Below, piece by piece: positions 1 through 39,319 of a DNA stretch of 39,319 nucleotides. Under the pieces are notes generated by a model that saw nothing but the letters and a program-made list of their open reading frames with translations, was not told the DNA's origin and made no database searches. A program made the translations under genes and the position numbers. The first letter of the stretch is position 1. Every line of letters begins with the position of its first letter. The DNA is taken from IMG/VR virus record IMGVR_UViG_3300048819_000214, positions 1 through 39,319 of that record. One strand, given 5' to 3'. Origin of the DNA: a virus. Its lineage: Duplodnaviria; Caudoviricetes.

Positions 1-299
1 GCTAAAACAATGCTAGATCCAGCAGCCATTGTATTAACAATATTTTTCTGCATAACATTAGCCAGCAATACACCTGAATCAGCTACAGCACCGGCGGTCC
101 CACTGAAAACTACAAGATCAGTACTTACTACAGGCAACGTAGGTAATGGAATATTACCGGCATCTACAACTTGATTTAATGTATAAGTTGCAACGCCTTG
201 TATATAAACAACTGTTGGCGTGCATTCTGTATAAGTTCCTGTGCCCAGTTGATTAATTGATCCTGTGTACAAATAAATAACATCAAAAATATCATTTGG
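1..299. repeat. Terminal direct repeat, left copy (circularisation overlap)
   Basis: Matches 39021-39319 except at 128, 195, 202, 219 and 248. Confidence 0.97.
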
Positions 300-446
300 T
301 GATGGTTTATAACCCATTAGATTAGATGTATTTAAATAACCTGCAGTTGTTAACACTGCGAGAGAATCAGTACAAACCAATTTCCAACGTGTAATTAACT
401 GATTTACTTGACCAACATAATAAGGTGTTAAGGATACGATTGACAT
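1..446 (-). CDS. 5' part of a ~246-aa Thr/Ala/Gly-rich putative virion protein that continues across the join (39020->38726)
   Basis: ATG at 446 with GGAG RBS. Reads MSIVSLTPYYVGQVNQLITRWKLVCTDS...DIFDVIYLYTGSINQLG, in frame with the 38726..39292 ORF; 446+295=741 nt. Confidence 0.85.
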   Translation of the reverse strand, partial: MSIVSLTPYYVGQVNQLITRWKLVCTDSLAVLTTAGYLNTSNLMGYKPSPNDIFDVIYLYTGSINQLGTGTYTECTPTVVYIQGVATYTLNQVVDAGNIPLPTLPVVSTDLVVFSGTAGAVADSGVLLANVMQKNIVNTMAAGSSIVL

Positions 447-468
447 GATTTAAAACTCCATTTTAAAA

Positions 469-1044
469 TTAAGTACTTACTAAACATCCACTAATAACTA
501 ATATAGATGATGCAGTTAAATTATTTGCATTACCATATACAAATGCAGTGTTATTCGGATTTGATACTACTAAATTTAATTCGTTATATCCATTTGGCCC
601 ATATGCATTTAATTGTGTATAACTCGAAGAAAATGCAAAATTTGAATATACTGCATCCAAAGGAAAATAATTGCCAGCTCCCAATCCAATAACAAATGGT
701 AATCCAGTAATAATAATTGGACCTGAGGCTGTTCCATTAACTAATGCACTCAAACTTAGATTAATATTAATAAAACATAATTTACCAATCTGTATACAAT
801 TACCCATTTGAGAGCTATATGTAATTGTCGAAAACGCTCCATTTGTTGGAACAAATGCCGGAGTAAATGGAATAGGCAATATTGTTGAATTAAATAATGT
901 TTGTAATTGTTGAAGAGTTAAAGAATAAGTAACTCCACCTTGAACAGCAGGAATTAAATCAGTTAATAATGGAGATGTTTCATTGGGCAATGAATCAATG
1001 GTAATACCATCAATTGGAAAACTTGAAAATACAAAATTTGTCAT
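469..1044 (-). CDS. Short tail fibre / receptor-binding tip protein
   Basis: GGAGG RBS. N-terminal ITIDSLP...DLIPAVQGGVT attachment-type motif. C-terminal beta domain is paralogous to the C-terminus of 1071..3518. Confidence 0.65.
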   Translation of the reverse strand: MTNFVFSSFPIDGITIDSLPNETSPLLTDLIPAVQGGVTYSLTLQQLQTLFNSTILPIPFTPAFVPTNGAFSTITYSSQMGNCIQIGKLCFININLSLSALVNGTASGPIIITGLPFVIGLGAGNYFPLDAVYSNFAFSSSYTQLNAYGPNGYNELNLVVSNPNNTAFVYGNANNLTASSILVISGCLVST

Positions 1045-1070
1045 AATTACCTCCTCTTTAAAATTAATTA

Positions 1071-3518
1071 TTAAACTGAAACATAAGATCCTGAAATATA
1101 AATTGCAGAAGTTGGTTCAATTGTTGAAGCAGGTAATGGAGTATAAGCCGCATTTTGAGAAGACATTTCATAAATATTTATAACTGAAGCGCCAGCTGAA
1201 ATAACTGAAACAAGTTGTAAAACTGAAGCTGGACAATTTATGAATCGATATAAAATAGGGTTAATTCCATTGGTTCCAGCAGCAGCTGCTGCAGGGAGAC
1301 CTGTAATAGTAATCACGCCAGATGCTGTACCGATAGTAAAGGCTGATAAACTAATAGCCACATTAAAGAATATCAATTTTCCGATTTGAATATAAGAAGC
1401 TGTTTGAACAGCATAAGTAATAGATCCAAATGCACCCGTAGCAGGTGACAAAGTAGGTACCCAAGTACCTGTAGTTTGAAGATTAATACCTGCGCCATTG
1501 ACGGTTGCTGATCCTGTACCACCGCTGATTACAGGAAGAGGCGTTGAAAGCGCAAGACTTGGCGCAGAAATTTGGCCAGCAACAGATAATTGTTGTAATT
1601 GATTTAATGACATTCCTTGCGTTAAAACACCAGCAGCATTAGCAGTATTAAAAATCAAAGTTCCTGGTACAACTCCTATAGAAACTGGACCACTTACATA
1701 GCTTACTATGCTACTAGAAAGTGTAAACTGTGTTCCATCAGAACCGTAAGATTGCCATTGACCAATCGGATTATTAATTGCTAAAGCTGTATAAGATCCT
1801 ACTGAAGTACCATTGCTTTTAGCAGAAATAAATTGTGAAGTATTTGCAGCTGCTGACCAAGTTGTAGTTGCAATATTTGCAGAACTTGAAACAGCACTAA
1901 CTTGAATTTGACCTAAACCCGAAGACGCAGCACCAACTGCTAACGTGGTAACTGCAGGTGATGAAGTCCATGTTGGCGTTCCAGTTCCTCCAGATTGAAG
2001 CAATTGACCTGCAGTGCCAGCAGCTGAAAAAGCAATTGCAGTAGCACTAGAATAAGCAACAGCTCCGGCAACGGCAGTTAAAACTGAATTTGTTCCACCT
2101 AAACCTAATGATAATTGACTAGCCCACGTTGGAACACCAGCAGCTGTAGTAAGTACAGCCGTTGTGGCAGTTGCTAAACCAACTATCGTATTAGCAGCTG
2201 ATGAATATAAAATCTGATTAATTGTACTTGTAGCTGGCCAAGTTGTTGTAGACCATGCTGGCGTAGTTGATGCGCCTGACTGAAGCATTCGATTTGCTGT
2301 AGCTGTACCCGCAAGAATAGCACCAGCCGAAGCTGTTGAATAAAATATTCCCCCATTAGATGCGGTAAGATCCGCAGAAGTCCCACCGGAATTTAAAGGT
2401 AATGGTGTAACTACAGAAGGTATTTGTGATGTTGTTGCTAATGTTCCCGTAGTTGGAAACGTTACATTAGTTGTACCGGTATATGTTTGGATAACCGAAA
2501 ATGCACCTGAAGTTGTAAATGTATTTAGTCCACCATTAAAACTTAATCCACCAACCAAAAGTGGTAAAGAAAAAGCACCTACAGTCGGATTAATCGATGT
2601 CGCTGATCCTAATCCTGTTGTTAATGCATTATAAATAAGAGTTCCTGTACCGGTTGCCCAATAACCTGAAGCCGCTGAGCAATCAATACTTGAATTAAGC
2701 GCAATGACTTCGGCACCTGTAGCAATTGTAAAAGTAGATAAATTATTATTAGATTGTATTACTGAGTTATTAATAAAAACGCCAGAACCTGCTGATATAA
2801 CAAAAGCATCGGTTACAAATCCACCTAATATTTCTACTGTGCCACCTGAAATAGTTGATGCTGTATCCGTTGAAACTATTAAGCATCCATTTATTGTAAT
2901 GAGACCGGCTGCTACATTAAAAATTTGCTGGCCTGATGGCGCAAAATCAGTCGAATTTGATTTAAAAACAGTTGCGTTAGGATTATTGAAAGAAAAACAA
3001 GGTCCTGCTTGACCGGTGAAAGTGCAGTTATCCATATTTAAAGTACAAGTGCTGGTTCCAGCAACCGAAACAGCTGGCAAACCTGCATTTGTAGCAGTAA
3101 AACTAAGTGAATCTAATGATAATATCCCACCAGCAACAGAAGAAGTATATGTGGCATTGCCATTAATTGTAACCGCAACATCGGATGCTCCAAAACTCGA
3201 ACAATGAACATAATCTAATAAAGTAACATTTTCTGTGTAAGTTCCAGGATTTATCAAAACTTGTTGTTGTTGTGTCATTGTAGCCACAGCAGATGCCGCA
3301 TTAATAGCTGATTGAATAGTTGTATAAGGTCCTTTAGCGCCAACAATGAATGGAAACGACATAACCGGTGAGAACTGTGCAGCAAAATTTACAAATGTCA
3401 TGGCTGCATCATTAGTAATCCCATATGGAGATTGACCGAAATACATTAAATCAGATGAAACATTGCTTGTTATTGGATTTCCAATATAAATTTGATGAAT
3501 ATTTTCAGGTGTTGCCAT
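1071..3518 (-). CDS. Tail spike/fibre with beta-helix domain, GGT repeats and C-terminal tip domain
   Basis: VGAKGPYTTIQSAINAA...INPGTYTENV beta-helix cap motif, LPxxxGGT repeats, Thr/Ala/Ser/Gly-rich, 815 aa, in the tail cluster. Confidence 0.75.
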   Translation of the reverse strand: MATPENIHQIYIGNPITSNVSSDLMYFGQSPYGITNDAAMTFVNFAAQFSPVMSFPFIVGAKGPYTTIQSAINAASAVATMTQQQQVLINPGTYTENVTLLDYVHCSSFGASDVAVTINGNATYTSSVAGGILSLDSLSFTATNAGLPAVSVAGTSTCTLNMDNCTFTGQAGPCFSFNNPNATVFKSNSTDFAPSGQQIFNVAAGLITINGCLIVSTDTASTISGGTVEILGGFVTDAFVISAGSGVFINNSVIQSNNNLSTFTIATGAEVIALNSSIDCSAASGYWATGTGTLIYNALTTGLGSATSINPTVGAFSLPLLVGGLSFNGGLNTFTTSGAFSVIQTYTGTTNVTFPTTGTLATTSQIPSVVTPLPLNSGGTSADLTASNGGIFYSTASAGAILAGTATANRMLQSGASTTPAWSTTTWPATSTINQILYSSAANTIVGLATATTAVLTTAAGVPTWASQLSLGLGGTNSVLTAVAGAVAYSSATAIAFSAAGTAGQLLQSGGTGTPTWTSSPAVTTLAVGAASSGLGQIQVSAVSSSANIATTTWSAAANTSQFISAKSNGTSVGSYTALAINNPIGQWQSYGSDGTQFTLSSSIVSYVSGPVSIGVVPGTLIFNTANAAGVLTQGMSLNQLQQLSVAGQISAPSLALSTPLPVISGGTGSATVNGAGINLQTTGTWVPTLSPATGAFGSITYAVQTASYIQIGKLIFFNVAISLSAFTIGTASGVITITGLPAAAAAGTNGINPILYRFINCPASVLQLVSVISAGASVINIYEMSSQNAAYTPLPASTIEPTSAIYISGSYVSV

Positions 3519-3523
3519 ATTTT

Positions 3524-3703
3524 TTACTCCAGTAAAAGCATAGGTGCGCCATTTAACAGATTAAAATTGCCGCCTGAAAGTAACAAAAAACGATTCGCAG
3601 AAACCGGCGGTCCCATTGTTCCATTATCATTATTAGAAACAAATGGCGATTCCAATAATGGACTATTCACAATGCCAAATGCTGGTAATACTGGCCATGA
3701 CAT
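3524..3703 (-). CDS. 59-aa tail-associated small protein (not in ORF track)
   Basis: GAGGA RBS, MSWPVLPAFGIVNSPLLESPF...RFLLLSGGNFNLLNGAPMLLLE*; fills the gap between neighbouring genes. Confidence 0.7.
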   Translation of the reverse strand: MSWPVLPAFGIVNSPLLESPFVSNNDNGTMGPPVSANRFLLLSGGNFNLLNGAPMLLLE

Positions 3704-3713
3704 AAATTAATCC

Positions 3714-4091
3714 TCAACTTGTGATCCAATAAAATCTGATCGAAATATCTACACCGGTGCCGGCAGTGATAAAATGTAAAACATCTCCGCCTTTTACTTC
3801 ATAAGCAGCCGGATTAAGTGCTGATAGTGTTGGCGCAAATGCAGCACCTGCCGGAACTGTTGCAGTAGCATTTAATGCTACCCATACTGCATCACCTGGG
3901 TCACTTACAATAATAGCTAATAATCTTGCAACCGCAGTACTAGAACAATTACCCAAAGCAAATTCTATAGGAACTGTTAAAGCTGTATCCGTACTAGCAA
4001 TCAATGTTGCTGAATAAGCCGTATCAGTTGGCTTTAAACCGAAACCGTTATAACCGTTTATGTCGCGTGAACACGCAAAAAGTGTAGTCAT
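3714..4091 (-). CDS. Putative virion protein, 125 aa, beta-rich
   Basis: AAGGA RBS, co-oriented in the tail cluster. Confidence 0.6.
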   Translation of the reverse strand: MTTLFACSRDINGYNGFGLKPTDTAYSATLIASTDTALTVPIEFALGNCSSTAVARLLAIIVSDPGDAVWVALNATATVPAGAAFAPTLSALNPAAYEVKGGDVLHFITAGTGVDISIRFYWITS

Positions 4092-4162
4092 GAAATGTCC
4101 TTTACAATGACGTTAATATCCATTAAAATCAGTATCTTATTTTTATTATACCGTAAATCATT

Positions 4163-4852
4163 ATGAACATGAATTCATTGAAAGATAGTATTCTTAAGCA
4201 TGTCAATAAAAAAAATAGTGGTTGCTGGGAATGGCTTAGAGCCATGAATAGTAATCAAGGAGTTATTGGGTTTAAAGGAAAAACATATAGCGTTAGAAAA
4301 TCTCTTTTTAAAATATATTATCCATTTATTGAAATTGAAGGTTATCTTCGAAATTCATGCTCTGATAAAAAATGTGTAAATCCAGAACATCAACTAACTA
4401 GAGACCAATATTTTTGGACATTCATATCGAAAAATCCTAATACAAATTGTTGGGAATGGACTGGGCAATTAAAAGGTGGTTATGGCTATTTTAGCATTAA
4501 TCATAAAGACATTCCGGTTCATAGATTAATGTTTAAAAAATACAAAGGAATTATTCCCCCAAAAATTAATGTTTGCCATTCTTGTGATAATCCTAAATGC
4601 TGTAATCCAGATCATTTATGGCTTGGAACCCAGGCAGACAATATAGCTGATATGCATATAAAAAAACGTGATTATAAATCTTTTGGTGAAAATCATCATA
4701 CTGCAAAAATTAATGAAAATAATGTACGAGAAATTAGAAAAAAATATAAAGAAGGCATGAAAATGAAATCTATTCATCGCCTTCTAAATATTCCTTACCG
4801 AACTATTCAACATGTTTGCACTGGAAATACATGGAAACATATTAAGGATTAA
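4163..4852 (+). CDS. Free-standing HNH homing endonuclease (two HNH-like units plus C-terminal DNA-binding helix region)
   Basis: CWEW...CVNPEH and CWEWTG...VCHSCDNPKCCNPDHLWLGTQADNIADM motifs; antisense to the tail operon. Confidence 0.9.
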   Translation: MNMNSLKDSILKHVNKKNSGCWEWLRAMNSNQGVIGFKGKTYSVRKSLFKIYYPFIEIEGYLRNSCSDKKCVNPEHQLTRDQYFWTFISKNPNTNCWEWTGQLKGGYGYFSINHKDIPVHRLMFKKYKGIIPPKINVCHSCDNPKCCNPDHLWLGTQADNIADMHIKKRDYKSFGENHHTAKINENNVREIRKKYKEGMKMKSIHRLLNIPYRTIQHVCTGNTWKHIKD

Positions 4853-6891
4853 TATTTGATAAAATAATTTATTGCTAAGTTGACAGGTCTTGTTTCGTCA
4901 CCACCTGTTGGCGAAGTACTTGTTGCTCCGGTTCCACTGTTGGCTAATGTTGCATTAAAATTACTTCCTGACCCGGTATCACCTGTTGGAATATTATGTA
5001 TGTGATTGAGAAATGCTTGATTTTCAAATGATGCCAAATTAGCGCCGGTAGATTTTGTTGTATCAAATGTTATTCCAGGAATAGTACGGGTTGCAGCATC
5101 TAAATCGATCGTTGCAGTCGTATCCAAAGCTCGCCAAAAATAACCAGCTGTATTTAAAATCATAAATTGATATTGATTTACAGCTGCAAGAGTAGCAGCA
5201 ATCGTAGTAGCTATTGTTGGCGTGCCTGTTAAATTCACTTGAATATTAGCACCTGTTGGGGCTATTGGAGCTGTACCAACTCCAGCAATGCTATACCAAA
5301 CATTATAAACAAGACCCAATGAACCATCGGTAAATGTCCAATATTGACCGGCTGTTGGAACTGTTACAGCTGAAACTGTATAAGTAGTATTTGCTACAGT
5401 TGCTGTAAATGTCCATCCTGTATCTACATCAGCAGCTGTTCCAGCAGCAACGGTATTAAGCTGAACAAAAAAGCTTGTTGGAGCGCCGGCTTTATTGAAT
5501 AGAGTTACAAAATTTGGCCCAGTACCATACATAGGTACTGAATTAGCAGGTAAAGTAGCTGTAAGACCTGCCTGTGTAATACTTATGGCTGAAGAATTTA
5601 GCAATAAATAATTCATCAATCTTTGATATGGGATACCAATTGTTGAATAAGCACTTGCTACAAATGTAGCACCATTCATCAATAACTCATTATTAACTGC
5701 GGTAGTTTGAGTTTTACCAATAATTTGACCCACCACGGAATGATCTGCAATTGTTCCCTGTGGCGTTAATACCAGTGGTAAATATAAATCACTACCATCA
5801 TAAGCAGGAGTAGGTAAATAACCAATAGTTGATTGCTCAATAAAAATATCATTAGGTGTTTGGGGAAAAGCTGTAACTTCAGTTACGCTTGGTGTTAATA
5901 CAAAATCTGTAAATAAAACTGTTTGTGCCGAATTTGGTAATCTTAAACAAATTTGTAAATAATCATTATCAATTGTTGGTCCAACACTATCATTTGTATT
6001 TGGTGGAAAAGGGATAGAAATATTATAAATAGAATTGGTTGAAGAAATTATTTGCGTTCCAATTACTGTTTCAACGATATTTCCATTCGCTGGAGCTGTT
6101 GAACTTCCAGTACCAAAATATTGACGTAAAATTATTTCAACAGTTGGAGTACCACCAGTTGAAGCATAACCTTGCCAAGAAAAAGTTAATGTATTATCTG
6201 CAAATTTATTTACATCAGGAAAAGTTAAACATAGATCTTTTCGTGAATAATTAGCATCCGTCCCATTGGTCGCTATTGAAATATAATAACGTGGGTTGGC
6301 ATCAACTAAAGGATTTGAGCTTGCTGTTAATTCACGTACAAAACTAACTACGTCTGTTGAAGTCGAAGTTGATTCTTTTTCAAATGTCCAACCACCAGGC
6401 GCAATATAAGAAACCGTATCACTTTCATTTGTAACAATCGTAGCTGTTGTAGGTTTATTGTTGTGTAATAAAAATTGCCCATTCGCGACAAAATTAAGAA
6501 CTTCATTCTCGATAATTATACTTGAAGCTTCAGCCATATTTGGTGGCCAATCTTCTCGTGTAAACTGCAAAACACCTGCAGAATTGTAAACTGTTACATA
6601 ATAAAGTTCTGGAAGTCCTGTAATAAGATTGAAAGGATAAAAATAGGGAATGATATCATTGCCATTATTATCCGCAAAAGTTCCTACAGCAGTTAATTGA
6701 ATAGGATTATTTAATACGCTAAATCCAGTCGGTGAACTATCATCTAATTGATAGATCGGCTTTAATGTCGTTTGGCTATCTTGCTCATAGAATGTAACTA
6801 TGCCGCCTGCCATAGCTTCTGCAGTACCTTTATCCACGAAATACCACTGAAGTGGAGTTGAACTTATATACAGCGGATTTGGGAACGGCAT
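4849..6891 (-). CDS. Tail fibre with collar-like C-terminal domain
   Basis: N-terminal GGIVTFYEQDSQTTLKPIY...NPIQL virion-attachment-type motif; C-terminal FWRALD...NHIHNI...GGDETRPVNLAINYFIKY collar/tip signature. Confidence 0.8.
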   Translation of the reverse strand: MPFPNPLYISSTPLQWYFVDKGTAEAMAGGIVTFYEQDSQTTLKPIYQLDDSSPTGFSVLNNPIQLTAVGTFADNNGNDIIPYFYPFNLITGLPELYYVTVYNSAGVLQFTREDWPPNMAEASSIIIENEVLNFVANGQFLLHNNKPTTATIVTNESDTVSYIAPGGWTFEKESTSTSTDVVSFVRELTASSNPLVDANPRYYISIATNGTDANYSRKDLCLTFPDVNKFADNTLTFSWQGYASTGGTPTVEIILRQYFGTGSSTAPANGNIVETVIGTQIISSTNSIYNISIPFPPNTNDSVGPTIDNDYLQICLRLPNSAQTVLFTDFVLTPSVTEVTAFPQTPNDIFIEQSTIGYLPTPAYDGSDLYLPLVLTPQGTIADHSVVGQIIGKTQTTAVNNELLMNGATFVASAYSTIGIPYQRLMNYLLLNSSAISITQAGLTATLPANSVPMYGTGPNFVTLFNKAGAPTSFFVQLNTVAAGTAADVDTGWTFTATVANTTYTVSAVTVPTAGQYWTFTDGSLGLVYNVWYSIAGVGTAPIAPTGANIQVNLTGTPTIATTIAATLAAVNQYQFMILNTAGYFWRALDTTATIDLDAATRTIPGITFDTTKSTGANLASFENQAFLNHIHNIPTGDTGSGSNFNATLANSGTGATSTSPTGGDETRPVNLAINYFIKY

Positions 6892-6925
6892 TATTAATAT
6901 CCTTTAAATTTGTTTAGTTCCAATG

Positions 6926-8836
6926 TCATTTGCTTTCCTCAGGCGCTATTGCCGAACTTGTCGCGCCTCCCAATCCAGGAATATGCCATTTCTTATTTGC
7001 TATCATGGCATTGATTAGTTTATCGCGTAATGTTGGGCTTGTCAGAGCTTTGGTTGAAGCGTGACCTAATATTCCTGATCCTAATGTAGTGGCCAAAAAA
7101 CCCGGCAGTCCTGCGCCTACTGTACCGCCAGCAACTTGAGTTATTTTTAAAATCGCATCTAAAACTCTAGTGGTCTGGCCCTTTACTCCGGTGTCAGGAT
7201 TAAACATTAAATTCAATGCTTTTTTATTTTGGCCTACTAAATTTGAATAATTTTTAAGCTCTTTATCGAAATATGGTTCATGTATCAATGCTTTTCGTTG
7301 ATTTTCTCCCAATTGTCGATACAATGAGCTTAATTGAATGGGGTCAACATTCCCTTCTTTATCGACAGCTTTTGAGAGGTGCGCTAATAATGGTATATGC
7401 TTGTCTATGGGTGCTAGTTTGCTGGTTAGCTTTGTCAGGAGTGTAGCGCGATCATTTTTGCCACCTTTTAAAAAGTGTGGCAATAATAAATCGGGATCAC
7501 CACCTTTTTTAGTAAATTTAACAATATCTTTATCTTCAAAAGGTGCAAACTTTTCTGCATAATCTTTTTGATTTTGGGCATATAAATCTTTCAAATTAGG
7601 ATTTTCTGATCCTTCAAAAGCTGTCTTAATATCTTCACTTAAGGCATCTTTTAATTGAGAATACACTCCAGAAGCATGCGTATCACCTGATACATATGCT
7701 TGATTTGCTTTTTTACCCAAACCTTTGCTGCGAAAAATATTTGTATTTTTAAGAGTATTTTCTTCTTTATTTGAGGCATATCTTTCTAAATCTGATATTA
7801 ATTTCGGATCATTCTCAGCATTTAATTCAGAACTAGATTTCATTTCATCTAGTAAATCTTGAGCGGTTGAACTTAATTTTTCACGCCCCACTTTCATTCC
7901 TGCTTCATCAGCCGCTTTATCCAAAGCACGATACCCTTGATTTTTTTCTTGAGTAGCCTGAGAAGCAGCTTTTTTCAATGCTTCTTGCATTCTTATGCCA
8001 TAATTTCCGGGATCAGTATTTTTACCGATCATATCTAAAATGTCCGCACCTTTATGGGTAATATTATTTGCATTTCTCCCCATTGTATTTTCCGCACCAG
8101 AAAATAAAACATGAGGCAAAATATTCTCATAAGCTCGATTTAGGCTGGGCGATTCGATAATACGACCTAGCCCTGTTTCCGTTCCTTTCGCAGCTTCTTG
8201 ATTTGATGCCAGCTCTTCAGGAGACAAGTTACCTCTAAATATATTAGAAGGACGCAAAGCATTAACAAGCTTACTCACAAGTGGAACTGTTGCCCCACCT
8301 ATAGCGCCCGAGGTAGCACCTTCCATAGGATTTTCTGTTTGTGTCGCTCCATATGCTGCTTGTCTTCCTGCATTTGCAGCCATACGAACAGGAATTCCTG
8401 CCGCTCTTCCTGCAATAGCCATATCCGCTTCTGGAATCGCTAAAGCGGGTGCATATTGAGCCAAGCCGCGAATAATCTTATCTGCTAATGTTGCAGTACT
8501 GGGTAGATTTAATAGGTGAGCAAAATCATAATTTTTCTGTGTAGGAATATGCGAAGCCGCTGAAGGGCTAACCATATTTACGATATTATGAGGAGCATTT
8601 AATAAACCATGGCCGCCTTCTGCTAATCCTGCAAATATATTGCGGGGTAACTTATTAATGAATGATTGATCTGAAGAATTATTTTCATTAGTTTGATTAA
8701 TATTTTGATCATTAATATTTTCATCCCCCGCAAGAAGTAATGATTTACTCACATCAGATAATGAAGGACGATATCCTTCTGACTCTTGTGTTTGCGTAAC
8801 ATCTCTTAATGAAGGTTGATAAGACATTAATGCCAC
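6926..8836 (-). CDS. DNA ejection (internal virion) protein, P22 gp16-like position
   Basis: 636 aa, helical with Gly/Ala-rich hydrophobic segments; third of three genes after the hub gene. Confidence 0.6.
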   Translation of the reverse strand: MALMSYQPSLRDVTQTQESEGYRPSLSDVSKSLLLAGDENINDQNINQTNENNSSDQSFINKLPRNIFAGLAEGGHGLLNAPHNIVNMVSPSAASHIPTQKNYDFAHLLNLPSTATLADKIIRGLAQYAPALAIPEADMAIAGRAAGIPVRMAANAGRQAAYGATQTENPMEGATSGAIGGATVPLVSKLVNALRPSNIFRGNLSPEELASNQEAAKGTETGLGRIIESPSLNRAYENILPHVLFSGAENTMGRNANNITHKGADILDMIGKNTDPGNYGIRMQEALKKAASQATQEKNQGYRALDKAADEAGMKVGREKLSSTAQDLLDEMKSSSELNAENDPKLISDLERYASNKEENTLKNTNIFRSKGLGKKANQAYVSGDTHASGVYSQLKDALSEDIKTAFEGSENPNLKDLYAQNQKDYAEKFAPFEDKDIVKFTKKGGDPDLLLPHFLKGGKNDRATLLTKLTSKLAPIDKHIPLLAHLSKAVDKEGNVDPIQLSSLYRQLGENQRKALIHEPYFDKELKNYSNLVGQNKKALNLMFNPDTGVKGQTTRVLDAILKITQVAGGTVGAGLPGFLATTLGSGILGHASTKALTSPTLRDKLINAMIANKKWHIPGLGGATSSAIAPEESK

Positions 8837-10164
8837 CCTCTTCGTTTCATTTCATCTAGTACTTGTTGTCGTGCTTCTGGATTTAAAGTATTTAGTGCAA
8901 CATTAAAATCCTTTGCATCTTTATATTTGTAGTTAAGCATTGTTGTCGGATCATAGCCGCCGCGAACTTCTGAAATTTTCTGCGGAGTTAGATATTGCGA
9001 ATAATCCATGTTTTTATGAAGAATTGACGAAGTTTTCGGATCCCAGAAAGGCTTATCATTTATGTACTTTGTCCACAATACGTCAGACTGCGCGGGGGTT
9101 AATCCCAAATTCTGTGCTTTAAGATCGAATGATTGACGCTGAATATTCCTTGATTGTAATCCATTATCAAAAGCCATTGCATGACGAACTGTTTCAGGAT
9201 GGGCTTGACGTGTAACTTTCAAAGATTGACCAGCTTCTAATTGAGGCCCGGTCAAATTACCGTTACTTAATCCTTGAGTTAATGTTACAGCTCTATTTTT
9301 TATATACCGATCAAAATCTTGTGCTTCAGGAGAGATAATACCTAAAGCTGCTTTATAATCAGCAACTTTTCCGCCAAATAAAGGGCCGCGCTCATATGGA
9401 GATAATTTTTGATAAGACTGAAGAATATTATTATTTTGAACTATAGCATCACTAGCACTCTTGGAATCAATAGCATTTTTATCTTGGCGATCTTTCCATT
9501 GATTTACACTAGCTGTAGCTTCACCGGAAGCTGTGGCTTTAAGCGCCCCCTCCTGAGCTTCATTAACCGCGGGAGCATTGATACCCCCCGAACTTCCAGG
9601 AATATTCATTGTTTTTGCAATATTGTTTATTGTAGAAGAAGGAACCGGGCCTTGCCCCATTCCCGAATCTATTGTTGGGGCGGCCTGAGCAGGAGCAGGA
9701 GCAGGAGAATTATTATTTACCGATCCTGATGGCGATACTGACTGTGATTGATCGGGAGGGTTGATTGTCCCTTGTTGTACAGGGGCATTATTATTATTTC
9801 CATGAAATCCTAACCCGGACATAATATTATCCAATAGAGAAGGACGATTATTATAATTATTATTATAAGTCCGATTCATCCCATTAGTTAAACCATTGGA
9901 TGCAAAAGTAGCTAAATTTTTAATTTGATCTGGGGATATCACGCCACGCAAAGAGGGTGAGTTAAGTAATGTTGCAGCTATTTGAGCCGGTGTGAAATTC
10001 GCATAAGCATTTTTCGAATTAGCCTCTGCCTGTTTCAACCCTATACCAGCGCTTCGCTCTTGAGGCTTATAATAAGATTCAACAGCACTACTAAGGAACT
10101 CATTAACTGGATTAACACTTGTTGGCTTATCCCAAGGCGTTAATTGCATTTGTCCAATTGGCAT
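8827..10164 (-). CDS. DNA ejection protein, P22 gp20-like position
   Basis: Synteny; Asn/Pro/Gln low-complexity linker. Confidence 0.55.
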   Translation of the reverse strand: MPIGQMQLTPWDKPTSVNPVNEFLSSAVESYYKPQERSAGIGLKQAEANSKNAYANFTPAQIAATLLNSPSLRGVISPDQIKNLATFASNGLTNGMNRTYNNNYNNRPSLLDNIMSGLGFHGNNNNAPVQQGTINPPDQSQSVSPSGSVNNNSPAPAPAQAAPTIDSGMGQGPVPSSTINNIAKTMNIPGSSGGINAPAVNEAQEGALKATASGEATASVNQWKDRQDKNAIDSKSASDAIVQNNNILQSYQKLSPYERGPLFGGKVADYKAALGIISPEAQDFDRYIKNRAVTLTQGLSNGNLTGPQLEAGQSLKVTRQAHPETVRHAMAFDNGLQSRNIQRQSFDLKAQNLGLTPAQSDVLWTKYINDKPFWDPKTSSILHKNMDYSQYLTPQKISEVRGGYDPTTMLNYKYKDAKDFNVALNTLNPEARQQVLDEMKRRGWH

Positions 10165-10174
10165 AAATTAATCC

Positions 10175-10828
10175 CTATATAAACATTGCTGCGGTGCCGG
10201 CTAGACCAGCTAAATTACCCCACATGTCAGAGTTTGATTTAGTTTGGGCCTGGTTATATTGATTTTGCTGATTAGCACCTTGAGCGGCAAGATTAGCTTG
10301 GCTATAAAGCGCATTACCCACATTAGTACCCATATCGGTAGAAGCTTGAAAACCCTGATTATTGAATCCTTGTTCGCCTTGAATGCCGGACCCATAAATG
10401 CCCATAATATTTTTCATATAATTGCCATAATCTTGTTTTGCTAAACCTTCAGCTGTCCCTTGATTTTGAAATTGATGCTGATTTGATCCAGCCATACCAC
10501 CTGCAGCTGCGGCATTATCACCAGCCATTAGAGCTTGATGTAATTTAAATTGATAACCAGGAGATTGTTGATAACCCTGACCAAGACGATTATATAAACC
10601 CCCCGGGTCATTTGTCATTTCACCGTATTGGCCTTCTAATTGATCGCCAGCTTTTTTACCGCGGTCCATGTAAGGTTGGTAATAAGGACTAAGAGCACCT
10701 GGGATTTTATCTAGATAAGGACGAGCAGCATCAGCGGGATTTTTAAAATCTTCACCGCCTCCACCAAACATTGAAGCTAATCCAGCCCCACCCAATAAGC
10801 CTGCTGCATTTTGTTGCCAGTTAGCCAT
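10175..10828 (-). CDS. DNA transfer/pilot protein, P22 gp7-like
   Basis: Gly/Ala/Gln-rich, YQQSPGYQF...AAAAGGM motif, hydrophobic termini. Confidence 0.75.
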   Translation of the reverse strand: MANWQQNAAGLLGGAGLASMFGGGGEDFKNPADAARPYLDKIPGALSPYYQPYMDRGKKAGDQLEGQYGEMTNDPGGLYNRLGQGYQQSPGYQFKLHQALMAGDNAAAAGGMAGSNQHQFQNQGTAEGLAKQDYGNYMKNIMGIYGSGIQGEQGFNNQGFQASTDMGTNVGNALYSQANLAAQGANQQNQYNQAQTKSNSDMWGNLAGLAGTAAMFI

Positions 10829-10840
10829 AAATAATCCTTT

Positions 10841-11143
10841 TTAAACTACTGTTATCACATGAAAAGTAGGTATGCCACCACTAAGAATAGCAACCTTTAA
10901 TTGATTTGTCGTACTATCGTAAATCAAAGTTCCACCGGCTGTCGAAAATGATCCATTCTGCAATTGATTTGCTGCAATTACAGCAATATTTGCTGTCGGT
11001 TGACTTGGTGCAACTAAACCTTCTAATCCCGCATTAATTTGTAACGCATTTGTTAACTGATCAAAGTATAAGCGCCATGCTGGATCCATGTCTTTTAATT
11101 CATCGTTGATCAATTTCTCAACCGGAAGCGAAGGAATGTTTAT
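10841..11143 (-). CDS. Small tail protein after hub gene; probable ATA start at 11143 (track starts at TTG 11113)
   Basis: GGAG at 11156-11153, 9 nt before in-frame ATA AAC ATT CCT; in-frame TAA just upstream; no ATG before codon MDPAW. Confidence 0.6.
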   Translation of the reverse strand: MNIPSLPVEKLINDELKDMDPAWRLYFDQLTNALQINAGLEGLVAPSQPTANIAVIAANQLQNGSFSTAGGTLIYDSTTNQLKVAILSGGIPTFHVITVV

Positions 11144-11168
11144 GGCTAATTACTCCAAATTTTATTAT

Positions 11169-12746
11169 TTATTGATAAATTTCGAGAAGACCACTACCTA
11201 CTACGAAGCGTGAAAATCCCGTAAATCGTAACATAATCGTAAGATCATTCACTTGACCAAGTCGAAGGAATTGAAATCTAGATTTGCGAATTCCAGTCGG
11301 GTTCATATTTTGTCGCCACGAACTACCAAAAGTTACACCTCCATCTCTAGATACAGACAAATCAACAGCTTCGCTAGCTTGCTGTACAACAGATGTATTA
11401 AAAATTTGTGTACAAATTACTATTCCATCCTCTGTAGTAAGAAGAATGCCATTTTCAGTCGTTAATGCATCACCTACTACTGGATTATTAAAAAATGTTG
11501 TCGTAACAATATTGTTTGGTTGTCCTTGTTCAATAAGAAATGTTATTGATCGTCCAATAAACCAACGACTATTAGGCAAACGACTCGGCGGCATAATGAC
11601 AATTCTTGGCACTTCCATAATCTGAGTTGGCGAATATTCAAAGTTTGTAAACTGTGTGCCAAACTCATATAAATTTCCATCATTGAACGATACAAAATAA
11701 TAATTGTTATTAAAAAATACTACTCTTTTTGCAATATGATAATTTAGATTTTCATCTGAAATCGTAAAAAACTTTCCAGTATTAAAATCGTAAACATAGC
11801 TAAAATTATCAGTTGTGAATGTGATTTGATAAAGTTGATGGCCATCTTGCCGAAATAGAAAACCATATGAATCTTGAGGTGCGGTTAATTGCGATAATTT
11901 ATAATCAATACCATCTGTAGATATTTTTTTAATGTCAGCGCCAGTACTATACATAATAGCAGGGCCTGATTGTTCATTAGCTGCGAGCCATACAACAATA
12001 TTATCATTTTCTGCAATTGTATTTGCACTTAAACAACCATAATCTACATTGAAAGAATCTAATCTGACATAAGGGAAAATTGCATTTCCAACGTCATTCC
12101 ATGGCTCTGTTACCGTCTTTCCGAACAAAAATAAGAGGTTTCCGCGCCCCGGGAAGCGAATAGCACCTACAACTTTATCTGGTTTTGTTTGTAAAGTTCC
12201 AACATGTTGAGCATCATTTACAAAAGTTACATTATTTAATCCTGATAACCACCAGCTATTAGTTCCCAAACCAGCAACTACAAAACGTGAATTTTGGAAT
12301 GTAATATAACCTGGAAAAAATCCTAATTCTGCAGCTGTCTGAAATGTAAATCCAGGCGTTAAAGGACCATAATTATAAGTATAAAGATTTACGCCATCTG
12401 TAATAGCAATTTGATAATTATTGTTTTCGGAAATAAAAACATCACCATTATCTGTTGCTAATGTTCCTACCAATTCCAATGTTATTGCAGGACTAATTAC
12501 ATAAACAAAAGCGCCAACAATTGCTAGCATGATATTGCCATTTGAACTGCTATAAATATCTCGCCCCTTTAAACCTGGATGAAGAGCTAAGACATTTTTA
12601 TAAGCAGCGAAAGGCACTAAGAAGCTATCGGATTGAATGAAATTAAAAACTTCTTCACGGCTGATTTTATCATAACGAGCAAATTTTGTACTTGCATCAC
12701 CAACATTAAATGGCACACTTTTAATCTGTGCTTCGCTGCGTAACAT
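11169..12746 (-). CDS. Packaged-DNA stabilisation / tail hub protein, P22 gp10-like
   Basis: LFLFGKTVTEPW, FRQDGHQLYQITF...YVYDFNT and LSVSRDGGVTFG...RLG motifs; synteny. Confidence 0.85.
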   Translation of the reverse strand: MLRSEAQIKSVPFNVGDASTKFARYDKISREEVFNFIQSDSFLVPFAAYKNVLALHPGLKGRDIYSSSNGNIMLAIVGAFVYVISPAITLELVGTLATDNGDVFISENNNYQIAITDGVNLYTYNYGPLTPGFTFQTAAELGFFPGYITFQNSRFVVAGLGTNSWWLSGLNNVTFVNDAQHVGTLQTKPDKVVGAIRFPGRGNLLFLFGKTVTEPWNDVGNAIFPYVRLDSFNVDYGCLSANTIAENDNIVVWLAANEQSGPAIMYSTGADIKKISTDGIDYKLSQLTAPQDSYGFLFRQDGHQLYQITFTTDNFSYVYDFNTGKFFTISDENLNYHIAKRVVFFNNNYYFVSFNDGNLYEFGTQFTNFEYSPTQIMEVPRIVIMPPSRLPNSRWFIGRSITFLIEQGQPNNIVTTTFFNNPVVGDALTTENGILLTTEDGIVICTQIFNTSVVQQASEAVDLSVSRDGGVTFGSSWRQNMNPTGIRKSRFQFLRLGQVNDLTIMLRFTGFSRFVVGSGLLEIYQ

Positions 12747-12787
12747 GCTAAGCCCTCCTTAAAAGTGAGCTAAAATTATTGAATAAA

Positions 12788-13495
12788 TTAAAATGGCAAC
12801 CAACCTGGTGATAAATTGACCTGCGCCCACGTAACTCCCGGCTGATTTCTAGAAATTGAACTTGCTTTTTGCATAGTTAAATCTGGAGGTGAAACATCCA
12901 TCAATTTCTTTCGAATTTCTTTATATTTCATTGCGGCTTGTTCAGGAAAATTAACAGCCCATTCGGAACAAATATATTCTGCTAAAGCATAACGTAAATA
13001 TTCAATATAAAATAAATCATATACAGTACTTAAATCTGTTGTAGCTGTAACATCAGATAAGCCAAATTTCCCGGTATATTTAATATTGAGAATTTGACCT
13101 GGTGTGAAATACATATAAATTTCCATACCATTAAGCACACGCTCAGTGTGATAGCTAAATGGCAATGAATTCACATGCTCAATACGACCTGTACCAAAGA
13201 AATCTTTTCTTGAAACTTGTTTCATTGGAAACACAACATTCTGCAAATTGAATGTCAATGTTTCCAATGAAAGCATGTTTGGAATGAAATATTTCCACTC
13301 CCCAGCAATTGTATTGAAATTTCCAAATGTAAAATAAGGAATTAAGCGAACATCTGAACCTTTTACTTCTAATAAAGCATTTAGCAAATCTAAACCATCA
13401 GAAAATTGTGATCCGCTGACAGTTTGTAATTCACGACTTACTACTTGTGATAAGTAGTAAGATTTTGTTATTAGATTAGTAACTGAATAAGTCAT
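12788..13495 (-). CDS. Head-to-tail adaptor (gp4-like)
   Basis: DGLDLLNALL...YLRYALAEYICSEW motifs; lies between coat and hub genes. Confidence 0.75.
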   Translation of the reverse strand: MTYSVTNLITKSYYLSQVVSRELQTVSGSQFSDGLDLLNALLEVKGSDVRLIPYFTFGNFNTIAGEWKYFIPNMLSLETLTFNLQNVVFPMKQVSRKDFFGTGRIEHVNSLPFSYHTERVLNGMEIYMYFTPGQILNIKYTGKFGLSDVTATTDLSTVYDLFYIEYLRYALAEYICSEWAVNFPEQAAMKYKEIRKKLMDVSPPDLTMQKASSISRNQPGVTWAQVNLSPGWLPF

Positions 13496-13513
13496 ATTCG
13501 CTTATCCTTTTTT

Positions 13514-14377
13514 TTACAATGAATAGTAATAACCAGCAACACTGATTGCCACTGAATCAGTTCCACTCGATACAATGTAATTAACAACAGGTGATAACAC
13601 GGTTGCAATCGCAACTTGTTGAGACATTAAATAACTGTTTGTCACAATATGAACGCCAGCAACTTGTCCGATAACTTCGACTGGATAACCAGTACCATTA
13701 CCAGGTTGTAAACGAAGCGTATCACTTGCCGCTGCTGGATCGTAGTTTGAGTAAATCCAAACTGGGAGATTATTAATGTTTGGAACAGCATGAATTAAAT
13801 TCACAGGTGTTGCAACGACAGCTGCACCAGCGGTAATCGCTGTTGCTAAAGGCGCATCATAGAAGAATTGTCTTTCATTTTCGGGACCATACCAATAACC
13901 AGCTAAGAATACAGCAGACCCGGCGGCAGTTGTTGCTTGTCCGATCCAACGCCAAGTGCTGTAACCCGCTGGGAGCAAAGGAGCTGTGCGTGAAAGAGAA
14001 AGCAAACAAGCAGGTTGATTGTTACCGGTTTGATCAAAAATCACGTGAACATAATAAACGGTTGCTGCTGCAAAAGTTCCAGTATCAAGACCATTAACAC
14101 CATTTACTGCAGCATTAATAACAGTTGTGGTATTTGCTGCTGGAGAAGTTAATGCATTTTGAAAGCCATTAACTAATGATGTTCCGAGAATTTGTGAAGG
14201 AATTTCGCCAAACCAGTTACCAAGATTGATATCAAAAGTATTGGTTGTATCACGACAAAGACCTGGGCCAACATCTAATAAAGTGTTAGGGGTAACTGGA
14301 TCATTTGAAATAGCAAAGCCATTAATCGCTAAATAAGGCTGATTAGAAATTGGATCTGCGTTCGAAAATACTGTCAT
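13514..14377 (-). CDS. Putative head decoration / minor structural protein
   Basis: Immediately after the coat gene; beta-rich; GLDTG...YYVHVI...LPAGY motif typical of virion appendage proteins. Confidence 0.55.
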   Translation of the reverse strand: MTVFSNADPISNQPYLAINGFAISNDPVTPNTLLDVGPGLCRDTTNTFDINLGNWFGEIPSQILGTSLVNGFQNALTSPAANTTTVINAAVNGVNGLDTGTFAAATVYYVHVIFDQTGNNQPACLLSLSRTAPLLPAGYSTWRWIGQATTAAGSAVFLAGYWYGPENERQFFYDAPLATAITAGAAVVATPVNLIHAVPNINNLPVWIYSNYDPAAASDTLRLQPGNGTGYPVEVIGQVAGVHIVTNSYLMSQQVAIATVLSPVVNYIVSSGTDSVAISVAGYYYSL

Positions 14378-14398
14378 GTTTAAATCCTCAAAAAATTT

Positions 14399-14430
14399 GA
14401 AAAGTGAAGCGGCTATTATTCATAACCGCT
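14399..14430 (-). terminator. Putative intrinsic terminator/attenuator after coat gene
   Basis: AGCGGTTAT-GAATA-ATAGCCGCT stem followed by TCACTTTT on the minus strand. Confidence 0.55.
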
Positions 14431-14441
14431 CGACAAATTTC

Positions 14442-15809
14442 TTACAATGGGAATGCAATTTGCTCTGAATAACTTGGAACCAATAAAGCACCCCAAGTAC
14501 CATCAAAAGTAGAACCATATTGGTTCGCACCAAATGCAGCACCAGTTGTCATACGCACAGAAGCACCCGTTTCAGAATCCACAGAGTTACCAGTCGCAAA
14601 TGGAGCTTGGTCAGGCAATTGCGGCATAGCCAGATAGAATGCGCGACCATTTAAGATCAAACCGCATTTTCTGGAAGGTAGAGGCGTAAACTTCATACCC
14701 GCGACGATATTATTATTGATATTTTGCGTGCCATTCACTGGTGAAGATTGAAGACCACCACCTTGTTGAGCATTTTGACCAGCAACTAAATTAATAATAA
14801 CACTACCGGCGACTGATCCAGCATCAGCAATAGCTCGGAATTGAACTGGCTGAGAAGTTAAAAAGTTACCGATGGATGTTAAGGTTCTCAAATTAGGTTG
14901 ACCTGCAGTACCATCATTGAATTGAAACAACTCACCTGAACGAACTGCAGCGGCAGCCGTAGAACCTGTAGGTTCAGTAGCTGTGATTTGGGTGATATTT
15001 AAACCTGTTGGATCATTAGTACTAACGACTGTGAAAACATTGTTAGGTGCAGCTGCATCAGCAACAAAGCCTGAGATATGACTTGGTAATAAGTTAGATA
15101 CATAATATTTAACTTTCGGCGTACCAAAATCACCTAATTCCCAAGAGTTAGCGATTTCATTATTACGTTCAGGCGCAAATTGATTTAAACCCGAACCAAT
15201 GATTGCAGGAACAATTACGTTAGGTAAAACAACTTGCCAATCTTCAGTAGAACCAATTTCTTTTTTGTTTTCGATCATTTGAGCTAGTTGTTGATAGCTA
15301 TTGATCGGTGCGGATGCATTACCAAAAAATCTCGTTGGGCCAGATTCAGTATGCAATGCACCGGTAGGTACTGATTGACCTTGTGAATTAATTGTCATTA
15401 CAGGAGAAGCAGAAGCTACGTTTAATGCAACATTACTTTCAACTTTTGCACCGAATGTTCTAACCGCAGACTTACCGAATTCTTCCATATAAGAATCGAC
15501 ATCTTTATCTACGTTAAAGATTTTGTTTTGTGCGGTGAAGGCGTAAGAAACTACATATGCTTGATCGCAAGTAAGAGTTGCTAAGCGTTGGTTTGCAGGT
15601 CCGAAAATAGCAACTAAGCCGTTATTACCTGTCATGAAAGGAGGTAAATCAAATGTAACAGAAGAACCTAAGTTATATTGAATACCAGGGAAGTTTTTAA
15701 ATTTCTTGTTTGTAAGCTCGCCGACCATACAGTTTAAATTGTCTAGATAGCCAAGCATCGCTTTTTGATAAGTTTGGACCTGAATTAAAATATTATTTGG
15801 GATAGTCAT
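14442..15809 (-). CDS. Major capsid protein, P22 coat (gp5)-like
   Basis: 455 aa, follows scaffold; N-terminal NNIL...NLGSSVTFDLP and C-terminal AFYLAMPQLP...ETGASVRM motifs. Confidence 0.85.
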   Translation of the reverse strand: MTIPNNILIQVQTYQKAMLGYLDNLNCMVGELTNKKFKNFPGIQYNLGSSVTFDLPPFMTGNNGLVAIFGPANQRLATLTCDQAYVVSYAFTAQNKIFNVDKDVDSYMEEFGKSAVRTFGAKVESNVALNVASASPVMTINSQGQSVPTGALHTESGPTRFFGNASAPINSYQQLAQMIENKKEIGSTEDWQVVLPNVIVPAIIGSGLNQFAPERNNEIANSWELGDFGTPKVKYYVSNLLPSHISGFVADAAAPNNVFTVVSTNDPTGLNITQITATEPTGSTAAAAVRSGELFQFNDGTAGQPNLRTLTSIGNFLTSQPVQFRAIADAGSVAGSVIINLVAGQNAQQGGGLQSSPVNGTQNINNNIVAGMKFTPLPSRKCGLILNGRAFYLAMPQLPDQAPFATGNSVDSETGASVRMTTGAAFGANQYGSTFDGTWGALLVPSYSEQIAFPL

Positions 15810-15862
15810 TTATCTCTCCAAAATTGATTGAGGAGATACTGACGAAAGGATTTACCCTTTGA

Positions 15863-16612
15863 CTATCCGCGATATTTGTTTTTGAAGTCTCTCACGGAAG
15901 CTTTAACGCCAGTATCGCTGCCAACATTTGAGGGAGTGAGTAGACCTAATGGCTCTGATGCTTGCTTATCTTGAGCTAGAGCGGCTTGGTTTTGCGCTAT
16001 GGAATTACTTAATTCCGATAGAGCATCTTGAGCCATTCCGGGTTGAGTATGAGCTAGAGTAAGTAGATTTCCCATTTTCATGGGGTTATCCACCAATTCT
16101 TTCATAATGTCACCGGGGTTAGACGCGGCATCGATTAATTTTATAACCGGTCCCATGTGCGTCCAATCTAGTTTTTCAAGTTTAGCTTCTAAACCAGGAT
16201 ATTTAACTTCAGCGGCTTTCATCTTTTGAACAAAACCATCCGCTTGACGTTGCGTTGCTTGCTGCATAATGTGTTGTTGCATGTGCTGGGGTGCATGTTC
16301 AGCAATCATACGTTTCACATCTTCAGGAGACACTTGCGGCATGCCGCCAAGAGATTGATTTTGTTGTTGCATTGGCTGCTGTTGGGGAGGTTGTTGCGCC
16401 TGCTGAGCTTGTTGTGGCGCTTCTACTTGCTGTGCTTGCAACTCTTCCAAAGCCATGCGTTTTCCTTTCTCTAAGGCTTTCTGCCTTTCCCGTTTGACGA
16501 CATCTGCAACTTGATGTTTGTTGTAGATTGGTTTTTGATCGTCATCCGGCGACTCCTTTTCAGCTTCTGGCGCTTCTGGAATTGCAACTTGATCCATATC
16601 TGCCATTCTCAA
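15863..16612 (-). CDS. Scaffolding protein
   Basis: Acidic/Gln-rich helical protein directly upstream of coat; basic C-terminal helix. The start may be the second Met (16606). Confidence 0.8.
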   Translation of the reverse strand: MRMADMDQVAIPEAPEAEKESPDDDQKPIYNKHQVADVVKRERQKALEKGKRMALEELQAQQVEAPQQAQQAQQPPQQQPMQQQNQSLGGMPQVSPEDVKRMIAEHAPQHMQQHIMQQATQRQADGFVQKMKAAEVKYPGLEAKLEKLDWTHMGPVIKLIDAASNPGDIMKELVDNPMKMGNLLTLAHTQPGMAQDALSELSNSIAQNQAALAQDKQASEPLGLLTPSNVGSDTGVKASVRDFKNKYRG

Positions 16613-16709
16613 ACCTTCTGATTGACTGTTTTCGGGGTCGCCGTGATGACGTGCATTAACGCTGCAAGAATTCGGCTATTTTTATCGCATAGCTGCGTGA
16701 TTAATTATT

Positions 16710-16773
16710 ATTCTATATTGTAATATTTTATTGTCAATAGAGCTTTGTTAATTTTGATAAATGATGGTATATT
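16710..16773. promoter_or_regulatory. Back-to-back sigma70-like promoters
   Basis: Minus: TTGACA(16737-16732)-N16-TAGAAT towards scaffold. Plus: TTGTTA(16745)-N17-TATATT towards 16802. Confidence 0.55.
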
Positions 16774-16801
16774 GAATAATTAATAGATTTAGGCATATTT
16801 T

Positions 16802-16981
16802 ATGAAAATAAAGGTAGGAACATCCTTTGCTCGCAGACCAAATATAACATTAATTATTCCCGGTATTGGCCATATAATTAGCAAACCAGACACAGATAAT
16901 CGTCCTTTTGATATGATTGTCTTAGACAAGGATCAGCTGAAACAGCTTAAGCAAGAAATTGAGAGAGAATTAAATGAGTGA
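16802..16981 (+). CDS. 59-aa hypothetical protein (not in ORF track)
   Basis: MKIKVGTSFARRPNITLII...KQEIERELNE*, overlapping the next start. Confidence 0.55.
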   Translation: MKIKVGTSFARRPNITLIIPGIGHIISKPDTDNRPFDMIVLDKDQLKQLKQEIERELNE

Positions 16982-17201
16982 ATGGATTAGTGTTGATATT
17001 TTTTTACCCCCATTTCAAGAAGATGTTATAGCGTTATTTCATCTAAAGAATAAAAAAAATAATCTAAAAATAGCAATTGGCTATATGGAAACTGATGGAT
17101 GTTTTTATTATACGACAGGAAACATTGAAGATAATAATATTAATTGTGAGGTAATAGAAAATGTAACTCATTGGATGAGATTACCTGAAATCCCCATATA
17201 A
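16974..17201 (+). CDS. DUF551 (Eaa-like) protein
   Basis: MSEWISV..LP...VTHWMRLPEIP signature. Confidence 0.85.
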   Translation: MSEWISVDIFLPPFQEDVIALFHLKNKKNNLKIAIGYMETDGCFYYTTGNIEDNNINCEVIENVTHWMRLPEIPI

Positions 17202-17220
17202 AGCCCCAATTAAGGGGCTT
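17201..17220. terminator. Hairpin between convergent genes
   Basis: AAGCCCC-AATTAA-GGGGCTT. Confidence 0.6.
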
Positions 17221-17225
17221 AAATA

Positions 17226-17501
17226 TTACTTCTTCATCTTTTTATATTTATCATATGCTTTATCCATATCAGCGTTTTTCATCTCACCTTTCTTACCAGC
17301 TGGCTCTTTACCTAACTTTTTCCCCATATCCGCATTCTTCATTTCAGCAGGTTCTTTTCTCGGCATATTTTTCTTCAATGCTTTCATGCCATCCTTGCCT
17401 TCTTTTCCAGCTTTATTTTCAGATCTAGCTTTATACATCTTTTCCTTTGGATCACGTAATTCTCTATCTTTATCTTTTGGAGCCCTTTTTTCCATTTTCA
17501 T
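17226..17501 (-). CDS. Lys/Met-rich basic small protein
   Basis: GGAG RBS; KEPA and EMKNADM each occur twice. Confidence 0.7.
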   Translation of the reverse strand: MKMEKRAPKDKDRELRDPKEKMYKARSENKAGKEGKDGMKALKKNMPRKEPAEMKNADMGKKLGKEPAGKKGEMKNADMDKAYDKYKKMKK

Positions 17502-17513
17502 AGCTAAAATCTC

Positions 17514-17777
17514 CTAAAAAACAGCATCAAGTTCAGGTTCGGTTAATTCAGAATTTTTTTTATCTTTTTCATCTTCATACTCTGACACAATAGGTGGTGA
17601 AAAAATAGCTTCTCGGCCTCGCATAAAGCTATCATCAAGATATTGAATGCAAATTCTTACATTTTCTATGTTTGGAAGATTTAGCTTTAGTAAATAAAGT
17701 TTGAGATCCATAAAACGCTTACCAAATTCTTCTAATTGATTTAACTGCTCGGGTGTAACTTGATTCTCTTGCGTCAT
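17514..17777 (-). CDS. Hypothetical helical-hairpin protein, possible divergent paralogue of 17774..18019
   Basis: ICIQYLDDSFMRGREAI aligns by eye with LAQTNLEQCTMWATKAI. Confidence 0.5.
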   Translation of the reverse strand: MTQENQVTPEQLNQLEEFGKRFMDLKLYLLKLNLPNIENVRICIQYLDDSFMRGREAIFSPPIVSEYEDEKDKKNSELTEPELDAVF

Positions 17778-18019
17778 ACTGTTTTTACCCCTGAATTATT
17801 CATTTCATCATCCAATACAATAGCTTTGGTTGCCCACATTGTGCATTGCTCTAAATTAGTTTGTGCAAGAGACATTTCTCTACTTTTAACTTTTTCCAGA
17901 AGAAGTAAAAATTCTTCTGCTTGATCTATAATTGCTTCTATTAATATTTTTGCATCTTCTGTTAATGGCCGATAAACTTTTCTAAATGTATCTTTGCCTT
18001 TCATTCTTACTTGCTCCAA
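17774..18019 (-). CDS. Acb2/Tad1-like hairpin-domain protein (candidate nucleotide-signal sponge)
   Basis: YRPLTE...SREMSLAQTNLEQCTMWATKAI motif. Confidence 0.7.
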   Translation of the reverse strand: MEQVRMKGKDTFRKVYRPLTEDAKILIEAIIDQAEEFLLLLEKVKSREMSLAQTNLEQCTMWATKAIVLDDEMNNSGVKTV

Positions 18020-18229
18020 TTATGATTTATTACGATCGAAAAGTTCTTGGACTAATTCGCGCTGTTCAGTGCGATTTCTATGTCCCCATGTGTGGTCATC
18101 GGTTTGAGCATGAATAGCATTCAAAACATCTTGTTTAGTATGACCGTCAGCTATTAATCTTGTTATACCACCAGGAATCTCTAAATCTTTTTGAGATATT
18201 TTATATTTAGACATTTTCTTCTCCTTCAT
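18020..18229 (-). CDS. Hypothetical protein
   Basis: Overlaps the portal stop; likely start MSKYK. Confidence 0.6.
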   Translation of the reverse strand: MKEKKMSKYKISQKDLEIPGGITRLIADGHTKQDVLNAIHAQTDDHTWGHRNRTEQRELVQELFDRNKS

Positions 18230-20492
18230 TTTCTTTTGATTTTAGTTTGTTAGCTTGATCTAATTGATTTTTAAGTTTTACAGACTCACGAATCGATTTA
18301 TGATTATCCATATTACGTTCATGCTCATGCTTTTCATGCTCAGTAATTCTATCAACATGATCCATCGTAACTTTATGACGTGCCTCAACCATTTTAGCTT
18401 GCGCATCGATTTGATGACTTTGAATTTCTGCTTTTGCTTTCTCGATCTGAACTTGTGATTCCACACTATCTTGCTGTAATTTATTTTGATCTAATGCTGC
18501 TTTAGCATCAGCTTGTTCTTTGTCGATTTGAATTTTAGCTAATGTAACTTGGTTATCAAATTCTTGTTGTTTTTGCTCGGCCTGCATTTTAGCTTGCTCT
18601 AATTGGCCTTTCTGTTGAATTTCTTGCATCTTAATTTTAGCGTTAACCATGGCAGGATCGTTAGCCATCATTTCTTTTTGTTGCTGCATTTGCTCTTGTT
18701 TCATTTGTTCTTTCTGTTTTTCCCATTCAGGCACCATTTGCTTTAAGACATCGGCATGATAACAAGTTAAATTTGAAACCAAAACATCTAAACCTGGACC
18801 ATTCATAAACTCAGCGAAGGATGGACTTGCCTGCATCAATAATACAATTTGTTGTAGAGCTTGATTCTTTTGTATTTGAAAATTAACACCAGCTTCAATG
18901 TAAACTTGCAATGCGCCTTTGTCGTAATCAAAAGAAGGTCCATTATTTTTAGGATCATTTACTTTCTTATATTCACGTTTTCCGTCCAATCCGACAACCG
19001 GAATCGTTCGTGGTGTCACAATATATAAAGGTAGTAAATCAACGCAAACACATGCAATATGCGTCCAAGCTTGTAAATACCCGGTAACAAATGGCATTGC
19101 CGCTTGATTACTTTGGGTCGCAGCAGTTTGAATAGCGACTCCACTCAATTGATTATCATTAATGCCTAGAGCTGCATCAAAACTTCCCAAAATAACTTGA
19201 GTAGTTGAATCAGTCATACCATATGTGGCCATAACTTCCTGGGGAATTGGAGTTCTTACCACTTCACGAGGTTGCGGCAATTGTTGATCAGGATTGTTTT
19301 CACTATATGCTTGATAAACATAAGTAGATGCTTGCTGGACATTATCATAAGCAGCTAAAAATTCTTCTTCCTGCGGCAATGATTCTTTGGCTATCATGAT
19401 TTTATGTTGAATCATGTTTTCTAATTCATTCCCTAATGTTTGACCTGCGAAATTCTTTAGCTTTTGAATGCCTTCGGCGTGATAAACATAAGGACGTGTC
19501 ATTTGCATGGTAGAATTATTTGTTCCGTCGCCATCCCGTAGAATTATGGAATTACCATCAACAAATATTAAGGGTAAGTATGTATAGTCTGTTTCTTTGT
19601 AGTCTAGTATTTCTGATTCTATTAGACGGTATCTGCATATGGTTTCTAATTCAGTGTTACGTGATTTACCTATCACCGCCGGAATCTGAGCAATAAAACC
19701 TTCTTTTTTCCAATATTCTTGGAACTTTTCATAATTCTTTTCTGTCATTACTCGACCATTGGCGAGCTTAACAATTTTAGCTTTCTTTTTTTTCTTTTCC
19801 CAATATTCGCCAAGAATAACAATATCTTCTGAACCGTTTCTATAAGACCAATTAAAACCTTCAATATTGCGTGAAAAACTCAAACTATTAATATCAACTG
19901 TTGGATTTTCTCTTTCGAAATCTTCTCGTGCTTGTGGGAAAATTTCATAGCAATAACGCCCATCTGCTTTATGACTATAACGAGCCATAGGATCAAAACC
20001 ACAAAGCGTTGGATCAAATACACGACCTAATTTAATGACTTGGTTGAAACTCATATTGCTAGCGTAATCAGTCCACACTTTAACTGTAGAAAATCCGCCA
20101 CTCAATAAATCTTTATAGACTTCGTAAGAACATGAATTTTTATTTGCTTCATAAATAATATGTCGTATATGACCTTCAACGAGTTTAATTGTTTCAAGAT
20201 CGATTGGCACACCATCTGCTGGTGTTATTTCGATAGAAGGCTCATGCTTAGCAAATTCACCCAACAATCGACTGATATAAGCTTCGAGAATATTGAATTC
20301 TATAATAGGTTTTTTAAGAGTGGTAAGAATATCTTTTTCTTGCGAATCAAGAGATGTTTCAAAAACAAAACGTCTGAAATGATGAAATCTGTCATAGTTC
20401 GGCTTAAAATAAAGATAACTCGCATTAATATTTTTCTTGAGACGATCTAGGGTTTCTGTTCCAGTTTTGCTAATGCTTTTAGCGATTGGCAT
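18207..20492 (-). CDS. Portal protein, P22 gp1-like
   Basis: 761 aa, directly after terL; FDPMARYSHKADGRYC and SGVAI motifs; long C-terminal coiled coil. Confidence 0.9.
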   Translation of the reverse strand: MPIAKSISKTGTETLDRLKKNINASYLYFKPNYDRFHHFRRFVFETSLDSQEKDILTTLKKPIIEFNILEAYISRLLGEFAKHEPSIEITPADGVPIDLETIKLVEGHIRHIIYEANKNSCSYEVYKDLLSGGFSTVKVWTDYASNMSFNQVIKLGRVFDPTLCGFDPMARYSHKADGRYCYEIFPQAREDFERENPTVDINSLSFSRNIEGFNWSYRNGSEDIVILGEYWEKKKKKAKIVKLANGRVMTEKNYEKFQEYWKKEGFIAQIPAVIGKSRNTELETICRYRLIESEILDYKETDYTYLPLIFVDGNSIILRDGDGTNNSTMQMTRPYVYHAEGIQKLKNFAGQTLGNELENMIQHKIMIAKESLPQEEEFLAAYDNVQQASTYVYQAYSENNPDQQLPQPREVVRTPIPQEVMATYGMTDSTTQVILGSFDAALGINDNQLSGVAIQTAATQSNQAAMPFVTGYLQAWTHIACVCVDLLPLYIVTPRTIPVVGLDGKREYKKVNDPKNNGPSFDYDKGALQVYIEAGVNFQIQKNQALQQIVLLMQASPSFAEFMNGPGLDVLVSNLTCYHADVLKQMVPEWEKQKEQMKQEQMQQQKEMMANDPAMVNAKIKMQEIQQKGQLEQAKMQAEQKQQEFDNQVTLAKIQIDKEQADAKAALDQNKLQQDSVESQVQIEKAKAEIQSHQIDAQAKMVEARHKVTMDHVDRITEHEKHEHERNMDNHKSIRESVKLKNQLDQANKLKSKENEGEENV

Positions 20493-23100
20493 ATCTTTTA
20501 TCCTTTATTTGCTGAGTACGAGCAAAGCTGCTAGTGATTCTTTGAGCAACTTTCTTGTCTTTTTCCTTGATGATTTCTCTATAAGCACTTTCTGGTAATG
20601 CAAAAGTTAAGGTACAAGCATCTGCTTCGTCAGGCGATCGAATGCCGCGCTTCTTCATGTCCTCTTTCTTTTCTAAACAAATTCGCCCTTTAGAATCAAC
20701 TTTATATCGAGTTCCGCAAATATCAGCATGTAATGTATCAAGATCAGGGATTTGAATAGGTGCTTCTGATAACCATTCTTTAAATTCGCCCCAGATTTCC
20801 GCGCGCTTATTTAAATATCGTTTAGAGTTAATGGGAGATGAACCCCCATTAACAGGATAAATAATGTCACCATGCCCTAACTCAAGAAGTCTGTCATAAA
20901 CGCCGGCACCTAATCCGCCCACATCAATACAGACCTTTTTAGGTTCTTCTTTTTCAATAATTAAGTGTAATAATCCCGCAACTTCCATTGTATCTTTTTT
21001 GCTATAAGAAACAATCTTTTCAATTTTTCTGCCCCTTCGCCAACAAAAACACGTTCGATCATCACCAAATCTTGCAATATCAGCGCCGATTATCAATGAT
21101 CCAACCCCTTCAGCCTCAGATTTTCGAGCATTTGTGACTAATTCTGGTGAAATAAATGAATCTTCGCTACTGGTTAAAAATGCTTCAATGCTTGAGTTGG
21201 GGTATTCTTGGCAGAATCCTAGCTCGCCATCATCACCTCCCACTGATAACTCAACGATCTTATAACGACGCCAAGCGAGTTGCGCATAGGTCAATCCATA
21301 GGTTTCAATTAACGCTAGCTCTTTCTCTTCTGGCGCAAAGTCCGCATCAGGTTCGCGTTGATATTCCGCCTGCCAGAACCAAGGTACAAATATTGCAATG
21401 AAGTCCGACAGCCCCGCTTCGGCTAATTGCCATTGTTGGTGGAAGTAGTTACCGACACCATTAGCAGTCGATTCAAAGATAACCTCAGTGCCTTTCTCGC
21501 TAGGAACGGCCTGCAGGATCCCCTTGGCGTGTTCTGAGGCGTTCGCCCAAAATGCCACCTCGCTATTTGAAACGATGCCGGATGTTGTCTGGTAATTATG
21601 GTCAGGATGATCGACTTCAATATCCCAGACCGATTCAATCTTTCTTGGGGTGATCGATCTCACTTTAGAGTAAACAATACCATCTTTGATAATGCTTTTT
21701 TCTTTATGTTTATTGGGATCTAATTGCTGGTAACGCTTCATTGCGTCCCCACTCATACAGAATAGATAAATATCTTTTGTTTCTTTGTCGTAACGCATTC
21801 TTGATTTTCTGCGCACTGAGCAAGCCCCGTAGAGCGCCCAACATATGCGCTGGAGCTGCCGAGATATTTTTTCATGAATACTGGGCGCTGATATTTTAGT
21901 AACTTGTGTTTTGCTTCCATCCCCATCCAAATAACCTTTAAATACTCCCTCCAGAAACTCAGGGTTAGTTTTAAAAAACCATGCAGGAATGTGTTTATTG
22001 GCTACGCGGCCACATATTTCATTGATTGCGCTGGCTAGAAATTTACCATTTAAAATAGTTCTTTTACGATTAGTTCCCGCATCTATCTTATGTTGTATAG
22101 ATGTTTCTAAGCCGAAAGTGCCTTTGATTGCATTTTCAATGTAAGATTCATCTTTATGATAGGCAAAAGATAAATAAGCGTAATTATCTTTTACATGCCC
22201 CTCAGCAAGGTAATAACCAATCAAATATCCAAAATCATAATTCAAGGTAAAATCGAATTGCTCTAAATGCTTAGATCCACCGCCTTGCGCTCTTGGCTTA
22301 TTCTTTAGAGCAAATGACCATGTATTGATTTCATTTGTTAGCTCAATTTTTGGCATAGCAATAAAATCAGCGGCAGTAATATCTTTTAGCTCTTTGTATC
22401 CGTCTATTGTCAGCACCTTATGATCGGCCGTTAAATGAATTGGTTCGCCGGATAACCAGCAATCAAGGGTATAAGCAAGCTTTTGACCTGTGTATATCTT
22501 CTCTTTTATAGGAGCTATTGCGCCTGATGATGTAACAATTAAATCGCCTATTTCTATTTCTCGCATGGCCTTTGTAGATCCATCTGCCAAAACAATTAAA
22601 CTGTCCTCGCTTAAACACCCATGGAACAATTGAATCGTGCTTGAGCGACCCACAGCTTTGTTCTCAGCAGTACCAATCTTATAACCTGAATCAAGCCCAT
22701 CAAAGATCAATTCTTTGGAATTACTACGCGATGCATCTGGTCTAACAATGGCAGGACAATTCTCATAATATCGCTGCGTCATTTTGAAAAGATTGTTTGT
22801 AGCGTCTAACGCGTGGGTAAGGATAAAAGTTTGAAGTCCGAACGAATGCGTGGTGATATGAAAGAAACGACCACCTATTAAGGTGGACATGCCCTGCTGT
22901 CGCCCTTTCAAGATTATGGCGCGAACTTTTCCCGTAATTAGCTTTTGATGTTCTAATTTATCGTGAACATATATTTGTGCTTTGTTAAATTCAAACGGGA
23001 TTATGCTTTGCGACTTAGTTCTAATCTTAAGACACTTTTTGGCATAGTGCTTAAAGTCATCTCGAAGTCGTCGACGGATTTGTTTTTCGCGCTCATCCAT
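20479..23100 (-). CDS. terL: Terminase large subunit containing an intein
   Basis: Walker A ILKGRQQGMST, Walker B LFHG/SEVAFW, ESTANG coupling motif, nuclease IGADIARFGDD...SPDEADA. Confidence 0.95.
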   Translation of the reverse strand: MDEREKQIRRRLRDDFKHYAKKCLKIRTKSQSIIPFEFNKAQIYVHDKLEHQKLITGKVRAIILKGRQQGMSTLIGGRFFHITTHSFGLQTFILTHALDATNNLFKMTQRYYENCPAIVRPDASRSNSKELIFDGLDSGYKIGTAENKAVGRSSTIQLFHGCLSEDSLIVLADGSTKAMREIEIGDLIVTSSGAIAPIKEKIYTGQKLAYTLDCWLSGEPIHLTADHKVLTIDGYKELKDITAADFIAMPKIELTNEINTWSFALKNKPRAQGGGSKHLEQFDFTLNYDFGYLIGYYLAEGHVKDNYAYLSFAYHKDESYIENAIKGTFGLETSIQHKIDAGTNRKRTILNGKFLASAINEICGRVANKHIPAWFFKTNPEFLEGVFKGYLDGDGSKTQVTKISAPSIHEKISRQLQRICWALYGACSVRRKSRMRYDKETKDIYLFCMSGDAMKRYQQLDPNKHKEKSIIKDGIVYSKVRSITPRKIESVWDIEVDHPDHNYQTTSGIVSNSEVAFWANASEHAKGILQAVPSEKGTEVIFESTANGVGNYFHQQWQLAEAGLSDFIAIFVPWFWQAEYQREPDADFAPEEKELALIETYGLTYAQLAWRRYKIVELSVGGDDGELGFCQEYPNSSIEAFLTSSEDSFISPELVTNARKSEAEGVGSLIIGADIARFGDDRTCFCWRRGRKIEKIVSYSKKDTMEVAGLLHLIIEKEEPKKVCIDVGGLGAGVYDRLLELGHGDIIYPVNGGSSPINSKRYLNKRAEIWGEFKEWLSEAPIQIPDLDTLHADICGTRYKVDSKGRICLEKKEDMKKRGIRSPDEADACTLTFALPESAYREIIKEKDKKVAQRITSSFARTQQIKDKRYANR
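21565..22617 (-). mobile_element. 351-aa intein with LAGLIDADG endonuclease
   Basis: Starts CLSEDSLIVLADG, ends VWDIEV...HNYQTTSGIVSN before extein Ser; YLIGYYLAEG and FKGYLDGDGS motifs. Confidence 0.93.
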
Positions 23101-23103
23101 GTG

Positions 23104-23499
23104 TTACTCAATTTCTTTTAACGCTTGCGCTTGAGAAATATCTTCGACTTCTAATACTTGTGTCTCTTTCCATTTAGCCTGACATTTTAAATAAAATATC
23201 TGCGCGGTGACGTTTTTAGCCTTGACGTTTTTAATCAATTCGGACGTGACTAATGCTATGCCTTTTGCTTTGCCTCGCTTTATTGCCTCAAAGAATTCTA
23301 CATACTCATTTTGCTTATTGCATAACGATGCGACACTAATACCAAGGCAAAGAGCTATCTGCTCGGATGTCATCCCGAGAGAACCATACGATTCTACTTC
23401 TTTTATAATTTCAGGCGTCGGAATCCATTTAGGCTGTCCGGGCCCACGCTTAGGCGCAGCTTTTACTTTTGCTTTAACTTTTGATTTAGCCATTAGCAA
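23104..23499 (-). CDS. terS: Terminase small subunit
   Basis: HTH (GMTSEQIALCLGIS) and EFFEAIKRGKAKG...AQIFYLK motif; directly upstream of terL. Confidence 0.85.
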   Translation of the reverse strand: MLMAKSKVKAKVKAAPKRGPGQPKWIPTPEIIKEVESYGSLGMTSEQIALCLGISVASLCNKQNEYVEFFEAIKRGKAKGIALVTSELIKNVKAKNVTAQIFYLKCQAKWKETQVLEVEDISQAQALKEIE

Positions 23500-23503
23500 C
23501 CAC

Positions 23504-24724
23504 CTAGACTAATTCATTAAATGTCTTGCCGTTGGATTCAAGTATAGCATCTTTACCGCTAAACTTTTGAAATCGACGGATAATAATGTCGCAATACGAT
23601 TCAGATAACTCCATCATAAAGCATTGACGGTTTGTTTTCTCGCAAGCGATTAGGGTTGAGCCAGAGCCGCCGAATAGATCAATAACATTTTTAGATTCTT
23701 TTGCGTACTCATTGAAACACCATTCAGCTAATGCTATGGGTTTTTGTGTTGGATGAACCCGACCTTCACCATTTTCTGAAGCTTTTATCATTCCTTTCCA
23801 TAAATGCCTAAATATGCGAACAGATTTGGCTTTAGATTTAATCCATGCTAATTCACAATCAGAGTTGCCATCTCTTTGTTTATTATCCTCACGTTTATCC
23901 CAAACCAGCCAATTAGGAGTTTCCGGTAGCGAATGGCAATAGTGATTTGCACCCCAGAAAAGCATTGTTGAAATACTCAATGACTCACACAAATTATAAG
24001 CATCGATTGCTGTTTGAGTAGATTCATCGCCAATAATGGCATTGTATTTTCCAGCTTTAGTTGCATGACCTCTCGATGCTTTTACACGATCAGTTTTTTC
24101 ATTTATCCCATAAGGAGGATCAGTAAAAACTAAATCGATCTCACCCGGTTTCATTCCTCCGCTCTCACAAAGCAAATCAAGATTATCAATCATAATTGAA
24201 TTGCCGCACATGAGCCGATGGTTTCCTAGTATCCAAATATCGCCGAGCTTAGTGACTGGCTCTGCGGCAACTTCGGGAACTTCGTCCTCGTCGCATAGCC
24301 CTTCATTCAATATCTCAACCGTAGGCAAATCAAGGTTAAATTCTGAGAAATCGAAATCGGGTAAATCGGCAATTTCGGAAAGCAATAGATCGGTATTGGT
24401 TGAGCCTTGTTTCGCTAGCTCATTATCAAGAATTCGGTAAGCTTTGATTTCATCTGCAGTTAAGTCAGCAGCACTAACACAAAGTATCTCTTTGTACTTA
24501 AGCGCCTTAGCCGCTTCAAATCGAGCGTGTCCCGCGACAATCACATTATCTTTATCAATTACTATAGGTTGTTTGAACCCAAATTGATCCATGCTCTTTT
24601 TAATTGATTTGATTTGAATAACAGGATGGTCTTTAGGATTGTTTTTATAAGGCGTGATTTGATCGATTGAGTGAACTATTAATTCGATATTCTTTCCATT
24701 CATTGGAATACTATGCAAAGCCAT
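23504..24724 (-). CDS. ParB/Srx-domain DNA methyltransferase (N4C/N6A, beta class)
   Basis: N-terminal PYKNNPK...FGFKQPIVID...AGHARFEA; DPPYG, HPTQKP and DLFGGSGST motifs. Confidence 0.92.
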   Translation of the reverse strand: MALHSIPMNGKNIELIVHSIDQITPYKNNPKDHPVIQIKSIKKSMDQFGFKQPIVIDKDNVIVAGHARFEAAKALKYKEILCVSAADLTADEIKAYRILDNELAKQGSTNTDLLLSEIADLPDFDFSEFNLDLPTVEILNEGLCDEDEVPEVAAEPVTKLGDIWILGNHRLMCGNSIMIDNLDLLCESGGMKPGEIDLVFTDPPYGINEKTDRVKASRGHATKAGKYNAIIGDESTQTAIDAYNLCESLSISTMLFWGANHYCHSLPETPNWLVWDKREDNKQRDGNSDCELAWIKSKAKSVRIFRHLWKGMIKASENGEGRVHPTQKPIALAEWCFNEYAKESKNVIDLFGGSGSTLIACEKTNRQCFMMELSESYCDIIIRRFQKFSGKDAILESNGKTFNELV

Positions 24725-24959
24725 TTGAATCCTTCGGCAAATAATTTAATAATTCTTGATATCGTTCAGCACATTCATTTTTTTCATAAAAAACTTCAGT
24801 TAAATAAAACGCTCTGCCACTTTGTTGACATAAAGCCTTTAATTCAAAGTCATTTGGCTTTTCAAGTTTTTTAATATAACAAGGTCTACCAGAAAAAATT
24901 ATCTTAACCTGCTTTAACTTCTTATCCATTTTTGATTGACCTAAAACTCTTAAATGCAT
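24711..24959 (-). CDS. Hypothetical protein
   Basis: ORF coupled to both neighbours. Confidence 0.5.
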   Translation of the reverse strand: MHLRVLGQSKMDKKLKQVKIIFSGRPCYIKKLEKPNDFELKALCQQSGRAFYLTEVFYEKNECAERYQELLNYLPKDSNGFA

Positions 24960-25228
24960 TAAGAACCCTTAATAAGTTTAGGTCGACCGGGTTTCTTTTT
25001 AGTAAGCAAAACAGTATTTTCCGGTAATCCTTTTAGGAAATCATTATTTTCTGCAGTTATGCTTTCACTATCAGAAAGACCCCAGAACTCTGCTTCATCT
25101 ATTTCTGAAACCTTCTGAATCCATCCAACGCCATTACAGTGCTCACAATCTTGCATAACCACACCTAGCCCTAGAATCTTCCCACGCCCTTTGCAAGGCA
25201 CGCATCCAGTTAAATCTGTATCTGACAT
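24959..25228 (-). CDS. DnaJ-type zinc-finger protein with AT-hook-like tail
   Basis: CVPCKGRG, CEHCNGVG, C-terminal KKPGRPK. Confidence 0.7.
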   Translation of the reverse strand: MSDTDLTGCVPCKGRGKILGLGVVMQDCEHCNGVGWIQKVSEIDEAEFWGLSDSESITAENNDFLKGLPENTVLLTKKKPGRPKLIKGS

Positions 25229-25309
25229 TCTTAAATCCTTAATTAATAGCCTAATTATCTATCAATATAGAGATAAATGCAATTATCTTAATTATTTTGA
25301 TTAAATCTA

Positions 25310-25338
25310 TTGCTTAGTTAATATGTTTACTATAGACT
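25310..25338 (+). promoter_or_regulatory. Sigma70-like early promoter
   Basis: TTGCTT-N17-TAGACT, then an A-rich leader and GAGGA RBS. Confidence 0.65.
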
Positions 25339-25375
25339 GTCTTTATTGAGTGATTAACAACAACGAGGAAATAAA

Positions 25376-25540
25376 ATGAAAACTTACAAAATCTACGCAA
25401 AGAACGAAACAACGAAGAGATCAAAAATGATCAAAGAGTTTAACTTAATCAATGAAGCCTTCGATTACGCCGTAAGCCAAAATAAAACTGACATGGAAAA
25501 TATTTACAGCATCGGATATGTAAAAAATCCAACAAGATAA
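25376..25540 (+). CDS. 54-aa early small protein (not in ORF track)
   Basis: GAGGA RBS; MKTYKIYAKNETTKRSKMIKEF...KNPTR*. Confidence 0.75.
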   Translation: MKTYKIYAKNETTKRSKMIKEFNLINEAFDYAVSQNKTDMENIYSIGYVKNPTR

Positions 25541-25547
25541 ATCAACC

Positions 25548-25561
25548 GCCCCGAAAGGGGC
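25548..25561 (+). repeat. GCCCC-GAAA-GGGGC hairpin, copy 1
   Basis: Identical at 26322-26335; both followed by (T/A)TAGAGGA RBS. Confidence 0.85.
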
Positions 25562-25575
25562 TTAGAGGAAATGAG

Positions 25576-25980
25576 ATGCTAACGAAAAGAATAGAAGAAC
25601 TAGAAGAAATAACTAAAAACAAAGCAGATTATTCAGATATCGAAGAAATTCATAGATATACAGGCGAACAGTGGAAATGGCTTGTGAGATTAGATAAGAA
25701 AATTGAAAAATTAGAAAGAGGAGATAGTAAATTTCAACAAGATATTATTAAATTATTTGTTGAGGGAGATTCTGTTCTTGAGAATGATATTATTATATTG
25801 CAGCAAAGGCTAGAGAAAATAGACTTAAAGTTAATTTCCTTAGATAGACAACATGCTAGCAATATAGATGATTATTCAGATATTCAGGAAATTCATTTAT
25901 ATGCAACCGAATTAAGATTTCTTGTTTCAAGATTAGAACAAAGAATTGAAAAACTAGAAAAGTTAATTAAGGAAAAGTAA
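25576..25980 (+). CDS. Coiled-coil protein with internal duplication
   Basis: DYSDIEEIH...RLDKKIEKLE and DYSDIQEIH...RLEQRIEKLE. Confidence 0.7.
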   Translation: MLTKRIEELEEITKNKADYSDIEEIHRYTGEQWKWLVRLDKKIEKLERGDSKFQQDIIKLFVEGDSVLENDIIILQQRLEKIDLKLISLDRQHASNIDDYSDIQEIHLYATELRFLVSRLEQRIEKLEKLIKEK

Positions 25981-26172
25981 ATGATGGCATTACTAGATTT
26001 TAACAACGCAAACGAGGAAATAGAAATGTTTAAAGTAACTTTTTCAAACTATAGCAAGGTTTTAAAGAAATTCTTCCCAGAAGTTGAAACAGCAATATTC
26101 AAATCAATGGAAGACGTAAGGATGAGAGCTTATGCATTTAATTGGACGATAGCCAAAATTGAAGAAATTTAA
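25981..26172 (+). CDS. Small hypothetical protein (likely start MFKVTF at 26026)
   Basis: GAGGA RBS upstream of the internal ATG. Confidence 0.6.
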   Translation: MMALLDFNNANEEIEMFKVTFSNYSKVLKKFFPEVETAIFKSMEDVRMRAYAFNWTIAKIEEI

Positions 26173-26321
26173 TCAAGAAATATTAGCATCATTCGGGGTT
26201 AGCCTTAACCCCGAAGATAATTTCAAATCAGGCGCTGAGCATGAAGCCAAATACAGGGCTGACACTTTAGCCCATAAAACTGGATTGCCAATCATAGATA
26301 GAACTGAAGACTAAACAAATT

Positions 26322-26335
26322 GCCCCGAAAGGGGC
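26322..26335 (+). repeat. GCCCC-GAAA-GGGGC hairpin, copy 2
   Basis: See 25548. Confidence 0.85.
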
Positions 26336-26353
26336 ATAGAGGAGCAACTTAAA

Positions 26354-26425
26354 ATGCCAACATATCTAATAATAATGCTAACAATTTATCTTGGTTTAGC
26401 TATATGTAAATTAATTTTTGAATGA
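26354..26425 (+). CDS. 23-aa single-TM peptide
   Basis: GAGGAG RBS; MPTYLIIMLTIYLGLAICKLIFE*. Confidence 0.55.
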   Translation: MPTYLIIMLTIYLGLAICKLIFE

Positions 26426-26435
26426 GGATTTTTAA

Positions 26436-26588
26436 ATGACTGATAAACCATTTTATTTTATAGCTAGCGTATTATTTTTTGCTTTAGCAATGTTTTGTCA
26501 AATAGCACCATTAAATGTGTGGTTTGCGATTATCTGGCAAACGCTATTCCTTATAATGGCTTGGACATCATTTCTTAAAGGAATTTAA
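26436..26588 (+). CDS. 50-aa two-TM membrane protein
   Basis: GAGGA RBS; MTDKPFYFIASVLFFALAMFCQIAPLNVWFAIIWQTLFLIMAWTSFLKGI*. Confidence 0.65.
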   Translation: MTDKPFYFIASVLFFALAMFCQIAPLNVWFAIIWQTLFLIMAWTSFLKGI

Positions 26589-26628
26589 AAGATATTAATA
26601 TGTTCTATGTGGAACAAATTCTTTTGCA

Positions 26629-26850
26629 TCAAAATAAAGCTTTAACCAAATTTAAAACACTTGGATGCATTCCAGCTAATTTAGCCTTAAATTCTTGTAC
26701 AAGCGTTACAGCGAGTTCTAAATCAGCAACTATACTTGCAGGGCCGGGATTAAGTACTGTTGAAACAGCCGCTTCGGCTACTTGTAAAATTGGTGCATTT
26801 TGATCAACTTGGTTTGCCATAGCTACTGCATCTTGTTCAACTTTATTCAT
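26629..26850 (-). CDS. Hypothetical protein in the lysis region
   Basis: AGGGGG RBS; amphipathic helices. Confidence 0.65.
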   Translation of the reverse strand: MNKVEQDAVAMANQVDQNAPILQVAEAAVSTVLNPGPASIVADLELAVTLVQEFKAKLAGMHPSVLNLVKALF

Positions 26851-26864
26851 ATTTTACCCCCTAT

Positions 26865-26887
26865 AAAAAACCCCGCAGTGCGCGGGG
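26865..26887 (-). terminator. Intrinsic terminator
   Basis: CCCCGC-GCACT-GCGGGG-TTTTTT on the minus strand. Confidence 0.75.
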
Positions 26888-26903
26888 AAGAATTTTAAGA
26901 CAA

Positions 26904-27284
26904 TTATGACGCTGGAGGAGGACTTACAGGAACGACTGGAGCTGCCGGAGCGGGTGCTGCGGGAGGGTTAATTGTATCCAATGCTTGCATCTTGCTTACC
27001 AAAGATACGCTGTGGGCTTCGATAGCATCTAAAGAGGCTTGATCAGCTGCTGATAACTCGCCTTGGGATGCTTGTAAAGCTGCAACTTCGGCATTTAATT
27101 GCGTTAATTCTGTTGAAATATCAGCTAAAGCTGCATCAATTGCCGCATTTGCTGTTGCTTGAGCTGCTGCGAAGTCACTTACGCTTGTCATAATGTTATT
27201 CCCCATTGATTTAATTAAAATTGAAAGTTCATGTATATCGAATTTCGTTGCGCAAAGGACTTTAGAAATATTCATAACAATCAT
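26904..27284 (-). CDS. Ala-rich coiled-coil protein with Pro-rich tail (likely start MTSVSDF)
   Basis: Composition; GGGGA RBS before the internal ATG. Confidence 0.65.
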   Translation of the reverse strand: MIVMNISKVLCATKFDIHELSILIKSMGNNIMTSVSDFAAAQATANAAIDAALADISTELTQLNAEVAALQASQGELSAADQASLDAIEAHSVSLVSKMQALDTINPPAAPAPAAPVVPVSPPPAS

Positions 27285-27309
27285 GATAACATATTTTAAT
27301 TATTTATGT

Positions 27310-27501
27310 TTAATCAGTTTTAGGATTTTTGAGAATATTAGCAGGATGATTAATACCAAATTTAATGTATTTTTGATTTTTTGGTTTCATCTTTTTTACA
27401 TCGATAACTGCTTTTTTAACGCGAGGTCGCACCGCTTGTCGATAGCATTTCTGACTTTTCTCAACAGCTAATTTTAGCCATTCTTTGACATCCATGTCCA
27501 T
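27310..27501 (-). CDS. Basic hypothetical protein
   Basis: AAGGA RBS; follows endolysin. Confidence 0.5.
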   Translation of the reverse strand: MDMDVKEWLKLAVEKSQKCYRQAVRPRVKKAVIDVKKMKPKNQKYIKFGINHPANILKNPKTD

Positions 27502-27519
27502 GTCACGCTTCCTTAAGAC

Positions 27520-28014
27520 TTAAGGCTTAATCTTATATATACCTGACCACATCCCATCATGCAAATCTGTAGCGCGTCCTTTGACTTGCTTAGCCCACCT
27601 TGAATCCATCATAGCATCAGCAGCCCCGTGGTAATCATGGATTGAAAGTGCTCTTAACATGTCATGAAATTCTAAAACTTTTTTCCAACCCATGAACGCG
27701 AAATCGATCAGAACGATTTGACGATCTTGGTTCAGATCCTTATACCAAGGAAAAGTATCGTTCCATTGATTATAAAAATATGTAATGTCATCCAAAAGTT
27801 GTTTATTTCGCCATTCAAGAGATAAACCACGAGCGGTCAAATTATATCCTACGCCTATCGTGATATTGCCAAGAGTATCAGTGTATGGGAATTCGTGATC
27901 GCCTTCGTGGAGAACGAGAGATTGAATTAGTATAGCCAAAAAATCAGGAGTAAACATACTTTGCTCCGATATTAAATGAACTAAATTCTCATTTTCCATA
28001 TTAGCATATGTCAT
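27520..28014 (-). CDS. Endolysin, T4-lysozyme-like (GH24); alternative start at 27957
   Basis: E-x8-D-x5-T triad (HEGDHEFPYTDTLGNITIGVG) and AADAMMDSRWAKQVKGRA. Confidence 0.92.
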   Translation of the reverse strand: MTYANMENENLVHLISEQSMFTPDFLAILIQSLVLHEGDHEFPYTDTLGNITIGVGYNLTARGLSLEWRNKQLLDDITYFYNQWNDTFPWYKDLNQDRQIVLIDFAFMGWKKVLEFHDMLRALSIHDYHGAADAMMDSRWAKQVKGRATDLHDGMWSGIYKIKP

Positions 28015-28395
28015 GGTTGATAAACTTTAATTCTTACGATGATCTGACCTTTCGGAATTATTGTCTTTTTGTTAATCAAAAGTCTTACAATCTGTGAATC
28101 ATCATCAAATAGATTCGCCCTCACTAAACTATCTAAAAGTACTTTGAGAATATTGTCAAAGGTCCCTCCGACGATTATCCGGCGCATAAACATCAACTTC
28201 TAAATCAATTAAAGCGTCACCAAGCGATTTTAGCTGTCTAGCCCTGGTGATGATCCAAACTTTCCAATAAAACCGCGTGGTGGCCTCAGTATTAACTCTA
28301 GTCTGGTATACAGCTCCACTTTTTAAAGTCCTAAGCCTTCCAATCCGTTTATAATTATTAACACTTGGAGCATAAGGAAGAATTAATTCAATCAT
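28011..28395 (-). CDS. rusA: RusA-family Holliday junction resolvase split by a +1 frameshift at 28161-28155 (127 aa if joined)
   Basis: Frame 1: LPYAPSVNNY...PDNRRRDL*. Frame +1: DNILKVLLDSL...DDDSQIV. Joined, they give the RusA RRRDLDNxxK...DD motif. Confidence 0.88.
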
Positions 28396-28650
28396 TTATC
28401 GTTTCCATTTTGACAAATCGATTTTGGCAGCTTCTTTTTGTTCGGGCGAAGCACTTAAGTGCCATTGTAACAAAGGAGAAAGGGGGGAGGTATTTTGTGA
28501 TGATTTTTTTAGCACTTCAGAAGCCCAAGGAATTTCAGGTTTAATATATCCAGTTTCTTCTCTTACATTATTTTTATACAAAGGTTTGTCATCCCACTTT
28601 TTTTTCTCCATCAATATTTCACCCACTTCATTAGTAATATATTTATTCAT
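28396..28650 (-). CDS. Hypothetical protein
   Basis: Coupled ORF in the replication operon. Confidence 0.5.
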   Translation of the reverse strand: MNKYITNEVGEILMEKKKWDDKPLYKNNVREETGYIKPEIPWASEVLKKSSQNTSPLSPLLQWHLSASPEQKEAAKIDLSKWKR

Positions 28651-29234
28651 TTTAAAATTTTTCCTAACTTTTTAAGAAACTTTATTCTTGAAACTGCATA
28701 TTCAATTATTGTATTGAGTTTTTCTATATCAATTTCTTCTAATATATCTTTAGCTGTCCAATCAAATAAACATCCATTATAGATTTCTTCAGTAGAATAA
28801 TGATCACGATAATAATCAGAAGTAGAGGGTTCAATATTTTCATATGGAGTACAACTCATACATAAACCTTTTTGGATATATCCTTCTGCTCCTGCTTTAT
28901 TACATTTATTACAATTGGCTATACATTTACAAGTTAATTGATTAATAGAACTTCGAGTATTGTATCTATAAATATCCTCATTACAAAATTGACAAGTTCC
29001 AATTTTTTCGCTGCATAAAGAAACTAAATATAAAAGTTGTTGTATATTTTCTATTTCAAATTTTTGCATAATAAATTTTACAGGATATTTATATTTAAAA
29101 TTTTCAACTTCCAAATCACCATAAGAAACTTTATAAAAATCTTTTTCATTATATAAATTATAAATCTCATTTTTGTTTTGTTCATTTTTAGTAAGAGTCA
29201 AAATTTTATTTTTCTTACTTATATTGAATGTCAT
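28647..29234 (-). CDS. Cys-rich hypothetical protein
   Basis: CQFC, CKC, CNKC and CMSC motifs; ATGA overlap with the rep stop. Confidence 0.6.
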   Translation of the reverse strand: MTFNISKKNKILTLTKNEQNKNEIYNLYNEKDFYKVSYGDLEVENFKYKYPVKFIMQKFEIENIQQLLYLVSLCSEKIGTCQFCNEDIYRYNTRSSINQLTCKCIANCNKCNKAGAEGYIQKGLCMSCTPYENIEPSTSDYYRDHYSTEEIYNGCLFDWTAKDILEEIDIEKLNTIIEYAVSRIKFLKKLGKILK

Positions 29235-29965
29235 TCTCGTTCCTTAAAGTTATTTACATCTCTATCTAATTTTTTACCTAAGATCCTAACTGCTTCCTGT
29301 TGTTGTGAATTATCCTTTTGATCTGGAAGTTTATTTGCAATTGCTATTTCTTTGATCTCCTCAGGTATAACCGCTTTTTTAAACTCTTTGTTTCTTTCAA
29401 TATGAGCCTTTTCGTTTTTCATAGCTGCCCAGGCAGGCTTTTGTTCATTTTTTGACTTTTGATTTTCATAAAAGCTTTTAATTAAATTCTTAGTATTAAT
29501 ATTATTAGTATTATGTCTCGATGCATCGAGTGGCAGGGTCTCGATGCATCGAGTGGGGGCACTCGATGCATCGAGTGGTATGACAATATTTGTACTATTT
29601 TGATTAGAGTTATCCACAGACTCAAATTCTACTTTTAATATTTTTTGAACAATATAACGTTTTGATCCCTCAAAAATTCGTTCCATTTCTCCATGCTTTT
29701 CAAAATATTTAAAAGCTAAATCAATAGTCGAACGAGATTTAATTCCTGTTCTTTTCATAATGGCTTCATTGGATAAAAAACATTGTTTATCGTGATTCCA
29801 AAACTGAAATATAGTTTCAAAAAATTTTAAAAATGAAATTGAGAGATTAGGAAGATTCATAACGGACGAAGGGACAATAAAGAAAGCGGCTGTATATTCT
29901 TTGGAAGGATTTTCAGTTGTCATTATTAACTTTTCCATAAGCAAATAGTTGAATGTAGTTTTCAT
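29231..29965 (-). CDS. Replication initiator (lambda O-like architecture)
   Basis: N-terminal wHTH (CFLSNEAIMKRTGIKSRSTIDLAFKYFEKHG) with internal iterons; the start may be MTTENP (29923). Confidence 0.75.
   Translation of the reverse strand: MKTTFNYLLMEKLIMTTENPSKEYTAAFFIVPSSVMNLPNLSISFLKFFETIFQFWNHDKQCFLSNEAIMKRTGIKSRSTIDLAFKYFEKHGEMERIFEGSKRYIVQKILKVEFESVDNSNQNSTNIVIPLDASSAPTRCIETLPLDASRHNTNNINTKNLIKSFYENQKSKNEQKPAWAAMKNEKAHIERNKEFKKAVIPEEIKEIAIANKLPDQKDNSQQQEAVRILGKKLDRDVNNFKERE
29517..29618. promoter_or_regulatory. Putative origin: three CTCGATGCATCGAGTGG iterons plus a DnaA box
   Basis: Copies at 29517, 29540 and 29562; AT-rich tract on the left; TTATCCACA at 29610-29618. Confidence 0.8.
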
Positions 29966-30098
29966 TCAGCTATAATACTTATTACCATGTAAGTTATTAT
30001 AGTTGAACAAAACGGAACTTCGATCTAAGAGAGAGCGGTCAACTCTCTCTTAAGAACCTCATAATACTCCTACACTTAGCTTCAACTCAATATAAAAG

Positions 30099-30156
30099 TT
30101 ACTCACAAATTCTGTGGAAAAGTCTGTTAATAAGCTGTTTAAAAGTCTGTATTAGT
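30099..30156. promoter_or_regulatory. Array of DnaA-box-like motifs
   Basis: CTGTGGAAAA, CTGTTAATAA, CTGTTTAAAA and CTGTATTAGT at 11-12 nt spacing, plus an opposed TTACTCACA. Confidence 0.55.
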
Positions 30157-30242
30157 AAGTCATAGCTTTATCATTGATATCTGGAATCTATTTTTACTAA
30201 TCTATCTATTTGACAAATATTTTAAATTAAACTAACCCTCTT

Positions 30243-30431
30243 TCAAAATATCAATCTGGTTTCAATAATTTCTATTACATCTAAAATTTCTAATACTTGA
30301 CCTGTTAATCTATGCAATTTTTCTTCTAACTCCTCAATTCTATTCTTTAAATATAAACAATCTGAAATTTGTTCAACATATCCCAAATTACTAATATTAT
30401 TAGTCTTTACAGTATCTATTTTATTAACCAT
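30243..30431 (-). CDS. Coiled-coil hypothetical protein
   Basis: Start overlaps the stop of the upstream ORF. Confidence 0.55.
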   Translation of the reverse strand: MVNKIDTVKTNNISNLGYVEQISDCLYLKNRIEELEEKLHRLTGQVLEILDVIEIIETRLIF

Positions 30432-30601
30432 TATTGATTACCTTGATAAGCTTCTTTTAAAACATAGTGACGAATAGGTTGTTTGCTTAATTTACCATTT
30501 CTATATAATTGCATCTTATGTGCATCACATAAGCCATGTTTAAAGTTAGTTTTTTCGCGCATACATTTTGGTGCGACACAAAGAGTTTTTTTCTTAGCCA
30601 T
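30431..30601 (-). CDS. 56-aa zinc-finger-like protein (not in ORF track)
   Basis: AAGGA RBS; CVAPKC...GLCDAH. Confidence 0.65.
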   Translation of the reverse strand: MAKKKTLCVAPKCMREKTNFKHGLCDAHKMQLYRNGKLSKQPIRHYVLKEAYQGNQ

Positions 30602-30687
30602 TGTAATTGTCCTTTAAAATCTGTATATTATTAATGTAGCAATTCACAATATGGCTACAACTCCTTGTAAATCCGACGATGTAAATT

Positions 30688-30718
30688 AAATCCGTTTTGA
30701 TGAGAGACGGATTTTTTT
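30688..30718. terminator. Terminator-like hairpin after the HTH gene
   Basis: AAATCCGTTTT-GATGA-GAGACGGATTT then T run. Confidence 0.6.
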
Positions 30719-30932
30719 ATGTCAATCCCAATTCCTCTAAAGATACCTGTAATCCATTTTCTTTTAATAATTTTTGCATCTTACATGCTGTAGTATAACT
30801 CGGTATTCGCACGCTATTTATATAACGAGATAATTGGTATTCAGGGAGTTCTAATAATCTAGCTAATTGTTTATGATAGTCAAATCTATAATGTTCTAAT
30901 AGGCGTAAAAGTAATCTAGCTGTTTTTGTCAT
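30717..30932 (-). CDS. Cro/XRE-like HTH regulator
   Basis: KQLARLLELPEYQLSRYINSVRIPS HTH pattern; 71 aa. Confidence 0.8.
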   Translation of the reverse strand: MTKTARLLLRLLEHYRFDYHKQLARLLELPEYQLSRYINSVRIPSYTTACKMQKLLKENGLQVSLEELGLT

Positions 30933-30957
30933 TTCTTAATCCAAGTAATCTTAATTA

Positions 30958-31000
30958 AGTATAAAATAATAGTTGCCTTATGGCAATCTATTGTTATAAT
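30958..31000. promoter_or_regulatory. Overlapping divergent promoters with palindromic operator
   Basis: Plus: TTGCCT-N16-TATAAT with TGn extended -10. Minus: TTGCCA-N17-TATACT. Dyad ATAGTTGCC-TTAT-GGCAATCTAT. Confidence 0.75.
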
Positions 31001-31028
31001 TGTCCAATAAAATTTGGAGTACAAAGTA

Positions 31029-31229
31029 ATGCATGATCACACCACTCGTCAATATATCGCTCACATTTTAGAAAACATAGGTCTTAAACAGAATGCTTTG
31101 ATAGCTTTAAATACTGCAACAAATGATGATTTAGAAATATATTTAGAGGTTATTAAGATGGTTGCTGAAAAACGCAAAGACATTCAACAATTATTAGATT
31201 TTAGCGGGCTCGCATTATGTCATCTTTGA
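31029..31229 (+). CDS. Hypothetical protein (ATG at 31029)
   Basis: GGAG RBS; first gene after the promoter. Confidence 0.65.
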   Translation: MHDHTTRQYIAHILENIGLKQNALIALNTATNDDLEIYLEVIKMVAEKRKDIQQLLDFSGLALCHL

Positions 31230-31390
31230 TTGTTCATAAAACATGTTTAACAGAAGTTGAAAATCACAATGAACAACTTGGGGAATCAGGATCAATTTAT
31301 TCTGCAACTTACTGTTATACAATGTGTCCTCGATGTAAGATACAAGTCGATTTTAATAACATTATTATTGGATATGATCCAAATGCATGA
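31217..31390 (+). CDS. 57-aa putative Zn-binding protein (not in ORF track)
   Basis: HKTC...CPRC; overlaps both neighbours. Confidence 0.55.
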   Translation: MSSLIVHKTCLTEVENHNEQLGESGSIYSATYCYTMCPRCKIQVDFNNIIIGYDPNA

Positions 31391-31634
31391 TTTAGCTTTA
31401 AAAGTTTTATCTGATGAACTTGAAAAAATGAATTTCCATAAGAACACACTCGCTTTTGCATTAGCTCTACTTTGTCAGAAATATGATTTACCAAAAGAAT
31501 TTGGTTTTACATACGAAGAATTTAAGGAAGCTGACAAATTAAATATACTTTTAGAATTTTTTGAAGTTCATCATAATAATGATCAAATGGTAAGCATTAA
31601 TATTCATGATAAGAAAAAGGATCAATTACAATGA
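31383..31634 (+). CDS. Hypothetical protein (re-started at MHDLALK)
   Basis: Start overlaps the stop of 31217..31390; ATGA overlap with the next gene. Confidence 0.55.
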   Translation: MHDLALKVLSDELEKMNFHKNTLAFALALLCQKYDLPKEFGFTYEEFKEADKLNILLEFFEVHHNNDQMVSINIHDKKKDQLQ

Positions 31635-32299
31635 ACATTTCAATATTAATCTTAGGAGATAGCGGAACGGGAAAAAGTTCTAGCATAAGAACATTACCTT
31701 CAAAAGAAACTTTTATTTTGAATGTTGTTTCTAAGCCTTTACCTTTTAGAGGTTCAGTAAAAAATTATAATAGATTATCTCCCGATGGTATGACTGGAAA
31801 TTATTATTGTAGTGATGATGCTAATTCCATAAAGCGTGTAATAAATTTAGTAAATAATAAAAGACCAGAAATAAAATATTTGATTATCGATGACCTTGGT
31901 TATGTCGCAATGAACGGATTTATGAAAAGAGCATTAATCAAAGGTTATGATCGTTTTAGTGAAATTGCCAGTGAATTTAATACAGCTATGGAAATGATTA
32001 ATCTTTTAAGAGATGATCTTTTTTGTATTGCAACAATGCACATTGAAACTGATAAGCAAGGTAAAACAAAACCTAAAACAATCGGAAATATGGTTGATCA
32101 ATACATTAATATTGAGGGTAAATTCAGTTATACTTTTCATACTATTAATAAAGATGGCCCTTATAAATTTTTAACAAATAATGATGGAATTCATATGGCT
32201 AAAACTCCCATGGGATGTTTTGAAAATATGTATATTGATAATGATTTACTTATGATAGTTAACAGAATAAATGAATATAACAATGAGGATGCAATATGA
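31631..32299 (+). CDS. Sak4-like AAA ATPase / single-strand annealing protein
   Basis: Walker A GDSGTGKS, Walker B LIIDD, AKTPMG motif; adjacent SSB. Confidence 0.85.
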   Translation: MNISILILGDSGTGKSSSIRTLPSKETFILNVVSKPLPFRGSVKNYNRLSPDGMTGNYYCSDDANSIKRVINLVNNKRPEIKYLIIDDLGYVAMNGFMKRALIKGYDRFSEIASEFNTAMEMINLLRDDLFCIATMHIETDKQGKTKPKTIGNMVDQYINIEGKFSYTFHTINKDGPYKFLTNNDGIHMAKTPMGCFENMYIDNDLLMIVNRINEYNNEDAI

Positions 32300-32736
32300 A
32301 TTTTACCCCTAGAACAGAACAAGAACTAAAAGAGATTAATTTATTACCTGACGGTAAATATCATTATGAAGTTATTGATGCTATGGACGACGTTTCAAAA
32401 AAAAGCGGTAATGAAATGATTAAATTAATTTTAAGGATTTATGATAAACAAGATAAAGCACATACTGTTTATGACTATTTATTGAGTGCAATGGAGTTTA
32501 AACTTTTACATTTTTGTGAGGCAAATGATCTTCAATCAAAATATCAATCTGGATCTCTTACAGCTGAAGATTGTATATCAAAAAAAGGGATTGTTGAGAT
32601 TTATATGCAAGAAGCTTCGGGTAGTTATGGCCCTAAAAATAGTGTGCGTGATTACATTGTTAATGCTGATGTTTTAGTTGAATCTTCAGTTAATCAAACT
32701 AAAGATGAATTTTTTTCCGACGATGTTCCATTTTAA
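32296..32736 (+). CDS. ssDNA-binding protein (DUF669-like)
   Basis: LLPDGKYHYEV...SKKSGNEMIKL and acidic DDVPF C-terminal tail. Confidence 0.85.
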   Translation: MNFTPRTEQELKEINLLPDGKYHYEVIDAMDDVSKKSGNEMIKLILRIYDKQDKAHTVYDYLLSAMEFKLLHFCEANDLQSKYQSGSLTAEDCISKKGIVEIYMQEASGSYGPKNSVRDYIVNADVLVESSVNQTKDEFFSDDVPF

Positions 32737-32737
32737 A

Positions 32738-32902
32738 ATGAAAACTGAGTGTTGTGAAACTAAAGTTTATATTGTTTGCGGAAAAGAAATCTATGATCCA
32801 GAAATTCATAATATTCAATATAAAATGCCAGCAAGTAAAACCTGTTATTACTTTTGTAAGTCTTGTCATAAATCATGCGATATTATTGAGAGAAAAAAAT
32901 AA
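32738..32902 (+). CDS. Small Cys-rich protein
   Basis: MKTECCETK...CKSCHKSC. Confidence 0.55.
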   Translation: MKTECCETKVYIVCGKEIYDPEIHNIQYKMPASKTCYYFCKSCHKSCDIIERKK

Positions 32903-33024
32903 ATGAAAGAATTTTATCTTTTTATTGATTTAGGATTTCAATTTTTTGGAATCAGTATTTTCTTAGGTATTGGAATAGGGATAATAATTGGATTAGCAAA
33001 ATTAACTTATGAGAAGATTGTATT

Positions 33025-33393
33025 ATGAAACTTTTAGAATTTGATTTAGAAAAAGCTCTATCGGGAAAATATGAACTTTATCAAAGAAATGGTATTAAAA
33101 TTTTAGAATGGAAATATTTTAAAAATGCTGAGCAAATTTCAAAATGTATATGTGCTATCCCAGAAAATGAGAGGGAGATAATTACATTTTATAATGATGG
33201 ATGGCTTGATGATGAGGATTCATCAGATTATGATCTCATGCTAGCCGTAAAACCAAAAAAATATTATGTAAATATTTATAAGCAAACTAGAACCATGTCT
33301 TTTGGCGGTGTATACGAAACTTTAGAAGAACTGGAAAAAAATAAATTAGATTTCTGCGTAAAAACAGTAGAATTTACTTTGGATGATGAATGA
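33025..33393 (+). CDS. Hypothetical phage protein
   Basis: FDLEKALSG...RNG...YDLML motif. Confidence 0.65.
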   Translation: MKLLEFDLEKALSGKYELYQRNGIKILEWKYFKNAEQISKCICAIPENEREIITFYNDGWLDDEDSSDYDLMLAVKPKKYYVNIYKQTRTMSFGGVYETLEELEKNKLDFCVKTVEFTLDDE

Positions 33394-33709
33394 CAAATAA
33401 ATATAATGGTTGTGAATTTTGTGGTCTTCATTATTTAAAAAAATACATGAATAATATATGTCATACATGTTTAATAAATGAAAACCGCGAAGAACTCGAA
33501 CAACTCCGCAAAGAAAATAAACGATTAACAGAAATAATAAGGGTATTAAAATGATAGTTTATGTCCTAGTTAAAGAAGAAAATTCTTGCAACATGACTTC
33601 TGTGCACGAAACTAGAGAAAGCGCAAATAAAATGTGGGATATTTTAGATCCTACACATAGAGAGCAATATCATATTGAAGAGCATAAAGTTTGTTAATGG
33701 AATATTCGA

Positions 33710-33937
33710 ATGAAAAATAAAATATCTTTATGCGATAACTGTGAAGAATTAATTATATTGAGGCAAAGATTAAAAGATTATATTGAAGAACTTGAACAAC
33801 TCCGCAAAGAAAAATTAATCTGGCAGAAAGTTTGTGCTTATGAACGCAACAAATGGGAAATGGCAAGAGTATTCCCAATAAATGATGATTTGATTGCGCA
33901 TATGAAAAATCTTGATAATCTTGCGGGTGATAAATGA
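33710..33937 (+). CDS. Hypothetical protein, paralogue of 34785..34994
   Basis: ELEQLRKEK.IW.KVCA.E shared. Confidence 0.65.
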   Translation: MKNKISLCDNCEELIILRQRLKDYIEELEQLRKEKLIWQKVCAYERNKWEMARVFPINDDLIAHMKNLDNLAGDK

Positions 33938-34090
33938 AATCAGACATTAAATTATTTATGGAAATAATTAAAGAATTATCATATGTAGAAGGTTTGTTAG
34001 CAAGTTTACCTATGACGTCTGAAATAGAACATGGGGGAGTTATAGTCACAGATCAAATAGATAAATTAGTTATTTATATAAATAATTTAA

Positions 34091-34273
34091 TTGATGGAAT
34101 ACCCGATGTTTAAAAAACTACGACAATATTTTTGTAAACACAATTATGTTAATCAAGAAATTAAAATGATCATTGATTTTAATTATGAACCTTTTATTGT
34201 AACTGTTTATGTTTGCAGTAAATGCGATAAATATAAACATGCAAACTTTCATTATTTAAAAAATAGGAAATAA
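34091..34273 (+). CDS. Small prophage-type Zn-binding protein
   Basis: FCKHNY...YVCSKCDK; likely start MFKKLR. Confidence 0.55.
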   Translation: MMEYPMFKKLRQYFCKHNYVNQEIKMIIDFNYEPFIVTVYVCSKCDKYKHANFHYLKNRK

Positions 34274-34283
34274 ATCTTTAATT

Positions 34284-34553
34284 TTATTTTGCTTCATGAA
34301 TTTTCTGTAAAAGAATACAATTTTCAAAAGGATTTAGCCAATATCTAAGAATCTTCAGGCTGTCTATTTCATCTGCACAGCTTAAAGCAAATCCTAGTGC
34401 TTGCATGAAAGTATTTCCATAGTCTATTACTGAATCCATGGCTAATGATTTAAATTCTCTATACTCTTTTAAATTCATTCCTAATGCATTTTGAACAGCT
34501 TTAATAAACTCTATATCTTTTTCCATTCTTTTATTCTTTCCATTTCCGTTCAA
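34284..34553 (-). CDS. Hypothetical protein
   Basis: YGNTFMQALGFALSCAD motif. Confidence 0.6.
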   Translation of the reverse strand: MNGNGKNKRMEKDIEFIKAVQNALGMNLKEYREFKSLAMDSVIDYGNTFMQALGFALSCADEIDSLKILRYWLNPFENCILLQKIHEAK

Positions 34554-34563
34554 TTATATAATC

Positions 34564-34746
34564 CTATGATTCTCTGGATTTGCGTTTTCTTCGTATATCT
34601 TTAATATCTTTTTCATCAATCAACCAATCAGAAGCAATCTTTTCAGCTTTAATCGTACCCTCAGCGCATAAGCGGCGTATGTAATCCGGCGTGAATCCTA
34701 ATTTAGCTGCAGCCATTGCACTGCTTAATAATTTAATTTTAGCCAT
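34564..34746 (-). CDS. Excisionase/MerR-like HTH DNA-binding protein
   Basis: LLSSAMAAAKLGFTPDYIRRLCAEGTIKAEKIASDWLI. Confidence 0.85.
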   Translation of the reverse strand: MAKIKLLSSAMAAAKLGFTPDYIRRLCAEGTIKAEKIASDWLIDEKDIKDIRRKRKSRES

Positions 34747-34784
34747 TCAATAATCCTACTTAACATAATTTTTTAGTTTTTTAA

Positions 34785-34994
34785 TCATTTCATTAATTCA
34801 AAAATATTTTTAAGATGTTCTTTATATTCATCCGAAACATTAGGAAAAAATGCACCATATTCTTCCCATATTCCTTTTTCACGAGCACAAACCTTCCGCC
34901 ATATTTCTTTTTCTTTTCGAAGTTGTTCTAATTCTTGCATTAAAGCATCACTGAATAATTCAGTTTTTAGCAAAGGGGGATGACATCCACTCAT
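34785..34994 (-). CDS. Hypothetical protein, paralogue of 33710..33937
   Basis: Shared motif. Confidence 0.65.
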   Translation of the reverse strand: MSGCHPPLLKTELFSDALMQELEQLRKEKEIWRKVCAREKGIWEEYGAFFPNVSDEYKEHLKNIFELMK

Positions 34995-35176
34995 TAAAAT
35001 TTCCTAATAATCTTTAAACTTTGTTTTAAAATTTCATAATCTTCAGGACGATCAAATAACGTATATTTGACACGAGAAAATATTTCTTCTTCACTTAAAC
35101 TTACCGACGCATTAATAGTTTTTTTTATTTTTACTTCTATCATTAATGAGCCATAAACTTCATAAGAAGCACTCAT
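34994..35176 (-). CDS. Hypothetical protein
   Basis: Coupled ORF. Confidence 0.55.
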   Translation of the reverse strand: MSASYEVYGSLMIEVKIKKTINASVSLSEEEIFSRVKYTLFDRPEDYEILKQSLKIIRKF

Positions 35177-35418
35177 TTAATAATTTCTCTAATTTCATTT
35201 ATTTTTATATTTTTATTATCTAAATTTCTATTTAAACTAATATTTTTTTCAAATCTAATTTTTGTATTATCCAACGTCCAACATTCCCCGCTATCATTCA
35301 TAGCAATAACCCAAAATAAATGACTTTCCATTCCATAATCAATTAAAAAGTGGGCTAATCCATTACCTTTATTTACAACATAAAGAGGTAAAGGGGGGTT
35401 TAACTGCATAATTGTCAT
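35173..35418 (-). CDS. Hypothetical phage protein
   Basis: QLNPPLPL...GLAHFLIDYG...SGECW motif; AAGGA RBS. Confidence 0.7.
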   Translation of the reverse strand: MTIMQLNPPLPLYVVNKGNGLAHFLIDYGMESHLFWVIAMNDSGECWTLDNTKIRFEKNISLNRNLDNKNIKINEIREIIK

Positions 35419-35435
35419 AAGTAATAAAATCCTTT

Positions 35436-36473
35436 TTAGGGTTTAACTGAAGGAGCATATAATGTGGGTTGAGCACCATAAGTATGCCCTGGCCAACCAA
35501 TTTGTATTGCACCATTTATTGTATTGCTACCGATCCATTCAGTATTGTTATATCCACCATCATTACTAAATGGATGTGTCACATTGGTGAAAGTATTATT
35601 TAAAATTGCAGACCCTGGGGAATTTGCTATTGATATGCCCCATATAAGACCTATAAACAGATTGTTAGACACAGTAACATTGTAATGCCCACTCATCACA
35701 CCTATTTCTAAACCAACTGTAGAATTGGTATTGATTATATTTCCATAGGCTGTACCTGAATAAATACTTCCACCAAAAGAAATTGGATAATTAGTAATAT
35801 TGCTTATGTTATTACGATCAATATGAAAGTTTGTGACAACAGAACCTATACCGGTTTCAATTCCCATGCGCGTCATATTTTGAATAATATTATCAGATAC
35901 AATCATTGTATCTTGAGCGTTAGAACCTGCATTAGTTCGCCATGTCACACCTTGCCAACTCGCAGTCATAAAATTATCTTGGATATATGTTTGCGCTGAA
36001 TTCCACAACCAAAAATCATTGGTATTAGTCCAGTTTTGAAAATTATTATTTGCTATGTGAATATTAGATGAATAGCCATCTAAATAAACAGCCCCAGATT
36101 CATCACCAGGTCCACCATTGTTACCATCTATGATACAGTTACTAACCGTAACATTTGAGATTGGATTGCCTGCAAACATTGCATTAGTACCGGAAGCTAG
36201 CAATGTTGCACCACATTGACAAGCAATAGAAACACCCGATTTAAGCTTTATGACAGTGGGAACATTATAAACGCCAGGAGCTAAAACCAACAAAGTACCT
36301 GAACTAGCCGCATTAATCGCATTTTGTAAATTGCTAGATGTATTTAAATAAGTTGTAATTCCCGAAGGAACACTAACCGGCGGAAAACTTGCTGTACAAG
36401 CGCCAATTCCAGAAATAGCCCCTGACCATCCTGGAATCATGCAAGCTATTAAAAATCCTAAATGTTTTTTCAT
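35436..36473 (-). CDS. Signal-peptide-bearing right-handed beta-helix (pectin-lyase-fold) protein
   Basis: MKKHLGFLIACMIPGWSGA N-terminus; LQNAINAASSGTLLVLAPGVY cap; repeated (I/V)xxNxI Asn ladders. Confidence 0.8.
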   Translation of the reverse strand: MKKHLGFLIACMIPGWSGAISGIGACTASFPPVSVPSGITTYLNTSSNLQNAINAASSGTLLVLAPGVYNVPTVIKLKSGVSIACQCGATLLASGTNAMFAGNPISNVTVSNCIIDGNNGGPGDESGAVYLDGYSSNIHIANNNFQNWTNTNDFWLWNSAQTYIQDNFMTASWQGVTWRTNAGSNAQDTMIVSDNIIQNMTRMGIETGIGSVVTNFHIDRNNISNITNYPISFGGSIYSGTAYGNIINTNSTVGLEIGVMSGHYNVTVSNNLFIGLIWGISIANSPGSAILNNTFTNVTHPFSNDGGYNNTEWIGSNTINGAIQIGWPGHTYGAQPTLYAPSVKP

Positions 36474-36947
36474 TTATATATCCTTTTGTTCATTAAATTT
36501 AGCAATGAGCATTTGTGCGAAGAGGTCAGCTAAATTGCCTTCGGTAAAAGTATATGTATTATCTGTACCTTCTTCAGGTTGGAAGTATAAAGATAATTTG
36601 ACTTTATCCTGGCCAAGATTAAAGAAACAATCCTTGGATAAATCTAGTAATTCTTGGGCTGTAAAAGCGGAATATTGATTTAGAATAGTTCTATATTTAG
36701 AATAATCTAATCCACTTATCTCAAATTGCGTTTCTATAATTTTCTCTTGTGAAGAATCTTTATTAAACTGAATCAAATAAGGTATTTCATACCAATAAAA
36801 TATTGATTCTTGTTCAACGCCAATCTGTTTTAATTTCTTAGCATATTCAAGAGATACACTTATACATTCAGGAAAATATTTTCTATTTCTCGTTTTTGAG
36901 AAATCTATATTAGTGTTGATTTCTGAGCAGATATCTTCTAATTCCAT
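36474..36947 (-). CDS. Hypothetical protein
   Basis: VSLEYAKKLKQIGVEQES.FYW...YSAFT..EL motif. Confidence 0.7.
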   Translation of the reverse strand: MELEDICSEINTNIDFSKTRNRKYFPECISVSLEYAKKLKQIGVEQESIFYWYEIPYLIQFNKDSSQEKIIETQFEISGLDYSKYRTILNQYSAFTAQELLDLSKDCFFNLGQDKVKLSLYFQPEEGTDNTYTFTEGNLADLFAQMLIAKFNEQKDI

Positions 36948-37106
36948 TTATTTATCTCTATCTTCTATTTTCTTATTGTTCAAAACATCTAAAATAGCTT
37001 GATCAAAAAGTTTGGATATCTTCCATACTGCTATTGCCATCCCTTGATTAAAACCTTGTTGATATGCTTTAGTTTCTTCAATCGGAATGTTATAGGTTAT
37101 TTGCAT
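36948..37106 (-). CDS. 52-aa hypothetical protein (not in ORF track)
   Basis: AAGGA RBS; MQITYNIPIEETKAYQQGFNQG. Confidence 0.55.
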   Translation of the reverse strand: MQITYNIPIEETKAYQQGFNQGMAIAVWKISKLFDQAILDVLNNKKIEDRDK

Positions 37107-37272
37107 TATTTTTCCTTGTAATTAAATCAAATCGACCTTTTTCAAAATTCTCTTTTGCTTCTTTTAAATCTTTGTCTAGGCTTAGTACTTTTTCTTCAAG
37201 TTCTTCAAATGATTGAGTGGGATTAGTTTGAAAATTGGTGGTGCTAGGAGGAATGGTATTGTTAGCGGTCAT
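37090..37272 (-). CDS. Hypothetical protein
   Basis: ATGA-coupled ORF. Confidence 0.5.
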   Translation of the reverse strand: MTANNTIPPSTTNFQTNPTQSFEELEEKVLSLDKDLKEAKENFEKGRFDLITRKNNANNL

Positions 37273-37526
37273 ATTTGAATATCCGGTAAAATTGCTTTTA
37301 AAGCAAAGGTGTAAATGCGGCCAGAGGTGTTGCCTACAATTCCAATCGTAGGAATGCTTGGGCCGCCTAGAATAGTATTATTTGAAATAGTTCCTTGGAG
37401 AGGTAGCATCATAAAGCCTTCAATAAACGCAAATCCAGCTTCATTTTGTATAGGCGTTAATTTTAATTTTTCTTGCAAAGCATTTTGTAATTGGTTTTTT
37501 ATGTCTGAAAAATTTATGGGGTTCAT
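37269..37526 (-). CDS. Hypothetical protein
   Basis: LGGPSIPTIGIVGNTSGRIYTFALK motif. Confidence 0.65.
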   Translation of the reverse strand: MNPINFSDIKNQLQNALQEKLKLTPIQNEAGFAFIEGFMMLPLQGTISNNTILGGPSIPTIGIVGNTSGRIYTFALKAILPDIQI

Positions 37527-37667
37527 TTTTTTGTCTCATCGGACATATCAGCAGGAAAAGGAATCATTATAGTATGTTGACCTTCTCTAATATTGTGCTT
37601 TTGTCTATGGAATGATCCACCGATTAATATTATTTCCATTTATATTTTCCATTCATGTTTTCTAATC

Positions 37668-37838
37668 TCATAGATTTTCTTCTTCTTGTTGTTTAAGTTC
37701 AAATAAGCCAAGCAATAGCTCGAGGTCTTCAATAACATACTTAACTTCCCTACCTGCTAAATCTAACACTGCTCTTTTAAGCCAATTGCTACTTTTCTTA
37801 CTTTGAAGTAAAGCGAACGCTTGCTCTTTATAGCTCAT
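37668..37838 (-). CDS. 56-aa hypothetical protein (not in ORF track)
   Basis: MSYKEQAFALLQSKKSSNWLKRAVLDLAGREVKYVIEDLELL. Confidence 0.5.
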   Translation of the reverse strand: MSYKEQAFALLQSKKSSNWLKRAVLDLAGREVKYVIEDLELLLGLFELKQQEEENL

Positions 37839-38050
37839 CAATTCTTATCCCTAATGATTGCTAATCGAATCACTATACCTGTCCCGATCAATAATATTAT
37901 AATCTGCAATATAATATCTAACATCTTATTTCTCTCCATTGTTAATTCCGACAGCACGAATAATAACACCCGCTAACAAGAATAGAAACATTTACCTATT
38001 GGTGGATACATATGGTATTATGAATAAAATATCAACATGGATGAGAAATT

Positions 38051-38278
38051 ATGAGACCACTTTTACCACCCGAGAAAAAACGTAAAATGGTAAGTTTTAT
38101 GATTAGCCCGGAATGTGCATCTGTCATTGAAAATATGATTAAAGAATATCAAACTAAAATATTTAGACGCTTCACCAAAACCGATCTATTCGAAATGGGA
38201 ATATGGCATTTAAGCCAAGATTTAGCTAAAAAATCAATTACGGACTTATATAAAAAATATTTAAAGGACAAATCTTAG
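38051..38278 (+). CDS. Ribbon-helix-helix-like DNA-binding protein
   Basis: RKMVSFMISPE beta-ribbon followed by two helices (FTKTDLFEMGI). Confidence 0.55.
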   Translation: MRPLLPPEKKRKMVSFMISPECASVIENMIKEYQTKIFRRFTKTDLFEMGIWHLSQDLAKKSITDLYKKYLKDKS

Positions 38279-38469
38279 TGAATGATAAACTAGATAAATT
38301 AAAAAAATATATAAAAATTCAGGCTGAGGATAAGCATATTTGGTTTCAAGCAGAAACTATTACCGAAGCTTATTTACAAGCTGAACTTCGCCTATTAGCA
38401 TGGCTTATTGAAGAAGCTTCAATTGAACAAATTAATATCGAGATTCAAATAAAAAAGGAAAACTTATAA
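38278..38469 (+). CDS. Hypothetical protein
   Basis: QAEDKHIWFQAETITEAYLQAELR motif. Confidence 0.6.
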   Translation: MNDKLDKLKKYIKIQAEDKHIWFQAETITEAYLQAELRLLAWLIEEASIEQINIEIQIKKENL

Positions 38470-38624
38470 TGCCGTTAAAGCCAGGAAAAAAGAATATCGG
38501 GAAAAACATTAAAGAAATGGAAAATAGCGGATATCCAAAAAAACAAGCTATTGCAGCTAGCTTAAATGAAGCTAGAAAATCAGGCGTAAAAATAGTAAAA
38601 TCAAAACCTAAAAATAAAAAATAA
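38469..38624 (+). CDS. 51-aa basic protein (not in ORF track)
   Basis: MPLKPGKKNIGKNIKEMENSGYPKKQAIAASLNEARKS, a pattern common in phage small proteins. Confidence 0.7.
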   Translation: MPLKPGKKNIGKNIKEMENSGYPKKQAIAASLNEARKSGVKIVKSKPKNKK

Positions 38625-38725
38625 AAAGATGAGTAATCAAACGAATTATGTAACCTAAATATAACTTACAGTTTACATAAATAAATTTTTGTAAACTGTA
38701 AGCTACATTATTGCCCAAAACTTTT

Positions 38726-39319
38726 TTACAATACTGAATAACCAATAATAATCGTGCCATTAAGAGCTGTGGCAGCAGTAAGGTTGTAAATCGTGAGCGT
38801 AGCCGTTCCTGCGCCAGCAACTACTTTAAAGTTAACGTTTTGAGTAGTATTTGTTCCACCTTGAATCGTTAATCCAATAACTGATGTAGTTGAAATAAAG
38901 GTATTTGTCCAAGTAATAACATAAGTACCTGCGCCCGCGGTTGTTAATGCTGAAGTCGTCAAATAACCAGCAACACCATTAGCTGTCACTGCATTTGCAG
39001 CCTCAGTGCCATTAACTTTAGCTAAAACAATGCTAGATCCAGCAGCCATTGTATTAACAATATTTTTCTGCATAACATTAGCCAGCAATACACCTGAATC
39101 AGCTACAGCACCGGCGGTCCCACTGAAAACTACAAGATCAGTACTTATTACAGGCAACGTAGGTAATGGAATATTACCGGCATCTACAACTTGATTTAAT
39201 GTATAAGTTGCAACACCTTGTGTATAAACAACTGTTGGTGTGCATTCTGTATAAGTTCCTGTGCCCAATTGATTAATTGATCCTGTGTACAAATAAATAA
39301 CATCAAAAATATCATTTGG
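38726..39319 (-). CDS. 3' part of the join-spanning virion protein (see 1..446)
   Basis: Open frame to the window end; stop at 38726. Confidence 0.85.
   Translation of the reverse strand, partial: PNDIFDVIYLYTGSINQLGTGTYTECTPTVVYTQGVATYTLNQVVDAGNIPLPTLPVISTDLVVFSGTAGAVADSGVLLANVMQKNIVNTMAAGSSIVLAKVNGTEAANAVTANGVAGYLTTSALTTAGAGTYVITWTNTFISTTSVIGLTIQGGTNTTQNVNFKVVAGAGTATLTIYNLTAATALNGTIIIGYSVL
39021..39319. repeat. Terminal direct repeat, right copy
   Basis: 294/299 identical to 1-299. Confidence 0.97.

Follow-up and report, generated by a model that had tools for sequence, protein, structure and literature searches.

The rusA gene of an uncultured tailed phage is cut by an in-frame TGA between the codons for two catalytic aspartates, and this raises the question of whether the gene is broken or whether ribosomes change frame at the stop to complete the enzyme. 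The window, meaning the whole stretch of DNA that was analyzed, is the entire 39,319-base contig of this phage, which encodes a P22-like portal, an intein-bearing terminase, a replication initiator, a Sak4-like annealase, and an endolysin. Sequencing runs that contain the window are labelled peat or permafrost metagenome, and no close phage or plasmid relative was found in GenBank.

A cassette within the catalytic motif of RusA

On the minus strand, positions 28175-28150 read CGT CGG AGG GAC CTT TGA C AAT ATT. The frame-0 ORF of rusA (28156..28395, minus strand) comprises 79 codons and TGA, and its 79-aa translation terminates with RRRDL-stop. This N-terminal half carries R77 and D78, and the +1-frame half (28011..28157, minus strand), which runs from D80 to a stop, carries D80, N81, K84, and D99. 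When aligned with E. coli RusA and with the D70N mutant of that protein, these residues match R69, D70, D72, N73, K76, and D91, respectively; D70, D72, N73, K76, and D91 are named catalytic or supporting in passages of two reports (PMC10956419, PMC1636454). A +1 step of one base at the stop joins the halves into a 127-aa RusA that keeps the equivalents of R69, D70, D72, N73, K76, D90, and D91. The stop thus separates the equivalents of D70 and D72, the first two catalytic aspartates; the 79-aa product holds R77 and D78 alone of the catalytic or supporting set and cannot form the active site.

The joined product matched PHROG 34 (E 5e-24) and E. coli RusA 1q8r (E 8e-10), and the C-terminal half alone scored 31.5 bits against PF05866, passing the cut-off of 22.8. 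Scores with the E. coli-type RusA model (NCBIfam PRK09786) were 41.9 and 41.5 bits, below the curated cut-off of 200. The profile matches and the alignment confirm the original prediction that the shift restores a 127-aa RusA with the D-x-D-N-x-x-K motif. Like the RusA family of dimeric, Mg-dependent Holliday-junction resolvases (PF05866, PHROG 34; E. coli DLP12 RusA, PDB 1q8r, 2h8c), the window protein keeps the catalytic-residue equivalents; unlike it, the window protein falls in a clade from uncultured phages in which the N-terminal segment is longer, shares 35-38% identity with its best GenBank phage matches, and would reach full length by a frame change.

In bacterial prfB, a stretch resembling a Shine-Dalgarno (SD) element lies 3 nt before CTTT, and the UGA stop is followed by C, as described in a passage of PMC12421855. 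The window has the same core elements, and so does a second phage locus, L121: an SD-like GGAGG (28165..28169, minus strand; within the Arg codons CGG AGG) that ends 3 nt before the slip codon, CTTT, and UGA then C. The slippery stop CTT TGA C spans 28155..28161 (minus strand), with the three T at 28158-28160. The intervening codon GAC (28162..28164, minus strand) codes for catalytic D78 and reads GAT in a second haplotype and in L121; this GAC/GAT spacer does not match the weak UAU/UCU spacer typical of prfB. A prfB-type cassette with prfB spacing inside the catalytic D-x-D, as had been claimed, is therefore what the window contains. GG_AGG has been recorded as an SD variant in part of PMC5009743.

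GGAGG-NNN-CTTTGAC occurs a single time in the window, with 0.04 occurrences expected at one mismatch or fewer, and no second cassette-like site was found there under one loose pattern. The SD duplex energy was -10.0 kcal/mol for GGAGG in the cassette versus +0.7 to -5.4 kcal/mol in 15 intact clade genes, calculated with the sequence that we take to be the anti-SD core. The host machinery fits a +1 shift at this site, given that an SD precedes most of the phage's starts and that TGA closes 7 of its 35 genes. Read-through or reassignment of UGA was rejected, given those TGA-ending genes and the next in-frame stop, no more than 8 or 13 codons further on. Both points count for the +1 reading. Slippage during transcription is not likely where the run is three T long. 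No unusual RNA structure was found flanking the site (z -0.1 to 0.7), and there was no RNA run among the listed runs that contain the window.

The choice of CGG AGG had also been called unexpected for this genome. Both codons are indeed rare genome-wide (CGG 2.8% and AGG 3.5% of 282 Arg codons), but they make up 8 of the 13 Arg codons of rusA, against 6% genome-wide, and 6 of its 11 other Arg codons, with a chance of about 0.2 for such a pair within the gene. The rare-codon argument is thus weak, because CGG and AGG are common in rusA itself, and the family-level count of GGAGG given below is better evidence than codon rarity. The richness of rusA in AGG and CGG possibly reflects recent import or low-expression tuning.

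The T run in contigs of four studies

Assembled contigs from 8 of the 17 listed runs were compared at the site. Contigs of X1, a possible source of the window, of X4 and X5 (one sample, study P4), and of X10 (study P9) bridge the T run without a gap. X3 (study P3) has the three T twice, once in a loose end and once close to where a second contig stops, and the contigs of X6, X7, and X8 do not reach the site. The three-T form is thus present in three studies besides the possible source and on two haplotypes, which counts for the +1 reading; no two-T form was found in the compared contigs, whose depth was 3-5 except for X1 (18.6), so that rare two-T variants could be hidden. The three T given for 28158-28160 in the original prediction were confirmed in contigs of four studies, and the extra T is real, no assembly error. 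Although contigs alone, mostly of depth 3-5, were compared, a sequencing or assembly error is contradicted by the occurrence of the T run in four studies, two haplotypes, and one distant phage, and we regard it as wholly improbable.

The second haplotype is common to X3 and X10, which belong to different studies. In it, the spacer codon is changed silently and the consensus Pro is regained at residue 71. Downstream, in the +1 frame, 7 codons are changed, 5 of them synonymously; the 2 replacements are both residues found in intact homologues, which counts for the +1 reading. An intact donor could, however, be the source of its downstream tract, the crossover then lying just 3' of the T run, and this counts against the +1 reading.

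Recurrence, rarity, and history of the cassette

L121 reads CGT CGG AGG GAT CTT TGA C AAT at the same rusA codon as the window. Its rusA shares 54% amino acid identity with that of the window in the N-terminal half and 64% in the C-terminal half, and its neighbouring genes match those of the window at 33-50%. One of these relatives concerns the Cys-rich gene that lies two ORFs upstream of rusA in the window (28647..29234, minus strand): its homologue (33% identity) stands directly upstream of rusA in L121, and no viral relative of the Cys-rich gene was found. Outside codons 67-81, the two rusA genes differ with a saturated pS of 0.80-0.83 and a pN of 0.31-0.41, which counts for the +1 reading. 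L121 is a different phage, because the neighbours match at 33-50%, rusA at 54-64%, and synonymous sites are saturated.

We ranked relatives by their N-terminal halves in a metagenome scan (20 of 64 parts read) and a viral scan (18 of 64 parts read). L121 is the sole interrupted gene among the best 80 of 371 metagenome loci, and its recurrence counts for the +1 reading; L120 and L150 end at contig edges and are not interrupted. All 28 viral loci are intact. The cassette is thus found in two divergent phages and in two haplotypes, yet in 1 of 80 and 0 of 28 loci ranked in this way. The original prediction had asked for conservation of the cassette in divergent relatives with constraint on both sides: L121 is one such relative, with pN well below pS, but most homologues do not have the cassette.

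GGAGG stands at the exact place in both cassette genes, in 1 of 140 unique intact loci, and in 0 of 18 intact clade loci, an enrichment that counts for the +1 reading even when taken as one event (Fisher p 0.014). CTT GAC is present at the site in 5 of the 18 intact clade genes, and the slip-stop is cheaply made, because a T added to CTT GAC gives CTT TGA C. The caveat attached to the original prediction, that one inserted T would suffice, therefore holds in part, and it is the exact SD and its recurrence with the slip-stop that carry the information.

Several results count against the +1 reading. The intact close relatives number more than 100, with 121 close proteins at full length and the caveat that gene callers under-report split genes. 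In addition, 82 viral loci ranked with the full-length query are intact, but such ranking favours intact genes, so these are not an unbiased denominator. The two cassette lineages probably represent one mutational event. No RusA with the cassette was found among pattern matches in viral contigs (0, 36, 1, 11) or among 113 matches in GTDB genomes (best HMM E 0.29); the DNA patterns demanded Arg-Asp ahead of the site and set residues behind it and thus miss other contexts.

A protein search for truncated halves returned 3 matches, all of them the window's own. Among 32 representatives checked, P0167 and P0181 end elsewhere. P0163 (79 aa) is a clade RusA N-terminal half that ends at the same codon with R-R-R-D-I; it may be a third cassette-like case or a contig end and was not counted. 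P0166 (88 aa, on a 34-kb contig), also a clade RusA, loses the frame directly after D-I with no immediate stop, apparently through a distinct one-base shift at this place.

The 15-codon tract around the cassette (28152..28197, minus strand) has 89% DNA identity between the window and L121, against 51-57% for the rest of the gene. Among 132 other distant pairs, the 45-nt tract reached a maximum of 84% and a mean of 59%; the tract limits were chosen after seeing the data. Without the four cassette codons, 7 of 9 codons are identical and the excess is marginal (p 0.05). L121 pairs with intact P0061 in both trees (support 93 and 95) and the window is placed elsewhere, but the AU test does not reject the window and L121 as one clade (p 0.37). 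Long conservation, transfer of the tract, and independent origin are all possible histories compatible with these data, and of the three, tract transfer alone is readily reconciled with a dead allele. The origin of the cassette may have been a tolerated insertion into D-L-D written with CTT GAC.

Constraint on rusA, the proposed shift, and its alternatives

The original prediction held that both halves of the gene are undecayed. Compared with 121 intact close proteins, the C-terminal halves of the window and L121 keep 8 of 8 conserved columns, which counts for the +1 reading, and their scores lie at the 43rd and 91st percentile. The claim fares less well for the N-terminal half of the window, which deviates in 4 of its 19 conserved columns, including a polymorphic one; at least 4 departures over 27 conserved columns are seen in 3 of the 121 intact proteins alone, and this counts against the +1 reading. 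In a 30-row tree with the tract columns dropped, the end branches of 0.33 and 0.29 (median 0.33) speak for that reading, whereas in a 128-row quick tree the window branch of 0.74 (median 0.42) speaks against it. There are six homopolymer runs of 4 or more in rusA, yet both insertions lie at one CTT-GAC instead; their place counts for the +1 reading, because such runs are likelier sites for random slips.

We consider it rather probable that a prfB-type +1 shift limits active RusA and, by coupling, perhaps the neighbouring endolysin, which lacks an SD. A working +1 shift is the best reading because of the prfB spacing, the place within D-x-D, the recurrence in L121, and the intact downstream half. 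By analogy with prfB, the ribosome would pause at the weak UGA-C and GGAGG would pair with 16S rRNA; tRNA-Leu would then slip from CUU to UUU, and GAC would be read as D80. Terminating ribosomes would release the 79-aa piece, which is without the equivalents of D72, K76, and D91 and is predicted to be inactive. RF2 would compete at the stop, so that the yield of RusA would vary with RF2, and the +1 shifting would act as an output limiter that caps active resolvase. Stronger pairing in the E site lowers shifting, according to a passage of PMC13245932 that gives UAU/UCU as the usual prfB spacer; the GAC/GAU spacer may accordingly lower shift efficiency, which counts against the +1 reading.

Shifted ribosomes would end at the ATGA in which the +1-frame stop of rusA overlaps the ATG of the endolysin gene (phage lysozyme; 27520..28014, minus strand) and may also feed its translation. 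Of 31 starts tested, that of the endolysin has the weakest SD (-0.4 kcal/mol), and the coupling is proposed because this SD-less ATG overlaps the stop. No endolysin homologue was found beside rusA in the 20 clade loci compared, so the coupling would be local to the window phage; its lack of conservation in L121 counts against the +1 reading. Relatives in the clade usually have a different small gene that begins at the rusA stop or close to it.

A +1 shift that gives active RusA, either as a limiter or tolerated correction or as a selected RF2 sensor, appears likely to us; the sensor taken by itself is a doubtful proposal, and the link to debranching before packaging that the original prediction drew is likewise conjectural. 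According to the sensor proposal, phages would have taken over the RF2 cassette of the host, and competition at termination would time the resolvase and the coupled endolysin to host translation late in infection, turning both on once RF2 runs short. The four core prfB elements with an RF2-specific stop in both lineages agree with this, as do the stop inside the catalytic motif, which would give all-or-none control per chain, and the overlapping SD-less endolysin start. However, RusA is not RF2 and there is no feedback loop, most relatives are without the cassette, adding a T to CTT GAC, which 5 of 18 intact clade genes have, is by itself enough to create UGA-C, and in the 20 clade loci compared the endolysin is not found behind rusA. 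We attach a similarly small weight to a dead allele, in which a T was inserted into a dispensable rusA with a chance CGG AGG, fixed by drift, and moved on a recombination tract, any frameshifting being incidental. Neither tree makes the window and L121 sisters, their 45-nt tract is more alike (89%) than in all 132 other distant pairs, the phage encodes the Sak4-like annealase, rusA is rich in AGG and CGG, and the N-terminal half of the window shows its four departures, all of which would suit such an allele. Yet the tract differs at 3-5 of 45 bases with no second lesion in either gene, all conserved columns of the C-terminal half are kept in both, one clade is not rejected (AU p 0.37), the excess identity of the tract becomes marginal once the four cassette codons are left out, and the SD-less endolysin would probably be starved too.

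An enzyme in two pieces, in which the N-terminal half and a C-terminal half separately initiated at a +1-frame TTG or ATG (28196-28187) assemble after translation, seems very unlikely. In both phages, some 13 codons upstream of the site are open in the +1 frame, but the starts there lack an SD (+0.6 to -0.7 kcal/mol in the window), and the cut would part D70 from D72, which belong to one metal site according to a passage of PMC1636454. Explanations other than a +1 shift or a dead allele are, taken together, quite improbable.

Relative to bacterial prfB, the favoured +1 shift shares the SD spacing, CTTT, UGA-C, the Leu-Asp junction, and a frame-0 product useless alone. It differs in that the product is the phage nuclease RusA, so there is no autoregulatory loop, in that the site is at codon 79 of 127 in the active site and not near the start, in the GAC/GAU spacer instead of the UAU/UCU described in part of PMC13245932, and in that a small minority of homologues have the cassette. 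As we read it, the cassette works like that of prfB but is not prfB autoregulation. A +1 shift just before UGA is also described for the tsh genes of Listeria phages PSA, A118, and A500 (CCC_UGA), although these use a proline codon, add a C-terminal extension to a structural protein, and have a short form that works (passages of PMC5009743); the window has CUU with an upstream SD and would need the shift to complete an enzyme active site. As in 'corrective' frameshifting, an indel would be compensated in translation and the unshifted product is useless, but most known cases are mitochondrial in the same passages (PMC5009743), whereas here the gene is that of a phage and has a prfB-type stimulator.

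In the parts of the literature covered, we found no phage gene with a prfB-type cassette, in agreement with the original prediction; the cluster tables of PMC3711429 and PRFect could contain one. According to the discussion of PRFect, every CUU-stop +1 frameshift in RECODE is that of prfB (PMC10885494), and prfB is listed as one cluster in the text of PMC3711429. The PRFect text also lists 'RusA/RuvC' among genes known to contain a frameshift, and the sole resolvase title among its references 35-42 is the 1991 ruvC identification paper (PMC10885494).

If the +1 reading is true, the prfB signal is used outside release-factor autoregulation, to complete the active site of a phage enzyme. The site would then be a short test case for the origin of recoding sites, in which Leu-Asp written as CTT GAC is one base from a shifty stop, and a warning that genes of this sort are labelled pseudogenes or left out by gene callers. 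If the RF2 dependence is used, DNA processing and lysis of the phage would be linked to the termination capacity of the host.

No tRNA genes and no exact terminal repeat were found in the window. One L005 protein matches both window ends (3-446, 38726-39319), and this match suggests a genome that is circular or permuted and was cut inside the gene matching that protein. The gene for the terminase large subunit (20479-23100, minus strand) contains an intein with a LAGLIDADG homing domain, and a lone HNH homing endonuclease gene (4163-4852, plus strand) lies on the opposite strand among late genes. Just upstream of the terminase genes, 23504-24724 (minus strand) encodes a ParB-like domain fused to an N6/N4 DNA methyltransferase.
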